A stretch of DNA of 64,000 nt, taken from assembly GCA_950072105.1 (NCBI GenBank), contig CATMOE010000002.1:1-64000 (forward strand), read 5' to 3'. The stretch is from an uncultured Dehalococcoidia bacterium. Its GTDB lineage: Bacteria > Chloroflexota > Dehalococcoidia > Lucifugimonadales > UBA3495. Shown here in pieces: positions 1-64,000 of this stretch. Both the position numbers and the translations under genes were made by a program. Each line of letters begins with the position of its first letter. Within the stretch, counting starts at the first letter, position 1. Below the pieces are notes generated by a model, which saw nothing but the letters and a program-made list of their open reading frames with translations, was not told the DNA's origin and did no database searches.

Positions 1-75
1 GGGCCCGTAGCTCAGCGGTAGAGCGGTCGGCTCATAACCGATAGGTTGCTGGTTCGACACCAGCCGGGCCCACCA
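1..75 (+). tRNA. tRNA with CAT anticodon, most likely tRNA-Ile2 (lysidine-modified); elongator Met possible
   Basis: Acceptor stem GGGCCCG/CGGGCCC, discriminator A and encoded CCA (73-75); anticodon arm GTCGG-CTCATAA-CCGAT; T-arm GGTTCGA. G1-C72 pair and no GGG/CCC anticodon stem exclude the initiator; C4-G69/C5-G68 fit TilS determinants. Confidence 0.9.
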
Positions 76-327
76 CTTACATCTCTAGTCTCATAGATTT
101 ACGAAGGTTTCCAGGACATTCAATTTAGAGCCACAACTTATCTTGGTCAAGGTGTATTGAATGAGGTGAGGTGTTTGACCAGCATCAAGAGGCGAGGATA
201 TACTCTGTTTAATCTGCTGGATTAACCTACCACCCCCGGACATGGAATATCCCGACGAACTTCCTGAGTATTTGTCAGCATGGTTCTGCGAACCACTAAT
301 CGCGTTTTATAGCGGGGAATCAACCCG

Positions 328-1478
328 ATGACTTCAAGTCAATCTTCATTGGTCAAAACACAACCGATGCCTTTAGGGTTCCGTGAAGACACGCTCGTTT
401 CTAACCTTCTTCTCGATCCAAACAACCCTAGGTTGTCTGCTGCAGAACCGACCACAGACCAAGCGGAGCTAACACGGCGCTTGTGGGTTGAAATGGCTGT
501 GGATGAGCTCGTTTATTCTATTGCCTATAACAGCTACTACAAGACTGAGCCACTACTCGTCGTCCAGAACTCCGAGGGGCAGGCTGGCCCGGACTTGGAG
601 AAGATGGTTGTAATCGAAGGCAACCGACGACTTGCAGCTGTGAAGATTCTTGTTGACGACCATCTCAGAGAGACTCTAAAAATCACGTCAGCCCCAACTA
701 TCACTGAAGCCGCAAAGGCACAATTGGCCGCCTCCCAGTAATCACCTACCAGTCAAGAAAAGAGATTTGGACCTACATCGGGTTTAAACATATCAATGGT
801 CCAAAACCTTGGGATTCGTACAGCAAGGCCCATCATATTGCAACGGTTCACGAGAACTACAGCCAATCACTCGATGACATAGCTCGCCAGATAGGTGATA
901 GGCATACGACGGTACTGAGATTGTATCGTGGCTACCGCGTGCTTCAGCAGGCTCAGAAAGAGGCAGGGTTCGATATTGAGGATCGCTACAAGAGCAGGTT
1001 CGCATTCTCCCACTTATACACAGCCTTAGATCAGCCGGATTTCCTCCACTTTGTTGGCGTAGACGCCCATGCTGATCCAGACTCCCAATCAGTCCCCAAA
1101 GATAATTTATCCAACCTGTCCGAATTGATGACGTGGTTGTACGGCAAAAAGAGCCAAGGAATACAGCCGCTAGTTCATTCCCAGAACCCGGACTTAAAAA
1201 GACTTCGAGAAGCGATAGCCAATCCACAATCGTTGACTGCGTTGCGGGCTGGTCGGTCGCTCGATTTAGCACACGAATTGAGCATTCCCGACAACCGCAA
1301 ACTACGTACCGCGCTAACCTTCGCTAAGCAATATTTACAAGGGGCTAGAGGAGCTGTTGTAACTGGTTACGAAGGGGATCAAGACCTCTACGACATAGCC
1401 AAAGACATCATGATGCTCGCCAGTGCCACGTTGGGTGACATGGAGAAAGCCCGATCTTCCGGTTCCTTGAAATTATAG
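328..1478 (+). pseudogene. ParB/Srx N-terminal domain protein split by a single-base (-1) frameshift near 727-731 (about 383 aa if repaired)
   Basis: ORF 328-741 has ParB/Srx motifs LLLDPNNPRL and VVIEGNRRLAAVK. The frame of ORF 921-1478 is open from about 723 and reads LPVITYQSRKEIWTYIGFKHINGPKPWDSYSKA...LDDIARQIGD (HTH-like), continuing directly into 921-1478. Confidence 0.8.
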
Positions 1479-1487
1479 CCCGCTTTC

Positions 1488-2486
1488 ATGCCTACTCCCC
1501 TTCCGGCTCTTACAAAGGATTCAATCCAACTCGCTGATTGGATCGAGTTGCAGGCCCTAACAAGCGGTGATGGGAGTGCCAACACGGGTCAATTGGAGCG
1601 GGCTCTCCGCCGGACTGGCACCTTTGATCCAGATGCCCCCGAAGAGGGCGAGGTACCTCACGACTCAGACCATGGCTTGATCGAGGGAAAGGTCGATGAG
1701 GTATTCGCCGAGCTAGAAGACCGAGCTCAGGCGGCTGACTCAGCCTATCCTTTCGAAGTCAGCCGTGCCGAGGTAAAAACCAAAGGGCACATCGAGCAAT
1801 ACATTCCTTACGTATTTTGTTTGTGTTTGTCTATGTTCGGAGACGGTGCGAAACGGCTGAACATCCAAAAAGATGACGACGGGGACCCAGCGGACGACCT
1901 GCCAACATACCCACGCCGCTTGTTTGAGCACATAGCGACGATTGCAGCGGCGAATTACATCGGCGGCGAAGCGGTTAGGTTCGGCTCGCCAAGGCGTGGT
2001 ATGAGTCCTTCATTTATAGACGCCCTGAACGAACTCAGCTGGAGTCATCTTCACGAGGGAGACGGCTACAACAACGATCCCATATTTGGGTCCAAGGATC
2101 GCCATCTAGACATAGTTGCGTGGAAGGATTTTCCTGATCAGCGGACGAGCAAGCTGGTTCTTTTCGGGCAGTGCGCAACTAACAAAGATGACGGGTGGCA
2201 CTCCAAGAAACCAGAGCTTCAAACGGGAGTGTTTTGGGGTAATTGGATCAAGGGCGCTGCCGTCAGCGAACTAATCCGGGCATTTTTCATCCCGCACCGA
2301 GTCACATCGGAAGAATGGGATATGCATGCCAGAGAAGCAGGCCTTTTCTTCGATCGATGTCGCGTTGCCCGGTTCGCGTCCATGGCCGCAGACCGTAGTC
2401 TGACCCACGATTCGGGCGACTGGGATTCGTGTTTAGAATGGGTTAGCAAGATGATGTCTGTTGGCGAAGAGACCGCGGCAGAATGA
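1488..2486 (+). CDS. Conserved-looking hypothetical protein, putative PD-(D/E)XK-like (restriction endonuclease fold) nuclease
   Basis: 332 aa ORF; motif string RLFE...FGSPR...KDRHLDIVAWKDFPD...LVLFGQCAT...W..K resembles E..D..(Q)xC variants of the REase fold; lies between the ParB-like gene and the MTase. Confidence 0.6.
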   Translation: MPTPLPALTKDSIQLADWIELQALTSGDGSANTGQLERALRRTGTFDPDAPEEGEVPHDSDHGLIEGKVDEVFAELEDRAQAADSAYPFEVSRAEVKTKGHIEQYIPYVFCLCLSMFGDGAKRLNIQKDDDGDPADDLPTYPRRLFEHIATIAAANYIGGEAVRFGSPRRGMSPSFIDALNELSWSHLHEGDGYNNDPIFGSKDRHLDIVAWKDFPDQRTSKLVLFGQCATNKDDGWHSKKPELQTGVFWGNWIKGAAVSELIRAFFIPHRVTSEEWDMHAREAGLFFDRCRVARFASMAADRSLTHDSGDWDSCLEWVSKMMSVGEETAAE

Positions 2487-3598
2487 TGGTAAAGGGCTCA
2501 CACAGACTCCATGCTCTCTGCTCGTACTTTGCGATGTTTCCAGGATATTTTGCCCGAGGCCACATCCGCAATCATAGCGCGCCGGGTGAACTGATTTTAG
2601 ACCCCTTCAGCGGACGCGGGACTACCCTGCTAGAGAGTTTGCTTACTCAGAGGAACGCAGTCGCAAGTGACCCAAATCCGGTGGCCTATTGTATCACTCG
2701 GGCAAAAAGCAAATCCCTCCAGCCACAATCGGTTCTTGATCGTATCACCGAGCTGGAGGCAGAATTCGTCGAGACACCAACTGCGGACCTTGAGGAAGAA
2801 CGCGGGTTTCTCCCACGATTCTTCAAGCACGCCTATTACCACACTACTCTCAGAGAGATTCTGTTCCTCCGCAGACACCTCCGGTGGCATACCGATACCA
2901 TTGATTGCTTTATATCAGCTCTGCTGTTGGGGTGCCTCCATGGAGAAAGAGACAAATCTCCTTGCTACCTAAGTAATCAAATGCCCCGGCGGATCAGCAC
3001 AAAGCCAGAGTATTCCGTAAAATACTGGCGGGAACATGACCTCTACCCACATAAGAGGGCAACCTTTGAAATCTTGCGAAGGTGGTCAAGATTTAGACTG
3101 AAGCAGGGGGCGCCGCAGAAGACCGCTCTCGCTCTCCAGGAGGACGTAAGAGACTTGTCCAGGCGACTCCCGTTCATGGAGGGAAAGGTTAAAGCGGTTA
3201 TCACTTCACCTCCGTATTTCAATACGACGAGCTTCGCTGAAGACCAGTGGCTACGTTTATGGGTTCTAGGGGGCGCAAATCACCCTACACGTGCTGGAGC
3301 ATCCAAAGATGATAGGCACACATCGCGATACAAATACTGGCGATTTATCGCCGATGCCTGGCGTGGAATCGCACCCCTGTTAGCTTCCGATGCGACGATT
3401 GTTTGCCGCGTTGGGTTGCATGGTCACAGCATGGAAGACGTCTGCAGGAACATGGTGGCGTCTGTTCGCGCTAGCATCCCTAGTGCCACCCTTTACGGTA
3501 GCCCATTGTTGACGACTCCATCGGCGGATACCGGTAGGCAACAGCTATCCGAGCACAGTCAATACGGGGAGTTGGATTTCATCTTCCGTATGGCTTAG
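2483..3598 (+). CDS. Site-specific DNA amino-methyltransferase (SPPY, probably N4-cytosine)
   Basis: SAM-binding motif I LDPFSGRGTT near the N-terminus and catalytic motif IV ITSPPY downstream; ATGA overlap with the upstream stop codon. Confidence 0.85.
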   Translation: MMVKGSHRLHALCSYFAMFPGYFARGHIRNHSAPGELILDPFSGRGTTLLESLLTQRNAVASDPNPVAYCITRAKSKSLQPQSVLDRITELEAEFVETPTADLEEERGFLPRFFKHAYYHTTLREILFLRRHLRWHTDTIDCFISALLLGCLHGERDKSPCYLSNQMPRRISTKPEYSVKYWREHDLYPHKRATFEILRRWSRFRLKQGAPQKTALALQEDVRDLSRRLPFMEGKVKAVITSPPYFNTTSFAEDQWLRLWVLGGANHPTRAGASKDDRHTSRYKYWRFIADAWRGIAPLLASDATIVCRVGLHGHSMEDVCRNMVASVRASIPSATLYGSPLLTTPSADTGRQQLSEHSQYGELDFIFRMA

Positions 3599-3734
3599 TA
3601 GCCTCCCAGTCTGGGGACGGTTATCTCGGTGATAAAGGTGCTCTTTGACTGGTTCGGGATTACGGCACATAACTAGGACTAGGTTGACAGGAATGTGACA
3701 CGAGGAGCAAACCCCAGCTCCCCCCGCTATAATA

Positions 3735-3835
3735 AATAAGCCAGAGAGCGGGAACCAGGCCGGCCTTAGGATCGAGTCGTTAGGAACACCCGTCCCGTAA
3801 GCGCTTGGGCACAGCGGGGATCTCTCTGGCTTATT
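3735..3835 (+). ncRNA. Candidate structured small RNA (unassigned)
   Basis: Perfect 14-bp terminal inverted repeat AATAAGCCAGAGAG (3735-3748) / CTCTCTGGCTTATT (3822-3835); TATAAT at 3728-3733; + strand terminator-like hairpin downstream. Confidence 0.35.
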
Positions 3836-3854
3836 GATGCAATTACTTTTGGTT

Positions 3855-3898
3855 GGGGTGGCCTGTCGGGCGACGGGGCCACCCCTATTCTTTAGTTT
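3855..3898 (+). terminator. Intrinsic terminator-like hairpin between the island and the convergent LLM gene
   Basis: GGGGTGGCC...GGCCACCCC stem (3855-3885) followed by T-rich TATTCTTTAGTTT on +. Confidence 0.65.
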
Positions 3899-5085
3899 CC
3901 TGCTACCGGGGTCTCTGCCTTGTGGAAGGCGGGAATCACCTCTTTGCCGAATAGCTCCATGGACTCCATCACCTTGTCGTGGGAGATGGTTTCCGTTTGC
4001 ATGATCATCATTACCTGATCTACGCCGATATCCTCGTACATCTGGACGGTCTTGATGCAGCTCTCGGGGTTTCCGGCGATGATGACACCGCGGTCGGAGA
4101 GCACATTGGCATCCAATTGGGCGATGGCCGCCCGGGCGGCGCCGGGACCGGCGTCCAAGGACAGGCCGGCTTCCTCTGCTTGTTGTTTGTGGGCATCGTC
4201 GGACTGGCGCAACCAACGGCTGAAGTCGGCGTTCAGATCATCAGGCACGCCGCCCCAGGCTTCCAATAGCTCTTCGTAGGCGTTGATGCGGCCCTGAATG
4301 TAGGGCTTGTCCGGCCCGAAGAAGGTTTTCATAGACTCGGCGGCAAGCTCCTTGGCTGCCTGGTCGTCCTTGCCGCAGTAGGCATGGACGTTGTTTCCCC
4401 AGAAATTATTGACGAAGGCGCCCACCGGCTCGGCGTCGGTTATGGCGTCGCGGTAGACTTTAACGTGTTCGGCCAGGATATCAACGGCGTAAGACGCCGA
4501 GGACAAGACGCCGATGCCCTTCTGCGCCGCCAGACGGAAGCTCTCGGTTTGGGTGCAGGCCAGGTACATCCGGGGATGGGGCTTTTGGAAGACCCGAGGG
4601 AGTATCCGCCGCGTCGGCACGTTCCAATGCTTGCCTTCCCAGGAGAACTCGTCGGATTGCCACATCTTGGGCAGCATCGTTAGGGCCTCGTCCCACCGTT
4701 CCCGGGTTTCCCGAGGGTCGATGCCCTGTCCGACCTGCTCATAGGCGTTGGACCGCCCGGTGCCGAACTCGACCCGGCCGTCGGTGAGTTGATCCACCAT
4801 AGCCACTCGTTCGGCGATATGGATGGGGTGGTGGCTGGGCAGGATGGACACGCCGAACCCGATCCTGATGTTCTTGGTCCTTTGGCTCAGCGCTCCGAAT
4901 AGGACTTCGGGACATGGAGATCCGGAGAATCCCAACAGAAAGTGGTGCTCGACGAACCAGAGGTTGTCGAACCCCAGCTGATCGGCGAGTTCACATTGGT
5001 CCAGGGTTTCTTTGTAAAGGCTGTTCCAGTCCAGGTCGTTGCCCTGATAGGGCCGCTGCGTTTCGTACAATATTCCAAATTTCAT
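3892..5085 (-). CDS. LLM class flavin-dependent oxidoreductase (luciferase-like monooxygenase)
   Basis: MKFGILYE start with AAGGAG RBS; GFDNLWFVEHHF, HPIHIAERVAMVDQLTDGRVEFGTGR and PRVFQKPHP motifs. Confidence 0.92.
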   Translation of the reverse strand: MKFGILYETQRPYQGNDLDWNSLYKETLDQCELADQLGFDNLWFVEHHFLLGFSGSPCPEVLFGALSQRTKNIRIGFGVSILPSHHPIHIAERVAMVDQLTDGRVEFGTGRSNAYEQVGQGIDPRETRERWDEALTMLPKMWQSDEFSWEGKHWNVPTRRILPRVFQKPHPRMYLACTQTESFRLAAQKGIGVLSSASYAVDILAEHVKVYRDAITDAEPVGAFVNNFWGNNVHAYCGKDDQAAKELAAESMKTFFGPDKPYIQGRINAYEELLEAWGGVPDDLNADFSRWLRQSDDAHKQQAEEAGLSLDAGPGAARAAIAQLDANVLSDRGVIIAGNPESCIKTVQMYEDIGVDQVMMIMQTETISHDKVMESMELFGKEVIPAFHKAETPVAGN

Positions 5086-5372
5086 GTCCTCACTCCTTGC
5101 GTATTTTAGCGGTGGAGGGAACGTCAAACGAGGAAGACGCTCCAACTAATCGGCACATTTATCTGCCCAAATCGAGGGCGGAGCCGGTCCCGCAAAGTAT
5201 ACCGCATCATGAGCCGGGGTGGTAATTCGCCGGAACATGGCTGGGCTTTACGGGGGAAAGGGTGTACCGGCACGGAGTTGGCAAGTTTATTTCTTGGGTG
5301 GTGGGTCTGGATTCCCCTTCCGTAGAAAGGCCGGAATGTCGATACGGTCCAGACCATCGTCGATGCAACTGC

Positions 5373-5423
5373 GAACTCATAAGAGGGCGCCCCGATTGCA
5401 TCGGGGCGCCCTCTTATGAGTTC
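5373..5423. terminator. Perfect 24-bp inverted repeat downstream of the VOC gene
   Basis: GAACTCATAAGAGGGCGCCCCGAT-TGC-ATCGGGGCGCCCTCTTATGAGTTC, 15 nt past the stop of 5439-5930. Confidence 0.65.
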
Positions 5424-5438
5424 TAATTGTGAGAGAGG

Positions 5439-5930
5439 CTATCTTGCGGCGGCCGCTGCCAGTACTTCGTCCCAGGGGCCGGGGAAATTCCCTAGCGGCT
5501 TGTCCTCGTTCAAGAACATGTTTTCCTGCCGGAACCACTGGCTCCGGGGCGCCTCGTAATAAACCTCGATGCCATTGCCATCGGGGTCCTTAAAGTAAAT
5601 ACCCAAGGAGATGCCGTGGTCAGCGACATTAAAGTCAACGTCTTTCTCTTTGATCCTGGCGTAGAACTCCTTCAAGTCGTCCAGGCTGTCCACACGCCAG
5701 GCCATGTGGTTGAGGCCCACGCCGCGCGGCTGTACTCCGGGGGCGTCGTCGCCCACTTGCATCAATGCTACCTCGTGGGATTCGTCCAGGTTCGCTGCCA
5801 TGAAAGCGGCGCGTCCGGGCACAAAGTCATAGGTGTGCAGACCCAGTATGTCTTCGTACCACTTTTGGGAAATCTCGGCGTTTCGCACGTATATGTTAAC
5901 GTGCCCCAGATGACTCGGTGTGTAGCCCAT
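5439..5930 (-). CDS. VOC family protein (glyoxalase/extradiol dioxygenase-like)
   Basis: LGHVNIYVRN, GLNHMAW and IYFKDPDGNGIEV motifs. Confidence 0.9.
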   Translation of the reverse strand: MGYTPSHLGHVNIYVRNAEISQKWYEDILGLHTYDFVPGRAAFMAANLDESHEVALMQVGDDAPGVQPRGVGLNHMAWRVDSLDDLKEFYARIKEKDVDFNVADHGISLGIYFKDPDGNGIEVYYEAPRSQWFRQENMFLNEDKPLGNFPGPWDEVLAAAAAR

Positions 5931-6013
5931 CTTATTTCTCCCAGTTCGAGTATGAGCGCGGAAGTCTTCGGTAGTATACCATCCGTGTTATGGTCCGGTT
6001 AACGACGGGCCCG

Positions 6014-6334
6014 TCACGGTCTTGTTCGTTTTTGATACCGGCGCGGCAGGGGTTGTTTCAACTCGCGCATCTTGTTTCGCCAGGTATCGTCGTGGCCGTG
6101 GTTGGGCGTCAATATGTGGGCGTATTCGTGCCAGAGAAGCCGTGACGGCCGTCCGGTAGCGGTGTAGATGCGTTTGGCCGACAAGACGCAGATCCAGCCG
6201 AAGCTGCTGTCTTTTTTCATGTTATGAGCATGAGCTTGGGCCCTAAACCTAGAGCCTGGTCCCCGGTCCACTCAACCGCCGACGAAAACGCCCTTCACCT
6301 CGGGCCACATGGACAGGTCAATACCCTGGTCCAT
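6014..6334 (-). CDS. Small HExxH (SprT-like zincin) protein with in-frame UGA at codon 21; candidate selenoprotein
   Basis: AGGAG RBS plus ATG at 6334; reads [23 protein letters not shown](6272-6274)[16 protein letters not shown]...[16 protein letters not shown]; hairpin 15 nt after the UGA. Confidence 0.65.
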
Positions 6335-6409
6335 CGAAATCTCCTGAATTTATGGCCTTCGAATCACAACCAGCGATTCGGACAGCCTAATCGCGAGCGG
6401 CCAGCCCTT

Positions 6410-6829
6410 TTAGGGAGACGTCTGCCACCCAGATTCGGACATGTCGATGATGACGCCATCCGGTCCGCTGAACTTTACCTCGGCGTTGCTGCGCGCCTTG
6501 CCGTTGCCGAATAGTCCGCCCGTTCCAGGCATCATCGTGGGGGTCAACTGCTTGCCGCCGGCCTTGTTGACCTTCTCGGCGAAGGAATCGATATCCTCCA
6601 CAAGGAAGCCGATGTGATGGATGCCGCCAAACTCCAGGCCGTTGGCGCCCAAGTCAGCGTCGTCATCTGTCTTAAAATTCAGGATGGCCATGTTGAAGTC
6701 CCCGTCGCTGAGGAAGACCTGCCCTTTAGCGTCCCTTCGGACCTCTTCTAGCCCGAATACTTCTTTGTAGAACTCGGCAGTTTTGCCCGGGTCCCTGGTT
6801 GTCAGAGCGAAATGTTTGATCTTTACCAT
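6410..6829 (-). CDS. VOC family protein (glyoxalase-like)
   Basis: KIKHFAL, FYKEVFGL, GIHHIGFLVED and GPDGVIIDMSE motifs; AAGGAG RBS. Confidence 0.9.
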   Translation of the reverse strand: MVKIKHFALTTRDPGKTAEFYKEVFGLEEVRRDAKGQVFLSDGDFNMAILNFKTDDDADLGANGLEFGGIHHIGFLVEDIDSFAEKVNKAGGKQLTPTMMPGTGGLFGNGKARSNAEVKFSGPDGVIIDMSESGWQTSP

Positions 6830-6932
6830 GTCGTCTCCTTTCCGTTGGTGAACTTTCGAACTTCGTGTGGCCGGTTGGCGAACAGTATATTACACCGGCG
6901 ATACCCGATGCAGAACAGACCGGGCCGAAACA

Positions 6933-8435
6933 TCAGCCTCTGGCTCTTTCCACCGCCCGTTGCCAGCCCGAGTAAAGTTCGTCTCTTACACTTGGGTCCA
7001 TCCTTGGCTCGTAACGGCGGGAAAGCCGCCAATGTCGCGAGACAGCGTCTTGGTCATCCCAGAAGCCAACCGCCAACCCGGCCAGATAGGCGGCGCCCAG
7101 AGCGGTGGTCTCAGCCACTTCAGGGACCTCCACAGGTACCCCTAACTGGTCGGCCTGGAACTGCATCAAGAACGAGTTGGCGGAGCCGCCACCGTCGGCC
7201 CGAAGCACGGGCATCTTGATTCCAGTGTCCCGCTCCATGGCCTCTACAACGTCCCGCGCTTGATAGGCGATAGCCTCCAATGTAGCCCGGACGATATGCG
7301 CCCGGTTGGTGCCTCTAGTCAGCCCGGTAATCGTCCCCCGGGCCTCGGCATCCCAGTGGGGCGCGCCTAGTCCGGTGAACGCGGGGACGAAGAACACCCC
7401 GCCCGTATCGGCAACCGATTCGGCCAGCGCCTCTGTTTCCCCGGCGTCGCGGATAATACCCAATCCATCTCGTAGCCATTGGACCGCGGAGCCAGTGTTG
7501 AAGATGCTCCCTTCCAAAGCATACTGGACTTGGAGAGACGCTTGCCGCCAGGCGATGGTGGTCAAGAGACCCGAGGACGAGGCAACTGGCCGTTGGCCGG
7601 TTTGCATCAGCAAAAACGAGCCTGTGCCGTAAGTGTTCTTGACCATTCCCGGTTGAAAACAAGCTTGTCCGAACAGGGCGGCGTGCTGGTCTCCCGCCAA
7701 GCTGGTGATAGGGATCGGCGACCCGAATAGGGCGGGGTCTGTCTCGCCAAAGAATCCGCTGGTTGGTAGAACCTGGGGCAGCATTGCCTCGGGTATCCGC
7801 ATGTATTCCAGAAGGTCATCGTCCCAGGATTCGGTGTGGATGTTGAACAGCATCGTGCGAGAAGCGTTGGTGATGTCGGTGGCGTGCATCCCTCCTCCCG
7901 TGAAGCGATGGAGGAGCCAAGAGTCGACGGTGCCCGCGCTCAGCTCGCCCGCTTCCCCGCGCTTCTGCCCGTCTTTAGTGTGGTCCAAGATCCACCTGAT
8001 CTTGGTGCCAGAGAAGTAAGGGTCGATGACCAGCCCTGTCCTCTGTCTGACCAGGGGATCCAGCCCATCCAGGCTCATCTGTTGGCATAGAGGTGCAGTG
8101 CGCCGGCATTGCCAGACAACGGCTTGCCCCACCGGGACACCGTTGGCCTTATCCCACACAACAGTGGTTTCCCGCTGGTTGGTGATGCCCATGGCCGCTA
8201 CCTGATCTGCTTGAATGCCGGCCAGCGACATCGCTTCGCGGCTGACGGCCAGGGTCGATTGGAACAGTTCCTCCGGGTCGTGGCTGACCCAGCCTGGTTC
8301 AGGATAGTGCTGGGTGATCTCCCGGTCGGCAGTTGCCACCACACGTCCGTCATGGTCGAAAATAAACGCGGCCGACCCGGTGGTGCCTTGGTCGACCGCC
8401 AATATGAAACTCTGGCTATTTAGTTGTTGCGCCAT
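6933..8435 (-). CDS. glpK: Glycerol kinase
   Basis: DQGTTGS, GITNQRETTVVW, YFSGTKIRW, TNASRTMLFNI, GDQHAALFGQ and KNTYGTG motifs. Confidence 0.95.
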   Translation of the reverse strand: MAQQLNSQSFILAVDQGTTGSAAFIFDHDGRVVATADREITQHYPEPGWVSHDPEELFQSTLAVSREAMSLAGIQADQVAAMGITNQRETTVVWDKANGVPVGQAVVWQCRRTAPLCQQMSLDGLDPLVRQRTGLVIDPYFSGTKIRWILDHTKDGQKRGEAGELSAGTVDSWLLHRFTGGGMHATDITNASRTMLFNIHTESWDDDLLEYMRIPEAMLPQVLPTSGFFGETDPALFGSPIPITSLAGDQHAALFGQACFQPGMVKNTYGTGSFLLMQTGQRPVASSSGLLTTIAWRQASLQVQYALEGSIFNTGSAVQWLRDGLGIIRDAGETEALAESVADTGGVFFVPAFTGLGAPHWDAEARGTITGLTRGTNRAHIVRATLEAIAYQARDVVEAMERDTGIKMPVLRADGGGSANSFLMQFQADQLGVPVEVPEVAETTALGAAYLAGLAVGFWDDQDAVSRHWRLSRRYEPRMDPSVRDELYSGWQRAVERARG

Positions 8436-8495
8436 AGAGCTGCGTGGCCAGACCGTTGACTAGAGATTATCTCGAAAATCGTTGGCCCCGGTGTA

Positions 8496-8576
8496 TGGTC
8501 CTTAGACAGGCTCAGGACGAACGGTATCACAAGCTGCTTGCGTTGGTGGTGACCCAGATTTATCGTGGCGAACCAC
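8496..8576. repeat. REP-like doublet, copy 1
   Basis: CCTTAGACAGGCTCAGGACGAACGG plus CGTTGGTGGTGACCCAGATTTATCGTGGCGAACCAC; a related inverted copy lies at 42400-42479. Confidence 0.65.
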
Positions 8577-8614
8577 ATTTGGAATTGAGTTCTTGAAGGA
8601 AATGCCCTCGAAGC

Positions 8615-8962
8615 TTACCGGTACATTGGTTTGAAGAAGCTGTGAAGATAGTTTCTCGAGTGAGCCCAGGCGTGAGCCCGCTTTACAACGGCGAGGGGTA
8701 TCGCTTCCGCTTTATTGTGGGTGATGCGCATGGTCTCGTACTTGCTCAGCTCAGGGGGAGCGTCGGCAGTGAAAATAATCTCGCATTCTTGAGCTTCCAG
8801 GTACAACTTCAGCCCGTCGTAGCCCTTTCTCCGGACATTTGGCGTCTGGTAGATGAACAGCTCGGTGCAACCGAACAACTCGTCCACATGGTCGTTCCCG
8901 TTGCCGCGGCCGCCGCCCTGTCGGATCTGCCGCCGGTTGATGCCAAAGTTGCCCAAACTCAT
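8615..8962 (-). CDS. Hypothetical protein (115 aa)
   Basis: ORF with GAGG RBS, co-oriented between the lactonase and glpK; no motif recognised. Confidence 0.6.
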   Translation of the reverse strand: MSLGNFGINRRQIRQGGGRGNGNDHVDELFGCTELFIYQTPNVRRKGYDGLKLYLEAQECEIIFTADAPPELSKYETMRITHNKAEAIPLAVVKRAHAWAHSRNYLHSFFKPMYR

Positions 8963-9007
8963 GTCGTTTCCTCGCCGGTCCTATGCCGGACCTGCCGGCG
9001 GAAATTG

Positions 9008-9910
9008 CTACGGATAGATCGCCCAGCCAACACGGTCCGTTTCCGCCTTGAAGAAGTGTCCATCGGTGGAAGTCACGTATAGGGTGGACCGGTCGGGGCC
9101 GCCGAAGCAGCAGTTAGTAGGATTGCTGGCTGGGACTGGATGGGTTTCCAGCACCCGCCCCGATGGCGAAAATACGTAGATCATCGGCCCCGGACCGCCA
9201 TTAGGCCAGCCGGCGGTGGCTACGATGTTGCCATCGACATCAAAACACATCCCGTCGATACCCCGATGCACCGCGTTCTTGTCCTTGCCGAACGTATGCA
9301 GCACCGTATAAGGACCCAGACTTCCATCATCGTTGATGGGATAGGCTCGCAGCTCCCGGTCGAGGTCAATCCGGGCGCTGTTGCTCTCCGCTACGTAAAG
9401 GGTCTTCTGGTCCTGGGACACCAGGATGCCGTTGGGCATGGTGGTGTCGAAGGTCACCCTGGTAACAGTGTAGGAGCCGTCGGCTTGCGGGTCGGCCCGG
9501 AGCACCGAGCGGTTATCAAGTTCCTCTACCTCGCTGGGGTCGATGTTGGCGGCGTTCCATGGATTGGTGAACCAGATACGCCCCTTCAGGTCCGTCGCCA
9601 GGTCGTTGGGTGTGTTGAGCTTCTGGCCGTCAACCCGATCGGCGATGGTTGTCGTTGTACCGTCGGGCTCGAACCGGACGATGGAGCGGCCGCCGGAGCA
9701 GCAACCGTAAAGACGGCCCTGGGCGTCGTGGCACAATCCGTTGGTGTGGTTGGTGCCGTCCCGAGCCTGGGTGATGGCGCCGGAGCCGGGGTCGTACCGC
9801 ATGATCCGATGGTTAGATATGTGGGTGAAGTAAAGGGCCTCGCCATCCCACACCGGACCCTCGGTGATCCCACCGTAGGGCTTATTAAGCAACTCAAATC
9901 GCCACGCCAT
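9008..9910 (-). CDS. SMP-30/gluconolactonase/LRE family protein
   Basis: TEGPVWDG, LNTPNDL, MPNGILVS, IDGMCFDVDGN and PTNCCFGG motifs. Confidence 0.92.
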   Translation of the reverse strand: MAWRFELLNKPYGGITEGPVWDGEALYFTHISNHRIMRYDPGSGAITQARDGTNHTNGLCHDAQGRLYGCCSGGRSIVRFEPDGTTTTIADRVDGQKLNTPNDLATDLKGRIWFTNPWNAANIDPSEVEELDNRSVLRADPQADGSYTVTRVTFDTTMPNGILVSQDQKTLYVAESNSARIDLDRELRAYPINDDGSLGPYTVLHTFGKDKNAVHRGIDGMCFDVDGNIVATAGWPNGGPGPMIYVFSPSGRVLETHPVPASNPTNCCFGGPDRSTLYVTSTDGHFFKAETDRVGWAIYP

Positions 9911-10133
9911 GAAACGGCTCCTTCACTAACAACCCGCCGGACAATCCCCGGCTAAACTGCCGCCGATTGTAGCAGAAGGAGCGCTGGGGGGACAAACGGG
10001 GTACGACCCCCCCTTCCCCCGAATGTTATAATTCCCCTTGTCGCAAAAAGAAGCGCCAGGCTGGGCCGGCGCGGGGGGATGTTTGTGGGAGGGGGATGAT
10101 CCAGGCGCCCGCGACGATGGATAAGCATCGCCG

Positions 10134-10742
10134 ATGAACCGTGTTTTAAGAGAATTACTGGAAGCCGTTGTGCTGGCCTTGATCGTTTTTATGGTCATCC
10201 AGACCAGCATCCGGAACTTCAAGGTCGACGGCTCCAGCATGAACCCAACCCTGGAAGGCGGCCAGTACTTGATGGTCAACAAGCTGGTCTATTTCCAGTT
10301 GGACATGGTCCGTCTGTCCCGCATCGTCCCCTTCTGGAAGGTGGACCGGCCCGACCGCCGGTTCGCAGTTCATCCTCCCCAGCGGGGGGAGGTCATCGTA
10401 TTCCACTTCCCCAGGGACACCAGCAAGGACTTTGTGAAGCGGGTGATCGGGCTGCCGGGAGACACCATCGAGATACGAGATGGCAAAGTCTTCGTAAACA
10501 ACAGCTATCAAGAAGAGCCCTACATCACCCGCAAGGGTAATTCCAGCATGCAACCCACGCGCCTGAGAGCCAAAGAGTACTTCGTGATGGGGGATAACCG
10601 GCGCAGCAGCAACGATTCGCGCTCCTGGGGGCCGGTGCCCGAGGGCTTGGTCTTGGGGAAGGTGTGGTTCGTCTATTGGCCTTTTTCCAGCGTACAGATG
10701 TTAAACAACTTCTCGTGGGCGCCCCAACAGATATTCCGCTGA
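10134..10742 (+). CDS. lepB: Signal peptidase I
   Basis: TM helix, GSSMNPTL, FVKRVIGLPGD and GDNRRSSNDSRSWG motifs. Confidence 0.95.
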   Translation: MNRVLRELLEAVVLALIVFMVIQTSIRNFKVDGSSMNPTLEGGQYLMVNKLVYFQLDMVRLSRIVPFWKVDRPDRRFAVHPPQRGEVIVFHFPRDTSKDFVKRVIGLPGDTIEIRDGKVFVNNSYQEEPYITRKGNSSMQPTRLRAKEYFVMGDNRRSSNDSRSWGPVPEGLVLGKVWFVYWPFSSVQMLNNFSWAPQQIFR

Positions 10743-10872
10743 CCGCCGAATTCCAGGCCAGTGATTATCCACAGGTTCCGGTTGTTCGATTTCTACCATC
10801 TGATAGGCCAATGTACTTGGCCGTTGGAAGCGATACGGGTTCCCAGGCCGCCTGAATGCCGGCCAAAGGCCG

Positions 10873-11196
10873 TTAGCTGCCAGGCGGTCCTACCAGAATG
10901 TCCTGGCCTTCGATCTGCACCGGGTACACCTTAAGATTATCTTCCGCCGGAGGGGTCAAACACTCTCCGGTGGTTACATTGAAGTTCGCACCGTGCAGCG
11001 GACACTCTATCTCAGCACCGTTCAAGTCTCCCTCGGAAAGGGCGGCGTAGGCATGAGAACAGATCTCGTCGCACGCGTAGATAGTCCCATCCACGTTCGC
11101 CAGCAGGACCTGCTCCCCTCCCACTTCAACCGCCATCATGTCTCCCGGAGACAGATCGCCTAGATCAGCTACTTTCTCGAAACCCGCGTCGGCCAT
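10873..11196 (-). CDS. Rieske [2Fe-2S] ferredoxin (dioxygenase ferredoxin-type)
   Basis: CSH...CPLHG Rieske motif; GGAGG RBS. Confidence 0.92.
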   Translation of the reverse strand: MADAGFEKVADLGDLSPGDMMAVEVGGEQVLLANVDGTIYACDEICSHAYAALSEGDLNGAEIECPLHGANFNVTTGECLTPPAEDNLKVYPVQIEGQDILVGPPGS

Positions 11197-11401
11197 GAAT
11201 CCTCCTCTATTTTGCGCAATCAGGAACCCATCCAGGTCCCGGGACGGCGGGGCAAACGTTGAACCGGCCGCACGCCGGCTTCGTCCCCGCCATTTATTAC
11301 GTCATGGGGTGTTTAAAACCACGCTATATTATAGGGCACCCAGTCACACGATTAAAAGTCGGGACATCGTGACGACCGAGGTTCTTTTCTTCGCCTTTTA
11401 G

Positions 11402-11431
11402 TAGACATCTAAAAGGCGTATTAGCTATAAT
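11402..11431 (+). promoter_or_regulatory. Sigma70-like promoter upstream of tRNA-Ser
   Basis: TAGACA-N18-TATAAT. Confidence 0.55.
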
Positions 11432-11536
11432 GGTTCTAGGCAACGCAGCGGGCTCCTCGTTTCGCTACCGGCCTAGAGCAGGCCACTTCCAAAGTAATGC
11501 GCGAACGTTCTTCCCCTGTTTAACGCCGTCTCTCGC

Positions 11537-11627
11537 GGAGAGGTGCCGGAGCGGCCGAACGGGCGCGACTGGAAATCGCGTAGGGGCCTCAAGCTTCTCG
11601 CGGGTTCGAATCCCGCCCTCTCCGCCA
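11537..11627 (+). tRNA. tRNA-Ser (GGA)
   Basis: GGAGAGG/CCTCTCC acceptor stem with GCCA end, anticodon arm CGCGA-CTGGAAA-TCGCG, long variable arm, GGTTCGAATCC. Confidence 0.96.
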
Positions 11628-11648
11628 TCCCATCACAAATTGCAACCA

Positions 11649-12647
11649 TCAGATCCCTTTGGCCGCATAAACCTCGGGGTTGGCGCAGGCCTCCAGTCTT
11701 TTCCCTTGGATTCCCGCTACCACGTTTCTTGCCGCCAACAAACACGTCCTTCGTCGAGAATCGATGGAGGCGCTGCCGATGTGGGGCGTGATTACCAGAT
11801 TGTCCAGCGAGAGCAGAGGGTCGTCGGGTAGTATCGGCTCCGGATCGGTGACATCCAGGGCAGCGCCGCTGATCCACCCTTCCTTTAGCGCCGTGTAGAG
11901 AGCCTGGGAATCGACCACCGCCCCTCGAGCCGCGTTGATCAAGATGGCTGTCGGCTTCATCAGTTGCAATTCCCGCTCGCCGATAAAATGCCTTGTCTCC
12001 AGCGTAAGTGGTATGTGCAGAGTCACGAAATCAGCGGTGCTCAAAAGGTCCGAGGGCTCGAAATACTCCATGCCCAACTCCGACTCCAGTTCCGGTTTGC
12101 GAGTTCGAGAGTAGTAGATGACACGCATATCGAATCCGCGGGCCCGCTTGGCCATCTCCACCCCGATCTGGCCCATACCGACGATGCCCAGCGTTGCGCC
12201 GTGGACTTCGGCTCCCAGCCACACCATGGGATGGTATTGCATCTTCCAATTGCCTGCCCTCAGCCAACGGTCGCCCTCGCTGATACGGCGAGCCGCGGAC
12301 ATCAGCAGCCCGAACGCGATGTCCGCCGTTGCTTTGGCCAATACCCCTGGGGTGTTGCCAACCAACACGCCCCGTCGGGTGGCCTCGGCCACATCGATGT
12401 TGTCCACCCCAACACCGAGTTGACTAACCACCTTTAGCCGATGGGCCGCTTGAAACACATCGGCATCTATGCGGTCCATGATGTTGGTTAAGATCCCGTC
12501 GGCCTCGACGACTTTTCCCAGAAGCTGTTCTGTCGTGGGCGGCTCATCGTCGGGCCACACCTCCGTGTCAGCCGCGTCGGTTAGGACCTCAAGGGCTTCC
12601 GGGAAAAATCGGCGGGTAACGAACACCCGTGGCCTGAGAATAACCAC
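11649..12647 (-). CDS. D-2-hydroxyacid dehydrogenase (glyoxylate/hydroxypyruvate reductase-like)
   Basis: GIVGMGQIG, INAARG, ALDVTDPEP and TPHIGSAS motifs. Confidence 0.92.
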   Translation of the reverse strand: MVILRPRVFVTRRFFPEALEVLTDAADTEVWPDDEPPTTEQLLGKVVEADGILTNIMDRIDADVFQAAHRLKVVSQLGVGVDNIDVAEATRRGVLVGNTPGVLAKATADIAFGLLMSAARRISEGDRWLRAGNWKMQYHPMVWLGAEVHGATLGIVGMGQIGVEMAKRARGFDMRVIYYSRTRKPELESELGMEYFEPSDLLSTADFVTLHIPLTLETRHFIGERELQLMKPTAILINAARGAVVDSQALYTALKEGWISGAALDVTDPEPILPDDPLLSLDNLVITPHIGSASIDSRRRTCLLAARNVVAGIQGKRLEACANPEVYAAKGI

Positions 12648-12796
12648 CCTATTGCTCCTTGGAGTGAGTTGCGGGACTGAGTTCCGGAAGTGAGTTGGGC
12701 AATTGTAACCAAACGGCCTGGATATTTCCAGGGTTAAGCCGGATGCTATACTTGGGCGCTAGACACGAAAAACCAACCGCGAATCAGGAGGAAAGG

Positions 12797-13756
12797 ATGG
12801 CCCTGTTCCTAAACGAGAGAGAGGTTGCCGATCTATTGCCCATGGACGAATGCATCGACGTGTTGGATGAAGCATTCTCCCATGCCGGAAAAGGCCAGAC
12901 CGAGCTAAAACCCAGGTCCAGAATGCGGATGCCTGGCGGATTTTTCCACTTTATGGCGGCCGCCGACGCGGGACACAACGTGTTCGGCTACAAAGCCTAT
13001 CCATCCTTCAGCGGCCCCGGCGGCGCCAAGATGCTCGTAATGCTCTATGACTACGAGTCGGGGGCGCTCTTGGCATGCATGGAAGCGGGGAGGATGGGAC
13101 AGATCCGCACCGGGGCGGCTTCCGGCCTGGCCACCCGTTACATGGCCAAGCAGGGAGCATCCACGGTGGCGGTGATCGGCACCGGCGGCCAAGCCAGGAC
13201 TCAACTGGCGGCAGTTGCCGAGGTGCGAGACATCAGCCGGGTTCAAGTCTTCAGCCGCCGGGAAGACCGCCGGGAAGAATTCGCGCGGCAAAGCAGCGAA
13301 AGGTTGAACGTGGAAGTTGTCCCGGCCGAAAGCGCTCAGGCCTGCGTAGAGGGCGCGGATATCGTGGTGGTCATCACCAGCTCTCGAGACCCGGTGCTGG
13401 AGGCCGATTGGCTGGCCCCCGGCGTCCATATAAACGCCGCCGGGGGCAATCACTGGATGAGGCGGGAGATCGACGAAGGGACGGTCACCCGAGCCGATTT
13501 GATCGTGGTGGACGACTTGGAGCAAGCGAAGATCGAATGCGGGGACCTGATGTGGCCTGAAGCCAGGGGTTCCTTCCGTTGGGACATGGTCCACGAGCTA
13601 CGGGACGTTGTATCCGGCAGGGTGCCGGGCCGCCCCTCCGACCAGTCCTTGACCCTGTTCGAGTCCATGGGAATCGCCCTGGAAGACATCGCGGCCGCTC
13701 AACTGGTCTACCGAAAAGCCAAGGAACAGGGCCTGGGCCAGGAACTGCCGTTCTGA
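12797..13756 (+). CDS. Ornithine cyclodeaminase/mu-crystallin family protein
   Basis: RTGAASGLATRYMA, VIGTGGQA and TLFESMGIALEDIAAA motifs; AGGAGG RBS before 12797. Confidence 0.9.
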   Translation: MALFLNEREVADLLPMDECIDVLDEAFSHAGKGQTELKPRSRMRMPGGFFHFMAAADAGHNVFGYKAYPSFSGPGGAKMLVMLYDYESGALLACMEAGRMGQIRTGAASGLATRYMAKQGASTVAVIGTGGQARTQLAAVAEVRDISRVQVFSRREDRREEFARQSSERLNVEVVPAESAQACVEGADIVVVITSSRDPVLEADWLAPGVHINAAGGNHWMRREIDEGTVTRADLIVVDDLEQAKIECGDLMWPEARGSFRWDMVHELRDVVSGRVPGRPSDQSLTLFESMGIALEDIAAAQLVYRKAKEQGLGQELPF

Positions 13757-13842
13757 GAACGGCCCCACCGAGTACGTCCTGTGTAAGCGCGATTCCAGAT
13801 CTCGGCCTAAGTCTCTGGCTTGAGAAGTCTCTTTCCAAAAAC

Positions 13843-13883
13843 TAACCCCTTACTCTGTTCGGGTTGAACGGAATAAGGGGTTA
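13843..13883. terminator. Hairpin between convergent genes
   Basis: TAACCCCTTA-CTCTGTTC...GAACGGAA-TAAGGGGTTA. Confidence 0.6.
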
Positions 13884-13948
13884 TTGTGGCACCGATTATC
13901 ACTCTTGCGGGACGAACTCGCGTCCCGCAATTTGCAGGATCGAGGGAC

Positions 13949-14233
13949 TTAGACGAGGATCCGGTCCCAGCGACTTACAGGCAGAACCTCCGCGATTTCC
14001 CGGCGATTGCGTTCCCGCTGGGTCATAGCAGGTCCAGACAGGGAATCGTAGAAAGCCACGGCGCTTCTGAGCATTTTTACCAGTAAATTTTCCTCTTTGG
14101 TGGGGACGAAACTGCCAATCATTTCCTTGGCGATAAGCAGGTCCGCGACCACTGCGGGGGACATGACACCGGATTCGAGGTCGACGACGGGAGCTTCGGT
14201 ATTCCGACGGTTGGGGGTTGTTAGTGTAACCAT
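13949..14233 (-). CDS. Hypothetical protein (94 aa)
   Basis: GGAGG RBS before ATG at 14233; no motif recognised. Confidence 0.55.
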   Translation of the reverse strand: MVTLTTPNRRNTEAPVVDLESGVMSPAVVADLLIAKEMIGSFVPTKEENLLVKMLRSAVAFYDSLSGPAMTQRERNRREIAEVLPVSRWDRILV

Positions 14234-14548
14234 TTTTCCTCCATATAGGTGGTTAGAATTTATGGTTGACTCGTTGGGAATACCGTCGGGGGCTTGATAT
14301 GGTCCAGGGCGATACTGAGAGCGTGTCACCATTTGAATTTATGATACTCTCTTATGATTATCATGTCTACAGATAATATACGATATACAATATCGGTAAT
14401 ATTGATGAGGTATTCGGCGAGAGAGTCCCGGGCTTTCAATGGCGATCTGGTGGGGCGAAATACGGCTAGCGTGGGAGGGTTGTTATACCCTGTGATTCTT
14501 TAGAGCGGAGGGACCAAAACTCTGAGGTGGGGTTGGCCCCTCACGTGA

Positions 14549-14637
14549 GGTTCCCCGCCGCCCTTCAGCGGAAGGGCTGGTGCCGGAATGACAAGGGTGC
14601 GGCCGAAGGGTGGCAATTCTATTTTCGGAGCAATGAC
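14549..14637. repeat. Dispersed intergenic repeat (about 90 bp), copy A
   Basis: Aligns in the same orientation with 24841-24930 (CGCCCTTC..C.GAAGGGCTGGTG.CGGAATGAC...GGCCGAAGG.TGGC.ATTC..TTTTCGGAG). Confidence 0.75.
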
Positions 14638-14702
14638 AACAGGCGCTTCTTTCTCGACAGAGTGCTCGCTCCGCCGAGCGGATCTTGTTCAGATGCGTCT
14701 GT

Positions 14703-16091
14703 TTAGAGGCCCAGCTTGCCAGGGTTCATGATATTGGCCGGGTCCAGGGTCTGTTTCAGATCTCGGATAACATCATGGCTGACGCCCAACTCCCGGGCCA
14801 AAAGGTGGTTCAGCTTAACCCCAACACCGTGGCAATACTCCATGATTCCACCCATATCTTGGGCCAGAGTTAGCACCTGCTCAACTACCTCCGCCAGATT
14901 GGCTCGGAATCTAACTTCACTGCCGGCATCGGGCCGTAACATCATCGAGAAAAGCTCGGGGCGGCTCCACAAGGAGTATTCCGCGACCTTGACTCCGGTG
15001 CCCGCCATTATCAGGTCGCAGCGCTTCCGGTAGTCCAGGACCTTTGATACCGGCAACGCCATGTGCAGGTAATCAAAGTTCCTACCTCCCCAGCGGTTCC
15101 ATCGGACCTTGCGCGGCCGGCCCAATGCCTCGGCCTTATATCGCACCGCTGATTGCCGCCGGTCTCGCCAATATTCCATGGTAGGGCCTGGGCCGATGTC
15201 CTGCCCCCCAGTTTGAACACATATCTGCTTGGCTCGTTGCTCGTCGGCGGCCACCCCCTCACGGTACCCTTCAAATAGTAGGTGCAAACGGATACCGGCT
15301 TCGTCTTCGGTCAGGTCCAGCAGGCTAGGACGTATCCCCAACGCGGTCAACTCAACGGCCGCGTCAAACCCCTGGTCGAAAGTATCGAAGGACGCGGTGG
15401 TGAAAACCTGGATTTCAGGCAACCGGAAGACCCGGATCGTCGCCTTGGTAATGATGCCGAATACTCCCTCACTGCCGATAAACAGGTGGTTCAGATTCGG
15501 CCCGGAGGAGTATTTGGGCACGGCTTTGGTAGCCACGATTCGGCCGTCGGGCAGCACCACTTCCAAGGCCACCACTTGGTTTCCCATGGGGCCGTAGGCC
15601 GCCGCCCGGTAACCCACGCCATTGGTTGAGATGGCCCCAGCAACGGTCGCTATGGGCACGCTATAAGGGTCATGGCCTGGCATCAGGCCTTGTTCGGCCA
15701 GATCATCTTCCAGGTCCCCAAGCACCACGCCGCCTTCAACAGTTGCGGTCAGGTTCCGGGCATTGATCTCCAATATCCGATTCATTCTAGACAGATCGAC
15801 TATCACGCCGCCACGAACGGGCACGGTGCCGCCCATTACCCCAGTGCCGCCGCCGTATGGGATCAAGGTGATCCCCTGATCAGCCGCCAGAGACACGATG
15901 CCGGCTACCTGTTCCGTGGATTCCGGACGCACCACGGCGTCGGCCAACCGGTCGAAGGCGTCCTCGGCGCCATATGCCCGAAACGGATTGAGGGCATCGG
16001 CTGAGTACCGGTCCAAATCATATTCGCCGGTCAGCACGTTCTCACTGCCAACGATCTGCGTTAGGGGATGGATTGTGGCGCTGTCCAGCAT
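14703..16091 (-). CDS. FAD-binding oxidoreductase (GlcD/alkyl-DHAP synthase/VAO family)
   Basis: PYGGGTG, FIGSEGVFGII, HGVG and LDPANIMNPGKL motifs. Confidence 0.9.
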   Translation of the reverse strand: MLDSATIHPLTQIVGSENVLTGEYDLDRYSADALNPFRAYGAEDAFDRLADAVVRPESTEQVAGIVSLAADQGITLIPYGGGTGVMGGTVPVRGGVIVDLSRMNRILEINARNLTATVEGGVVLGDLEDDLAEQGLMPGHDPYSVPIATVAGAISTNGVGYRAAAYGPMGNQVVALEVVLPDGRIVATKAVPKYSSGPNLNHLFIGSEGVFGIITKATIRVFRLPEIQVFTTASFDTFDQGFDAAVELTALGIRPSLLDLTEDEAGIRLHLLFEGYREGVAADEQRAKQICVQTGGQDIGPGPTMEYWRDRRQSAVRYKAEALGRPRKVRWNRWGGRNFDYLHMALPVSKVLDYRKRCDLIMAGTGVKVAEYSLWSRPELFSMMLRPDAGSEVRFRANLAEVVEQVLTLAQDMGGIMEYCHGVGVKLNHLLARELGVSHDVIRDLKQTLDPANIMNPGKLGL

Positions 16092-16251
16092 GCTTCTCCC
16101 AATCTCAACCAAACGTGACGGAAGTATGGGACGTATGGGGGCTGATCAAGTTATTGACGAGGGGGACAACGGTAGCAGTTCAAGGCCGCTTTTCCGTTTC
16201 CCAAAGTCAGATGCGCCGGGCGGCGAACCAGGCATCGGTTCCCTGGAAAGT

Positions 16252-17634
16252 TCATGCCCCGGGATGATACTGCCACTGGGTGCCTTGAGCGGTGTCCTCC
16301 AGTATCACATCCTGCTGGTCTAAGCCTTCTCGTATCTGGTCCGCCATCTCGTATTGCTTGGCATTGCGCAGTTCGGTACGGATGGCTAGCAACAACTCGA
16401 TGAAGGGCTTGGCCGCCAACTGTTCTTGCCCACCGGAGGCCGGTTCTTGGAATGTCAGTCCCAGGATCCCGCCCAATCGGCGCAGGCTGTATTGGGCAGC
16501 ACGTACGTCCTTACCCTCGTCTCCGGTTCGGTTCAAGTCTCTTGCCAGGTCGAACAGAACGGCCAGAGCCCTGGGGGTATTCAGATCGTCGTCCATGGCC
16601 GCCAGGAACCGTTCCTGATAAGGGCCGGTATCCAGCGGGTCACCCTTTTTGCCCCCGGTCTCCCGTGCCAGGGCATGGCGAAGCCGGCCGGCGCTACGCT
16701 CCATCGCGGCACAGCCCTCGTCGCTGTAACTCAGGGGGCTGCGGTAGTGGGAGCTGAGGAAGTACAACCGCAAGGAGTCAGCGCTATACTTCTCCAGCGC
16801 TTGGTCCACTGAAACCAGGTTGCCCAGCGACTTGCTCATCTTATCTTCGCCAAGTTGGAGCAGGCCGTTGTGCACCCAGTATCGAGAGAAGGGCGTGGTA
16901 TCGGTGGAAGCTTCGCTCTGGGCGATCTCGTTCTCGTGATGCGGGAAGATCAGGTCTTGACCGCCGCCATGGATGTCTAGGGTCTCACCCAAGTAGGTCA
17001 TCGCCATGCTGGTACATTCTATGTGCCAGCCAGGGCGGCCGGGCCCCCAGGGGCTTTCCCAGGACGGCTCTCCGGGCTTTGCGCCCTTCCAGAGGACAAA
17101 ATCCATGGGATGCTCTTTATTCTCGTCCACCTCGACCCTGGCGCCGGCCTGCATCCCGTCCAAGGTGCGATGGCTCAGCTTTCCGTAGTCATTGCTCTTT
17201 GTGACTCTGAAGAAGACGTCGCCGCCGGCCGGATAGGCGTAGTCCTTGTCCACCAAGGTCTGGATCGTCTCGATGATTGGAGACATCTCTTTGGTCGCCA
17301 TGGGATAGACGTGGGCCCGCTGGACGTTGAGGGCGTCCATGCAACGGAAAAAGTCGTCGACGTACCGGTCCACCAGCTCCTGGGGCGTTATGCCTTCTTC
17401 CTGAGCCTTCTGGATGATCTTGTCGTCCACGTCGGTGAAGTTCTGAACGTGGCGCACCGTATAACCCAGATGCTCCAGGTATCGCCTGAGGACGTCGAAG
17501 GCTACATAGCTAAGGGCGTGGCCCACGTGGGTGGACGAATAGGGCGTGACGCCGCAGATGTACATCTTGACGCTCTGTCCATCGGAAGGAACAAACTCTT
17601 CAACTTCCCCGGTCAGAGTGTTATATAACTTCAT
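16252..17634 (-). CDS. cysS: Cysteinyl-tRNA synthetase
   Basis: HVGH, GRPGWHIEC, DIHGGGQDLIFPHHENE and KMSKS motifs. Confidence 0.97.
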   Translation of the reverse strand: MKLYNTLTGEVEEFVPSDGQSVKMYICGVTPYSSTHVGHALSYVAFDVLRRYLEHLGYTVRHVQNFTDVDDKIIQKAQEEGITPQELVDRYVDDFFRCMDALNVQRAHVYPMATKEMSPIIETIQTLVDKDYAYPAGGDVFFRVTKSNDYGKLSHRTLDGMQAGARVEVDENKEHPMDFVLWKGAKPGEPSWESPWGPGRPGWHIECTSMAMTYLGETLDIHGGGQDLIFPHHENEIAQSEASTDTTPFSRYWVHNGLLQLGEDKMSKSLGNLVSVDQALEKYSADSLRLYFLSSHYRSPLSYSDEGCAAMERSAGRLRHALARETGGKKGDPLDTGPYQERFLAAMDDDLNTPRALAVLFDLARDLNRTGDEGKDVRAAQYSLRRLGGILGLTFQEPASGGQEQLAAKPFIELLLAIRTELRNAKQYEMADQIREGLDQQDVILEDTAQGTQWQYHPGA

Positions 17635-18113
17635 GCCTCATTTACCAGTGACGCCACGGCGCAGGCTGCGATACCTTCTTCCCGGCCGACAAAGCCGAGA
17701 TAATCGGTGGTGGTGACTTTGATTCCGATCCTTGCCGCCGGTATCGACAAGGCATTACCGGCCTGTTCTCTCATAGTTTCAACAAAGGGCGCTAGCCTCG
17801 GATTTTGCGCCAATATTGTAGCATCCACGTTGGAGATGCGCCAACCGGCTGCCTTCACCAGATCACCCGCGGTGGACAGCAGAATCAAGCTAGAGATGTC
17901 CTTGTATTGAGGGTCGCTGGAAGGGAAATGCACCCCCTTGTCTCCCAACGCCGCAGCCCCCAGCAAAGCGTCCATGATGGCGTGAACCAAAACGTCGCCG
18001 TCGCTGTGGCCGGACAACCCGGAGTGGTGAGGAACGGACACGCCTCCCAACACCAAGCCGCGGCCCGCTACCAACGGGTGGCTATCAAATCCTATGCCGA
18101 CGCGAAAGTCCAT
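17631..18113 (-). CDS. ispF: 2-C-methyl-D-erythritol 2,4-cyclodiphosphate synthase
   Basis: RVGIGFDSH and GHSDGDVLVHAIMDALLGAA motifs. Confidence 0.96.
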   Translation of the reverse strand: MDFRVGIGFDSHPLVAGRGLVLGGVSVPHHSGLSGHSDGDVLVHAIMDALLGAAALGDKGVHFPSSDPQYKDISSLILLSTAGDLVKAAGWRISNVDATILAQNPRLAPFVETMREQAGNALSIPAARIGIKVTTTDYLGFVGREEGIAACAVASLVNEA

Positions 18114-18157
18114 TTTATTTCCGTGACGTTATTATTCAGTCTATTTGTCTTGGACCG

Positions 18158-18188
18158 ATGACATTCCACGCTACGTTCGGAATGTCAT
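18158..18188. repeat. REP-like palindrome between ispD and ispF
   Basis: ATGACATTCC-ACGCTACGTTC-GGAATGTCAT; shares the ATTCC...GGAATG core with other repeats in the window. Confidence 0.55.
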
Positions 18189-18247
18189 GCGGGTTCAGGC
18201 AGGACATCTTTCATTTCGGCGTTGGCCAAGAGTCCGGTCCAACAACG

Positions 18248-18955
18248 TTACCGCCCCTCCGATACCCGGGACTTGAGGAAAGATTCGGCCAGGATGAGAT
18301 CCTCCGGCGTAGTCACTTTCAGGTTGTCGTAGGAACCTAGGAACATCTTCACCGGGTGACCCAGACTTTCCACCATCATGGCGTCGTCGGTAACGTCTTG
18401 AGCGCACTGATCATGGGCGCCACGCAGAAGATCATAGCGGAAAATCTGAGGTGTTTGAGCCGCCCATATAGACCGGCGGTCCGGCGTATCCAGCACGATT
18501 CCCTGGCTGGATACCACCTTGATGGTGTCGGTTACCGGAACTCCGGCGACGGCCGCGCCCGCTTCTTGGGCGGCAGCAAGTCCCCGCTCCAGCATGGGCA
18601 CGTCCAGGCAAGGACGGGCGCCGTCATGAACGATAACCCAGTCGCAGGGCTTTAAAGAGTCTAAGCCGGAGCGTACCGAGTCCTGGCGTCGTTCTCCACC
18701 CGGGCAAACATGGGTCACCTTGCGGTAACCGGCGGCATCGATCAAGACCCGCCCCTGGCGCAGCGATCCGGAATCAATTACCAACACGATCTCGGTTACC
18801 AGTGGAAACGCCTCAAGCTGGTCCAGGGCGAAGCTGAGCAGGGGCCGGCCTAGGACAGGAGCGAAGATCTTATCCACACCGGCCATCCGGGCGCTTTTGC
18901 CGGCGGCCACCACCACCGCTCCCACACTGAAGCCGGGAGTAGAGGCTCCAACCAT
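18248..18955 (-). CDS. ispD: 2-C-methyl-D-erythritol 4-phosphate cytidylyltransferase
   Basis: AAGKSARM, GGERRQDSV, VHDGARP, AQTPQIF and NLKVTTPEDL motifs. Confidence 0.96.
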   Translation of the reverse strand: MVGASTPGFSVGAVVVAAGKSARMAGVDKIFAPVLGRPLLSFALDQLEAFPLVTEIVLVIDSGSLRQGRVLIDAAGYRKVTHVCPGGERRQDSVRSGLDSLKPCDWVIVHDGARPCLDVPMLERGLAAAQEAGAAVAGVPVTDTIKVVSSQGIVLDTPDRRSIWAAQTPQIFRYDLLRGAHDQCAQDVTDDAMMVESLGHPVKMFLGSYDNLKVTTPEDLILAESFLKSRVSEGR

Positions 18956-18961
18956 GACCGG

Positions 18962-20017
18962 CTAGCCCCTGGGTTGGGCGAAGATGATTCTGCCGGCGGC
19001 GGTCTGCAGCACCCTGGTTACCACCACTTCATGAAACGCGTTCAGGTAGCGGCGTCCGCCTTCCACGACAACCATGGTCCCGTCGTCCAGATATGCCACC
19101 CCTTGGCCCGCTTCCTTCCCTTCCTGGACGATGTTAACCCGGAGTTCCTCACCGGGCAGCACGATGGACTTGAGGGCGTTGGCCAACTCGTTGACGTTGA
19201 GCACCTGGACGCCCTGTAGCTCCGCTACCCGGTTCAGATTGTAGTCGGTGGTGAGTATCGGCGAGTTCATTCCCTTGGCCAGTTTTACCAATTGGGCATC
19301 CACCTCTTCCCCAACGCCAACCCCCACGTCCAAGACTTCCATGGGAACAGTGTCGTCCTTGCGCAGGCGGCCCAGCACCTCCAGCCCCCGGCGGCCACGG
19401 GCCCGGCGCAACGAGTCACTGGAGTCGGCGATGTGCCTCAGCTCGTCCAGCACAAACCTGGGCACCACTAAGCTGCCTTCCAGAAACCCGGTGATACTTA
19501 GGTCGGCGATGCGGCCGTCGATGATAGCGCTGGTATCGACCAGGATACTGCCATTCCGGTAGACTTTCCCGACGCCGTTGGGGCTTTCCAGTCTGGGGAA
19601 AATGGCCGACATGTCTCTACTGCGGTGGACACCCAGCCACATTCCAAATAGCCCTAGGAACAGGCTGACCATCACCGGTACACCCCAGCCCAACCATCCG
19701 TCTAACGAGTACAGTGGGATGGAGATGAGAGAGGCGATGACCAATCCCACCAACAGACCTATGATGCCGGCAACTAGGGTAGAACCGGGAATAGAACTGA
19801 TGTATTCGGCGCATTTGCGCCACGGTTTAATCGTCAAGTAAGGCGCAACCAGCGCTCCAACGGGTAGCCCCGCCAGGGTTAGCGCCAACCCCCACGGAAT
19901 AAATTGCTCTCTACCCGAGGAAAATTCCGATACAATCCCCCCAAGCCTCCAGCCAAGGACCGCAAATGCTCCGGCGCCCACCACTCTGAGCGTCCAAAGG
20001 GCAAACACAAGGTTCAC
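18962..20017 (-). CDS. Membrane PIN/TRAM domain protein (YacL-like)
   Basis: TM helices, DTSAIIDGRI, RGRRGLEVL and GVAYLDDGTMVVVE; conserved position upstream of ispD. Confidence 0.92.
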   Translation of the reverse strand: MNLVFALWTLRVVGAGAFAVLGWRLGGIVSEFSSGREQFIPWGLALTLAGLPVGALVAPYLTIKPWRKCAEYISSIPGSTLVAGIIGLLVGLVIASLISIPLYSLDGWLGWGVPVMVSLFLGLFGMWLGVHRSRDMSAIFPRLESPNGVGKVYRNGSILVDTSAIIDGRIADLSITGFLEGSLVVPRFVLDELRHIADSSDSLRRARGRRGLEVLGRLRKDDTVPMEVLDVGVGVGEEVDAQLVKLAKGMNSPILTTDYNLNRVAELQGVQVLNVNELANALKSIVLPGEELRVNIVQEGKEAGQGVAYLDDGTMVVVEGGRRYLNAFHEVVVTRVLQTAAGRIIFAQPRG

Positions 20018-20239
20018 CTCCTTTCCAGCTCGACGCTGCGGACTCTATTTTTCCTGGTAACGGCGGCTCTTTGTATCAGGTACACTGGGTCGATTGGAGC
20101 ATACCATAATCCCCATAAATCGGGAAGAATTTGTTGCCTATCCTCCACTGTTGTTAACCGTGGGGAATGGCCTGCGGCCCATCGATAACCATCGGCGTAT
20201 ACTTAGCGGTCGGTATAGGACCGATTCAGGAGGTATTTC

Positions 20240-21250
20240 ATGGCAACCGCCACCAAACCACGAGTCTACGTCATTGGGACCGGGGGCAGCATCTCTTTTG
20301 TAGGCTCTTCCCGCACCGACTACATCAACTACAGCTACGACGGAATACATTTAACGATACAGGAATTGCTGGACCGGGTCCCGGAGATCAACGATTTCGC
20401 CGACGTGCGATGCGAGCAGTACATGAACGTGGGGAGCACCGATGTGGGTCCGGATCATTGGGTGGGACTGGCCCAACGGATCAATCAGATCTTTCGGGAT
20501 GACCCGGAAGCAGCGGGCGTGGCCGTCACCCACGGAACCGCCACGCTGGAAGAGACGAGTTATTTCCTTAATCTGACGGTCAAAAGCCGCAAACCGGTGG
20601 TGGTCACCGGGGCGATGCGGCCGCCCACCGGCCTGGGCACCGATACCGACGTCAACCTGATCGACTGCATCCGGGTGGCGGCAGCGCCCCAATCGGCGGG
20701 GCATGGCGTGCTCACCGTTCTGAACAACGAGATTCAAGCGGCGAGGGATGTTACTAAAACGAACAGCTACCGGTTGGAGACTTTCCGGTCCAACGAGTTG
20801 GGGTGCTTGGGTTACGCCGATTCAGACGAGCAGGCGGTATTCTACCGCACCACTACCAAATCCCACACCCAAGACGCCGAGTTCGACATTGATTCGGTGC
20901 ACACCCTGCCCAGGGTGGACATCGCCTACGCCTACGCCGGCGCCGACGGTCTATTGGTCAGAGCCTTGGTCGAGGCCGGGGTGGCGGGCATCGTCGCCGG
21001 TGGCTTGGGCAGCGGCGGCTCGCCTTCCAAAATGATGGCGGCGCTGAAAACAGCCACGCAAAGCGGCATCCCCGTGGTGATAGCCACCCAAACCGGCAAT
21101 GGAAGAGTGGTGCGCACCAGGCGGTACGACGAAGACGGTTATATCGTCGCCGACAACCTGTCGCCGAAGAAGACGCGGATATTGCTGATGCTGGCCCTAA
21201 CCAAGACCAAGGACCCGGAAGAGATCCAGCGGATGATGTTGACGTATTAG
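20240..21250 (+). CDS. L-asparaginase family protein
   Basis: IGTGGSIS, VTHGTATLEET, VVTGAMRP and DVTKTNS motifs (catalytic Thr/Asp positions partly substituted). Confidence 0.85.
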   Translation: MATATKPRVYVIGTGGSISFVGSSRTDYINYSYDGIHLTIQELLDRVPEINDFADVRCEQYMNVGSTDVGPDHWVGLAQRINQIFRDDPEAAGVAVTHGTATLEETSYFLNLTVKSRKPVVVTGAMRPPTGLGTDTDVNLIDCIRVAAAPQSAGHGVLTVLNNEIQAARDVTKTNSYRLETFRSNELGCLGYADSDEQAVFYRTTTKSHTQDAEFDIDSVHTLPRVDIAYAYAGADGLLVRALVEAGVAGIVAGGLGSGGSPSKMMAALKTATQSGIPVVIATQTGNGRVVRTRRYDEDGYIVADNLSPKKTRILLMLALTKTKDPEEIQRMMLTY

Positions 21251-21252
21251 CG

Positions 21253-21322
21253 AGCTATCAGCTTCCAGCGATCAGCTATCAGGAGCCCGTTTCTGACGGC
21301 TGATAGCTGATCGCTGACGGCT
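21253..21322. repeat. Inverted array of 7-bp tandem repeats (AGCTATC-like x4 / CTGATAG-like x4)
   Basis: AGCTATC AGCTTCC AGCGATC AGCTATC AG...CTGACGG CTGATAG CTGATCG CTGACGG CT between convergent genes. Confidence 0.8.
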
Positions 21323-21325
21323 CCT

Positions 21326-22540
21326 CTAGCCAGGTACTTCGTCGTAGTGGTGTTCTTCGCTGATGACCCTGTCGTCGACGAATTTAGCGATCTCTTCTTC
21401 GGAGTAGCCCAGGATGCCGGACAGGACCTCGTTGTTGTGCTCGCCTACTTTGGGAGTGGTCCCCACGACGACTGGTGTGCGGCTGAAGTGCCAGTAATCT
21501 CCGGACACGGCGATGGTGCCGGCCAGGAAGTCGTCCACCTCCACCATGGTGCGCCTTTCCCAGGGGTGCGGGTCCTCCGCCGCGTGGGGGATGTCGTTCA
21601 CCGGCGCGGCGACGATGTCGTATCTACGGAAGTGGTCGATGGCCTCTTCCATGGTCATATCGGCCAGCAACGCGTTGATGGCGTCGTTCACTGCGTCCCG
21701 GTTCGTGGCCCTTGCGTCGCGAGTGGTGAACCGGGGGTCCTCCAGCCAATCGGGCTTGCTCAAAGCGTTACACACCCGGTGCCAGTGGTGCTGGTCGCCG
21801 GCGGACAGGAGGACGTGGCCTCCTTTGCAGGGGTAGGTCCCGCCAGGGGGAGCTCCGGTACGGCCGCGCTTGGGAGCATTTTTGGTGCCGTGATAAGCGG
21901 TTATGGGGATCTCGGTCATGCCGTAGCCGGTGTCGGCTAGACAGACATCGATCGATTGCCCCTCTCCCGACAACTCCCTTTCGTGCAAGGCGGTGAGGGT
22001 TCCTATGGCCGCATGAAGGGCCGTCATCCGGTCGATGATCGGCACTCCGGTCAGGATGGGCGGGTCGCCCTCCTCTCCGGTAACCATGGTGATCCCTGAC
22101 ATGGTTTGTCCTATGGGATCGTAGCCGATGTTTTCCCGATATGGTCCGAACTGGCCGAAGGCAGAGACGTTAACCATGATCATCCGGGGGTTCAACTCTT
22201 TTAGAACGTCGTAACCAAAGCCCATATTTTCAATGGTTCCGGGCCGGAAATTCTGAACCAATACGTCGGACACTTTAACCAGTCCCTTCAGAATCTCCTT
22301 GGCTTCGTCCTTGCGCATGTCGATGCTGAGGCTCTTCTTGCCGGTGTTGTACTGTACCCAATAAGCGCTTTGCTTGCGGACCCATGGTCCGTGGTAGCGG
22401 GTTTCTTCGCCGCCCAGGCGCTCTACTTTAATCACCTCGGCGCCCATGCGGGCCAACACTTGGGCACACCTTGGACCGGCTTGGTGCCGTCCCAGGTCAA
22501 GCACTCTAATATCACGCAATGGATGTTGCACTTCGGCCAT
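21326..22540 (-). CDS. CaiB/BaiF family III CoA-transferase
   Basis: RVLDL...AGP...GAEVIKVE, NFRPG and GYDPIGQ motifs. Confidence 0.93.
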   Translation of the reverse strand: MAEVQHPLRDIRVLDLGRHQAGPRCAQVLARMGAEVIKVERLGGEETRYHGPWVRKQSAYWVQYNTGKKSLSIDMRKDEAKEILKGLVKVSDVLVQNFRPGTIENMGFGYDVLKELNPRMIMVNVSAFGQFGPYRENIGYDPIGQTMSGITMVTGEEGDPPILTGVPIIDRMTALHAAIGTLTALHERELSGEGQSIDVCLADTGYGMTEIPITAYHGTKNAPKRGRTGAPPGGTYPCKGGHVLLSAGDQHHWHRVCNALSKPDWLEDPRFTTRDARATNRDAVNDAINALLADMTMEEAIDHFRRYDIVAAPVNDIPHAAEDPHPWERRTMVEVDDFLAGTIAVSGDYWHFSRTPVVVGTTPKVGEHNNEVLSGILGYSEEEIAKFVDDRVISEEHHYDEVPG

Positions 22541-22836
22541 AGCTATGGATCCCCCTTCGGCAGTATTGCGCCATTTTACGTCCGGTTGGACTAAAGGGCA
22601 AGTTGGATGTCCGCCGAGTTGTCTAAGCGGCCTAGACGGTTTCCATTTTTAGGCGTTGCACCGACATCTTATTGACCCGGATATTCGGCTCTCCTCAATC
22701 ACGCGGCCTAACGCTACGGGTGACGCCAGGTCCGCTCCCATTCTTTCACCTCCACACTCTTTGTAGCAGTCCGAAAGACTGTGGAGTAAAATCCCCCTAC
22801 GACTACCTGATCCCAGGCTGTATGAGGGGAAAAGCC

Positions 22837-23805
22837 ATGGCTTTGGAACCGGATCAACTGTTGGACATGTACCGGACGATGGTGACCATCCGCACCTTTG
22901 ACCGGCGGGCCGCCGATGAGCTTCACGCCGGAAACATCCCGGGGGCGGTCCACTCCTACATCGGGCAGGAAGCGGTGGCGGTGGGGGTTTGTTCGGCCCT
23001 GCGCCGGGAAGATCGCATCACCAGCACCCACCGGGGCCACGGCCACACCATCGCCAAAGGCGCGGACATCAAGTTCATGATGGCCGAATTGTTCGGACGC
23101 AGCAACGGTTACTGCCATGGCAAGGGCGGCTCCATGCACATCGCCGACTTTAGCGTGGGAATGCTGGGCGCCAACGGCATCGTGGGAGCCGGACTTCCCC
23201 TGGCCACGGGCGCGGCCCTGGCGGCCAAGTTGGAAGGCGGCGGCGGAGTGGCCGTATCCTTCTTCGGCGACGGCGCATCCAACGAAGGGTCCTTCCACGG
23301 CTCGCTGAACCTGGCATCCATCTGGAAACTACCGGTGCTTTACGTATGTGAGAACAACCGGTGGGCCTCGGGGAATTCCGCAGCGGCCACCCAGTCGGTG
23401 GAGGATATTTCGGTGCGGTCGGTTAGCTACAACATGCCCGGCGTCACCGTGGACGGTGCCGACGTCTTGGCAGTGTACGAAGCTGCTGAACAGGCGGTGC
23501 GGCGGGCGAGGAACGGCGAGGGGCCCACGTTGGTCGAGTGCAAAACCTACCGTTGGCGTCTGCACGCCGAGCAGCGCAACGACCCGCCGGACCCACGGCC
23601 GCAAGAAGAGATCGACCTGGGCCATCAGCATGACCCCATCGCGGCGTTTGCCGGCCACCTGACGCAGCAAGGCGTGGCCACGGAGGAATCATTGAAACAG
23701 ATCGACGGCGAGGTCGCGGCGGCGGTTGATGCAGCTATCGACTTCGCCAAAGCGAGTCCGTTCCCGAAGCCCGAGGATGCGTTAACCGACGTCTTCGCCC
23801 CGTAG
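22837..23805 (+). CDS. TPP-dependent dehydrogenase E1 alpha subunit (acetoin/pyruvate type)
   Basis: HSYIGQEA, STHRGHGH, GKGGSMH and FFGDGASNEG...ENN motifs. Confidence 0.92.
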   Translation: MALEPDQLLDMYRTMVTIRTFDRRAADELHAGNIPGAVHSYIGQEAVAVGVCSALRREDRITSTHRGHGHTIAKGADIKFMMAELFGRSNGYCHGKGGSMHIADFSVGMLGANGIVGAGLPLATGAALAAKLEGGGGVAVSFFGDGASNEGSFHGSLNLASIWKLPVLYVCENNRWASGNSAAATQSVEDISVRSVSYNMPGVTVDGADVLAVYEAAEQAVRRARNGEGPTLVECKTYRWRLHAEQRNDPPDPRPQEEIDLGHQHDPIAAFAGHLTQQGVATEESLKQIDGEVAAAVDAAIDFAKASPFPKPEDALTDVFAP

Positions 23806-23838
23806 AACGGGTCCAACTCCTGATAGGAGTCAGAACGA

Positions 23839-24804
23839 ATGAAAGAAGTAACCTACGTCGAAGCCTTGATGGAAGCTTTCACCGAGGAGATGCGCCGGGA
23901 CGACAAAGTCTTCCATCTATGTGGCAATCATGGACCCTTGGCCGCGCTGATCCCCGAGTTCGGAGAGGAACGGGTGCGGGCCTGCCCCATCTCGGAAGAA
24001 GCCTACGTGGGCGCGGGCATCGGCGCGGCGGGCAGCGGTTTCCGCCCCATAATCAGCCCCGGCATGATGACCTTCGCCTTCACCGCCATGGACCAGATAG
24101 TGAACCAGATGGCCAAGATTCACTACATGTTCGGCGGGCAAGCGCCATTCCCCCTGGTGTTCCGGGCCTCCACCGGCGGCGGCCGCTCCGCCGCGGCACA
24201 GCACTCCCAGAGTCCCCACCCTATGTTCATGAACCTGGCTGGGCTGAAACTGATCATGCCCTCGACTCCTTACGATGCCAAGGGGTTGATGAAGAGCGCC
24301 ATCCGGGACAACAACCCGGTAGTCTTCTTCGAGGACCAGATACTGGCCGCCTCGCCCACCAAGCAAGAGATCCCCGATGAAGAGTACACCGTGCCCATCG
24401 GCGTCGCCGACGTGAAACGCCAGGGCCGCGATGTCACCGTGATCGCCATATCCAAGATGGTGTCTCACGCGCTGGCGGCCGCCGAGGAGCTGGCCGGTCA
24501 GGGTATCGACGTGGAAGTGGTGGACCCCAGGACTCTGGTGCCGATGGACGTCCCGGCACTGCGTGCCTCGGTTCAAAAGACGGGCCGGGTGGTGATCGTG
24601 GACGAAGCGTGCCTAACTTGTAGTGCCGCCGCTGAGATCAGCGCGCTCATCACCGAAGACCCAGCCACGTTCCGCGCCTTGAAAGCGCCGCCCAAGCGGG
24701 TCTGCTCCCCCAACGTGCCCATCCCCTACAGCCCCATCATGGAGCAGTTCTGCCTGCCCGACAAGGACAACGTCATTCAGGGGATCCGGGAAGTGCTGGG
24801 TTAA
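23839..24804 (+). CDS. TPP-dependent dehydrogenase E1 beta subunit
   Basis: PISEE, AMDQIVNQMAK, AAQHSQS and EVVDPRTLVP motifs. Confidence 0.92.
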   Translation: MKEVTYVEALMEAFTEEMRRDDKVFHLCGNHGPLAALIPEFGEERVRACPISEEAYVGAGIGAAGSGFRPIISPGMMTFAFTAMDQIVNQMAKIHYMFGGQAPFPLVFRASTGGGRSAAAQHSQSPHPMFMNLAGLKLIMPSTPYDAKGLMKSAIRDNNPVVFFEDQILAASPTKQEIPDEEYTVPIGVADVKRQGRDVTVIAISKMVSHALAAAEELAGQGIDVEVVDPRTLVPMDVPALRASVQKTGRVVIVDEACLTCSAAAEISALITEDPATFRALKAPPKRVCSPNVPIPYSPIMEQFCLPDKDNVIQGIREVLG

Positions 24805-24840
24805 GGCGGCGTCAGGAGACTGGGGCCACCGCCTTCTCGA

Positions 24841-24930
24841 GATTCCTCTCCGCCCTTCCGCCGAAGGGCTGGTGTCGGAATGACGAAGTGTATGGCCGAA
24901 GGTTGGCGATTCGTTTTTCGGAGAAATAAC
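24841..24930. repeat. Dispersed intergenic repeat (about 90 bp), copy B
   Basis: Aligns with 14549-14637. Confidence 0.75.
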
Positions 24931-25028
24931 ATGAGGGGCCATCTTATATAGGGGACATTCCCCGGGGTTAATAGTAGAATATACGGTGAATCGGCAAGAA
25001 CGAGCCCGGTTGAGTCAAGGAGCGGCTA

Positions 25029-25211
25029 ATGGGGATGTTCGGCAAGAGCAGTTGGGTAATCGTTGGGCTCATTTTAATCGTCACCGGACTTATAATAAAG
25101 TCCGACTTTATCTCGGGTTTCCTGGAGCTGATGGGCTGGCTACTGGTGATCGCTGGCGCTGTCGCCTTAATTGCGGGCCTGATCGGCATGATTACCGGCA
25201 AAAACCGATAG
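25029..25211 (+). CDS. Small two-TM membrane protein upstream of pspA
   Basis: 60 aa hydrophobic ORF with AAGGAG RBS. Confidence 0.7.
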   Translation: MGMFGKSSWVIVGLILIVTGLIIKSDFISGFLELMGWLLVIAGAVALIAGLIGMITGKNR

Positions 25212-25277
25212 AGGCCGGGCCAAGAGACTTACTAGCATCCGTCAGGCCAGAGGTCTGTATCAGAGAGGAGATCGGAA

Positions 25278-26003
25278 ATGGGAATGCTTTCGCGTATGTC
25301 CACCATCGTCAAGTCGAAGATGAACCGCATCTTGGACTCGGCGGAAAACCCTAACGAAACCCTAGACTTTGCCTATGAGAAACAACTGGAGATGCTGCGC
25401 GGCGTCAAGCGCGGTGTAGTTGAAATGGTGGCAGCCAAGCGCCGCATCCAGCAGCAGGCAACCTCACTCCAAGCAAACGTCACCCGGTTGAGTGAGCAGG
25501 CCGGCCAGGCCATGGAAGCGGGAAGGGAAGATCTGGCGAGGTTGGCCCTCCAACGCAAACAGGTTGCGGTGATCGAACTCCAGGGTCTTGACGAGCAGAT
25601 CGCCGGAATGGAGATGGAACAGGAAAAACTGACGGCCGCCGAGCAGCGGCTGCAGGCCAAGGTCACGGCGTTTCGCACCAAGAAAGAGATTATTAAAGCC
25701 CAGTATACCGCCGCGCAAGCTCAAGTTCGCATCGGCTCGGCTCTGTCCGGTCTCTCCGAGGAGATGGGCGACATCAGTCTGGCCGTGGAGCGGGCCGAAA
25801 CCAAAACGGCGAATCTGCGCTCCCGTGCCGGGGCCATCGACGAGCTGTCCCAGCTTGGGGTACTGAACGATTTCTCCGGGTCACAAGACCCGCTCAGCAA
25901 AGAACTGGAAGCTATCACCTCAGCCCAGAGCGTGGAAGATGAGCTTGCCGCCCTTAAGTCCGCACTGCCATCGGCAGAGCGGAAACAACTACCGGGGGCC
26001 TGA
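25278..26003 (+). CDS. pspA: PspA/IM30 family protein
   Basis: MGMLSRMSTIVKSKMN..LDSAENP N-terminus, GREDLARLALQRK, coiled coil ending VEDELAALK. Confidence 0.92.
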   Translation: MGMLSRMSTIVKSKMNRILDSAENPNETLDFAYEKQLEMLRGVKRGVVEMVAAKRRIQQQATSLQANVTRLSEQAGQAMEAGREDLARLALQRKQVAVIELQGLDEQIAGMEMEQEKLTAAEQRLQAKVTAFRTKKEIIKAQYTAAQAQVRIGSALSGLSEEMGDISLAVERAETKTANLRSRAGAIDELSQLGVLNDFSGSQDPLSKELEAITSAQSVEDELAALKSALPSAERKQLPGA

Positions 26004-26006
26004 ACC

Positions 26007-26285
26007 ATGATCATACGTATAACTACCGAAGGCCAATTCAATCTGCCCGGCTCCTTTGTAGACGAGTTAAACGAGATCGATAATGAACTGGTGGAGGCGG
26101 TGGAAGCCGCCGACCGGAGCAGTTACGATCGTCTGCTCAAGAAAATGTTGGACCTGGTGCGGGAAAAGGGCTCCCCGCTGCCCATCGATGAGATTGTCGA
26201 ATCAGACCTGATTCTTCCAGAATCTGACCTAACGTTGGAGGAAGCCCAAGTCCTATTCGTTGGCGAGGGACTGCTGCCGGGTTAG
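26007..26285 (+). CDS. PspA-associated protein (PspAA-like)
   Basis: MIIRITTEGQF...SDLILP..DLTLEE...GEGLLPG directly after pspA. Confidence 0.85.
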   Translation: MIIRITTEGQFNLPGSFVDELNEIDNELVEAVEAADRSSYDRLLKKMLDLVREKGSPLPIDEIVESDLILPESDLTLEEAQVLFVGEGLLPG

Positions 26286-26349
26286 CCACCCGTCTATCAA
26301 GTTTAATTCCCTCAAGCGTCGTGAAACAGGCTGATTGGAGGCGTGGATA

Positions 26350-26652
26350 ATGCCCAAACCCCATGACATGGGCGGCGAGCCCAACGACGAACCTATCGAT
26401 CAGTCCGACCACCAGAAAATGGACTGGGAGATGCGGGCGGACGCCCTGCATCAAGTTCTGGGACAAAAGGGTATCCGGAGAACCGATGAGATGCGCCGGT
26501 CCATGGAAAGCCTGGACCCGGACCTGTATAGGTCTCTCAGCTACTACGAACGATGGACCGCCGCCCTGGAACTATTGATGGTTGAGAAAGGCTACCTCAC
26601 CTCCGATGAGATCGATCGCAAGGTCACCCAACTAGACCAAGGCGCGAATTAG
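26350..26652 (+). CDS. Nitrile hydratase beta N-terminal-type subunit (thiocyanate hydrolase beta/ScnB-like)
   Basis: HDMGG, WE.R, DEMRRSMESL, YRSLSYYERW and EKG motifs. Confidence 0.85.
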   Translation: MPKPHDMGGEPNDEPIDQSDHQKMDWEMRADALHQVLGQKGIRRTDEMRRSMESLDPDLYRSLSYYERWTAALELLMVEKGYLTSDEIDRKVTQLDQGAN

Positions 26653-26658
26653 CATCCG

Positions 26659-26955
26659 ATGGCTCAATCAAACAAATATCAAACCGGCGATCAGGTTAAG
26701 GTGAGGGTGGACTCGCCAAGTCACCACTATCGGACACCCACGTACATCCAGGGCAAAACCGGAGTGGTGGTAGCTATCTGCGGCCGCTACCGCAATCCCG
26801 AATCCCTTGGTCATGGCGGCGACGGAATGCCGGAGCAGCTCCTTTACCGGGTCTCGTTTGCCCAGAACTCAGTTTGGGACCGCTACCGAGGCCCCAGCGG
26901 CGATAAAATCTTGGTGGATATATACGAACATTGGCTAGACCCAGTTGGCGTTTAG
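26659..26955 (+). CDS. Nitrile hydratase beta C-terminal SH3-like subunit (ScnA-like)
   Basis: GDQVKV, HYRTPTYIQGKTG, LYRVSF and VDIYEHWL motifs. Confidence 0.85.
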   Translation: MAQSNKYQTGDQVKVRVDSPSHHYRTPTYIQGKTGVVVAICGRYRNPESLGHGGDGMPEQLLYRVSFAQNSVWDRYRGPSGDKILVDIYEHWLDPVGV

Positions 26956-26961
26956 GAGTTA

Positions 26962-27606
26962 ATGATGAGCGAAGGCCACGACGGAGAACATGTTCATCCC
27001 GAGTCGGGTGAGGAGCTAAGCGTCTACGCCCGCCGTGCTCAGGCGATCGAAGCTCTGATGGTGGAAAAAGGCGTGTGCTCGACCAGCGAAGTAGACCAGA
27101 TGATGAACATGGTGGAATCCAGATCGCCATCCGACGGAGCCAAGGTGGTCGCCCACGCCTGGTCCGATCCAGAGTTCAAAGCGCGGTTGTTGGCCGATCC
27201 CCGGTCGGCCCTGACAGAGATAGGCTACTCCCTGCCCGATACTACACCCCATCTGGCCGTCGTGGAGAATACCGAGCAGGTCCACCATATGGTTGTATGC
27301 ACCCTGTGCTCTTGTTATCCCCGGGCACTTCTGGGCCGGCCGCCCGATTGGTACAAGAGCTTTGCCTACCGTTCCCGGGCGGTGGTGGACCCCAGGGGCG
27401 TGATGCGCGAGTTCGGCCTGGAATTAGCCGATAGTGTGGAAGTACAGGTCCTAGACAGCACGGCGGACCTGCGCTATCTGGTCCTTCCCCGCCGGCCCGC
27501 CGGCACGGAGAACCTGTCTGAGGCCGAGTTGGCCAAGCTAGTCAGCCGAGATTGCATGATCGGAGTTACCGATCCGCATGTTCCCGAAGGCGTAGCTGCC
27601 AGTTAG
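26962..27606 (+). CDS. Nitrile hydratase alpha / thiocyanate hydrolase gamma subunit, cobalt type
   Basis: Metal-binding VCTLCSCY; GAKVVAHAWSDP and WYKSFAYRSRAV motifs. Confidence 0.92.
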   Translation: MMSEGHDGEHVHPESGEELSVYARRAQAIEALMVEKGVCSTSEVDQMMNMVESRSPSDGAKVVAHAWSDPEFKARLLADPRSALTEIGYSLPDTTPHLAVVENTEQVHHMVVCTLCSCYPRALLGRPPDWYKSFAYRSRAVVDPRGVMREFGLELADSVEVQVLDSTADLRYLVLPRRPAGTENLSEAELAKLVSRDCMIGVTDPHVPEGVAAS

Positions 27607-27663
27607 ATTCGGGCGCCGCCGCCGCACGCTCCCCGAGGAAATGTTTCCACCTAAGCGGTAACC

Positions 27664-27891
27664 ATAACCTCTGGACCCCGGCGGAGGCCGGGGTCCAGAG
27701 GTTATCCCGGGGGAGTGTTTCATGGATTCCGGCCATCGCCGGAATGGCGAAGAAAGGCAATGGACCACCCGTCATTCCCGCCCATACCCACCCGTCATTC
27801 CCGCGCAGGCGGGAATCCACCCGACCCGGCGACAGAGGCACACTGCCTGGCGGCGGAGACTTTTCTGGATTCCGGCCTTCGCCGGAATGAC
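27664..27891. repeat. Cluster of REP-like palindromes (GTCATTCC...GGAATCCA family)
   Basis: 19-bp-stem hairpin at 27664-27705; TGGATTCCGGCCATCGCCGGAATG; CGTCATTCCCGCGCAGGCGGGAATCCA; TGGATTCCGGCCTTCGCCGGAATGAC. Confidence 0.85.
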
Positions 27892-27980
27892 AGAGGGAGG
27901 TTGCCCGGCCTGATTTGACGTCCCTCCCCTCGATGACGAACGGACTACCAACGACTGATTGCCTGTCTCGCGAATCTCCA

Positions 27981-28793
27981 TCAATCCTTCTGGCTCAGCA
28001 ACTGCTCCGGAATACCCTCCAGCAGACTCTCCACCTCGGGTATCTGGTCTGTATTACCCAAGCCGATGTGCAGCGGCGTGATGGAAACTTGGTTGTTCTT
28101 TAGCGCCCACATGTCGGTGCCGGGTTGAGCCTCACCGCTAATAGGGCGGTCTCTGGCGATCTTGTACTGTTTCTGATCTCCGGTCCCTTCCTCGCGCACC
28201 GACTCTCCGTATGACCGGTTGCCCAAACGAGTCACCTGAACCCCGGTCAAACGGTCAACCGGCAAGCTGGGGACGTTGATGTTCAAGAACAGATCGGACG
28301 GGGGCGGTTGCTCGTTCAATCTCCGGGCCACCATTTCCAGCAAAAAGGCCGGGCTCTCGAATTTGGGGTCCCTGACGGAACCCACGGATATGGCGATGGT
28401 CGCGCACCCTCGCACAAATCCTTGCACCGCCCCACCGATGGTGCCCGACACCATCACGTCCCAACCCAAGTTCGAGCCGCGGTTGATCCCCGATACCACC
28501 AGATCAACCGAACCCACCAACTTCTCCAAAGCTAGTATGGCGCAGTCTCCAGGAGTGCCTTCCGCCGCGAATGCGGTGACGCCGAAGGTTCCGGACACAT
28601 CTTCTTTGAGAAACTGATCCGCTGGAACGCTCCGAACCTTCACGGCATGATGCAGAGTAAGGGACGCCCCAACCCCGCTTTGCTCTTGTTCCGGAGCGAC
28701 CACAAACAGTTCTCCAACTTTTCGTAGGACTTCGGCAGCCGCCCAGAGACCCGGGGCGTTGATGCCATCGTCATTTATCAACAGTATCTTCAA
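27981..28793 (-). CDS. surE: 5'/3'-nucleotidase SurE
   Basis: LINDDGINAPGL, VAPEQEQSG, GTPGDC and SGINRGSNLG motifs. Confidence 0.95.
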   Translation of the reverse strand: MKILLINDDGINAPGLWAAAEVLRKVGELFVVAPEQEQSGVGASLTLHHAVKVRSVPADQFLKEDVSGTFGVTAFAAEGTPGDCAILALEKLVGSVDLVVSGINRGSNLGWDVMVSGTIGGAVQGFVRGCATIAISVGSVRDPKFESPAFLLEMVARRLNEQPPPSDLFLNINVPSLPVDRLTGVQVTRLGNRSYGESVREEGTGDQKQYKIARDRPISGEAQPGTDMWALKNNQVSITPLHIGLGNTDQIPEVESLLEGIPEQLLSQKD

Positions 28794-28924
28794 ATCGTTC
28801 TAGTGACCTCTATCGGCTGATTTCCGGGTGGCCTGGCAGATTTGTGCCCTGACATCAAACCGCTGGGCTGCCTCTTGGGAGGCAGCCCAGCGTTAGATAC
28901 GCCTTTGCCAGACCGGGTCGTGTC

Positions 28925-29797
28925 CTAGTGGTGGGATACCTCGGTGGCGTGGAACAGAGCGTGTCGAATCTCCACCTCGGCCATTGCCTTACGGTACTCC
29001 GCGGAGGCGAAGAAGTCGCCAAGAATCTCCCCTTGGAGGTCATTGCTCGCATGGCTGGCAGCTTCGGCAATGTTTTCTTGGTTCAACGCCTTGCCCACCA
29101 GAGCGGTTTCCACCGAAGTCATGCGTACCGGGACCGGTACCAGTCCGCCAACGGCGATCCGGGCGGCGGTGCACACATCCCCTTCCACCGTGACGACCAC
29201 GGCAGCGCCGACAACGGCGAAACCAGAAGCGGGATGGGCCATTTTGGCGTACTCGGCCCGTTGGTGGTGGCCCAGAGTGGGGGCCTCGATGGAGGTCAAC
29301 ACCTCTTGCTCCCCCAACGTCGTGGTTAGCGGACCTACAAAAAAGTCTCCAGGCTCGACCGTGCGGGTAGAGCCACCGGCCCCTTGTATATTAAACTTGG
29401 CACCCAGAGCGGTGAGCACCGTGGGCCAGTCGGATGCCGGGTCGGCGTGGACCACGTTGCCCCCAATGGTGCCCCGGTTGCGCACCTGCGTATCCCCGAT
29501 GCCGCCGGCCGCCTCCGCCATAATGCCGCAAGCGTGCTCCAGATCGTGGGAAGAGGAGATCTCCCAGTGAGTGGTTAACGCGCCGATACGGACGGTACCG
29601 TCACTGATGGTGATCCCCTTTAGCTCGGAGATTCTGCCGATGTCCACCAGAACGGAAGGCCTGGCCAGCCGAAGTTTCAGCAGTGGCAGCAGGCTATGCC
29701 CCCCCGCTATCAGCTTGGCATCCTCGTTGGAGCTGAGTAGTTGTATCGCCTCCGCCACCGTGGCGGCTCTGTGGTATTCAAATTCCGGAGCGTACAT
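28925..29797 (-). CDS. coxM: Xanthine dehydrogenase family FAD subunit (CoxM-like)
   Basis: IAGGHSLLPLLKLRL, QVRNRGTIGG, ADPASD and SAEYR motifs. Confidence 0.88.
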   Translation of the reverse strand: MYAPEFEYHRAATVAEAIQLLSSNEDAKLIAGGHSLLPLLKLRLARPSVLVDIGRISELKGITISDGTVRIGALTTHWEISSSHDLEHACGIMAEAAGGIGDTQVRNRGTIGGNVVHADPASDWPTVLTALGAKFNIQGAGGSTRTVEPGDFFVGPLTTTLGEQEVLTSIEAPTLGHHQRAEYAKMAHPASGFAVVGAAVVVTVEGDVCTAARIAVGGLVPVPVRMTSVETALVGKALNQENIAEAASHASNDLQGEILGDFFASAEYRKAMAEVEIRHALFHATEVSHH

Positions 29798-29799
29798 GC

Positions 29800-32169
29800 C
29801 TATGCCCCCTTCGCTTGCTGAATGGCCTGCCACACTCTTTGCGGGCTCAGCGGCATTTCCAACTTGGTGATTCCCAGCGGCTTGAGAGCGTCGATCACGG
29901 CGTTGTATATGGTCACCGTCGACGCAATGCTGCCTGTTTCGCCGATGCCCTTGACGCCCAGCGGATTGTGCGGCGAAGGGGTAACGGTGGAGAGAACTTC
30001 TATGTTCGGCAGCAGATGGGCCTTGGGCAGCGCATAGTCCAACATTGACCCGGTCAATAGCTGGCCGTTATCGTCGTAGACCACGCCTTCCCATAGCGCC
30101 TGACCTGCGCCCTGGACCACACCACCGTGTACCTGTCCTTCGACTATGACCGGGTTGATCTGCGGACCGCAGTCGTCGACGGCGACGTAGCGTTGCAACA
30201 CGATGTGGCCGTTGTCCGCGTCAACCGACACGACCGCCACGTGGGCGCCGAAGGGGTAGCTGAAGTTGGGCGGGTCGTAAAAAGTAGTAGCTTCAAGCCC
30301 CGGCTCCATCCCCTCGGGCATGTTCCAGGCCACGTTGGCCATCAAAGCGATGTCTTGAATAGTTTTGTTCTGGTCGGGAGACCCCCGAACGAAGAACTTG
30401 CCATCTTCGTACTCGATATCCTCTTCGGCGGCCTCCAATAGATGGGCCGCCAGCGCCTTGCCTTTTTCTTTGATCTTCCGGGCGCTGAGGACCACCGCGG
30501 CACCGCCAACCACCGTTGTCCGGCTGCCGTAGGTGCCCCATCCCATGGGAGTGATGTCGGTATCGCCGTGGATTATCTCGATATCCTCCACCGGAACACC
30601 CAGCTCATCCGACACGATCTGGGCGAATGTAGTTTCTTCACCTTGCCCGTGAGGCGAAGTCCCCACGAAAACATTTACTTTTCCGGTCGCGTAGAATCGG
30701 ACGATCGCGCTCTCCCACAGGCCACCGCCGAAGCCCACGGCCCCGGCGACCTGAGATGGGCCCAGTCCGCAAATCTCACAGTAGGTTGATACGGCAATAC
30801 CCATGTATTGGCCTTGGCTACGGAGTTCCGTCTGTTCCTTGCGCAATGCCGGGTAATCTACGTGCTGCAATGCCAGGTCCAAGGTGCCCTGGTAATTGCC
30901 GCTATCGTAGGTCAGACCGGTACTTACATCGTGCCCGTCCTCGAACGGCTGAATCAGGTTGCGGCGACGCATTTCCACAGGGTCAATATCCAGTTCGGCG
31001 GCCAGCAACTCTATCATCCTCTCCAATAGGAAAGTCGCTTCGGGCCGGCCGGCCCCGCGATAGGCATCAACCGGTGTCGTGTTGGTGAAAACCCCGAATA
31101 TGTCGCCCTTGACGTTGGGAATCTCATAAGGGCCGGAATACATCAGGCCGTGCAATATGGTGGGGACACCCGGGCCGGCGGTGGAAAGGTAGGCGCCCAT
31201 GCCGGCGTAGACCGTGGCTCGTAGTCCGGTGATCTTGCCGTCTTTAGTCGCCGCCATTTCGACTTGCTGTACGTGGTCCCGTCCATGGATCGTAGACATG
31301 TATCCTTCGGAGCGGGTTGCGGTCCATTTGACCGGCCGGCCCAACTGCATGGTGCAGAACGTTGCCAGCATTTCATCAGCGTACATGGCGACCTTACTGC
31401 CGAATCCTCCGCCGACATCCACTGCAATCACCCGAATCTTATGCTCTCCGATCCCGGTAACCAACGAGCACAGGAATCGGACGATATGGGGGTTCTGGCT
31501 GGTGCTCCAAAGAGTCAGTTCACCCATGGCCGATTGCCAGCTTGCGACGGCGGAGCGTGGCTCCATGGCGTTTGGAATCAACCTTTGTTGAACGATGTTT
31601 TCGCTAACCACCACGTGGTTTTGGGGATCTCCCGCCGCCGCCGCGAAGGCAGCGTCAGCGTCACCTCCGGCAACAACCCAATGAAATGCCTGGTTGTTAG
31701 GGGCGTCTTCGTGTAGTTGTGGCGCCCCGGACGCCATGGCTGCCTGAGGATTGACCACTGAGGGCAGGGCGCTGTAGTCGACATTGATCAACTCCAGAGC
31801 GTCTTCCGCTTGATAGCGGCTTTCAGCCACCACGACCGCCACGGCGTCGCCAACGTAGCGAACGGTATCCACTGCCATCGCCGGATGGTCCACGGCTTTA
31901 ATATCGGAGTCAGGGGGTAGCCAAGCGCATGGTATGGGGTTGAGCACGCCATCGGTGTCGGCGCCGGTGTACACCGCCAAGACTCCGGGGGCATTCCGGG
32001 CCGCGCTGGTGTCTATGCTGTTGATTTTCGCGTGAGCGTGGGGACTGCGCAAAATGGCCGCATGGACCATTCCCCTCAGCCTGATGTCGTCGGTATAATC
32101 GGCCTGCCCCGTCATTAACCTAGGGTCTTCTCGGCGCCGAATACCTGAGCCAAATATTCTAGTGGTCAT
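29800..32169 (-). CDS. coxL: Molybdopterin-binding subunit, form II CoxL-like
   Basis: RREDPRL, GGGFGSK, AYRGAGR (form II motif), GQGEETT, GQVHGG and KGIGE motifs. Confidence 0.88.
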
Positions 32170-32677
32170 GGTGGGCGTGCCCCCCAGTTTCGTCATTGTG
32201 GGCGTGACCGTCCATCTTTTCTGCGGCCGCTAGAATCGACTTGACGATGTTTTGGTAACCGGTGCAGCGGCAGAGATTGCCCTCCAATCCGGCTCTAACC
32301 TCGTCCGAAGACGGATGCGGGTTACGCTCCAGCATTTCCACGGCCGTCATAATCATTCCGGCGGTGCAGTAGCCGCACTGCAGGCCGTGATTGTCCCAGA
32401 AAGCTTCTTGCATCGGGTGCAATTCGCTTCCGTTGGCCAGTCCCTCGATGGTGGCGATCTCGGCCCCATCCGCCTGGACCGCCAGGCAAGTACAGGACTT
32501 GACGGTGGACCCATTCATAGAGACTACGCAAGCGCCACACTGGCTGGTATCGCAACCGATCTTGGTGCCGGTGAGGCCCAACTCCTCGCGCAGAAAGTGA
32601 ACCAACAGCATCCGCGGTTCCACTTCGGCTTGATGCGATTGTCCATTAACCGTAACTTGTATCGGAATCTTTGCCAT
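32159..32677 (-). CDS. coxS: 2x[2Fe-2S] subunit (CoxS-like) with His-rich tail
   Basis: [16 protein letters not shown] and GNLCRCTGY motifs. Confidence 0.9.
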
Positions 32678-32901
32678 AACACCCCCATAGAGGCGGAATT
32701 TAGCCCCTTTCCACGAGGAACTCTGCTAGTTGGAAACCCCGCAGGTTCGAGTCACCGGAGTATATACTCGCCCAAACGTGGCGTCAACGGATTTCAAGGT
32801 TGCGCGGACTCGGTGTCCGGCCCTATGATGCCACTAGATACCATGTCAATCCTTCCCTTCGCAACCCAAGGCAGAATATTAGAGACCGGAGCGGCAAAAC
32901 G

Positions 32902-34209
32902 ATGTTCCCCAAAACCGTATTTCCCGACACCACTACCGTCGATTCCCAAGGGCAGTTAGTCATTGGGGGATGCAACGCCCTGGACCTGGCCTCCCAGTAC
33001 GGCACTCCTGTTTACGTTCTGGACGAGCAAACCCTGCGAGCGCGTTGCCGTTCCTTTGTACAAGAGTTCCGGCAACGCTGGGAGAATTCACAGGTCTACT
33101 ATGCCTGCAAAGCCTACATCAATCCGGCCTTGGCTCAAATATTCGAAGAAGAGGGTTTGGGACTGGACGTGGTCTCCGGGGGCGAGTTGGCCATCGCTCA
33201 GAGGGCAGGATTTCCCCTGGAGCGGGTAACGTTCCACGGCAACAACAAGACACCCGATGAATTGGAATATGCCGTGGCGAACAGCATCGGAACGGTCGCG
33301 GTGGACAGCTTCTATGAAATCGACCTGCTGGACCGTACCGCCGCCGCCGCCGGCAAGGTCCAGAACATCATCATCAGAGTTTCGCCGGGGGTGGACCCCC
33401 ACACCCATGTTCACACGACCACCGGCATACTCGACTCCAAGTTCGGTTTTTCGATACAGACCGGGCACGCCGACCAGGCCGTGCGCCAAGCGCTAAACGC
33501 CTCCAATCTTAATCTCCGGGGATTGCATTTCCATCTGGGGTCGCCGATCTTCGAATTGGAGCCTTATCGGGTTGCCACCGAACTCGTGTTGCGTTGGTCC
33601 GCCCAGTTCCGGGAGGAGGGCCTAGACCTTCAGGAATTCAGCCCCGGCGGCGGCTTCGCCATCGCTTACACCAGGGACGATGCGCCACCGGAGATAGGGG
33701 ATTACGCTGAGGCCATAGTATCCACGATGACATCCACCTGCGCGGACCTGGGGATGGACATACCCGAGTTGATAATCGAGCCAGGCCGGTCAATCATCGG
33801 CCCGGCGGGGGTTGCCCTGTACCAGATCGGAGCGATCAAAGAGATCCCCGGAGTCCGCAAATACGTCAGTGTGGACGGAGGCATGGGCGACAACATACGC
33901 CCGGCCCTTTACCAGGCGATCTACGAGGTGGTTGCCGCCGGCAAGGTCAATAGTGAGCCGGCCGAACGGGTAACCATAGCCGGAAAGTACTGTGAGTCCG
34001 GCGACCTACTAGCCTCTGATGTAATGCTGCCAGAGTTGGTCGCTGGCGACATCCTGGCCATACCCGCCGCCGGAGCATATTGCCCTTCCATGGCCAGCAA
34101 CTACAACCTCAATCCCCGTCCGCCCATGGTACTGGTCAACAACGGCCAAAGCCGCCTCATCCGCCGCCGCGAGAGCTATCAAGACATGATGCTATGCGAC
34201 GTTATATGA
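32902..34209 (+). CDS. lysA: Diaminopimelate decarboxylase
   Basis: YACKA, DVVSGGEL, FHGNNKT, HFHLGS, EPGRS, CESGD and GAYCPSMASNYN motifs. Confidence 0.95.
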   Translation: MFPKTVFPDTTTVDSQGQLVIGGCNALDLASQYGTPVYVLDEQTLRARCRSFVQEFRQRWENSQVYYACKAYINPALAQIFEEEGLGLDVVSGGELAIAQRAGFPLERVTFHGNNKTPDELEYAVANSIGTVAVDSFYEIDLLDRTAAAAGKVQNIIIRVSPGVDPHTHVHTTTGILDSKFGFSIQTGHADQAVRQALNASNLNLRGLHFHLGSPIFELEPYRVATELVLRWSAQFREEGLDLQEFSPGGGFAIAYTRDDAPPEIGDYAEAIVSTMTSTCADLGMDIPELIIEPGRSIIGPAGVALYQIGAIKEIPGVRKYVSVDGGMGDNIRPALYQAIYEVVAAGKVNSEPAERVTIAGKYCESGDLLASDVMLPELVAGDILAIPAAGAYCPSMASNYNLNPRPPMVLVNNGQSRLIRRRESYQDMMLCDVI

Positions 34210-34259
34210 GAGGCTTCCCAATTTCCGTAATCCTGAAAGCTGACCGCTGAAAGCTTCCT

Positions 34260-35279
34260 ATGTGGCAAATTTACGGCCAATCTCACATCTTGACCCAATT
34301 GGACGCAGGCCTCAGAGAAGGCCGCTTGTCCCACGCTTACCTGCTGGTGGGGCCACCTCGCGTCGGCAAGATGGCCCTCGCTATCAACATCGCCCAAGCC
34401 CTTAATTGTCTCGAGGGTCCCGGGGAGCCCTGTGGGGATTGCGTGCAGTGCACCCGGATCGGCCTTGGGCAGCACGCGGACGTGCGCGTCGTGGGTATTG
34501 GCCCAAGCGAAGAGGGCGGGCCTACCCGTACCGTCATCGGGATCGACGACGTTAAAGACGTGCTCCGGCAGGTCTATCTGAACCCTTACGAAGGCCGGTG
34601 CAGCGTTGTCATCTTCGACGGCGCCGAATCGATGAGCGAACCTGCCGCCAACGCTCTGTTAAAGACTTTGGAAGAGCCCCCGGACCAAGTCACGATATTG
34701 TTACTAACCACCGATGATGATTACCTGTTGTCCACGATCCGCTCCCGGTGCCGCCGTTTGACGCTCCTGCCCGCGCCGAAAGAGGAAATGGTGGAAAGGC
34801 TGGTAGCGGAGCACGGCGTGGACGCGGCAACGGCGGAAAACCTGGCCCGCCTTTCCCGAGGTTGCTACGGTTGGGTCTTCGGCGTTTTGAAGGAAGACCA
34901 AGTCCTGCAAGACCGGGAATCCGATCTGCAGCGTATGTTGGAGATCTGCCAGTCGGGACTGGACATACGATTCAGCTACGCCAGCGAACTGGCCACTATG
35001 TTCAGTCGCGACCGGGATGCTGTCAGACAAGTACTGTTTCTGTGGCTGCGCTGGTGGCGGGACCTATTGTTGATCAAGGAAGGCGCCGGCGATTACGTTC
35101 ACCACACGGATAAGTCCGCCGAGCTAGAAGCGCATCGAAACGGCTTGACCACCATCCAAATAGTCGCATTCGTCAAACAGATTCACCATACGCTGGAGGC
35201 CTTGGATCACAACGCCAGCGCCCGGCTTACCTTAGAAGTCATGATGTTGAATCTACCCGTGGCCGGGGTCCAGGTATAA
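34260..35279 (+). CDS. holB: DNA polymerase III delta' subunit
   Basis: HAYLLVGP, Zn module (C..PCGDCVQC), ANALLKTLEEPP and TIRSRC motifs. Confidence 0.92.
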   Translation: MWQIYGQSHILTQLDAGLREGRLSHAYLLVGPPRVGKMALAINIAQALNCLEGPGEPCGDCVQCTRIGLGQHADVRVVGIGPSEEGGPTRTVIGIDDVKDVLRQVYLNPYEGRCSVVIFDGAESMSEPAANALLKTLEEPPDQVTILLLTTDDDYLLSTIRSRCRRLTLLPAPKEEMVERLVAEHGVDAATAENLARLSRGCYGWVFGVLKEDQVLQDRESDLQRMLEICQSGLDIRFSYASELATMFSRDRDAVRQVLFLWLRWWRDLLLIKEGAGDYVHHTDKSAELEAHRNGLTTIQIVAFVKQIHHTLEALDHNASARLTLEVMMLNLPVAGVQV

Positions 35280-35285
35280 ACAGGT

Positions 35286-35425
35286 ATAAATAGGGTGGTA
35301 GGTATCCGTTGGCGGGAACGGACCCCATAATCGTTGCGGGGACCGGGGACCGGGTGGTGATCAACAAGATCTATGTTGTGGTCCGCACCGAAAAGGGACA
35401 AGAATGGGGTGGCTGGGTAAAGTTA
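35286..35425 (+). pseudogene. Degraded remnant of a PSP1/YaaT (RicT)-like gene
   Basis: Directly after holB: (ATA)NRVVGIRWRE, then after a frameshift DPIIVAGTGDRVVINKIYVVVRTEKGQE, resembling the PSP1 N-terminal VVG.RF...GD.VIV.T.RG.E pattern. Confidence 0.5.
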
Positions 35426-35995
35426 CCCGCGTGCTGACCAGGGCACGTAGGGGAGCCACTCCTCAAGAAGAGTGCGGTTTTGCAGGATGAGGTAGGGATT
35501 GGGGTCCGGGGCCCGAGGTTCCTTTTTCAGCAGCATGTTGGCCTCTTCCGGCGTCCGCCCTGCCTTACGCAGGTTGCACCGGTTACACGCAGCGACCACG
35601 TTCTCCCAGGTATGACTGCCGTGTTGGCGGCGGGGCACAACGTGATCCAGAGTCAAGTCCTGGGCTTTCTTGCCGCAGTATTGGCAGGTAAAGCGGTCAC
35701 GCAGAAAGACCTCTTTCTTGGACAACTTTCGCGGCAGGGAGGGCTTTTTTACCATGTAGTCCAAGCGGATCACTGAAGGGACGTCCACCAGGCTGGAAAC
35801 AGTCCTGAGTTGGCCACGGTGGTTTTCCAGCAGCTCCGCTTTGCTTTTGCCCACCAAGATCACGGCGCGCCGGACGGTGCAGATGTTGAGAGGCACGTAG
35901 TTGAGGTTAAGGACCAGCACCGGGGCGTGTAGTAGTTGAACCCCGGACAGGGGAGCATCAAGGCCATCCGTATTTTGATTCGATAGCCCTTCCAT
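35423..35995 (-). CDS. HNH endonuclease (McrA-like)
   Basis: VLVLN..Y.PL, RDRFTCQYCG, TLDHVVPR and WENVVAACNRCNLRK motifs. Confidence 0.92.
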   Translation of the reverse strand: MEGLSNQNTDGLDAPLSGVQLLHAPVLVLNLNYVPLNICTVRRAVILVGKSKAELLENHRGQLRTVSSLVDVPSVIRLDYMVKKPSLPRKLSKKEVFLRDRFTCQYCGKKAQDLTLDHVVPRRQHGSHTWENVVAACNRCNLRKAGRTPEEANMLLKKEPRAPDPNPYLILQNRTLLEEWLPYVPWSARG

Positions 35996-36167
35996 GAACC
36001 GGTCCTTTCGGTGATTTGAGACCGAGTTCCCCGTTACTCTGGTTAGTTTAGGTTCCGTTGTTCGGCTATTCTGCCCTAAACGTGAACGATAATCAGCCGC
36101 CTCGCTTTCGGATATGGTAGCACAAGCGCCCGGCCGTGTGTGTACGGTCAGGAAGTATGTGCAGTTA

Positions 36168-36680
36168 TTAATTAACCAACTTATCTAATTCGTCGTCCCA
36201 ATTGCCCGGTATCAGTCCGATGCCCCGAGTGATCACGTCGAAGTTGTCCGCCAGGAAGGACCCCAACTTAGAATCATCGATGGTCTGTTGGGCGTCCTTT
36301 ATGGGGAATTTCTGTATCCCGGTTAAAATGCCGGACAGCAGCAGGAACCCTACGAGGATACCAACGATCAGTCCGCCCAGTTTGTTGAACGACCCGAAGA
36401 AGGGGATGATTCCTAAGACCATCCGAAGCCAAAAGCTCGCCACTCCGCCGGCGATAAACAGGATCAGGAAAACCGCGATGAAACCCGCGGCGGATTGGGC
36501 GTTCTCATTGTCGGTCACGACGCTAAACAGGTCACCCACGGTTGGGGCGATCCTGCTGGAAATAGCCAGACCAACAGCGACTACGAGGAGGTGAACCCCC
36601 ATCTGGAGCAACCCCATGGAAGCTCCCCACGACGCAGTTCCCGCCCAGACAACCAGGATTGCAATGTCAACCCAGTTCAT
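36168..36680 (-). CDS. CvpA family membrane protein
   Basis: MNWVDIAIL start, four TM helices, NKLGGLIVG. Confidence 0.85.
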   Translation of the reverse strand: MNWVDIAILVVWAGTASWGASMGLLQMGVHLLVVAVGLAISSRIAPTVGDLFSVVTDNENAQSAAGFIAVFLILFIAGGVASFWLRMVLGIIPFFGSFNKLGGLIVGILVGFLLLSGILTGIQKFPIKDAQQTIDDSKLGSFLADNFDVITRGIGLIPGNWDDELDKLVN

Positions 36681-36724
36681 CGGCGTGCCCCCTTACCGTA
36701 AGTCTATAACAAGACTGTTTAAGA

Positions 36725-37384
36725 TTACCACGGCAGTATTCGCCGCCTGAAGCTCACCACGTTAGAATCTGCCCAGAGATAGCGCAGGGCAATTAACCCC
36801 GCTAGAGCCAAACCGCCGTACAGAAATCCGCCTATCACGTCGCTGGGCCAATGGACCCCCAGGTATACCCGGGAAGCCCCCATCGCCAGTATCAAGGCGG
36901 CCAGGCAATATTGCAACCATCGCTTGAGCAAAAGCGAGGGTATGACCTGTCCGGCAAGATATATCAAAAGTCCCCCGAAAATCAGGGCGTACATCGAGTG
37001 TCCGCTGGGGAACCCTGGGCTCTCCGGTTCCAGACCAAGCAACACATATTCGGGCCTTGGCCGATCAACTACTTGCTTGAGCTCGTGGCCGATAAACAAC
37101 AGCGCCAGACTCAACAATACGATCACTGCGTCGGCGGGCCGGCGTAACAGCATCAGCGCGGCCGCAACGGCAAGAATCGATCCAACGGCCAAAGGTTGCC
37201 CGCCGATGGTGTCCAACGCCAGGGCCGTGGTATCCAACCACCCTGTCCGCAACTCTTGGATCTGAACTAGGACTGGCTCGTCCCCGGGAAATGAGTCGTA
37301 CACCCCGGCCAGAACAAACATAACCGATGTGAGCAGGAACACACCCGCTAGACCAAAAATTTTCCAGGAAACGTTCCTGCTCAT
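36725..37384 (-). CDS. PAP2 family phosphatase
   Basis: K..VDRPRP, FPSGHS and SRVYLGVHWPSDV motifs. Confidence 0.92.
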   Translation of the reverse strand: MSRNVSWKIFGLAGVFLLTSVMFVLAGVYDSFPGDEPVLVQIQELRTGWLDTTALALDTIGGQPLAVGSILAVAAALMLLRRPADAVIVLLSLALLFIGHELKQVVDRPRPEYVLLGLEPESPGFPSGHSMYALIFGGLLIYLAGQVIPSLLLKRWLQYCLAALILAMGASRVYLGVHWPSDVIGGFLYGGLALAGLIALRYLWADSNVVSFRRRILPW

Positions 37385-37539
37385 ACCGGGCACATTATAC
37401 AATACAGATCGCGCTGATTCGCTCCACCCATGCCGGCGGAACACGACATCTACACCGCAACTTGCCGCTGACCGGGCGTCGATCGAACGGTCAGGGACAA
37501 TGCTATAATCCCAAATACAGCTCGTTAACGAGGTAAATC

Positions 37540-38226
37540 TTGGCGCGAAACATAGGCGTGATCGCCATTGACGGCCCGGTGGCTGCCGGCAAGACGATGG
37601 CCGGCCGTGAGTTGGCCAAACAGCTGAATCTCCGATACCTGGACACCGGCGTCATGTACCGGGCTATCACCTGGCTAGCCTTGAAGAATGCCACATCCAT
37701 GGATGACGAGACCGCGCTGGGGGCTTTGGCCGGCGAAAACCCTATACGCCTGGATGGTTGGAACAGCGATCAGGTGTTGGTGGGCGGCGTCAGCATTGGA
37801 CCGGAGCTCCGGGAAGCGGAAGTAGACCGCCACGTTTCGCTGGTCTCCCGCGTCTCGGCCGTCAGGCGAGCTTTGGTGCAACAGCAACGAGACATAGCCT
37901 CACAGAATAATATCGTTATGGTGGGGCGGGACATCGGCACCGTCGTATTGCCCGATGCCGACTTGAAAATCTTTATCACCGCCTCTTTAGAAGAGCGGTC
38001 CCGGCGCCGTTGGCGGGAATTTCTGGCTCAGGGAAGAGAAGCCGATCTCCAGCAGGTACTGGACGAGACGAAGACTCGGGATGAGGTGGATTCCAAACGC
38101 GCCGACTCACCCCTGATTCCCGCCGAGGATGCCTGGGTGTTGAACACCGACGGACTGACCGGAGAACAAGTAGTGGATCTGATCGTCCAACGGGTGAATG
38201 AATCATGCGGCGGGGGAAAAGCGTGA
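37540..38226 (+). CDS. cmk: Cytidylate kinase
   Basis: IAIDGPVAAGK, YLDTGVMYRA and GRDIGTVVLPDA motifs. Confidence 0.95.
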   Translation: MARNIGVIAIDGPVAAGKTMAGRELAKQLNLRYLDTGVMYRAITWLALKNATSMDDETALGALAGENPIRLDGWNSDQVLVGGVSIGPELREAEVDRHVSLVSRVSAVRRALVQQQRDIASQNNIVMVGRDIGTVVLPDADLKIFITASLEERSRRRWREFLAQGREADLQQVLDETKTRDEVDSKRADSPLIPAEDAWVLNTDGLTGEQVVDLIVQRVNESCGGGKA

Positions 38227-38915
38227 GCCTGATCTACCCCATGGGTAAAATGCTGGGGCGGTTCTGCTTTGGCGGCTTCGGCAAGCTCAACGTGACCGGG
38301 CTGGAATGTGTCCCCCCGTTCGGTCCAGTCATTCTGATCGCCAACCATCTGTCCATCAACGACCCGCCGGTGTTGGTAGCGACGATCAACCGCCAGTTAA
38401 ACTTCATCGCCAAGCAAGAGTTGTTCCGTAACCCCGTTAGCCGGGCAATTCTAACGCGGTTTGGGGTGCACCCTTTCGACCGCTCCGGCCGGGCGGTGGA
38501 CATCATCAAGCTTACCTTGCGGCTGTTGGCCCAAGACCAAACGGTAGTGCTTTTCCCAGAAGGTACCCGCAGCCCCAATCATACTATGCAAAAAGGCTTG
38601 CCCGGGGCCGCTTATATAGCTATGAAATCTCAAGCGACCATTCTTCCCGTGGGTCTGGTAGGGACGGAAAACTTCCCGAGTTGGCGGATGGCCGTACCTT
38701 TATGCCGCATAGGAGTGAACATCGGTCAACCATTCAGCTTGCCATTGATCGAAGGCAGGCCCAGCCATGAGGTTTTGCAGAGTATGGCGGATATGATGAT
38801 GTCCCGAATCGCCGCCCTATTGCCGAAGAAATACCAAGGTGTCTACGGTTTGCCGTCGGCCGTGGATCCGGGGGCAGCTGGCCCTGAAGACGCAAGGGAA
38901 CCCGTCACGGGTTAA
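38223..38915 (+). CDS. plsC: 1-acyl-sn-glycerol-3-phosphate acyltransferase
   Basis: NHLSIND, FIAKQEL and FPEGTRS motifs; GTGA overlap with the cmk stop. Confidence 0.88.
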   Translation: MSLIYPMGKMLGRFCFGGFGKLNVTGLECVPPFGPVILIANHLSINDPPVLVATINRQLNFIAKQELFRNPVSRAILTRFGVHPFDRSGRAVDIIKLTLRLLAQDQTVVLFPEGTRSPNHTMQKGLPGAAYIAMKSQATILPVGLVGTENFPSWRMAVPLCRIGVNIGQPFSLPLIEGRPSHEVLQSMADMMMSRIAALLPKKYQGVYGLPSAVDPGAAGPEDAREPVTG

Positions 38916-39001
38916 AACTTTACCAAGCCAATGCCCGACCCGATCGCCCGGAAACCCTTGGGGCGCGATGCGGGAGCGGGACTGAGAATCGGGAGAAGGA
39001 A

Positions 39002-39220
39002 ATGCAACAGGCTTCCAAATTCGGCATCTACCTGAATGGCAAACAGCACCAGGTGGTGCGCATCAACTCGCCTTACTGGATCCCAGAAGAGCCCGACTGG
39101 GTTTTCCTAACTCCGGAGGTAAACGCCACCCTGCTGCAAATTCGTGAACTGGCTAAAGAGAATGGCGGCGCCTCTGATCCAGACTCCATCACTTGGGGCA
39201 GCCTGCCGCTCCTGGACTAA
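39002..39220 (+). CDS. Hypothetical protein (72 aa)
   Basis: GAAGGA RBS and typical codon usage; no motif recognised. Confidence 0.65.
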   Translation: MQQASKFGIYLNGKQHQVVRINSPYWIPEEPDWVFLTPEVNATLLQIRELAKENGGASDPDSITWGSLPLLD

Positions 39221-39241
39221 GGGGCCGCTGGCGCAGCGACG

Positions 39242-40408
39242 TTACCGGCCATTAGCCGTTTTAGAGAACGAGGGCATGACCTGGTCGGCGAATTTGGTGA
39301 GTTGGTCCTTGAAAACTTCCCGGGGCATTCCCATAACCGCTCCCAGGTTGACCCGCTCCACGCCAGGAAATTTCTCCTGAACGCCTTGGAGATGCTCGAT
39401 AATCATTTCCGCTGGGCCGCATAGCCAGCCGTGACCGGCAACCGCCTGCTCCAGAGAAGGTAGTTCCACGCCACGGGAGTGGGCCGGGTCGGCAACCGCC
39501 CCGATCTGCTCCGGCGTCAAGGGCGTCAGTCCCAACGGAGCCGCGAATTTCATCGCCTCCTCATAATAGGGGCGAGCCAATTCCATCGCCTTCTCTTGAG
39601 TGTCGGCGATAAAGAACCGGTACCCGATCGCCACGTCCTCTCCCAGTTCCTTGTCATGCCCATGGGCTTTGACCGCATCCCGGTAGAGTTTCATCCGATC
39701 GGCTAGAACGGAGTCAGAGTTGTTGGAGATAAGGGGCTTGATGCCCATCTTGGCCATGAAGTCGACGCCCCTGGGGTTTCCGCTAACCAAGGGCTGCCAG
39801 ATCTCTACGGGTTGGTTCACGGGCCGAGGCACCAGGCTCAGTTTCTCCAAATCGTAGCCCCGGTAGGGAACCTTCGCGGGAATCTGATAGTGCTTTCCCT
39901 CGTAGGAGAAGGACTCTTCCTGGAACGCCTTCAGTATGACCTCAACTTGCTCTTCAAACAGGTCCCGGTTGGCGTCTCCATCTAACATGGGCGAGCCGAA
40001 GGTTTCCACCTCTCGAGTGTGGTACCCACGGCCGACACCGAAGATGACCCGGCCTTTGGTCAGGATGTCGGCCATGGCAAAGTCTTCTGCCAAGCGCAAC
40101 GGATGCCACATCGGGGCGATGTTAAACCCGCAACCGAACTTCAGCCGTTCGGTCTGACTGGACAGATATAGGCTGAGCATCAAAAGATTGGGGATGCATT
40201 CGTACCCTTCGGGCTGGAAGTGATGCTCGGCCAGCCAGAACTCGTCATAGCCCAGCCGGTCCAGATGCTGCGCGATGTCCACCGACCAATCGAAGACCTG
40301 GGCCAGTTGATCGTTGGAGTACCACCGGTCGTTGGCCGCCGTACCGGCGAATCCCAGATTGTCGTCGAACACATGCCCGGCATAAGAAGCAGAGAAACTG
40401 TGAATCAT
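39242..40408 (-). CDS. LLM class flavin-dependent oxidoreductase
   Basis: WLAEHHFQPEGYECIPN and WHPLRLAEDFAMADILTKGRVIFGVGRGY motifs. Confidence 0.92.
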   Translation of the reverse strand: MIHSFSASYAGHVFDDNLGFAGTAANDRWYSNDQLAQVFDWSVDIAQHLDRLGYDEFWLAEHHFQPEGYECIPNLLMLSLYLSSQTERLKFGCGFNIAPMWHPLRLAEDFAMADILTKGRVIFGVGRGYHTREVETFGSPMLDGDANRDLFEEQVEVILKAFQEESFSYEGKHYQIPAKVPYRGYDLEKLSLVPRPVNQPVEIWQPLVSGNPRGVDFMAKMGIKPLISNNSDSVLADRMKLYRDAVKAHGHDKELGEDVAIGYRFFIADTQEKAMELARPYYEEAMKFAAPLGLTPLTPEQIGAVADPAHSRGVELPSLEQAVAGHGWLCGPAEMIIEHLQGVQEKFPGVERVNLGAVMGMPREVFKDQLTKFADQVMPSFSKTANGR

Positions 40409-40422
40409 CTAATCATTCCTGG

Positions 40423-41349
40423 CTACTGACTGGGCGCTTGGACGGGAGCGGGGTTGAACAGCTCCACTCCGATGGTGGCCGGGAAAACTTTGGCCAGTTC
40501 TTCCACCGTCCACCGGCTCTCTTTGTGGATGGTTCTTACCGGCTCCGGGTTGTTCATCAGGCTTACTAAGCCTTCGGTGACGTGGAAAACATGGCCGTTG
40601 ACGTGGGCCGCCTCATCGGAGGCCAACCAAGTAACCATGGGAGCGATGTCTTCGCCTTCACCACGCAGCCTCGGGGCCGAGCTGGCGGACCCGCCGATAC
40701 CCCGAGCCGCCCGTAGGTTCCGGGCTTCTTCCGGCACGGTCCCGGTCATGCGGGTGGCGGCGCCGGGAGATATGGAGTTGGAGGTGACGCCGTAACGTCC
40801 CATGTCCCGAGCCAGCACACGGGTGAGTCCGGCGATGCCGTCCTTGGCCGCCCCGTAATTGGCCTGGCCCGAGTTTCCGTACAGACCGGACACCGACGTG
40901 AAAGTTATTATCCTTCCCGATCGTTGCTGCCGGTAAAGGATGCAGGCGTGCTTGACAACGGAGAAGGTGCCCTTCAAGTGGACCGCGATCACGTCGTCCC
41001 ATTCTTCTTCGCTCATATTGAAGACCATGCGGTCCCGAAGGATCCCGGCGCAGGTTACGACGATATCCAGCTTGCCGTAATTTTCCACCGCGGTCTGGAC
41101 GATCCTCTCGCCGCCATCCATCGTGACAACCGATTCTAAACACGCTGTGGCTTCGCCGCCGGCCTGCTTGATCTCGGATACCACGGAACCGGCGAATGAG
41201 TTGTCGGCGCCGGTGCCGTCGACGTTGACACCCGGGTCCACCACCACTACTTTCGCCCCTTGTTCGGCCATCAGCATGGCGATGCCCCGTCCGATTCCCC
41301 GGCCAGAGCCGGTCACTATTGCTACTTTGTCTTGAAGTAAGTTTGCCAT
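40423..41349 (-). CDS. SDR oxidoreductase (hydroxyacyl-CoA dehydrogenase/MFE-2-like), paralog 2
   Basis: TGSGRGIG, AGILRDR and GQANYGAAK motifs. Confidence 0.92.
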   Translation of the reverse strand: MANLLQDKVAIVTGSGRGIGRGIAMLMAEQGAKVVVVDPGVNVDGTGADNSFAGSVVSEIKQAGGEATACLESVVTMDGGERIVQTAVENYGKLDIVVTCAGILRDRMVFNMSEEEWDDVIAVHLKGTFSVVKHACILYRQQRSGRIITFTSVSGLYGNSGQANYGAAKDGIAGLTRVLARDMGRYGVTSNSISPGAATRMTGTVPEEARNLRAARGIGGSASSAPRLRGEGEDIAPMVTWLASDEAAHVNGHVFHVTEGLVSLMNNPEPVRTIHKESRWTVEELAKVFPATIGVELFNPAPVQAPSQ

Positions 41350-41417
41350 CTTTCCGCTACCTCAGATTCCTAAACTAAATATGCTGCTGCTCTGATAAAC
41401 CCAACCGGCTGAGATAC

Positions 41418-42335
41418 CTATGTTGCCGGCGCCGGGTTGTAGATGTCTTTGGTCAGGTAGTTTCGGGCTTGAGACGATAGGTCGTCCATGTCCCAATGAC
41501 CGTCCGAACAATAGATCGCTTGCATGGGCCTGGGCTGGGACATCAATGACACCGTATCTCCATAAACCAAAAAGGTTTGTCCGTTCACGTTGGAGGCAAA
41601 GTCGGTCGCTAGATAGCAAACGAAGGGCGCGATGCCGTCCGGGTCTAGATGCTGTGGCTCGTTGCCATCGTCCAGGGATGCCACTCCACTCCTGGACCTT
41701 AATTCCGCGGCGCTGTCGGGAATGGCGCCGATCATTCGGGTCTGGGCGCGTGGTGCGATGGAATTGGCCGTGGCGCCGTAACGCCCCATGTCCTTGGCCA
41801 CCACCTTGGTGAAGCCGGCGATGCCGGACTTGGCCGCGCCGTAGTTGGCCTGGCCCGAGTTGCCCACGAGTCCCGACTGGGAGCTGAAGGTAATGACCCG
41901 GCCGGACCGTTGTTGGCGGAACAGGATACAGGCATGTTTAACAACCGTGAAAGTCCCCTTCAGGTGGACCGCGATCACGTCGTCCCATTCTTGCTCGGAC
42001 ATGTTGAAGATCATGCGGTCACGGAGGATCCCGGCGCAGGTAACGACAATGTCCAAGCGCCCGTAGTTGTCCACGGCGGTCTGGACGATCCTCTCGCCGC
42101 CATCCATCGTGACAACCGACTCCAGGCATGCGATTGCCGTCCCGCCGGCTTGCTGGATCTCCGACACCACCGTCTCGGCGATGGACTGGTCGGCCCCGGT
42201 CCCGTCCACGTTGACCCCTGGGTCAACAACCACGACCTTGGCCCCTTCCTCGGCCATCAGCATTGCTACCCCCCGGCCGATACCCCGGCCGGCGCCGGTC
42301 ACGATGGCCACCTTGTCTTTGAGCATGTCTACCAT
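41418..42335 (-). CDS. SDR oxidoreductase (hydroxyacyl-CoA dehydrogenase/MFE-2-like), paralog 1
   Basis: TGAGRGIG, AGILRDR and GQANYGAAK motifs. Confidence 0.92.
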   Translation of the reverse strand: MVDMLKDKVAIVTGAGRGIGRGVAMLMAEEGAKVVVVDPGVNVDGTGADQSIAETVVSEIQQAGGTAIACLESVVTMDGGERIVQTAVDNYGRLDIVVTCAGILRDRMIFNMSEQEWDDVIAVHLKGTFTVVKHACILFRQQRSGRVITFSSQSGLVGNSGQANYGAAKSGIAGFTKVVAKDMGRYGATANSIAPRAQTRMIGAIPDSAAELRSRSGVASLDDGNEPQHLDPDGIAPFVCYLATDFASNVNGQTFLVYGDTVSLMSQPRPMQAIYCSDGHWDMDDLSSQARNYLTKDIYNPAPAT

Positions 42336-42399
42336 AACGGCCTCCTTGGCCTTTACTTAGAAATCGTTTGCCTAAACAGCCCAATGGCCGTCTAAATAA

Positions 42400-42479
42400 G
42401 TGGTTCGCCCCGATTTATCAGGGTCACCACGGATGGTGCGAGTCCACTTTTTCCCGTTCGACGTAAGCCTGTCGAACGA
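42400..42479. repeat. REP-like doublet, copy 2 (inverted relative to 8496-8576)
   Basis: GTGGTTCGCCCCGATTTATCAGGGTCACCACGGATGG plus CCGTTCGACGTAAGCCTGTCGAACG. Confidence 0.65.
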
Positions 42480-42603
42480 TCGGGTCCTACAGTTTTTAAA
42501 TGGCTTCCAACAACTGCGTTGGTGGTCTGCCGGAGAAAGTATCGCCGGCTCGCAGGCCCGCCGAAACTGAGCGGCGCAACAAGACGACGCTTCAGCCCAG
42601 CCC

Positions 42604-43032
42604 TTACCGGGAAGGCAACTCCACGGTGGCCGACCCCGGCGTAGTCTTTTGACCCTCGGTGTTCTCCAGCCATATCTCGCAGTCCACCAGGTTCCGGCCG
42701 TCCTCCTGGTATTTGCGGGTTACGGAACCTTTGGCGGTTATTGGCTGACCAGGGGAGTCCATACCGCGATATTGGCATGACAGCATCGCCAAGGTGCCCA
42801 ACGGCCCCATCCAATCGGTCATGTATTGGCCCAGGAAAGCGTTCTTCAAGGCGCCGTGAAGAATCACGTCGTCCAGCCCGTTTCCCTTGGCAAAATCCTT
42901 ATCGTAATGAATCTGGTAATAATCTCCGGACGCGCCAGCGTACTTCACTAGTTGTTGAGTCGTGGGATTTTTTACCAGGGGCGGCATGTCCGTCCCTTCG
43001 GAAACATCTTCCCAGTAGATCTGGTCTGCCAT
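42604..43032 (-). CDS. MaoC-like (R)-hydratase/dehydratase, catalytic hot-dog subunit
   Basis: YAGASGDYYQIHYD...ILHG hydratase-2 motif. Confidence 0.9.
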   Translation of the reverse strand: MADQIYWEDVSEGTDMPPLVKNPTTQQLVKYAGASGDYYQIHYDKDFAKGNGLDDVILHGALKNAFLGQYMTDWMGPLGTLAMLSCQYRGMDSPGQPITAKGSVTRKYQEDGRNLVDCEIWLENTEGQKTTPGSATVELPSR

Positions 43033-43042
43033 GTTCAAACCC

Positions 43043-43501
43043 TCAGTAGCGAATTCCGTTCGATGTCTGGGTAGCCACCACCTGGTCGAGTTGATTCGTG
43101 TACGTGGTGACGGTCGTGGTGATAATCATCACGCCCAACCGGCCGGTACGTTCGTTGATATTTTCGATCCGGGCCACGACGGTGATCCGGTCGCCTGGCC
43201 GGACCGGATGGAAATAACGCCACTCGCTACCACCGTCCAACATTCTGTCGAAGGGCAATTCAAACGGTAGCGCTACCCTATATGCGCCCATCGACCGTAA
43301 AAAGGTCGGCGGGGCAACCAGGCCTCCGTATTTGCTCTTGCGGGCCTCAGCTTCGTCATTGAAGATTGGGTTCTCGTCCCCAATGGCCTGGGCGAACTTG
43401 ATGATTGCCCCCTTCTCTACATCCGTGGTGAAGGGTTGGCTTTCAAGTCCGATGGCTTGTTGCCGCATCTCTTCGGTAAGTGCTGGACTGGTAGTGGACA
43501 C
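43043..43501 (-). CDS. MaoC dehydratase N-terminal (FAS1-like/HadA-type) hot-dog subunit
   Basis: IIKFAQAIGDENP, APPTF and DGGSEWRYFHPVRPGD motifs; GGAGG RBS before GTG at 43501. Confidence 0.88.
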   Translation of the reverse strand: MSTTSPALTEEMRQQAIGLESQPFTTDVEKGAIIKFAQAIGDENPIFNDEAEARKSKYGGLVAPPTFLRSMGAYRVALPFELPFDRMLDGGSEWRYFHPVRPGDRITVVARIENINERTGRLGVMIITTTVTTYTNQLDQVVATQTSNGIRY

Positions 43502-43671
43502 CTGGTACCTCCATCGCCAATGGCAGGCCAAAGTCTACCGTGAGCCAGAAATAGTGTCAAGAATTATGGGCGGACCTATTACCAATGCGAATCATATGCC
43601 GCAAACCTGCACAAATACTGTTTATCTTTCGATTATTCGGCGACTTAACAACATTTCCAAGATGGAACAGT

Positions 43672-43689
43672 TTGTGAAATCTTTCTCAT
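43672..43689. promoter_or_regulatory. Rex/Crp-like operator upstream of the usp gene
   Basis: TTGTGAAATCTTTCTCAT, two mismatches to TTGTGAA-N4-TTCACAA, next to TTGACA at 43702-43707. Confidence 0.4.
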
Positions 43690-43816
43690 CGCCGTAACCT
43701 ATTGACAGCAGTGTAAAGCCATGAAACGATAATATATATTAGATATAACGATAAAGATGCAGTCCTTGATAAAATTTCTGGGTATTTAAGTCTGGTATGG
43801 CGCTGGGAGGTGTTCC

Positions 43817-44341
43817 ATGAAACCAAAGGGACTCATACCCATAAGTTACGAAGTGGCGCTGAAGCGGGAGCCGCCTCTATGGGGCGGCTCCCTGTACAAC
43901 AAGATATTGGTCCCCTTGGACAAGTCGTCGGAGGCCGAGGACGTGCTTCCCATGGCCCAAGAACTCCTCAACCCCGAAGGCGAAGGCATCCTATTACACG
44001 TTATCCCCCGGTGTAAATCGCGGGAATCGAACAACGACCCCGGCTCGATTCAATCACGGAAACAGGTCCGCCGCAACAAGACCATGGGATACCTTCTGTG
44101 CGCCCGAAGCTATCTTGTCGAGACGATGGGCCGCTGGCGGTGTGAGGTAGTGGTAGCGGATTCGGTGGCCGAGGGTATCGCAAGCTTCGCCATGCGGGAG
44201 GGCGTGGACATTGTGGCCATGTACACCCATGACCGCAAGGGGATAGCCAAGCTGATCAAAAAAAGCATCGCCGAGAAGGTCCAAAAAAGTGGGCCCGTTG
44301 AGGTACGAGTGCTGAGGCCACGGGAGTTGGTCTCTAGGTGA
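43817..44341 (+). CDS. Universal stress protein
   Basis: YNKILVPLD.S, LLHV and DIVAMYTH..KG....KSIAEKV motifs. Confidence 0.85.
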   Translation: MKPKGLIPISYEVALKREPPLWGGSLYNKILVPLDKSSEAEDVLPMAQELLNPEGEGILLHVIPRCKSRESNNDPGSIQSRKQVRRNKTMGYLLCARSYLVETMGRWRCEVVVADSVAEGIASFAMREGVDIVAMYTHDRKGIAKLIKKSIAEKVQKSGPVEVRVLRPRELVSR

Positions 44342-44392
44342 GCTAGTTTGCCCGGCAAGCGGCAATAGAGTATAAGTTAGGAGGATTTTGCG

Positions 44393-44689
44393 ATGTTCGT
44401 CCGGATGGTTTGGGGGAAGCTACGGCCTGGTTCCTGGGCCGATTATGAACGGCATTACCACGAAAATGTGGTCAACGCGCCTAGCCCGATCAAAGGCCTA
44501 CGCGAGCGCCAACTTCTACGGAGCACCGAAGACCCTGACGAAGGGGTTTCCGTGAGCATCTGGGACACCTTGGAGGACATGCGCAGCTACGAAACCGGCG
44601 AGTTTCGACAGAAGATGGCCCAAGAAGTGGAGAATCTGTATAGGGGCGAGTATTGGGTCAAACACTTCGAGGTTGCCGACAGCCAATAA
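44393..44689 (+). CDS. Antibiotic biosynthesis monooxygenase (ABM) family protein
   Basis: 98 aa, ...KGL....LLRS.EDPDEG.S.SIW.T.E pattern; AGGAGG RBS. Confidence 0.8.
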   Translation: MFVRMVWGKLRPGSWADYERHYHENVVNAPSPIKGLRERQLLRSTEDPDEGVSVSIWDTLEDMRSYETGEFRQKMAQEVENLYRGEYWVKHFEVADSQ

Positions 44690-44872
44690 TAGTTACCCAC
44701 ACAGGCGGCGCCGGCACGCTGGACCGCCCGGTCTGGGTGTTAATCTTTCGTCCGCCGTGATACCTTAAGTCAGCCAACAGCCAAAGGGGACCACCTATTT
44801 TCTAGCGGTGGTCCCCTTTGGCTACTTACCAGAGTTGGCCTCTTACTACCCTGCCTTTTACGGAGATTCGGC

Positions 44873-45814
44873 ATGGAGTTCGGCTTCTATCTGCCCAGCA
44901 GCGGCCCCACGGCCCAGCCCGAGCCTTTGGCGGAGATCGCCCGGAGGGGTGACCGGCTGGGATTCCACTCTATGGTTGCCGGAGACCACATATTGGTGCC
45001 TAAGTCCGTGGATTCGCCGTATCCATACACCGTCGGCGGCGTGTTTTCCGGAGCGCCTTCGGGCGAGTATTTTGAGCAACTCACCTTGTTGACGTTTTTG
45101 GCCGGGATCACTCAGAACATCCGCCTGGTGCCCAGCGTGATGATCGTGCCCTACCGCAACCCCTTGTTGGCCGCCAAGATCCTAGCGACCATCGATGTCC
45201 TCTCCAACGGACGTCTGACCCTGGGGGTGGGGGTAGGCTGGATGGAGGAAGAATTCCAAGCCCTTAACGCTCCTCCCTTCGCCGAACGGGGAGCGGTGAC
45301 CAACGAATACATTCAGGCTTTCAAGGAACTGTGGACCGCCGACAACCCTACTTTCAACGGCAAATACTACCAATTCTCCGATATCAACTTCCTGCCCAAG
45401 CCGGTGCAGAAGCCCCATCCGCCCATCTGGGTTGGGGGCCAGAGCCGCCGGGCGATACGCCGGGCCGCTGAGTTGGGCAACGGCTGGCACCCGGTGGGGA
45501 CCATACCCGCCGCGCCCATGGAACCCGAAGACCTGGCCCAAGATCTGGTGAGGCTGCGGCGCTACGCCGAAGAGGCGGAACGCGACCCCGCCGAACTGGA
45601 CGTGGCGATGAAAGCCCCCTTGTATGACCCGGATATCGCCGGCTCAGGTAGCCGCCGGCGCTTTGCCGGTGAACCGGAGCAGGTCCTTCAGGACATCCAA
45701 ACTTACACCGACGTCGGCGTCACCCACATCATTTTCGACATACGCAGCGATGATTTGAACCAGACCACCGACCGTATGGCCTGGTTCGCCGAGGACATCA
45801 TGGCACAAGTCTGA
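44873..45814 (+). CDS. LLM class F420-dependent-type oxidoreductase
   Basis: GDHILVP, PYRNPLLAAKILATIDVLSNGRLTLGVGVGW and PKPVQKPHPPIWVGG motifs. Confidence 0.9.
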   Translation: MEFGFYLPSSGPTAQPEPLAEIARRGDRLGFHSMVAGDHILVPKSVDSPYPYTVGGVFSGAPSGEYFEQLTLLTFLAGITQNIRLVPSVMIVPYRNPLLAAKILATIDVLSNGRLTLGVGVGWMEEEFQALNAPPFAERGAVTNEYIQAFKELWTADNPTFNGKYYQFSDINFLPKPVQKPHPPIWVGGQSRRAIRRAAELGNGWHPVGTIPAAPMEPEDLAQDLVRLRRYAEEAERDPAELDVAMKAPLYDPDIAGSGSRRRFAGEPEQVLQDIQTYTDVGVTHIIFDIRSDDLNQTTDRMAWFAEDIMAQV

Positions 45815-45943
45815 CGGCCTGGGGTCCGTAAACCTGCTATTCAAGCTGCCCGCGGCGTTCCGCTGGGGTATAATCTCGATAGAAATCTAGAGATGAGAAT
45901 CCGGATACGCCGACTCTCTTATGACATACAAGGAGGCCCAACA

Positions 45944-46744
45944 TTGACCACGTTGGACGATCGGTTTGAAAAGGGTCTAGCCATACGCACATAGATGGCG
46001 GGTGGCGACCGCAGTCACTTTACTTTGCCGGGGATCGATCAATTGGCGCCGGACTTGAAGAGGATCATCGACGAAGCCCTGTTCGGGTCCATCTGGACCC
46101 GGCCGGCTTTGGAGCCACCGCGTCGGGTGATATGCACCATATCGGCGTTGATGGCCCTGGGTCAGTTGCCTTTGCTAAAACGGCACATCGAGCGAGGCCT
46201 GAATCTGGGCCTGACTCCGTCGGAAGTAGTGGAAGTATTTATTCAATTGACCTTTTACGTGGGCGTCCCCGCCGTGGAAACCGCGATGCGCATCGCCAAG
46301 GAGATCTTCGAAGAGCAGGGGATCCATTTCACTCCCAGCCTGGTATACGACACTAACCAATCGGTGGAAAGCCTTTACGAGCAGGGGGAGGCCACCCACC
46401 GTGAGCACATGGGGGATGTATTCGCATATGAAAACGACGACCCCGACTCGGAAGAGTCTCAACTGGACCGCCTGATCACCGAGTATCACTGGGGGGCGAT
46501 CTACAACCGGCCCACCCTGAGCGCCAAGGACCGGGCCCTGTGCGCCCTGTCGGCCATGACCGTCATGGGCCGCTACGACCGGCAGATCCGCAGCCGCATC
46601 GAGGGGGCCCTCCGGGTTGGCATGACTCCCTCCGAGGTCATGGAAGTCTTCATCCAGGTGATGCTGTACGGCGGCTACTTCACCACCCGGGCGGCCATGC
46701 GGATCGCTCGTTCGGTGTTTACCGAGCAGGGAATCGCCAGCTAA
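45944..46744 (+). CDS. Double carboxymuconolactone decarboxylase (CMD/AhpD) domain protein; in-frame TAG at 45992-45994
   Basis: AAGGAGG RBS plus TTG at 45944 gives MTTLDDRFEKGLAIRT*MAGG; two copies of the FG.IW.RP.L / FIQ...Y.G.P CMD pattern. Confidence 0.8.
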
Positions 46745-46783
46745 CCTGAACCGGAGTAATCGAAATATTCGTAAGGGGTACCG

Positions 46784-47584
46784 ATGAAGCTCCAGTTAGA
46801 CGACGGGGCCGAGCTTTTTTACACAGTCGACGACTTTACCGACCCGTGGACCCAGCCGGAGACGGTGGTGTTGCACCACGGGATGGCCAAGAGCCACAAG
46901 ATGTGGTTCGGCTGGGTGCCCATCCTGGCCCGTCATTACCGGGTGATCCGGTTCGACATGAGGGGCATGGGCCAATCGTCGGTGCCCGAGACGGACTACT
47001 CTTGGACACTAGATAACTTCGCCAATGACCTGCTAGGCGTTCTGGACAAATTGGAACTGGAGCAGGTTCACCTGATCGGAGAAACAGTGGGCGGTTCCAT
47101 CTCCATGCGATTTGCCACCATGCACCAGGAACGCCTGCTGTCCCTGACGGCCTGCACCTCTCCCACCAGCTTCAACGACCAACATCACGGAGAAAGCGCC
47201 GATCTGATCGAACGTGAGGGGGTGGCCGCGTGGGTGGAGAGCACCATCACCCGACGGCTGGACCCTCAGATCGTAGACCCGGCGTACATCCGCTGGTATG
47301 CCGCCCAGATGGCGGCCACGCCGGCCAGCGTGGTTGGGGGATTCCAGAGAAACGCGTCTGGGGATATTGGGCCACTTCTCAAAGACGTGAACACACCCAC
47401 TCTGATACTGGCCGCGGCCAGCTTAAGAGAAGAGGTCCTGGGTGATTTCCGGGGGGCGGCGGATCTGTTTCCCAACGGCCGGCTGGTGGTATTTCCTGGA
47501 GTAACCGGCTTCGTCCAGCATATCCTCCCGGTGCCCTGCGCCCGAGTGTGGTTGGATTTCGCCGGCGGTCTGAAGACATCCTAG
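46784..47584 (+). CDS. Alpha/beta fold hydrolase
   Basis: VLHHG, RFDMRGMGQS and HLIGETVGG (Thr at the nucleophile elbow). Confidence 0.88.
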   Translation: MKLQLDDGAELFYTVDDFTDPWTQPETVVLHHGMAKSHKMWFGWVPILARHYRVIRFDMRGMGQSSVPETDYSWTLDNFANDLLGVLDKLELEQVHLIGETVGGSISMRFATMHQERLLSLTACTSPTSFNDQHHGESADLIEREGVAAWVESTITRRLDPQIVDPAYIRWYAAQMAATPASVVGGFQRNASGDIGPLLKDVNTPTLILAAASLREEVLGDFRGAADLFPNGRLVVFPGVTGFVQHILPVPCARVWLDFAGGLKTS

Positions 47585-47611
47585 CGGGCGCAAAAGGGAC
47601 CCCTAGGAAAG

Positions 47612-48187
47612 ATGTCTAGCGACAACCGGGAATTCAGTTTGCCTCGGCGTGTCTGGAACCTCATCCATAGATCTTCGTCTTCCTTGGCTATCATAGACCC
47701 CCAGTTCCGCCGCCAACCCAGCCGCTACTTTGTCCAAGGTGGTCTGGCCACCATCGGGATGTTCGCGGTCCTGCTGTTTGTCGATTCCTTTTCCGATGCC
47801 GCATTGGTCGCCGCGCTGGGAGCCAGCGTGGTTATCATCTTTGTTCATCCTACCAGCAAGTTAGGCGCGCCCCGGGCGTTGGTGGGAGGTCACTTACTCG
47901 GACTGCTGATAGGATCAGTCTTTTCGCTAATCTTGTTCGCCCCACCGGTAAACGCCTTTTTAGAAGGAGTGCAGGTGCTTCGGGACTTGGCTCTTGCTGC
48001 TTCAGTAGGGGCAGTGATTGTCTTGATGGCGATAACCGACACCGAGCATCCTCCTGCCGGTGGCACGGTCCTGGGCATGTCTACCAGAGTCTTTGACCCT
48101 TCTATTTTCGCCATAATCATCGGCGCCGTTATCGTGCTGGCGGTGACCAAGCGCGTACTGAGAAGATATTTGCGCGACTTGATGTAA
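47612..48187 (+). CDS. HPP family membrane protein
   Basis: ALGAS, PRALVGGH and TEHPPAGG motifs. Confidence 0.9.
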   Translation: MSSDNREFSLPRRVWNLIHRSSSSLAIIDPQFRRQPSRYFVQGGLATIGMFAVLLFVDSFSDAALVAALGASVVIIFVHPTSKLGAPRALVGGHLLGLLIGSVFSLILFAPPVNAFLEGVQVLRDLALAASVGAVIVLMAITDTEHPPAGGTVLGMSTRVFDPSIFAIIIGAVIVLAVTKRVLRRYLRDLM

Positions 48188-48320
48188 ACTAATACAATCC
48201 TCCCTGGACTTGCTCGGGCGCAGATATGCCATCCAGTGGGCGCCGCCTTGCTCCGGATAGTCCGCCCTCTCCTTTCTAGAGGAGTAATTAATCTCACGGT
48301 CCGCCCCCGGAGGGAAAACC

Positions 48321-49721
48321 ATGCCCGATTCGCTCAGCCGCACATTCGCTCAATTCCTCTCCCCCCTGCGTTATGAATCCATGCCGCCCGCCGTGGTGGA
48401 CAAGATCAAGGCCTCGATACTGCACGCGATGGTGACCGGCATCATCGGCGCGGATACCAGCCACGGGCAAGCCGCGATACACCTGGCAAAAACCGAAGAG
48501 GGCAAGCCTGACGGGGCCACGATATTGGTCGACGGCGGAAAGGCGACCCGTTGCGGCGCCGCCTTCGCCAACAGCAAGCTGATGCACGTGACCAACCAGG
48601 CAGACTCTTACCGCATGTTGATCCATCCCGGGGCCTGCGTGATCCCTTCGGCGTTGGCGGCCGCCGAGTTGGGTCACAAATCAGGGAGGGAATTCCTGAC
48701 CGCCGTGGTGGCAGGCTACGAAGTCGAGGCTCGGATCGCCGGAGACTTTATTCCGTCTACCCAGGCCCGGGGATTCCGTTCCAGTCCCGTGTACGGGACA
48801 TTGGGGGCGGCGGTATCTTGCGGGAAGCTCCTGGGCCTTAATGAAGACCAACTGGTGACAGCGCTGGCTTTGGCCTGCACCTTTACCGGAGGCACCACCC
48901 AGGGGGCCGCCAGAGGGGGTCAAGAGATGATGTACCACGAGCCCAACTCCACCCGCAGCGGTATCATGGCCGCCTTGCTCGCCCAAGAAAACCTCAGGGG
49001 CTCGGAAGAATCCCTTGAGGGCGACGCCGGGTTCTATAACGCCTTCACGGGCAACAACCGGGGCGAGCTATCTTACGTGTTCCAGGGTCCCAACCGAACG
49101 GAGATTTCCAACGTTGTGGCAGACTTGGGTACTAGGTGGGAGGTGCTCCACGTTACACCCAAGATCTACCAGACGGCGGGCTACAACTGTCCGGTCATAG
49201 ACCTGATGACGCAGATGCGGTCAAGGCACGAGCTTTCCCCGTCGGACGTGGCCCAGATTACCGTCGACATGAACTGGCTTGAGACGCTGTACCCTTCGCC
49301 GGAGTTCCCCAACACCACGCGGAATGCCGCCAGCGTGGGTAGCACCCACTATTTCGCTGCCTACACATTCGTGCACGGATTCTATCCTCCCTTAAAAGCA
49401 AGGATCATTCCGGACATGGCGGGGGACGCAGAGGAACAACAAGTCTTGGATTTGCTACAAAGGGTGGAAGTGCTAGGACACAAAGATCGCCCCGCGTTCG
49501 CGCCCCACATATCCATCCGCATGGTCGATGGAACCACCTATGAGGGCGAGTACAGCGGTAACGAACTGGAATGGGGCCTGGAAACCGAGATCTCGCGCAT
49601 CAGCCCACTGTTCGCGGACATCAACTGGCCCAGAGAAAAACTGGATGCCCTGGTGCAAACCGTGTCAACTCTGGAAGATCTGCCCAGCATCGATCCGATG
49701 ATTCAGCTTTGCGTCCGATAG
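48321..49721 (+). CDS. MmgE/PrpD family protein
   Basis: AAFAN, HPGACVIPSALAAAE, VAGYEV and LEGDAGFY motifs. Confidence 0.9.
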   Translation: MPDSLSRTFAQFLSPLRYESMPPAVVDKIKASILHAMVTGIIGADTSHGQAAIHLAKTEEGKPDGATILVDGGKATRCGAAFANSKLMHVTNQADSYRMLIHPGACVIPSALAAAELGHKSGREFLTAVVAGYEVEARIAGDFIPSTQARGFRSSPVYGTLGAAVSCGKLLGLNEDQLVTALALACTFTGGTTQGAARGGQEMMYHEPNSTRSGIMAALLAQENLRGSEESLEGDAGFYNAFTGNNRGELSYVFQGPNRTEISNVVADLGTRWEVLHVTPKIYQTAGYNCPVIDLMTQMRSRHELSPSDVAQITVDMNWLETLYPSPEFPNTTRNAASVGSTHYFAAYTFVHGFYPPLKARIIPDMAGDAEEQQVLDLLQRVEVLGHKDRPAFAPHISIRMVDGTTYEGEYSGNELEWGLETEISRISPLFADINWPREKLDALVQTVSTLEDLPSIDPMIQLCVR

Positions 49722-49841
49722 TAGGTTTCCGGAATCGCCGAAAACTTTATCGGCGGGCCAGCATGAATCACATTCCGGTCATTCGCATCAAATAAGGCGG
49801 CCTGCTTCTGGTGGGTCAGATACATCTATCTAGGATGTCTT

Positions 49842-50765
49842 TTGCTAAAATTATTTAGGCTATTGCCCCTTGGAATGCTCGGTGGACTTCTGCTGCTGCT
49901 GGCCGCGGCCTGTTCCGGAGCGCCCACCGTTACCCCTGCTCCCACCGCTGCGGCGCCTCCCGCAGTCCTTAATGGGCCGGAATACGGCGCCATCATTATT
50001 ACCACCGACCTGGCCCTCGGCTCTAACAGAGTTGTCTTTGGAATCGTGGACCGGAACGGAATGCCAGTCAGGAGTCAGCAGGCCCAAGTACGGGCTCTCT
50101 ACTTGCCCCCAGGCGACGCGCCGGGAGTGGAGAGGGCTTCGGCGATCGCCGAATTCAGAAAATGGCCCGCCGGGCCCCAGGGCGTATTTTCCACTATCCT
50201 GGAGTTCGACACACCGGGTTTTTGGCAGCTCGAGGTAACTACCACCGGGCCCGATGGGACGCCGGTGATGGCCCAGGGCGCTTTGCTGGTGAAGGAGAAA
50301 AGCGACACCCCGTCGTTGGGATCTCCCGCCCCGCAAAGCGTAACTCCAACCGGAGACGAAGTGGACGACCTAGCCACCATCACCAGTTCAACACAGCCGG
50401 ACCCCGATCTTTACAAACTATCGGTGCACCAGGCTCTCGCGTCGGGAAAACCTTTGGTGGTGGTATTCGCCACACCGGCCTTCTGCGTCAGCGCCACCTG
50501 CGGCCCCCAGGTAGAGGTACTCTCCGGCGTCAAGGACAGATTCGCCGGCAAAGCCAACTTCATCCACGTAGAAGTTTTCAAAGACCCCCATCTCATCCAG
50601 GGAAGCCGCCCCCCCGCCGACGGAACCGTCCCGGCAGTGGACGAGTGGAACCTCCCCACCGAGCCCTGGACATTCGTCGTGGACAAAGAAGGACGAATCA
50701 GCGCCAAGTTCGAGCAGTTCACCACGGGGGAGGAGATCGAAAAAGCCCTGAACGAGCTTCTCTAA
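49842..50765 (+). CDS. Lipoprotein with C-terminal thioredoxin-like domain
   Basis: Lipobox LAAAC; VVVFATPAFCVSATCGP, FIHVEV and LPTEPWTFVVD motifs. Confidence 0.8.
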   Translation: MLKLFRLLPLGMLGGLLLLLAAACSGAPTVTPAPTAAAPPAVLNGPEYGAIIITTDLALGSNRVVFGIVDRNGMPVRSQQAQVRALYLPPGDAPGVERASAIAEFRKWPAGPQGVFSTILEFDTPGFWQLEVTTTGPDGTPVMAQGALLVKEKSDTPSLGSPAPQSVTPTGDEVDDLATITSSTQPDPDLYKLSVHQALASGKPLVVVFATPAFCVSATCGPQVEVLSGVKDRFAGKANFIHVEVFKDPHLIQGSRPPADGTVPAVDEWNLPTEPWTFVVDKEGRISAKFEQFTTGEEIEKALNELL

Positions 50766-50977
50766 CCTCTCTTTCGTAAAATCGACGATATAAGACATCT
50801 TTGCGTAATGTAACGCCGATGTATCGCGGATAGTCAGTCTGCCTCGGCGGCCTCTAGATATGGTGTGAACCGAGGCCATTCCTACCTACGGCGCATCATC
50901 CTCCGCCCAACACGCGCGCCCAACCGGATAACTGAATACAAGGTAGGTGGTTTCTTGTCTCATAGTTCAGGACTAGG

Positions 50978-52435
50978 CTAACACTGTGGAATGCAGAAAT
51001 CAGATGCTAATCCATCAGTGCCCAAATCGGTCCTTATACCGATGGGACCATTTGTGGCTCCGGCCGGCACCTCGACCAAAAGTAGTTCTTTGCTGGCTGT
51101 GACGATTTCAGCAGGGCTCCCGTTAAAGGTGACAGATGCGATTCCCGAGAATCCCAAGAGATTTCGTCCGTGGACTTCCACGCGTTGTCCAACTGGTCCT
51201 TCAACTGGGCTGACATCTAAGACCTCGGGGACGGTCACTCTGGTGAGTGCCGTACGTCGTACATTCACCATGTTGGAGTTAATGTCGTAGCTATAATTGA
51301 AGCGTAATCCCCCAGTTATTTGCTCTTGCTCATCCCTATGTGTGATGTCTCTGATGTTTATGAGTGGCCTCACAGGCTCTAATTCATCTGGGTTAGGCGG
51401 CTCTGGGGGGCGAGGCGGTTCGGTATCTGGCCAATGCCAATCCCAAGAGGATGTCTTGGTCCCATCCTCATCGTGGGTGATTGAGTCGTGAATCTTCCCG
51501 TATGTCGTCCACCAACCATTGGTTTCTTTTCCGTCAGGAAATAATATGTCATGAGTTTTGTGAAATTTTGAAATCTTACCTTCCTTGTATTCCCACGTCT
51601 TCCACCATTTGTTGTCGGTTTCGTTAGGAGCCCCAATATTAAGCAAGTGTCTTTCATGCAGAGCAGTGACTCTTCATTGATCGTCATATTCCCATTCTTT
51701 CCACCACTTTGCAGGCTTACCGTCTTTACCAAGAGTTCCCTCACCATGAATTGCGGTAATTCGCCCTTTATCGTCATACGTGTAGTTATCCCAACTGCGC
51801 TCAGTAACTTTGTCGCCAAGCAAATGTTCAATGTGCCTACTTTCCAATCTTCCGGCCTCGTCTCTTTTATCTTCAGTTTTCCAAGTCTTCCTAGTCTCGT
51901 CTTGTAACAACATGGTATTTTCATTCGCAACAAGAAATTCGCCGGAAGGAGACCACTGATACGTTTCTATCTCTGTGATCACACCCGTGGGCGATGGCCC
52001 CACGAATTCCCGGGTGCGTTGGGAAGGCCTTCCCGTCTCGTCAAGCTCCAGTGTGTCTAAATAGTTCACACCGGTATCCGCTCCAGTAATGACAGCATAT
52101 CCTGTCGCGAGAACTTCTTCTTCTTTCACAACCTGAATTTGAACGGCGCCTGCCGCCAAAGCTACAACTCGTCCACTTGGACCTACGAAAGCCGTACTAT
52201 CATCCTTGGAAAGCCAAGTTGCACCGGATGGAACATTCGCTCCACTGAGCGTGAAGGAGTCCCCGATCGAAACTATAATAATCCGAGGGGAAATACCTGG
52301 TTCTGCGACGATGGGCTCGGCGACGATGGGCTCGGCGAATACGGGCTCGTCACCTTTATTCTTGCAACCTACAACAATTAGAACGCAAATGGCGAGGGCA
52401 ACAAAAGCCAGGAGAGTCCTTGCTCCATTCATCAC
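50978..52435 (-). pseudogene. Lower-GC surface lipoprotein (Ig-like, YD/RHS-like repeats, Pro linker, IPT/TIG) interrupted by in-frame TGA at 51674-51676
   Basis: ORFs 51674-52435 and 50978-51646 share one frame. Lipobox IVVGC, Big_2-like W.S.D..TA.V..SG.V.A..AG, Y.YDDxGR repeats, C-terminal VSPVEGPVGQRVEVHGRNL...VTFNG...VPAGATNGPI. Confidence 0.75.
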
Positions 52436-52547
52436 ACATTTCTTTTTCAGCAGGTTATTTTATCAAGTTACTCTATAATGTATATTTTCCCCTCAAGTTG
52501 TGTCAAGAGATTAATGCCTTTCGTAAAGAAGGTTTGGAGTTTCCCTC

Positions 52548-52928
52548 TCAGTCACTAATCTTCACCGCCACCAACAACTCCCCCCGGCGAACGTAAGACA
52601 CCGTCACGGTCTCACCGAATAGCTGGTGCTCCCGCAGGTGGGACGGTGAAAATTCCAGAGGCCCCTCGGCAGTAAAGGTCCAGACCGTCCCGTTTTCATC
52701 CCGGATGCCAAGCGTTTCCAATTCAACGATGTTGCGTCCGGAAACTTCCACCACCAAGCCTTCCACTTCTCCGCTGGCCTCGCCCGGTCTGGAAGTTACG
52801 GCGCCGGTATCGTCTCCGGAGCCGCATGCTAATAGCATGAGGAACGTGGCGGCCAACGCCGCTCGGGCCAGTGCACTTTTCAACCAAGCGGCTTTGCCTA
52901 TCTTGACTGGGGAGATTCCAGCGGTCAT
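52548..52928 (-). CDS. Hypothetical lipoprotein
   Basis: Lipobox LLAC; FSPSHLREH motif; co-oriented downstream of the ABC permease. Confidence 0.7.
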   Translation of the reverse strand: MTAGISPVKIGKAAWLKSALARAALAATFLMLLACGSGDDTGAVTSRPGEASGEVEGLVVEVSGRNIVELETLGIRDENGTVWTFTAEGPLEFSPSHLREHQLFGETVTVSYVRRGELLVAVKISD

Positions 52929-52943
52929 CGAAACCAAGCTGCT

Positions 52944-54032
52944 TTAGCTGAAACGGAAGACTTTGGCCGCTACCACCGCGGTTCCGGCCGCCCATCCCGC
53001 TAAGATGGCCAGTTGGGGCCAGGTCTCCCACAGAGGCGCGCCGTCGATGGCCACTTGTCGTAGGGCCGATAACATTGGCGTCAGGGGCAACCCCTCGGCT
53101 AGGTCCGGGAAGATCCAGGGAAAGGTGTCGGTGGAGAAAAATGTACCCGCAAAGAACATCATGGGCAAAACAACCGCGTTGCCCATACCGGATGCCGCCG
53201 CCGGGGTGCGCGCCCAAGCGGAGAGTATGAACCCGATGTTCAGAAACACTAGGCTGCCCAGGGGCACGATGACAAAGAGCCATGCCGGATTTCCATGTAT
53301 CTTGGCGCCGAACACGAACACGCCCACGGAGAGAATGATGGCCGCCTGCACCATTGCCAGCACCAAGTGGGCGGTAATCTCGCTGGCGAAGTATTTCCAG
53401 ATAGGCAGTGGGGTAACCAGCAACCTTTTCAATATGGATTGATTTCGATAGGTACTGATCCGGACCGGGATGGAGATTATCGCGCTAGTCATGATACCCA
53501 GTGCCATCAGGCCCATGAGGACACTATCGAAGTAGGAAACCTCTGGCACCAAGATCTCTATTGAGACCACCGGCAGCGCCTGCTCGGCGGAGAGGTTGGC
53601 GGGTTGCACTTTGGCCACCAGATTTCTTACCACTCCATCCACCAACTGGTTTCTCTGGGCATCTCTGGTGTTATACAAAAAGGTTACCGGGATCGGAACG
53701 ATCGTCGTATCCCGCGGGGAAAGATCGACGAATCCTGGGGGGATTATCACCAGATAATCCAGGTCACCATCGGCCACTCGGCCGCGGGCAGCGGACTCAG
53801 AGATTTGCGCATCTTCCAAACCCAGAAACTCGATCGCTGCCAGTTCGTCGCGCAACAGCTTTGAGGCATCTGTGTCCGCTTGGTCCACCAGAACCAGATT
53901 AGGAGATCCCACACCCTTGATATCCAGAAGTCCGAAGACCACCACCAGCAACAAGGGGAAGAACAATGCCCAGAAAGTCGCCTGGCGATTCCGAGCCATC
54001 ATCTTAAGGTTGGCAAATGTGAACGCCAGCAT
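52944..54032 (-). CDS. ABC-2 type transporter permease
   Basis: FWALFFP, ILKRLLVTP and MMFFAGTFF motifs. Confidence 0.92.
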   Translation of the reverse strand: MLAFTFANLKMMARNRQATFWALFFPLLLVVVFGLLDIKGVGSPNLVLVDQADTDASKLLRDELAAIEFLGLEDAQISESAARGRVADGDLDYLVIIPPGFVDLSPRDTTIVPIPVTFLYNTRDAQRNQLVDGVVRNLVAKVQPANLSAEQALPVVSIEILVPEVSYFDSVLMGLMALGIMTSAIISIPVRISTYRNQSILKRLLVTPLPIWKYFASEITAHLVLAMVQAAIILSVGVFVFGAKIHGNPAWLFVIVPLGSLVFLNIGFILSAWARTPAAASGMGNAVVLPMMFFAGTFFSTDTFPWIFPDLAEGLPLTPMLSALRQVAIDGAPLWETWPQLAILAGWAAGTAVVAAKVFRFS

Positions 54033-54034
54033 CG

Positions 54035-54958
54035 TTAGTCCTGCAACTCGTTGCCGGTCAGTTCAAGGAAGACATCCTCCAGAGTGACGGGGGCTATTTC
54101 CAGCCGCTCTAGGTTGATGTCGCTGCGCACCATCTCGTCCAGTACTTTGCCGAGAGATGAAGGGCCGCCCTTCAGACGCAGCAGATAAGCGTTGCCGTCT
54201 AACTCCTGAACAAACTCCACGGTGCCGTTCAGGGATGCCATTTGTCCCTCGGTCAGCGGATGGTCCAAGGCTAGCTTTACGGTGTAAGCGGCTTTTAGAC
54301 GGCTGATCAGGTTCCTAGGCGTGTCCACCGCCAGCAGGCAGCCCCGGTCCATGATGGCAAGCCTATCGCACAGATCTTCAGCCTCTTCCATGTAGTGGGT
54401 AGTTAGAACAACTGTAACGCCCCGCTGGTGTATCTCCCGGATGAGTGCCCAGATATTACGGCGGGCTTGTGGGTCAAGACCAGTGGTGGGTTCGTCCAGG
54501 ATTATCAATTCCGGGTCGTTGATCAGGCCGGCGGCCACGGTGAATCGTTGCACTTGGCCGCCGGAGAGATGTTTGACGTAGCTGCCCGCCTTGTCGAGGA
54601 GACCTACCTGTTCCAGCAGGGTTTGAGGCGGTATGCGTTTAGGATAAAAAGTCCCAAGGAGGGAGAGGATCTCTTGGAGGGAAAGGTAGTCGAAGTAGGC
54701 TGAAGACTGGAGTTGGACGCCGATCCTTGCTTTGACTTCGTTGCGGTGGCGGGAAATATCCAGGTCCAAGACGGTGACCCGGCCCTCAGTAGGCGCTTGG
54801 AGACCTTCGATAATCTCAAGGATCGTGGTTTTGCCCGCGCCGTTCGGCCCTAAAATGCCGAAAATCTCGCCCCGATTCACAGTAAAAGAAACCTGGTCAA
54901 CTGCTGTGAAGGAACCGTAACGCTTGACCAGGCCCTCTACCCGAATCGCAGTATCCAT
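54035..54958 (-). CDS. ABC transporter ATP-binding protein
   Basis: GPNGAGKTT, LSGGQ, LDEPTTGLDP and TTHYMEEAE motifs. Confidence 0.95.
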   Translation of the reverse strand: MDTAIRVEGLVKRYGSFTAVDQVSFTVNRGEIFGILGPNGAGKTTILEIIEGLQAPTEGRVTVLDLDISRHRNEVKARIGVQLQSSAYFDYLSLQEILSLLGTFYPKRIPPQTLLEQVGLLDKAGSYVKHLSGGQVQRFTVAAGLINDPELIILDEPTTGLDPQARRNIWALIREIHQRGVTVVLTTHYMEEAEDLCDRLAIMDRGCLLAVDTPRNLISRLKAAYTVKLALDHPLTEGQMASLNGTVEFVQELDGNAYLLRLKGGPSSLGKVLDEMVRSDINLERLEIAPVTLEDVFLELTGNELQD

Positions 54959-55181
54959 GATAACATCGTGAATTATATCACACGCTCACTTTGCGCCTGG
55001 CCGCTGAGGTTTCACGGGCATTCCCGCCCTTAATGTCCGACTCGGCTCCAAGTAGTCCTCGGCCTCCCGGACGAACAGATCGGCGCTCTCGGCTAGCATC
55101 AGCATTACGGTCCAAATGTTCAAGAACTCACGTAGGCCGGTCGACTTGTCATGAAACTATGTTAGATTGCCAGGCTGTTTT

Positions 55182-56150
55182 ATGGCAATAGGACAGGCAT
55201 CTGATACGCCGCCCGAGACCGGCAGAACGGGCTCCCGGTTTCGCCGCCTAACACTGGTCACCGTTTTGGCCGGATTTGCCTTGATTGTTCTGGGCGGTGT
55301 GGTTCGGGTTACCGAATCTGGATTGGGCTGCCCTGACTGGCCCCTCTGCCAAGGCCGGTTGATCCCTCCTCTCGAGACGTCAGCCATCATCGAATATTCC
55401 CACCGATTGGTCGCCTCCGCCGTGTTAGGCCCCTTGATCGTAGCTACCTGCGCCGTGACCTGGATCTCCTACCGGCGAGACCGCTGGCTGGTGGCCCCGG
55501 CCACGGTCGGACTGATTCTGATGTTGGCACAAGCATTGCTGGGTGGAGCAACGGTATTGACCGGCCTTCCCGGATGGATCGTCGCCGCCCACCTGGCCTT
55601 GGGTGAGGCGCTGCTGGCTTGCCTCATCCTGGTAGCCGTGGTGGCCTATTTCGGGCCCCCAGTGCTTCCTCGAAGCCTGCATGATACGGACGGCGGCCTG
55701 CGTTTCCCGATCCTGGCGTTGGTCTCAGGACTCGGGATATATCTGATCGTCATTTCTGGGTCGATAGTCACCAATTCCGGGGCGACGGGCGCGTGCTCAA
55801 ACTGGCCGCTCTGTCAATTCCAATTGCTACCCGGCGGTGGTCTGCCTTTGATCCACATGTCCCATCGAGTGGTCACTGTGATCATCGGGGTTATTTTCCT
55901 ATATACTTTGTATGTAGCCTACCAGCAGCATTTCAAGACTCCCCAGCTACGGTGGCCGTCCTTGATCGCCGCGGTTTTATTCGCTGCCCAGGTAGTTGTG
56001 GGAGCCGCAACTGTATTAATGAATTTCCCGCCGGAATTAAGAGCTTTGCATCTATCGTTAGCTACATTGATTTGGGGAACCGTGGCCGCCTTGGCCATTT
56101 TGAGTTTGATCGTGTCCGGTGAAGATCTCCCGGAAGCATCCAATGCTTGA
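55182..56150 (+). CDS. ctaA: Heme A synthase (CtaA/COX15)
   Basis: SGLGCPDWPLC, EYSHR, ACSNWPLC and HMSHR motifs. Confidence 0.9.
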   Translation: MAIGQASDTPPETGRTGSRFRRLTLVTVLAGFALIVLGGVVRVTESGLGCPDWPLCQGRLIPPLETSAIIEYSHRLVASAVLGPLIVATCAVTWISYRRDRWLVAPATVGLILMLAQALLGGATVLTGLPGWIVAAHLALGEALLACLILVAVVAYFGPPVLPRSLHDTDGGLRFPILALVSGLGIYLIVISGSIVTNSGATGACSNWPLCQFQLLPGGGLPLIHMSHRVVTVIIGVIFLYTLYVAYQQHFKTPQLRWPSLIAAVLFAAQVVVGAATVLMNFPPELRALHLSLATLIWGTVAALAILSLIVSGEDLPEASNA

Positions 56151-57072
56151 CCGGCCAACTCTAACAGGGTCGGAACCGGACGCCGGACTGAGCCGTCTGC
56201 AAAGTCTGGTGCAGTCGTTCAACGATTATCTGGCGATGACGAAGCCCCCCATCGTGGTCCTGCTTCTGTTCACCGCCATCGGCGGTATGTTTTTGGCGGC
56301 GCAAGCCGTTCCACCTTGGCACATCGCTCTGCTCGTGTGCCTGGGCGGAGCTTTGGGGGCCGGTGGGGCGAACGCGCTGAACCACTACCTCGACCAGGAC
56401 ATCGACGAGAAGATGTCCCGCACGGCCCAGCGGCCCTTGCCGGGGAACCGGATCGCTCCCCGTAACGCGCTGATCTTCGGCATAGTTTTGAACGTCGCGG
56501 CGTTCTTGATCTTGGGCGCTTGGGTCAACTTGCTAGCCGCCTTTCTTACCCTGGCCGCGACCCTGTTCTACGTGTTCGTTTATACCATGTGGCTGAAACG
56601 AACGACACCTCAGAATATAGTCATCGGAGGGGCCGCGGGAGCGATTCCTCCGATGGTTGGGTGGGTGGCGATCACCGGCAGCCTGGACCTGCCGGCCCTG
56701 TATATGTTCACCATCATATTTTTCTGGACGCCGCCCCATTTCTGGGCATTGGCGTTGCTGATCAAGGACGACTATGCGGAGGCGGGGATCCCCATGCTGC
56801 CCGTGGTTTCGACTTCGGAGCACACGGCACTCCATATCTTCCTGTACTCTCTGGTGCTGGTGGCCCTAAGCCTAGTTTTTGCCGCCACTTCCGCCGTTGG
56901 TTTGATTTATCTGGGCACGGCGACAGCGTTGGGAATAATCTTTGTCGCCATGGCTTGGCGCTTGCTTCGGGAGAGCACCAGACGCCGGGCCAAACCCCTA
57001 TACCTGTACTCCCTACTCTACCTGGCGCTGCTCTTCGTTGCGATGATGGTCGATAGTACAGTACGCATATGA
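56143..57072 (+). CDS. ctaB: Protoheme IX farnesyltransferase (heme O synthase)
   Basis: DQDIDEKMSRT..RPL, LKRTTPQNIVIGGAAGAIPP and FWTPPHFWALA motifs. Confidence 0.95.
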   Translation: MLDRPTLTGSEPDAGLSRLQSLVQSFNDYLAMTKPPIVVLLLFTAIGGMFLAAQAVPPWHIALLVCLGGALGAGGANALNHYLDQDIDEKMSRTAQRPLPGNRIAPRNALIFGIVLNVAAFLILGAWVNLLAAFLTLAATLFYVFVYTMWLKRTTPQNIVIGGAAGAIPPMVGWVAITGSLDLPALYMFTIIFFWTPPHFWALALLIKDDYAEAGIPMLPVVSTSEHTALHIFLYSLVLVALSLVFAATSAVGLIYLGTATALGIIFVAMAWRLLRESTRRRAKPLYLYSLLYLALLFVAMMVDSTVRI

Positions 57073-57149
57073 TGAAACCTGTTCCTTACAACAAGTAAAT
57101 GACGATTGACGGTAACAAGGATAGTGGCATCCACCTGTATTCAGGTGCG

Positions 57150-57207
57150 TTGACAGCCTTAATAAGGCTGTGATAATGTCCCAATCGGATAGTGAAAAAA
57201 AGCACAG
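57150..57207 (+). promoter_or_regulatory. Promoter of the oxidase operon with palindromic spacer and downstream Rex-like box
   Basis: TTGACA-N16-GATAAT; 9-1-9 palindrome ACAGCCTTA-A-TAAGGCTGT (57153-57171); TAGTGAAAAAAAGCACAG (57190-57207). Confidence 0.5.
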
Positions 57208-57213
57208 ACCCTA

Positions 57214-58389
57214 GTGTTTGAGGTCAGGGATAGCTTGAAGCCACAGGTCGGACCACTCACACGGTTCAGCAGCCGAATCAGGAGCGGCGGACACTATTAC
57301 CGGCGTTTCGCCAAGTTTGCGATTCTCGCCGGGGTGTTGCTACTTCTTCTGGCTTGTTCCACAGGCAAGCAGTCCACCTGGGACCCGGTAGGGCCCGTAG
57401 CTGAAAGACAGTTGCTCCTGTTCAACGTCCTGCTCTGGGTGATGGTGGCGGTGTTCATCATCGTCGAAGGGGTGCTGGTCTACGCGGCGATCCGTTACCG
57501 CCGCCGCCCCGGACAGGAATTACCCAACCAGACCCACGGTAACATGACCTTGGAAATCACCTGGACCATTATTCCCACCATCTTGATCATGGCCCTGGGG
57601 ATCTGGTCGGTGATCACGATCTACGAATTTGATGAACCACCGGCTTCCGCAGACATTTTGCACGTGAACGTCACGGGCCACCAATGGTGGTTTGAGTTCG
57701 AGTACGAAGATGCCGGTGGCGGCAAGCGGATCGTCACCGCCAACGAGCTCAGAGTGCCGGTGGATCGAGCCGTCAGGCTGACCCTGGAAAGCGACGATGT
57801 GCTCCACAGTTTCTGGATCCCAAAGCTGGCGGGAAAAATAGACGTTGTTCCCACCAGGACTAACCACCTGTGGTTCCAAGCCGATTCCGACAAGATCGAC
57901 TCTTTACCCGCAACATTCTATGGGCAATGTGCCGAGTTCTGCGGCATCGCCCACGCCTTGATGAAATTCCGGGTACGTGTCTTGAGCCAGGAGGGTTATG
58001 ACGCATGGGTGCGGAACTATGGCCCGCCGCCCGCTAACACCGAGCAGGCCAAGCAGGGCCAGCGAGTGTTCGGCAACTGCGTAATGTGTCATTCCATCGA
58101 CGGTGAAAACGACTCCCAGGCTCAAGCCAGCCGGAAACAGGCCTTCCTATCCGGCGGCGCGTTGGTCCCGGCGCCAAACCTAACAGACCTGCGCACCAGG
58201 GAGAGTCTCGCAGCGGGCTTGTTGGACCTGAACAAGGAAACCCTGAAACGCTGGGTAAGAAACCCGGAGGACGTGAAGCCGGGCAACTATATGAAATCCC
58301 GGGCTGCTCACCTATATGGGACCGGAGAACTAAGTCTCAGCGACAGCGACTTGGATGCCGTCGTTGCTTACCTTTTGAACTTACAGTAG
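57214..58389 (+). CDS. ctaC: Cytochrome c oxidase subunit II with C-terminal cytochrome c (caa3 type)
   Basis: LEITWT, GHQWWF, DVLHSFWIP, CAEFCGIAHALM (CuA) and CVMCH heme motif; start codon uncertain. Confidence 0.93.
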   Translation: MFEVRDSLKPQVGPLTRFSSRIRSGGHYYRRFAKFAILAGVLLLLLACSTGKQSTWDPVGPVAERQLLLFNVLLWVMVAVFIIVEGVLVYAAIRYRRRPGQELPNQTHGNMTLEITWTIIPTILIMALGIWSVITIYEFDEPPASADILHVNVTGHQWWFEFEYEDAGGGKRIVTANELRVPVDRAVRLTLESDDVLHSFWIPKLAGKIDVVPTRTNHLWFQADSDKIDSLPATFYGQCAEFCGIAHALMKFRVRVLSQEGYDAWVRNYGPPPANTEQAKQGQRVFGNCVMCHSIDGENDSQAQASRKQAFLSGGALVPAPNLTDLRTRESLAAGLLDLNKETLKRWVRNPEDVKPGNYMKSRAAHLYGTGELSLSDSDLDAVVAYLLNLQ

Positions 58390-58484
58390 ACTAATCGAGA
58401 TACACACCTAGAGAAGATTTTAGCTTCCAGCAGACGTTTCCCTGGGAACGGGAAAGCGGGTAACAGAAACGTCGGAGACGGACC

Positions 58485-60326
58485 ATGGCAACCATTACAG
58501 GAGTCCTTGCGCGGCCTACCGGTTACGCCGGAATATGGGGTTGGATCACCACCGTTGACCACAAGCGCATCGGGGTGCTTTACGGTGTAACCGCTTTCAT
58601 CATGCTTTTGATCGCCGGCTCCGAGGCCGGCATCATGCGCGCCCAACTGGCCCAGCCTGACAACACCTTGGTAGGGCCGGAAACCTTCAACCGGCTGTTC
58701 ACCATGCACGCCACCGCCATGGTGTTCATGGTAATCATGCCCTTGAGCGCTAGTTTCTTCAATTTTGTCGTGCCCCTGGCCATCGGCGCCCGAGACGTAG
58801 CGTTCCCACGGCTAAACGCTTTCAGTTATTGGGTCTTCCTTTTCGGCACCCTCCTGATGCACGTCAGTTTCCTGGTAGGCCAGGTCCCTAACGCCGGTTG
58901 GTTCTCCTACGCCAACCTGACCGGCACTTCCTACAGCCCCAACGCCGGCCTGGATTTCTGGGCCCTGGGTTTGCTGATATTGGGAATATCTTCGGTGGCT
59001 GCCGCCCTGAACTTCCTGGTGACCATCGTCAACATGCGGTGCCCGGGCATGACCATGATGCGAATGCCCGTTTTCATTTGGATGACCCTGATCACCTCAA
59101 TCCTGCTGGTGCTGGCCTTCCCGGTCATTACCGTGGGATTGGTCGAACTGGTGATGGACCGGAACTTCGGGACTCACTTCTTCGACACCGCCGGTGGTGG
59201 GGACCCCATCTTGTGGCAGCACCTGTTTTGGGTGTTCGGCCATCCGGAAGTTTACATCCTGATTCTGCCTCCTATGGGAGTGGTTTCAGAGATTCTGCCC
59301 ACCTTCTCCAGGAAGCCTCTGTTTGGCTATCCCGTCGTGGTATTCTCCGGCATCGTCATCGGATTCATGAGCTGGGCGGTGTGGAGTCACCACATGTTCA
59401 CCACGGGCATGGGTCCCACGGCTCTAACGGTGTTTACCATCACCACCATGCTGATCGCTGTCCCCACCGGGGTGAAGATATTCAACTGGATCGGCACACT
59501 TTGGGGAGGATCGGTCGATCTAAAAACCCCCATGTTGTTCGCCCTCGGTTTTATCTCTTTGTTCATAATCGGCGGTTTGAGCGGCGTATCCCACGCGGTC
59601 GCGCCATCAGATTTCCAGCAGCAAGACACCTATTACATCGTGGCCCACATTCACTACGTGCTGTTTGGGGGCTCTATATTCGGGATATTAGCGGGAATTT
59701 ACTACTGGTTCCCTAAGTTGACCGGCCGCATGCTGGGAGAGGGCTTGGGTAAATGGAACTTCTGGGTCACTTTCGTCGGCATGAATCTTACATTTTTCCC
59801 AATGCACTTCGTCGGATTGAATGGTATGCCCCGGCGAATCTACACCTACGGTGAAGAATTCGGTTGGGGATTGCTGAACATGCTGTCCTCACTAGGGTAT
59901 GTAGTCCTCTTCATTGGGATGCTGCTCTTCGTCATCAACCTGCTTAATTCCCTGCGCAACGGGCGCGCCGCCGGCCACGATCCCTGGGACGCTCCCACGC
60001 TGGAATGGAGCATCTCTTCACCGCCACCGGTTTATAACTTTGCCGAGATCCCCCGGGTTGAAGGGCGAGACCCCTACTGGACGACCAAGCGGCGGGCCGA
60101 AGCGGAAGGTCAGCCGCTCACCGCAGGCGAAGCGCACGTTGACCCGGATACCATCCATATGCCCAGTCCGTCCTACTGGCCGGTGATCATCGCCGCCGGG
60201 ATAACCCTGATCGCCGCAGGTCTACTAACCCATTACGCAGTTAGCTTCGTGGGCGGAATAATCGCCTTCTTGGGTACGATCGGCTGGAGCAACGAACCGG
60301 CCTCGGCGCCTCAGTCACATCATTAG
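58485..60326 (+). CDS. ctaD: Cytochrome c oxidase subunit I (A1 type)
   Basis: DHKRIG, FGHPEVYI, WSHHMF and VAHIHYV motifs. Confidence 0.97.
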   Translation: MATITGVLARPTGYAGIWGWITTVDHKRIGVLYGVTAFIMLLIAGSEAGIMRAQLAQPDNTLVGPETFNRLFTMHATAMVFMVIMPLSASFFNFVVPLAIGARDVAFPRLNAFSYWVFLFGTLLMHVSFLVGQVPNAGWFSYANLTGTSYSPNAGLDFWALGLLILGISSVAAALNFLVTIVNMRCPGMTMMRMPVFIWMTLITSILLVLAFPVITVGLVELVMDRNFGTHFFDTAGGGDPILWQHLFWVFGHPEVYILILPPMGVVSEILPTFSRKPLFGYPVVVFSGIVIGFMSWAVWSHHMFTTGMGPTALTVFTITTMLIAVPTGVKIFNWIGTLWGGSVDLKTPMLFALGFISLFIIGGLSGVSHAVAPSDFQQQDTYYIVAHIHYVLFGGSIFGILAGIYYWFPKLTGRMLGEGLGKWNFWVTFVGMNLTFFPMHFVGLNGMPRRIYTYGEEFGWGLLNMLSSLGYVVLFIGMLLFVINLLNSLRNGRAAGHDPWDAPTLEWSISSPPPVYNFAEIPRVEGRDPYWTTKRRAEAEGQPLTAGEAHVDPDTIHMPSPSYWPVIIAAGITLIAAGLLTHYAVSFVGGIIAFLGTIGWSNEPASAPQSHH

Positions 60327-60337
60327 GAGAGCTAGAT

Positions 60338-60964
60338 TTGGCCCACGCGGCAGAACACGCGGTTGAAGAGACGACTACCGGTCTAAACCACCGGAAGATG
60401 CTCATGTGGATCTTCCTGGGTTCGGACTGCATGTTCTTCGCCGCTTTGATCGCTACCTACATGGTCTACCGGGGCCAGAGCCTCAACGGCCCTTACCCCA
60501 ACGACATAATCAGTGTCCCCATAACCACGATCAGCACCTTCGTATTGTTGTGCAGCAGCTTTGCCATGGTCCAGGCTTTGTCCGCCACCAATCGGAACGA
60601 CCAAAAATGGATCCGCATCTGGTTGCTGGCCACCGCGTTCTTGGGGGCGATATTCATCGGATTCCAGATCTTTGAGTTCAACTCGTTCAAGAACGAAGGC
60701 CTGACTCTTGGCGCCAACCTATTCGGAGCCACCTTCTTCACCCTAACCGGGTTCCACGGGGCTCACGTAACCATCGGAATCATCTGGTTATTGGGAATGT
60801 TCGTGGTGGCGATGAAAGGCCGCCTCGGCCCGGCCAGCAGCCTAGACGTGGAAATCCTGGGGCTGTATTGGCACTTTGTAGACATAGTGTGGATCATAAT
60901 TTTCACCCTGCTGTACTTGATCGCCGGGTTTGACACCGGGCCTGCGCCCTTAGCCGGGGGTTAG
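60338..60964 (+). CDS. ctaE: Cytochrome c oxidase subunit III
   Basis: FFTLTGFHGAHV and GLYWHFVDIVW motifs. Confidence 0.95.
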   Translation: MAHAAEHAVEETTTGLNHRKMLMWIFLGSDCMFFAALIATYMVYRGQSLNGPYPNDIISVPITTISTFVLLCSSFAMVQALSATNRNDQKWIRIWLLATAFLGAIFIGFQIFEFNSFKNEGLTLGANLFGATFFTLTGFHGAHVTIGIIWLLGMFVVAMKGRLGPASSLDVEILGLYWHFVDIVWIIIFTLLYLIAGFDTGPAPLAGG

Positions 60965-61002
60965 GTCAGCGTTCCCCGCGCAACTCTTCAGGAGATCTGT
61001 CC

Positions 61003-61872
61003 ATGAGCAGTAGCCCACAAACCGAACAGGGCCACCACCCTTCGACCAAGCAGTACGTATTGGTGGCCATTATCCTGTTTGCCATCACTATCGTCGAATT
61101 CTTTATCATCTTCCCCGATAAAGACCTCATCGGCGCCGCTAAGATACCGGTCCTCGTCTTTCTATCGGCGATCAAATTCGCCATCGTAATCATGTTCTAC
61201 ATGCACCTGAAGTTCGACCACAGAATGTTCACCATATTCTTTCTCGCCGGCCTGGCCTTGGCATTCGCGGCGGGGATCGCGGTACTGGCGATGTTCACTG
61301 CTTTGGGGGGCCAGCCCCGGGCTTACGCCCTCGCCAACGCCATCCCCTATGTGGAAGGCGAACACGGTGCAGAGACTGCCAAGCCTACTGCCGTTCCGCT
61401 ACCGACCGCGCCACCCATCGACAGCACTGCCCCAGAATCCACCACTCCGGATGCCGCTCCGACTACCGCGTCCACATCGGAGGAAAAGCCATCGGTAGGA
61501 TCGGGGGCTGCGGTTTCCTTGGAAATAGGAACGAACGGCGACGCGCTTGAGTTCAGCGAGTCCGCACTGTCCGCGGATAGCGGCTCCCAGGTTACGCTGA
61601 CCTTTACCAACGGTTCTTCCGCCATCCAGCATAACTGGGTGATGGTGAAAGCGGGCGCCAGAGACGAGGTAGCCGCGGCTGGAACCGCCGCCGGCCCAGG
61701 GGCAGACTGGATACCCGCCGGAGACGACCGGATAATAGCCGCCACGGGATTGCTGAACGCGGGAGCCTCCGAAGAGGTGACCTTCACCGCGCCCGCGCCG
61801 GGGACCTACGAGTTCGTATGCACCTTCCCCGGACACAACTTCTCCATGTTCGGAGATTTCACAGTCAAGTAA
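61003..61872 (+). CDS. ctaF: Cytochrome c oxidase subunit IV fused to an auracyanin/azurin-like cupredoxin
   Basis: N-terminal three TMs with KFAIVIMFYMHLKFD; P/T/A/S linker; HNWV...YEFVCTFPGHNFSM type-1 Cu motif. Confidence 0.88.
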   Translation: MSSSPQTEQGHHPSTKQYVLVAIILFAITIVEFFIIFPDKDLIGAAKIPVLVFLSAIKFAIVIMFYMHLKFDHRMFTIFFLAGLALAFAAGIAVLAMFTALGGQPRAYALANAIPYVEGEHGAETAKPTAVPLPTAPPIDSTAPESTTPDAAPTTASTSEEKPSVGSGAAVSLEIGTNGDALEFSESALSADSGSQVTLTFTNGSSAIQHNWVMVKAGARDEVAAAGTAAGPGADWIPAGDDRIIAATGLLNAGASEEVTFTAPAPGTYEFVCTFPGHNFSMFGDFTVK

Positions 61873-61949
61873 AAGGAGTTCCACCCGAGATTTATTGGGC
61901 GCCAAGCGCTCCCGGCGGATTCGCAAGGAGCGCTTTTTGCTGCCTTGGG

Positions 61950-62291
61950 TCAGCCAGACGTCAATCCGGTAAATTGCCCATCCTCACCGGTGATCAAGCC
62001 CAGAACCCCCACAACCGCGTCAGTATTGATCGGCCCATAGATATGAGGATAGACCGTCCCCGATCGGGCGGCTTCGTGTTTGATGGGGGAAACCAGGCGA
62101 TCAACGTCCAGTTCCAATACCAGCATATCGTCCCTGCCCTTAAACAGGCGGTTGGCCACCTCTATCGCCTGAGAATGGTCTTTGGAACAGTGGATAAACC
62201 CTTCTGATTCCAGGCTCTCGGCCGCATATTCTTCCAAGCCACCGGCAGCTTCCCAATCGGACACAGGGGCCAAGTGGTAGATCATCGCCAT
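61950..62291 (-). CDS. DUF952 family protein
   Basis: IYH...W, SLESEGFIHCS and YPHIYGPIN motifs. Confidence 0.9.
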   Translation of the reverse strand: MAMIYHLAPVSDWEAAGGLEEYAAESLESEGFIHCSKDHSQAIEVANRLFKGRDDMLVLELDVDRLVSPIKHEAARSGTVYPHIYGPINTDAVVGVLGLITGEDGQFTGLTSG

Positions 62292-62463
62292 ATCATTTCC
62301 GCCTCAGATGTTGTTGACCTTATTAACCGAAATCATTTTACCGGCCTCGGTCCAAGAGAGCCATAGCTACGAGACAAGGGACCACGTCGAATGATAGGAT
62401 GGGGACGGAAAATCCCAGGCGTCCGGCCACCTAAGGCTAACGGGCGGGAATGGAGCGGCAGGA

Positions 62464-63153
62464 ATGCAGGCAGAGCAACACCAAGGAGCCGGACTAAAGT
62501 ACCTAACCATAACCCCGGACGGGTACGACCCCGAATTGCCGTATCCGTTAATGGTCATGCTCCACGGCTTCGGCGCCAACATGCAGGACCTGGCCGGACT
62601 GGCTCCGGTGATCAGCTCCACCGGGTACGTGTACGCCTGCCCCAACGCTCCCATAACCTTCGACCTGGGCGGAGGTCACATGGGCTATGGCTGGACGTCC
62701 CCGAGGGACCTGTACAAAGAAGGGGAGGTTGAAGAGGCCGAGAAGTTGTTAGACGGCTTCTTTAGCGAAGTATTCGAGAGATTCAAAGTTGGACCGGACC
62801 GTACCATCCTCATGGGGTTTTCCCAAGGGGGCCGAATGACCTACCGCTGCGGCTTGGGGCGGCCCGAGCCCTTCGCGGGGCTCGCCGCTTTGAGCGCTTC
62901 CCTCTCCGAGCCCGAGGAGCTAGAAGGCCGGCTTCCCGAGGACCGTAGCCAACCTATCTTCGTCGCCCACGGAACGTCAGACCCCCAGGTGCCGGCGGAG
63001 AGGGCCCACAACGCGATCAAGTGGTTTGAGAAGTTTGGCTTTCAACCCGAGTATCATGAATACAACATGGGCCACTCGATCAGCGATGAGGTGCTTAACG
63101 ACTTGATACTGTGGATGGGTAAGATTTTGCCGCCACAGGAACCCGGCAAATAA
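62464..63153 (+). CDS. Phospholipase/carboxylesterase
   Basis: LHGFGAN, GFSQGG, HGTSDP and MGHSI motifs. Confidence 0.9.
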   Translation: MQAEQHQGAGLKYLTITPDGYDPELPYPLMVMLHGFGANMQDLAGLAPVISSTGYVYACPNAPITFDLGGGHMGYGWTSPRDLYKEGEVEEAEKLLDGFFSEVFERFKVGPDRTILMGFSQGGRMTYRCGLGRPEPFAGLAALSASLSEPEELEGRLPEDRSQPIFVAHGTSDPQVPAERAHNAIKWFEKFGFQPEYHEYNMGHSISDEVLNDLILWMGKILPPQEPGK

Positions 63154-63263
63154 GTCGAACAGGCGGCCGGTTCAAAGCTTACCCACACCACGAGCCCAGC
63201 CATCTCCCGCGGACATCCCTCGCCAGTGGGCATCGCGCCTGTCTTAGTGGGATAATAGACTGG

Positions 63264-64000
63264 ATGACCTTGATTTTCCAACTCAGCCGCCTATTAAGCC
63301 TCCGCACCGTGCCATTCCTTTCCTTGGCCATCGCGCCGGCTATGCTGCTCTTGGCCACGGCGGCCTGTGGTGGTGGCGAACCAGCTGCTTTCCCCTCCCC
63401 TGAAGCCGACTCGACAATAGCGCCCGCTGCTACCCAGACTCCGCTCCCAGTGGCCACCAGCACACCTCAACCACCCCCAACACCAACCACGGCAGCCCTT
63501 TCCGCCGTAAAAAGCTCAATCGTAAGCCTGCCGGGCGACGAGGGCGCCCACCTTACGGCTCTCGAATGGTGGTACTTCAACGGCTTCCTAACCGACGATA
63601 CCGGCGCCGAATACAGCTTCCACTACGTCACCTTCCAGTCGGTGCTGCCCAACGGCCTTACGCCCCGGTTGTTGCAATTGAGCTGGGCTGACCATGGCAA
63701 AAATGTTCACCTAACCGCCGAACGTCCCGCCCTACCTTTGCTTGAAGCAACCCAAGGAGACTTCGCATTCCAGGTCAACGACTGGAGCATGGCCGGAGAC
63801 GGTAAGAAATATTCCATGTCGTTCAACACCGGCGAGTACTCCGCCGTATTGCAGGCCGTTTCTGAAAAACCCGCTGTCCTGCATCAGGGGAAAGGACTGG
63901 TGGAACTGGGCCGCGCCGGAGCGTCCTACTACTATTCGCGAACCCGCCTGAAAATGTCAGGCACCCTGAACATTGGCCACGAGCAAAGGCAGGTCTCCGG
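63264..64000 (+). CDS. AttH/CrtC-like (lipocalin-like) secreted lipoprotein, partial at window end
   Basis: Open frame from ATG 63264, absent from the ORF track because it has no stop in the window; lipobox TAAC, Pro/Thr linker, LPGDEGAH...EWWYFNG and SYYYSR motifs. Confidence 0.8.
   Translation, partial: MTLIFQLSRLLSLRTVPFLSLAIAPAMLLLATAACGGGEPAAFPSPEADSTIAPAATQTPLPVATSTPQPPPTPTTAALSAVKSSIVSLPGDEGAHLTALEWWYFNGFLTDDTGAEYSFHYVTFQSVLPNGLTPRLLQLSWADHGKNVHLTAERPALPLLEATQGDFAFQVNDWSMAGDGKKYSMSFNTGEYSAVLQAVSEKPAVLHQGKGLVELGRAGASYYYSRTRLKMSGTLNIGHEQRQVS

Follow-up and report, generated by a model that had tools for sequence, protein, structure and literature searches.

The window analysed here, the whole stretch of 64,000 nucleotides, opens with a host tRNA gene with a CAT anticodon (positions 1-75, plus strand; ARAGORN, Rfam), and directly behind it, as the preliminary description held, lies a cassette of three genes (328-3598). 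These encode a ParB-fold protein, a predicted nuclease and a methyltransferase, and all the motifs previously named for them were located. The genes are indeed tightly packed, with a 9-nt gap between genes 1 and 2 and an ATGA overlap between genes 2 and 3, but gene 1 is made up of two frames, 328-741 and 708-1478.

The cassette is foreign DNA that was acquired horizontally, as its base composition and its absence from relatives indicate. Its GC content is 52.1%, against 57.7 +/- 1.9% for 1162 equally long pieces of the genome, with 0.6% of them reaching so low a value, and the early impression of a less GC-rich cassette is thus borne out. In two genomes of the same genus (G001 and G002) the cassette is absent behind tRNA(CAT), and the DNA 3' of this tRNA differs in the two, which marks a variable insertion site. 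The foreign leader (76-327, plus strand) is unmatched in both; its sigma-70-like promoter site at 175-204 is no more than chance would give, with 2 such sites found and 3.2 expected. Foreign DNA stops near 3707, at the end of a trailer (3599-3707, no strand assigned), and similarity to the relatives restarts at 3708-3723. There follows, outside the cassette, a host element (3708-3885, plus strand) that is kept in both G001 and G002 and consists of a TATAAT (3728-3733), a long stem (3732-3838) and a hairpin (3855-3885). The two hairpins had been taken for a terminator that closes the cassette, a reading that has to be given up, as they are host DNA present in cassette-free genomes. With a folding z of -2.2, and no Rfam family at E <= 1, the element is possibly a small RNA. 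How did the cassette enter? The genome has a single copy of the final 15-25 nt of the tRNA and hence shows no attachment-site duplication, no informative repeat was found within 1-4200, and there is no integrase gene within 76-3707. A seat at a tRNA end, proposed as a hotspot, was rejected as a trait of the family: 7 of 79 related loci adjoin a tRNA, close to the control value of 8.9%.

Gene 1 begins with a ParB/Srx nucleotide-binding domain (piece A, 328-741, plus strand, 137 aa, ending in TAA) that carries DPNNPR (415) and EGNRR (616) and shares 62% identity with residues 1-133 of intact relatives of 382 aa. PADLOC matches for this piece are PD-Lambda-5_A (E 1.4e-11) and positions 12-110 of the PDC-M38A profile. 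A frameshift lies near 730, and piece A stops just short of the last strand of the domain. The end of the domain (HING..W), an HTH and a helical C-terminus are found in another frame (piece B, 708-1478, plus strand), with YIGFKHINGPKPW at 774 and the HTH GDRHTTVLRLYRG; this piece aligns with residues 130-378 of the intact relatives at 70-72% identity, matches positions 133-330 of PDC-M38A and has as its first ATG/GTG/TTG start a TTG at 921. The break is not peculiar to one assembly. A contig from run X8, possibly the window's own source, covers 48-3817 gapless with 2 substitutions; one from RNA run X14 covers 553-911 gapless with 4 substitutions; locus L102 is 99.8% identical over 591-4300, again gapless; and all 30 listed members of two protein clusters have the break (runs X10 and X22 did not cover the cassette). 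Given the frameshift and its recurrence in other assemblies, this copy of the cassette is probably dead; in this marine population the ParB gene is split, and the module is likely off.

Could ribosomal frameshifting yield a full-length protein and keep the cassette active in this population? The frames do overlap at 708-738, the break is as common as just described, and pieces of the cassette occur in the RNA run, as candidate transcripts at most. The closest intact relatives, however, have a single 382-aa frame; among the 15 listed piece A alleles, 2 have another residue in place of the invariant Glu in EGNRR, and one has lost the stop and reads on out of frame. No slippery heptamer of the A-AAA-AAG type was found at the break, and gene 3 lacks a C-terminal tail motif present in 18/18 and 66/74 relatives. 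We regard such frameshifting as very improbable.

The assignment of gene 1 to ParB/Srx proteins with an HTH is supported at the level of fold. A predicted model of an intact relative matches KorB, ParB and Noc (Foldseek E 8.5e-7 to KorB), which points to a ParB/KorB fold with an HTH; the D..N.R, EGNRR and H.N motifs are invariant in 62/62 ParBs of the family, and PF02195 is precomputed for 12 of 120 listed homologs. ParB, Noc and KorB are CTP-dependent sliding clamps; for the gene 1 family, CTP binding, hydrolysis and clamp sliding are putative. Among ParB-fold proteins at large, 11 of 28 bound nucleotide, and many bind ATP or GTP, or none that was detected (PMC12704722). No parA was found beside the ParB gene in the neighbour clusters, and a search for fused ParB forms of 670-2000 aa gave 0 among 8000 candidates, which is weak evidence.

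Gene 2 (1488-2486, plus strand, 332 aa) is predicted to have an N-terminal winged helix followed by a nuclease fold of the PD-(D/E)XK type (model pLDDT 91.5), with the motifs DIVAW (2109) and FGQCA (2163). For residues 100-315 most of the top structural rows are PD-(D/E)XK nucleases (best Z 7.0, rmsd 4.3, 140 aligned), e.g. FokI (Z 7.0), N.BspD6I (6.8) and MspJI (6.5) in VIA-align, with AspBHI and SdaI also among the matches; all are middling, with Z < 8 and a best Foldseek E of 0.079. The candidate active site consists of E147, D204, D208, Q228 and K240, and in 119 sequences E147, D208 and K240 are present in 119, D204 in 118 and Q228 in 105. Mrr-type enzymes have a Lys at the position that matches residue 230; here this residue is Ala in 114/119, and the Lys is missing from its canonical place. 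The restriction-endonuclease-like fold suggested earlier gains some support, and gene 2 probably encodes a PD-(D/E)XK nuclease. There is no Pfam, NCBIfam or PADLOC match, and the gene 2 profile gave 0 matches to PDB sequences at E 10. In the ESM Atlas the top clusters are unnamed or auto-named, and the HaeII (0.82) and BsoBI (0.80) families serve as no more than leads. A complex prediction with the intact ParB-nuclease pair from locus L024, which has an SPPY version of the cassette, scored 0.00, which is uninformative either way on binding.

Gene 3 (2483-3598, plus strand, 371 aa) matches Pfam N6_N4_Mtase (E 9.8e-14) and carries FSGRG (2606) followed by SPPY (3206), in agreement with its first description as an SPPY methyltransferase. 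The SPPY motif suggests m4C and is not proof of it; the enzyme is presumably an m4C methylase. Its odd tail lacks the C-terminal motif of the family; a second frameshift as the source was rejected, as no other frame restores that motif, and the methylase is possibly damaged. Avoidance of four-base palindromes over the whole genome reveals no clear target (GATC 0.82, CGCG 0.71).

What is the conserved unit? The genes of the trio do co-occur, as had been expected, but the constant part is the ParB-nuclease pair, which can be joined by any of three types of methylase, SPPY among them. The ParB gene immediately precedes the nuclease gene in 79/79 related genome loci (and is split or partial in 5 of them) and at 8/8 places in a sample from the host's own order; in a sample of 400 from its phylum the nuclease follows 10/10 full-length ParB matches. 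Tree distances of ParB and nuclease correlate with rho 0.90 (n=70). A methylase adjoins the pair in 73 of the 79 loci and is at most 2.5 kb away in another 5; it is Dam-like in 44 and SPPY in 29, the two never being adjacent together, and a distant branch of the family has a C5-type methylase. Among informative SPPY loci the nuclease is directly upstream in 73/77. Dam distances correlate poorly with those of ParB or nuclease (rho 0.24-0.26, n=42), SPPY distances better with the core (rho 0.70). A single clade of SPPY-linked cores was rejected (AU p 5e-44 and 1e-71). Dam- and SPPY-linked cassettes can even be sisters, as with L032 against L043 or L052, whose ParBs are 68% identical. The ParB-nuclease pair is therefore a fixed unit of joint descent, whose methylase has been swapped repeatedly. 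The HTH helix GD(R/Q/K)HxTVxRLYRG is common to the ParBs that go with Dam and SPPY methylases, and the six C5-linked ones have a different helix, a pattern that fits a helix following the target site and could equally reflect common ancestry of the Dam/SPPY branch.

These linkages bear on the role of the ParB protein. In an ordinary type II restriction-modification system the nuclease would recognise and cut by itself, and the ParB protein would only regulate expression, as a C protein does. Consistent with this, the ParB protein comes closest in structure to a repressor, KorB; an enzyme made of a winged helix and a nuclease domain can work by itself (SdaI, above); type II isoschizomers with differing methylase chemistry are common; and gene 2 remains open despite the split gene 1. 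The last point, with the methylase possibly damaged too, fits as well a nuclease that does no harm unless ParB is present, and in the family and order samples the nuclease never occurs without a ParB gene. A protein of 380 aa with invariant nucleotide-binding motifs far exceeds the needs of a C protein, and tight joint descent also argues for more than regulation. The type II reading appears distinctly unlikely.

The methylases raise another alternative, in which the ParB-fold protein is a sensor, of nucleotide pools or of a phage protein, that frees the nuclease against modified or host DNA, with the methylase as decoy or accessory. The modification-dependent MspJI and AspBHI are among the top fold matches of gene 2, three methylase chemistries are tolerated, and at loci L002 and L012 none of the tested methylase families is represented near the pair. 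The Dam partner belongs to the PD-Lambda-5_B family in 13/13 relatives tested, and in L010, L035 and L081 the same Dam gene has a full PD-lambda-5A gene beside it; for PD-lambda-5 a combination of restriction-modification and Abi was proposed (PMC9519451). Against a sensor of this kind, a methylase of one class or the other is within 2.5 kb in 78/79 loci and never of both classes adjacent, in keeping with a protective mark that is required; SPPY distances track the core; and no SRA-type methyl-reading domain is among the 50 listed structural matches of gene 2. On balance we find the sensor unlikely.

Where is the family found? It is large (some 3000 clusters when grouped at 50% identity) but patchily spread, with the cassette in 7 of 200 genomes of the host's order and only 2 loci in an IMG/VR scan. 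Enrichment in defence islands, which had been put forward as a check, is not seen: PADLOC genes turn up beside the cassette in 2 of 75 cases and far from it in 1 of 75, in a comparison with crude ORF calls, 75 of 77 entries per list and the exclusion of ParB- and methylase-family genes, hence of the PD-lambda-5A genes of 4/79 loci. Distant relatives with a C5 methylase occupy the P2-prophage defence hotspot, which holds many validated defence systems, and are present in 140 of 5426 E. coli genomes. One of them, from E. coli W (W-phi orf98, orf96 and mth), was cloned as pFR107 and tried on eight phages; it is placed in Table S2B among 'additional tested systems', and not among the validated ones (PMC9122126). 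As MG1655, on which the phage stocks were grown, is dam+ dcm+, the phages may already have been protected. SIAC10, a lysogen with the same cassette as W-phi, was one of four tested, and only AC1 was reported protective. Might the module then be selfish, serving to stabilise an element by post-segregational cutting or to guard prophage DNA by methylation, and not to defend against phages? The W-phi version without validated protection, the lack of a defence-island context, the patchy spread and the decay in the window all speak for this; the hotspot seat and the kinship with PD-lambda-5 speak against it, and it seems improbable. Addiction and restriction are not mutually exclusive.

The explanation we favour, and to which we assign an even chance, is a restriction-modification system that cannot do without its ParB-fold subunit, which may be a sliding clamp gated by a nucleotide. 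In intact relatives the ParB-fold protein and the small winged-helix PD-(D/E)XK nuclease would form the restriction module, and the exchangeable methylase (m6A if Dam-like, presumably m4C if SPPY, or m5C) would shield the host's own sites. The ParB subunit would recognise, or load at, an unmethylated site and close on the DNA in a nucleotide-dependent manner, like ParB, Noc and KorB; once closed it would license the nuclease, which has little recognition surface, through a putative physical coupling. The linkage and joint descent of ParB and nuclease, the methylase swaps, the invariant ParB motifs, the nuclease fold with its invariant acidic residues, the hotspot seat of distant relatives and the kinship with PD-lambda-5 favour this scheme; pFR107 and SIAC10 without reported protection, the lack of defence-gene neighbours, the middling gene 2 matches, the Ala at residue 230, the methylase-free loci and the varied nucleotide binding of ParB-fold proteins count against it. 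A bolder form, which we put forward tentatively and think rather doubtful, is a distinct class whose motor is not the helicase of types I and III but a nucleotide-switch clamp of the ParB type; the HTH would read the methylation of a short site, the clamp would slide and deliver a separate nuclease, and m6A, m4C and m5C methylases would be interchangeable.

If true, immunity would join chromosome segregation and gene regulation as a field in which nucleotide-switch clamps act. The literature searched showed no restriction system that runs on a ParB-type clamp; the family may be listed in the candidate tables of the PADLOC PDC preprint, DefensePredictor or Mordret et al. The three-way methylase exchange is a natural experiment on the seat of specificity. 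Large as the family is, it is invisible to Pfam and PADLOC by way of its nuclease, and the intact prophage version of E. coli W makes it readily testable. W-phi lysogens reportedly restrict lambda; as the family includes the W-phi cassette, a clamp-driven class may explain this old report. The copy in the window matters less, being broken, with a population-wide loss of the ParB subunit.

How does the cassette compare with known systems? PADLOC gives no full system match. Types I and III have a helicase-type motor, which the cassette lacks, and the cassette has an obligate ParB-fold third gene. With PD-(D/E)XK restriction nucleases, gene 2 appears to share the fold of the catalytic domain (Z 6-7), a D..D + Q motif and a methylase partner; it differs in its Q-C-A and in an invariant Lys twelve residues on. 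ParB, Noc and KorB have the same order of nucleotide-binding domain and HTH (Foldseek E 1e-6 to 1e-5) and an invariant G.RR motif, with a GERR box where the gene 1 family has EGNRR; the family is set apart by its linkage to a nuclease and a methylase. Positions ~12-340 of the 715 of PDC-M38A match gene 1 and relatives at low scores (50-85 bits), whereas the other half matches neither gene 2 nor 118 relatives; no other PDC-M38 model is among the matches listed for genes 2 and 3, and the literature search found no paper text on PDC-M38.

PD-lambda-5, a validated defence system (Vassallo et al. 2022, PMC9519451), is closer. Its component A has a homologous ParB/Srx N-terminus (hhalign 99.7%, E 8e-27), and the Dam-like methylase of 44/79 relatives has PD-Lambda-5_B as its best PADLOC match. 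The system has two genes, however, and no separate nuclease gene, and of the 430-500 positions of component A the gene 1 family matches only the first 100-260, whereas true PD-Lambda-5_A proteins score 444 bits in L010 and 622 bits in L044. By eye, A proteins show a gap across the HTH of the gene 1 family, and their C-terminus is longer and bears a HEPN-like His motif. Their methylase is a Dam-like D12 enzyme and the window's is SPPY; PD-Lambda-5_B is absent among the 25 best of 43 PADLOC matches of gene 3, and a Dam-profile search of the genome gave no match. PD-lambda-5 is a cousin, not a match.

The closest counterpart is the C5 form of the P2 hotspot, catalogued as an 'RM-like system' (Table S5B, system 2; Rousset et al. 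2022, PMC9122126), which is unnamed and not validated and appears to come with no mechanism; the earlier statement that no named system matches needs this addition. W-phi orf98 resembles gene 1 over its full length (226 bits to the family ParB profile, positions 8-366), and orf96, directly after it, resembles gene 2 (61 bits, E 8e-18, profile 9-283); PHROG 3984 matches both gene 2 and orf96. The W-phi ParB is 24-32% identical to the family and has a different HTH helix, and its cassette is intact, whereas gene 1 of the window is broken. In W-phi the adjacent methylase is a convergent C5-cytosine enzyme; in the window it is co-oriented. Since gene 3 is an N6_N4_Mtase with SPPY, and not C5, the window's cassette is a variant of the 'RM-like' trio.

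The cassette behind the tRNA is a real, foreign and broken copy of a restriction-modification-like family that is unnamed but catalogued. Three co-oriented coding regions lie downstream of a tRNA(CAT) (positions 1-75), which fills the start of the window at a contig end; the genome is 4.1 Mb, and its DNA is present in marine metagenomes. Its gene content suggests a SAR202-type host. With its first base paired, the tRNA is probably not an initiator but an elongator Met or a lysidine Ile tRNA. The motifs, 9-nt gap and ATGA overlap named in the preliminary description for gene 1 (pieces 328-741 and 708-1478), gene 2 (1488-2486) and gene 3 (2483-3598) are all present, and GC content is indeed lower (52.1% vs 57.7 +/- 1.9% in 1162 genome windows). 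The cassette is absent from two same-genus genomes: G001 has different cargo at the tRNA site, and G002 has ~445 nt of other DNA between tRNA and host block. The nuclease gene occurs in 0/7 same-family genomes of the own-order sample. Similarity to relatives resumes at 3708-3723; therefore the downstream hairpins are host DNA. No integrase lies alongside the cassette, and there is no duplicated tRNA end. In G001, an integrase-like open reading frame (L095:1501-2123, by eye) follows the same tRNA, and 2.6 kb ahead of the host block there is a 60-nt copy of the tRNA 3' part (L098:507-566); the site is therefore used by integrating elements. Adjacency to a tRNA is not a family feature (7/79 loci vs 8.9% in the control, no enrichment).

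Host DNA at 3728-3885 carries a small-RNA-like element consisting of a TATAAT, a closing stem of 107 nt and a strong hairpin. Two same-genus genomes with 84-90% identity in coding DNA retain it almost unaltered; it matched no Rfam family and gave one 30-nt match across 150 other genomes of the class; a 6S-like RNA is our guess. Parts of a long inverted repeat at 5373-5423 recur elsewhere in the genome and in relatives.

Gene 1 is broken. The frame at 328-741 is 62% identical to residues 1-133 of intact 382-aa relatives, and a different frame, open from 708 to 1478, is 70-72% identical to their residues 130-378. Among four sequencing runs compared with the stretch, X8 (possibly the source of the window) and the RNA run X14 yield contigs that cross the break gap-free; X10 and X22 cover the flanks only. 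In clustering at 90%, the first piece falls in a group of 67 proteins and the second in one of 60; the 15 listed for each are all fragments of 124-185 aa, and no full-length gene 1 protein above 73% identity was found. The EGNRR Glu is altered in two of the 15 listed alleles of the first piece, and one listed allele reads through the stop, out of frame. Gene 3 is without a C-terminal motif, Q[TA]xxFxP, that 18/18 aligned relatives and 66/74 metagenomic tails have. We read the break, the altered alleles and the tail loss as decay common to the whole population.

What do the proteins resemble? The model of an intact gene 1 relative (L024, 62-row alignment, pLDDT 94.4) matches KorB, ParB and Noc over the nucleotide-binding and HTH domains (E 8.5e-7 to 1e-5), and D..N.R, EGNRR and H.N are invariant in the 62 rows. 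Gene 3 encodes an N6/N4 methyltransferase (E 9.8e-14) in which FxGxG precedes SPPY. For gene 2, Pfam, NCBIfam and PADLOC gave no match, and PADLOC matched 0/119 of its relatives; the gene 2 family is large, with 3002 clusters at 50% identity, 668 of them at E <= 1e-30. With the gene 2 model (pLDDT 91.5), Foldseek gave nothing at E <= 0.001 (best MspJI, 0.079). VIA-align against 48,161 chains matched residues 7-100 to winged helices (F-112: Z 6.2, rmsd 2.4, 66 aligned); residues 100-315 matched FokI (Z 7.0, rmsd 4.3, 140 aligned), as well as N.BspD6I, MspJI, AF1548, PaqCI and AspBHI. E147, D208 and K240 occur in 119/119 family members, D204 in 118 and Q228 in 105; the candidate catalytic lysine is displaced from its position in the usual nuclease motif, Q-x-K. 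The REase fold claimed for gene 2 is thus probable from the match pattern and the invariant residues, the scores themselves being middling.

Gene order is conserved, as the preliminary description proposed to check. A scan in which each species was represented by one genome confirmed 115 stretches, the best 80 of which gave 79 loci from many phyla. The ParB gene is directly upstream of the nuclease gene in all 79, split or partial in five and interrupted by a contig end in one. A methylase gene within 450 nt of this core is Dam-like in 44 loci and SPPY in 29, both being adjacent in none; a Dam-like gene lies 0.5-2.5 kb off in five, and one has no methylase. The profiles used were built from the same loci; tblastn with the window's own proteins agrees. 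In reverse, among the best 80 of 305 metagenomic SPPY loci (near-duplicates included), the nuclease is directly upstream in 73, not so in four, and three are too short; ParB is also present in 48/48 with room. In the host's phylum, 14/400 genomes have a ParB match, and in 10/10 full-length cases the nuclease comes next, seven with Dam and three with C5 methylase. In the order (200 genomes), ParB is upstream at 8/8 nuclease places. Defence-island enrichment did not appear (PADLOC neighbours 2/75 near vs 1/75 far). Some loci are unusual: in L053 and L071 a single Dam-like gene lies between two ParB-nuclease pairs that face each other, and in L010, L035 and L081 one shared Dam-like gene lies between a full PD-lambda-5A gene and a ParB-nuclease pair. 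The pairs at L002:7656-9725 and L012:6545-8912 (ParB gene partial) have no methylase of a tested family within 7 kb.

Trees were built from the 76/84 loci in which both core genes are nearly complete. The correlation of ParB with nuclease distances is 0.90 over 70 Dam or SPPY loci; that of SPPY with the core is 0.70, and that of Dam with the core 0.24-0.26. The Dam/SPPY label switches 11-12 times, at least five forced by strong branches. The ParB tree and the nuclease tree both reject monophyly of the SPPY loci. The HTH helix is of identical type in Dam- and SPPY-linked ParBs and differs in six C5-linked ones. The core keeps its catalytic and nucleotide-binding residues and descends as a pair; the methylase is swapped among unrelated chemistries. 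Such co-descent, with a methylase swapped yet almost never missing, agrees with self-protection at a site that the core reads. The methylase would protect the host's own DNA at that site; ParB would locate the site, close on DNA with nucleotide and license cutting by the nuclease. ParB is the putative site-finder and switch because the nuclease is small and ParB brings the HTH and a switch domain. Sensor-gated or modification-dependent killing is unlikely, and a plain type II system with a ParB-like regulator slightly more so. A restriction-modification system with a required ParB subunit is our leading prediction, held with middling confidence; its sliding-clamp form is tentative.

An intact gene 1 relative matches 16 phage records, mostly P2-like. 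In W-phi, SIAC10 and vB_EcoM-12474, the hotspot between A and Q is occupied by ParB, a nuclease homolog (60-70 bits) and a C5 methylase gene in convergent orientation. Pseudomonas phage D14A carries this trio at another location. Of 5426 complete genomes, 104 contain one of the two E. coli versions and 36 the other. Phage L-413C has only a shortened ParB gene left at the hotspot (L215:207-1199), the nuclease and methylase genes being gone. In the parts consulted of Rousset et al. (2022; PMC9122126), the arrangement 'ParBc + DNA methylase + hypothetical' fills at least 223 rows of Table S5A and is filed under system 2, a lumped cluster of 1136 occurrences, with the note 'RM-like system'. There the E. 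coli W version, cloned as pFR107, is placed with 'additional tested systems', outside the validated ones; of four lysogens including SIAC10, protection is reported for AC1 only; the eight test phages were propagated on MG1655 (PMC9122126). The pFR107 and lysogen outcome is the strongest result against defence and counts in favour of a selfish, non-defence module, which we consider improbable. MG1655 DNA carries Dam and Dcm marks, and because these marks on phages could shield the site, the negative pFR107 result has a loophole. W-phi lysogens reportedly restrict lambda with DNA breakdown, in work by Kerszman, Glover and Aronovitch in 1967. Restriction-modification with a required ParB subunit remains our preferred reading.

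How does the trio compare with known systems? Orphan ParB folds bind CTP, ATP or GTP, and methylase ties are common, in the examined text of Kaljevic et al. (2025; PMC12704722), from which the trio is absent. The literature searched, preprint supplements being outside its scope, gave no name or mechanism. The closest gene 3 relatives (49-53%; L104:2-454, L106:3668-4915, L108:3706-4452) are without the ParB-nuclease pair and adjoin an upstream DndB-like DGQHR protein (PADLOC DndB E 1.3e-33, L106), possibly forming a two-gene system of a ParB-fold protein and a methylase. In L208:4580-6686 and L209:5995-8100, a more distant EGNRR ParB and its 304-aa partner have no methylase and lie within an apparent phosphorothioation (Dnd) cluster, judged by eye; there the protecting mark could be phosphorothioate. 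PDC-M38A matches gene 1 across half of its length only. PD-lambda-5, validated and described in the parts consulted as a compact RM plus Abi system (PMC9519451), has the ParB N-terminus in common with the family and the Dam family in common with the Dam-linked relatives (13/13 tested). Its A protein, however, is without the HTH stretch and has another C-terminus, and it has no separate nuclease, unlike the cassette. This analysis contributes the SPPY partner and the exchange among three methylase types.

Follow-up and report, generated by a model that had tools for sequence, protein, structure and literature searches.

The gene under study lies on the reverse strand of the window, by which we mean the whole stretch of 64,000 nucleotides that was analysed, from the genome of an uncultured Dehalococcoidia bacterium (G000; assembly of 164 contigs, 6% contamination). 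The sequencing runs containing this stretch were marine. The mechanical open reading frame started at GTG 6271, right after a TGA at 6274-6272, and had no ribosome-binding site. The initial annotation had placed the start at ATG 6334 instead, behind an AGGAG at 6345-6341, and had read through this sole in-frame TGA to a product of 106 aa; all of these coordinates were correct. The gene has the following features.

6014..6334, minus strand: gene of the predicted HExxH selenoprotein, 106 aa with selenocysteine (Sec) as residue 21 (sequence, homologs, purifying selection)
6341..6345, minus strand: ribosome-binding site AGGAG, 6 nt ahead of ATG 6334 (sequence)
6272..6274, minus strand: in-frame TGA taken as Sec, residue 21 (Cys in homologs; TGA in genomes G035, G010 and G1013 and in metagenome loci)
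6238..6257, minus strand: bSECIS-like hairpin, core stem 6256-6251 with 6244-6239, loop 6250-6245 (folding, conservation, published rules)
6014-6016, minus strand: terminal stop TGA (sequence)

The terminal TGA was peculiar to the window's strain; its relatives had Ser there, five more residues and then TAA. The ATG of 6334 was missing in several relatives, which had an in-frame GTG 14 codons farther upstream instead. This GTG overlapped the stop codon of the upstream gene, which belongs to the VOC family, and the overlap suggests that the two genes may be translationally coupled in these relatives.

The residue at column 21 was compared among homologs of the protein. It was Cys in all 118 close homologs that had a residue there (120 listed of 217 found) and in all 148 distant homologs that had one (two gaps; best 150 of 742 representatives), and nowhere the Trp, Gly or Arg that the initial annotation had named as signs against Sec. 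The two listed close homologs without a residue at column 21 were the closest matches (93% and 89%), and both began at residue 22, as would the product of a gene caller working behind the TGA. Homologs that started behind the column were solely such database calls of the TGA clade itself, plus P0287. The latter, whose DNA was searched for without success, is 58% identical and was called from the residue next after column 21; it may represent another, independent lineage with TGA, or its contig may end there. At the DNA level, 119 loci were read, of which nine without the motif were left out; codon 21 of the other 110 was TGC (56), TGT (38) or TGA (16), with no other codon. The 16 TGA loci, which include the window's own and three identical over the 93 nt compared, gave seven distinct TGA sequences.

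The TGA was present in G035 and G010, the other two genomes of the genus, and among 100 genomes of the family there were three strong matches, each with one TGA. It was also found at the same locus and in the same clade in G1013, a genome labelled as another family, whose contig may be mis-binned or transferred (8% contamination). Among metagenome loci, forms with as little as 82% amino-acid identity still had TGA, in a search of the best 80 of 280 matches that may miss distant TGA forms. Metatranscriptome contigs from three runs spanned the TGA with zero differing letters, which indicates presence in an RNA library and not a level of transcription, and the raw reads of X22, a related strain at a depth of about 4, carried little weight for the TGA. 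Independent sequences from other genomes, metagenome loci and metatranscriptome contigs thus had TGA at this codon, and not TGC, TGT or TGG. A sequencing or assembly error, about which the initial annotation had worried, is excluded, because the TGA recurs in metagenome loci as well as in G035, G010 and G1013, and the contigs of three RNA runs cross it unchanged.

A quick tree, built on few columns with column 21 masked, placed the 10 TGA rows in one branch (SH-aLRT 92) nested among 99 Cys rows. Since the TGA forms make up one clade, they point to one evolutionary event. The nearest Cys relatives often had TGT, one base off TGA, and Cys was retained in the Sec-using relatives G890, G208 and G260. 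A second origin of Sec was considered in G233 and G326, where the flagged TGAs proved to be terminal stops.

Coding constraint was found ahead of the UGA and behind it. When six TGA forms (76-96% nucleotide identity) were compared, none of the 25 nonsynonymous sites of residues 10-20 differed in any of the 15 pairs, while 0 to 7 of the 8 synonymous sites differed, and 3 to 7 of them between the two main branches; residues 1-9 were not conserved. Behind the UGA, comparison of G000 with G010 over residues 34-106 gave 11.8 differences at 169 nonsynonymous sites and 30.2 at 50 synonymous sites, showing purifying selection. An unchanged stretch with differing silent sites is a pattern that would not be seen upstream of a true stop, which argues that translation passes the UGA. 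The alternative, in which the TGA is a true stop and the locus is a pseudogene or a gene starting behind it at 6271 or Met39, agrees with the database calls, as the 28 members listed for clusters 1 and 2 were all called with 68-96 aa from Val22 or Met39, and with the existence of one degenerate copy, P0244. However, it leaves the constancy of residues 10-20 under near-saturated silent change and the selection on residues 34-106 without a reason, its start at 6271 has no ribosome-binding site, and the cut would lose a core strand together with an invariant residue. We regard it as very improbable.

The initial annotation had drawn a stem-loop at 6256-6239 whose loop starts with G, 22 nt after the UGA. 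This hairpin was present in the MFE and centroid structures of two of three folding windows, but its closing A-U pair was not conserved, being A-C in 4 of the 7 distinct TGA sequences. The element is therefore better read as a stem of 6 bp and a loop of six bases whose second base is G, 21 nt after the UGA. The rules given in PMC13188914 ask for a loop of 3-9 nt, a stem of 4-16 bp, a G among the first two loop places, a distance of 16-37 nt from the UGA and an energy of at most -7.5 kcal/mol, and the hairpin fits them (a stem of 6-7 bp, a loop of 4 or 6 nt, 21-22 nt from the UGA, and -9.6 kcal/mol on its own). Its stability did not exceed that of shuffled sequences in the three folding windows (z = -0.01, 0.54 and 0.09), and a simplified bSECIS rule was passed by 1587 of the 26620 open-flank TGAs of the genome (6.0%). 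Stability as a stand-alone proof was therefore dropped, and the case rests on conservation and not on the fold.

In the register that pairs positions 15-21 with 28-34 after the UGA, 5 of the 7 TGA sequences formed seven stem pairs and the other 2 formed six, whereas seven pairs occurred in none and six in 5 of the 83 Cys sequences. The loop start AGGU was found in 7/7 TGA sequences versus 2/83 Cys sequences. The 11 Cys sequences encoding the same five-residue peptide had at most five stem pairs, and the near Cys sister L050 had the same loop but, through two silent changes, a mismatched C-C in its stem at the place of the TGA clade's U-A pair. Under the codon usage of the genome, the chance that this peptide yields a 6-bp stem was 0.041, and for stem plus loop 0.0044, both calculated for a structure picked after it had been seen. 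No two-sided compensatory change was found in the hairpin among the few and close TGA sequences, which showed a single U-G to U-A change. The hairpin bases also encode conserved residues, and 24 of the 83 Cys windows folded as well as or better than the weakest TGA window.

Genes for Sec insertion were looked for in the genomes carrying the TGA. G000 had the complete set, namely tRNA-Sec (selC), selA, selB and selD, all above the cut-offs, so the lack of machinery that the initial annotation had allowed for does not apply. The selD gene of G000 itself contains a TGA. Both selA and selB were found in G010 and G035, and selA in G1013. The only tRNA found with a UCA anticodon was tRNA-Sec, which speaks against a selenium-free reading of the UGA, with a near-cognate tRNA or a non-standard code giving Cys or Trp. 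Such a reading would suit the ancestral Cys and the frequent TGT of the nearest relatives. Yet all four Trp codons of the gene are TGG, its own terminator is TGA, the SECIS-like hairpin arose together with the TGA and the machinery for Sec is complete, so it is scarcely credible. Judging from these comparisons, selenium would almost certainly be inserted at residue 21.

The surroundings of the gene were compared among the TGA forms, with the following features in the window.

6933..8435, minus strand: gene of the FGGY family (glycerol-kinase-like), second gene upstream (synteny; Pfam FGGY on the copy in G035)
6410..6829, minus strand: VOC/glyoxalase-family gene upstream, conserved neighbour of the TGA forms (Pfam PF00903, synteny)
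5973..6002, minus strand: extended -10 promoter-like site ahead of the downstream VOC gene (consensus match only)
5439..5930, minus strand: VOC/glyoxalase-family gene downstream, conserved neighbour (Pfam, synteny)
3892..5085, minus strand: luciferase-like monooxygenase gene, two genes downstream (Pfam PF00296 on the relatives' copies, synteny)

The order kinase, VOC, selenoprotein gene, VOC and luciferase-like monooxygenase was fixed around the TGA forms, and the upstream VOC gene is probably co-transcribed with the selenoprotein gene. Four promoter-like sites were found, against 1.7 expected from shuffles. In G008, a genome of another genus, the kinase and VOC genes were kept with an unrelated gene next to them, an arrangement consistent with an insertion in an ancestor of the genus. 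The family itself was patchy: in the class, 8 of 401 genomes had a match, and in the order 14 of 401, many of these matches being weak. Viral contigs held 26 loci, of which 21 were readable and all Cys, and no match was found in 50,697 records of cultured phages. A selection of the 128 neighbouring proteins was scanned together with three added ones, 104 in all, and most of these had no Pfam match; the matches obtained were to DUF932, RadC, ArdC, DNA methylases, ERF, YqaJ and a few metabolic genes. DUF932, RadC, ArdC, DNA methylases, ERF and YqaJ are typical of mobile DNA. A mobile origin of the gene is likely. Its codon usage was ordinary for the genome (46th percentile), and foreign usage as a sign of recent transfer was absent. 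To link the kinase and glyoxalase-like neighbours to repair of DNA-protein crosslinks is speculation.

Three further observations concern mobile DNA and the window. The Cys forms L033, L054, L056, L059, L063, L065, L071 and L074 lie on Dehalococcoidales-like contigs, where they belong to a conserved block of small genes that have no Pfam match and are perhaps a mobile element. A perfect 20-bp inverted repeat lies at 5376-5420, between the downstream VOC and luciferase-like genes. Positions 1-3600 of the window hold a tRNA-Met (1-75), then a gene that looks like a ParB-type one, in two pieces at 328-741 and 921-1478, and another that looks like a DNA methylase gene; this part, labelled by eye, is a probable island at the tRNA.

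The fold of the protein was analysed with a structure model (pLDDT 92.6), which had strands at residues 15-18, 34-36 and 47-50 and helices at 65-75 and 83-91. Its structural neighbours were abylysin (Z 5.8, rmsd 3.0, 82 aligned), SPRTN (5.0), selecase (5.0) and Wss1 (4.2), where a Z under 8 may reflect merely a common arrangement. The top fold matches were all zincins; those of Foldseek, the best of them above E 0.001, included phage SprT-like proteins and MMP domains, the latter in many weak rows at E 0.27 and higher. Pfam SprT-like (PF10263) matched only residues 65-96 (15.9 bits, E 0.012), below the gathering score of 25.6. The description as an SprT-like zincin in the initial annotation therefore holds as a resemblance, with the Pfam score below the cut-off and the fold matches middling. 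NCBIfam gave zero families at E up to 1 for the protein, with a best E of 0.083 among 72 members; PHROGs gave solely unnamed families, over the HExxH part; and the three PDB rows obtained by sequence (best E 0.57) were not significant. The positions proposed to bind metal are as follows.

6116..6130, minus strand: HExxH motif His69-Glu70-His73, on a predicted helix (homologs, model)
6092..6094, minus strand: His81, probable third ligand of the catalytic zinc (120/120 close homologs, listed of 217; 148/150 distant, best of 742)
6224..6232, minus strand: His35-x-His37, middle predicted strand 34-36, candidate ligands of a second metal (homologs, model)
6188..6190, minus strand: Cys49 (TGC), candidate fourth ligand or redox partner of Sec21 (120/120 close homologs, of 217; 150/150 distant, best of 742)

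The role of His81 as a zinc ligand is presumed from zincins in general. His79 was present in only 63 of the best 150 of 742 distant relatives, versus 148 for His81, and Thr76 replaces Gly. Metzincins are defined by the motif HExxHxxGxxH, which the protein does not have. With SprT-like proteins and minigluzincins (PF10263; abylysin 4JIU, selecase 4QHF, SPRTN 6MDX and Wss1 5XBN) it shares a domain of about 100 aa, three strands and two helices, HExxH with a downstream His, basic charge and occurrence in phages. The predicted pI was 10.3, and at least 9.5 in 106 of 120 homologs (listed of 217); by analogy, this charge would fit a DNA-activated proteolysis as in Wss1 and SPRTN. The protein very probably has a zincin fold with a protease-type site.

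Unlike the SprT-like sequences L231, L233 and L234, the family has an additional invariant set, Cys/Sec-x13-His-x-His-x11-Cys. His35 and His37 were each present in 120/120 close homologs (listed of 217) and in 148/150 and 149/150 distant ones (best of 742), and Cys or Sec at 21, His35, His37 and Cys49 occurred together in 292 of 309 proteins, also in very distant relatives. A distant family (L227, L228 and L229, in G1005, G944 and G1042) had the same set of Cys, His-x-His, Cys and HExxH; behind it comes a hydrophobic stretch that probably spans the membrane.

In MMPs, the structural zinc ligands lie on the loop and strands on which these candidate ligands would also lie. The offsets from His69 were -48 (Sec21), -34 (His35), -32 (His37) and -20 (Cys49), and the spacing resembles that of the structural zinc ligands His168, Asp170, His183 and His196 of MMP-1, which according to PMC10659029 lie -50, -48, -35 and -22 from His218, an analogy and not a membership. 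In comparison with the MMP catalytic domain (MMP-1, MMP-12, karilysin), the protein is far smaller, its invariant third His comes two residues later, and its candidate ligands are Sec, His, His and Cys. Matrixins were fetched from the phylum in 0 of 121 genomes at 1e-20 and in 11 of 301 at 1e-9; the nine matrixin segments examined were without the structural zinc ligands.

A tetrahedral metal site requires four residues, as many as are equally invariant here, and a second metal site is the favoured role of Sec21. If Sec is inserted, the conservation pattern leans towards its standing in for a Cys ligand of that site, together with His35, His37 and Cys49. PMC13188914 describes formate dehydrogenase and NiFeSe hydrogenase, in which Sec likewise replaces a Cys metal ligand; those are redox enzymes with Mo/W or Ni, whereas here the metal would be zinc-like and the fold that of a hydrolase.

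Two other roles of Sec21 were weighed. The inserted Sec might be a ligand of the catalytic zinc in the manner of a cysteine switch, keeping the enzyme latent until oxidation or binding of DNA displaces it. In zincins, a strand borders the active-site cleft, and the loop 21-33 would precede this strand. The basic charge of the protein and its homologs would agree with a switch, as would the neighbour Wss1, which PMC4559962 reports to be under cysteine-switch and DNA control. However, the switch residue of Wss1, Cys226, is elsewhere in the chain according to the same source, residue 21 comes after a core strand and not in a removable pro-piece, and the equally invariant His35, His37 and Cys49 would be left unexplained; such a switch is unlikely. 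Alternatively, Sec21 might form a selenenyl-sulfide redox pair with Cys49, in which case the HExxH site would be regulated by the pair or have another activity. There are just two Cys-type residues, both invariant, the neighbouring genes encode VOC proteins and a flavin monooxygenase, and PMC13188914 ascribes a presumed redox function to most of the selenoproteins it catalogues. Against this pair, the two residues are 28 apart without a CxxU or UxxC motif or a thioredoxin fold, His35 and His37 would need another role, and the Cys homologs lie among unrelated neighbours, which makes it rather improbable.

The reading with a second metal site can be set out as follows. The ribosome would start at 6334, and Sec-tRNA would be delivered by SelB sitting on the hairpin, 15-34 nt downstream of the UGA, giving a 106-aa protein with Sec21. 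This product would be a small, basic, probably cytoplasmic HExxH zinc-metallopeptidase-like domain, with its catalytic zinc on His69, His73 and His81 and with Glu70 as the base. Sec21, in place of the invariant Cys, would bind a second, structural or regulatory metal with His35, His37 and Cys49. The family appears to be frequent in phage and mobile-element DNA, from which one selenoprotein-rich marine Chloroflexota lineage may have fixed the gene in a chromosomal VOC cluster; in that lineage a Cys codon would have become TGA, and silent changes would have closed the hairpin. That Sec is inserted at the UGA of a zincin-type protein is very probable, and its role as a metal ligand is the weaker step. 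The fullest form of the proposal, a first zinc-metallopeptidase selenoprotein that is a DNA-binding SprT-like protease derived from mobile DNA, with Sec among the ligands of a second zinc site by which the enzyme is tuned or switched, is tentative.

The gene shares with known bacterial selenoproteins a UGA at a conserved Cys column, a hairpin in the coding region, a selA-D host and Cys homologs elsewhere, and differs from them in having no redox motif and Sec in one clade only. Table 1 of PMC13188914, with 119 families and subfamilies, has no HExxH or zincin peptidase; no zincin selenoprotein is added in the accessible part of the deep-Sep report (PMC12013277); and the accessible text and supplement of BSepDB (PMC13326102) have no SprT, peptidase or zincin entry. 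No report of this family was found in a literature search that mostly covered papers available without subscription. With no NCBIfam match and no zincin in the 119-family catalogue as tabulated, the remark in the initial annotation that this is not a classical selenoprotein family stands, and a real, uncatalogued selenoprotein family of narrow range, with Sec in one clade, is strongly supported. New bacterial selenoprotein families appear regularly; the novelty here is the zincin hydrolase fold outside the families of that table, and a second distinguishing point is that Sec is probably a zinc ligand and not a redox centre. If this is true, Sec was recruited for a non-redox hydrolase in a recent and traceable conversion from Cys, with a SECIS built by silent changes. 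One Sec clade among many Cys forms, with near sisters one pair short, offers a compact natural test case for the way in which a Cys codon and a SECIS come about together, and for what selenium contributes to a metal site. In the public databases the TGA clade appears only as truncated hypothetical proteins.

The other in-frame TGAs of G000 were surveyed as well. A strict and incomplete genome scan for TGAs with a hairpin and coding-like flanks gave 24 candidates; the gene studied here failed its codon filter and was present in a looser list. Of 18 frames scanned for families (16 from the strict list and two from the looser one), 15 matched catalogued selenoprotein families, one was thiolase-like and two had no match. 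The catalogued matches were to DUF3179, GrdB (three), GrdA, UGSC, thioredoxin-like, rhodanese-like (three), BtuF-like, AhpD-like, deiodinase-like, CC/Se and peroxiredoxin-like families. The selenoproteome of G000 is thus rich, comprising SelD and no fewer than 15 TGA genes that belong to catalogued families, and GrdA with three GrdB-type reductase subunits was unexpected for a marine organism. Two Dehalococcoidia are among the ten richest selenoproteomes of BSepDB (PMC13326102).

These marine Chloroflexota probably conceal more uncatalogued selenoproteins. The thiolase-like gene (PF22691; G000:C1:196444-197565, plus strand; loci L196 and L201-L203) contains a TGA in frame, followed by a hairpin; the TGA was kept in G035 and in the other-genus G008 (87% identity), and a paralogue in G000 has Cys there. 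Thiolases are missing from Table 1 of PMC13188914, and the gene is a candidate for a second new selenoprotein family. One further frame of 92 aa (G000:C6:86764-87039, plus strand; locus L195), which had no Pfam or NCBIfam match, combines an in-frame TGA, a hairpin and coding-like codons, and possibly encodes another selenoprotein.
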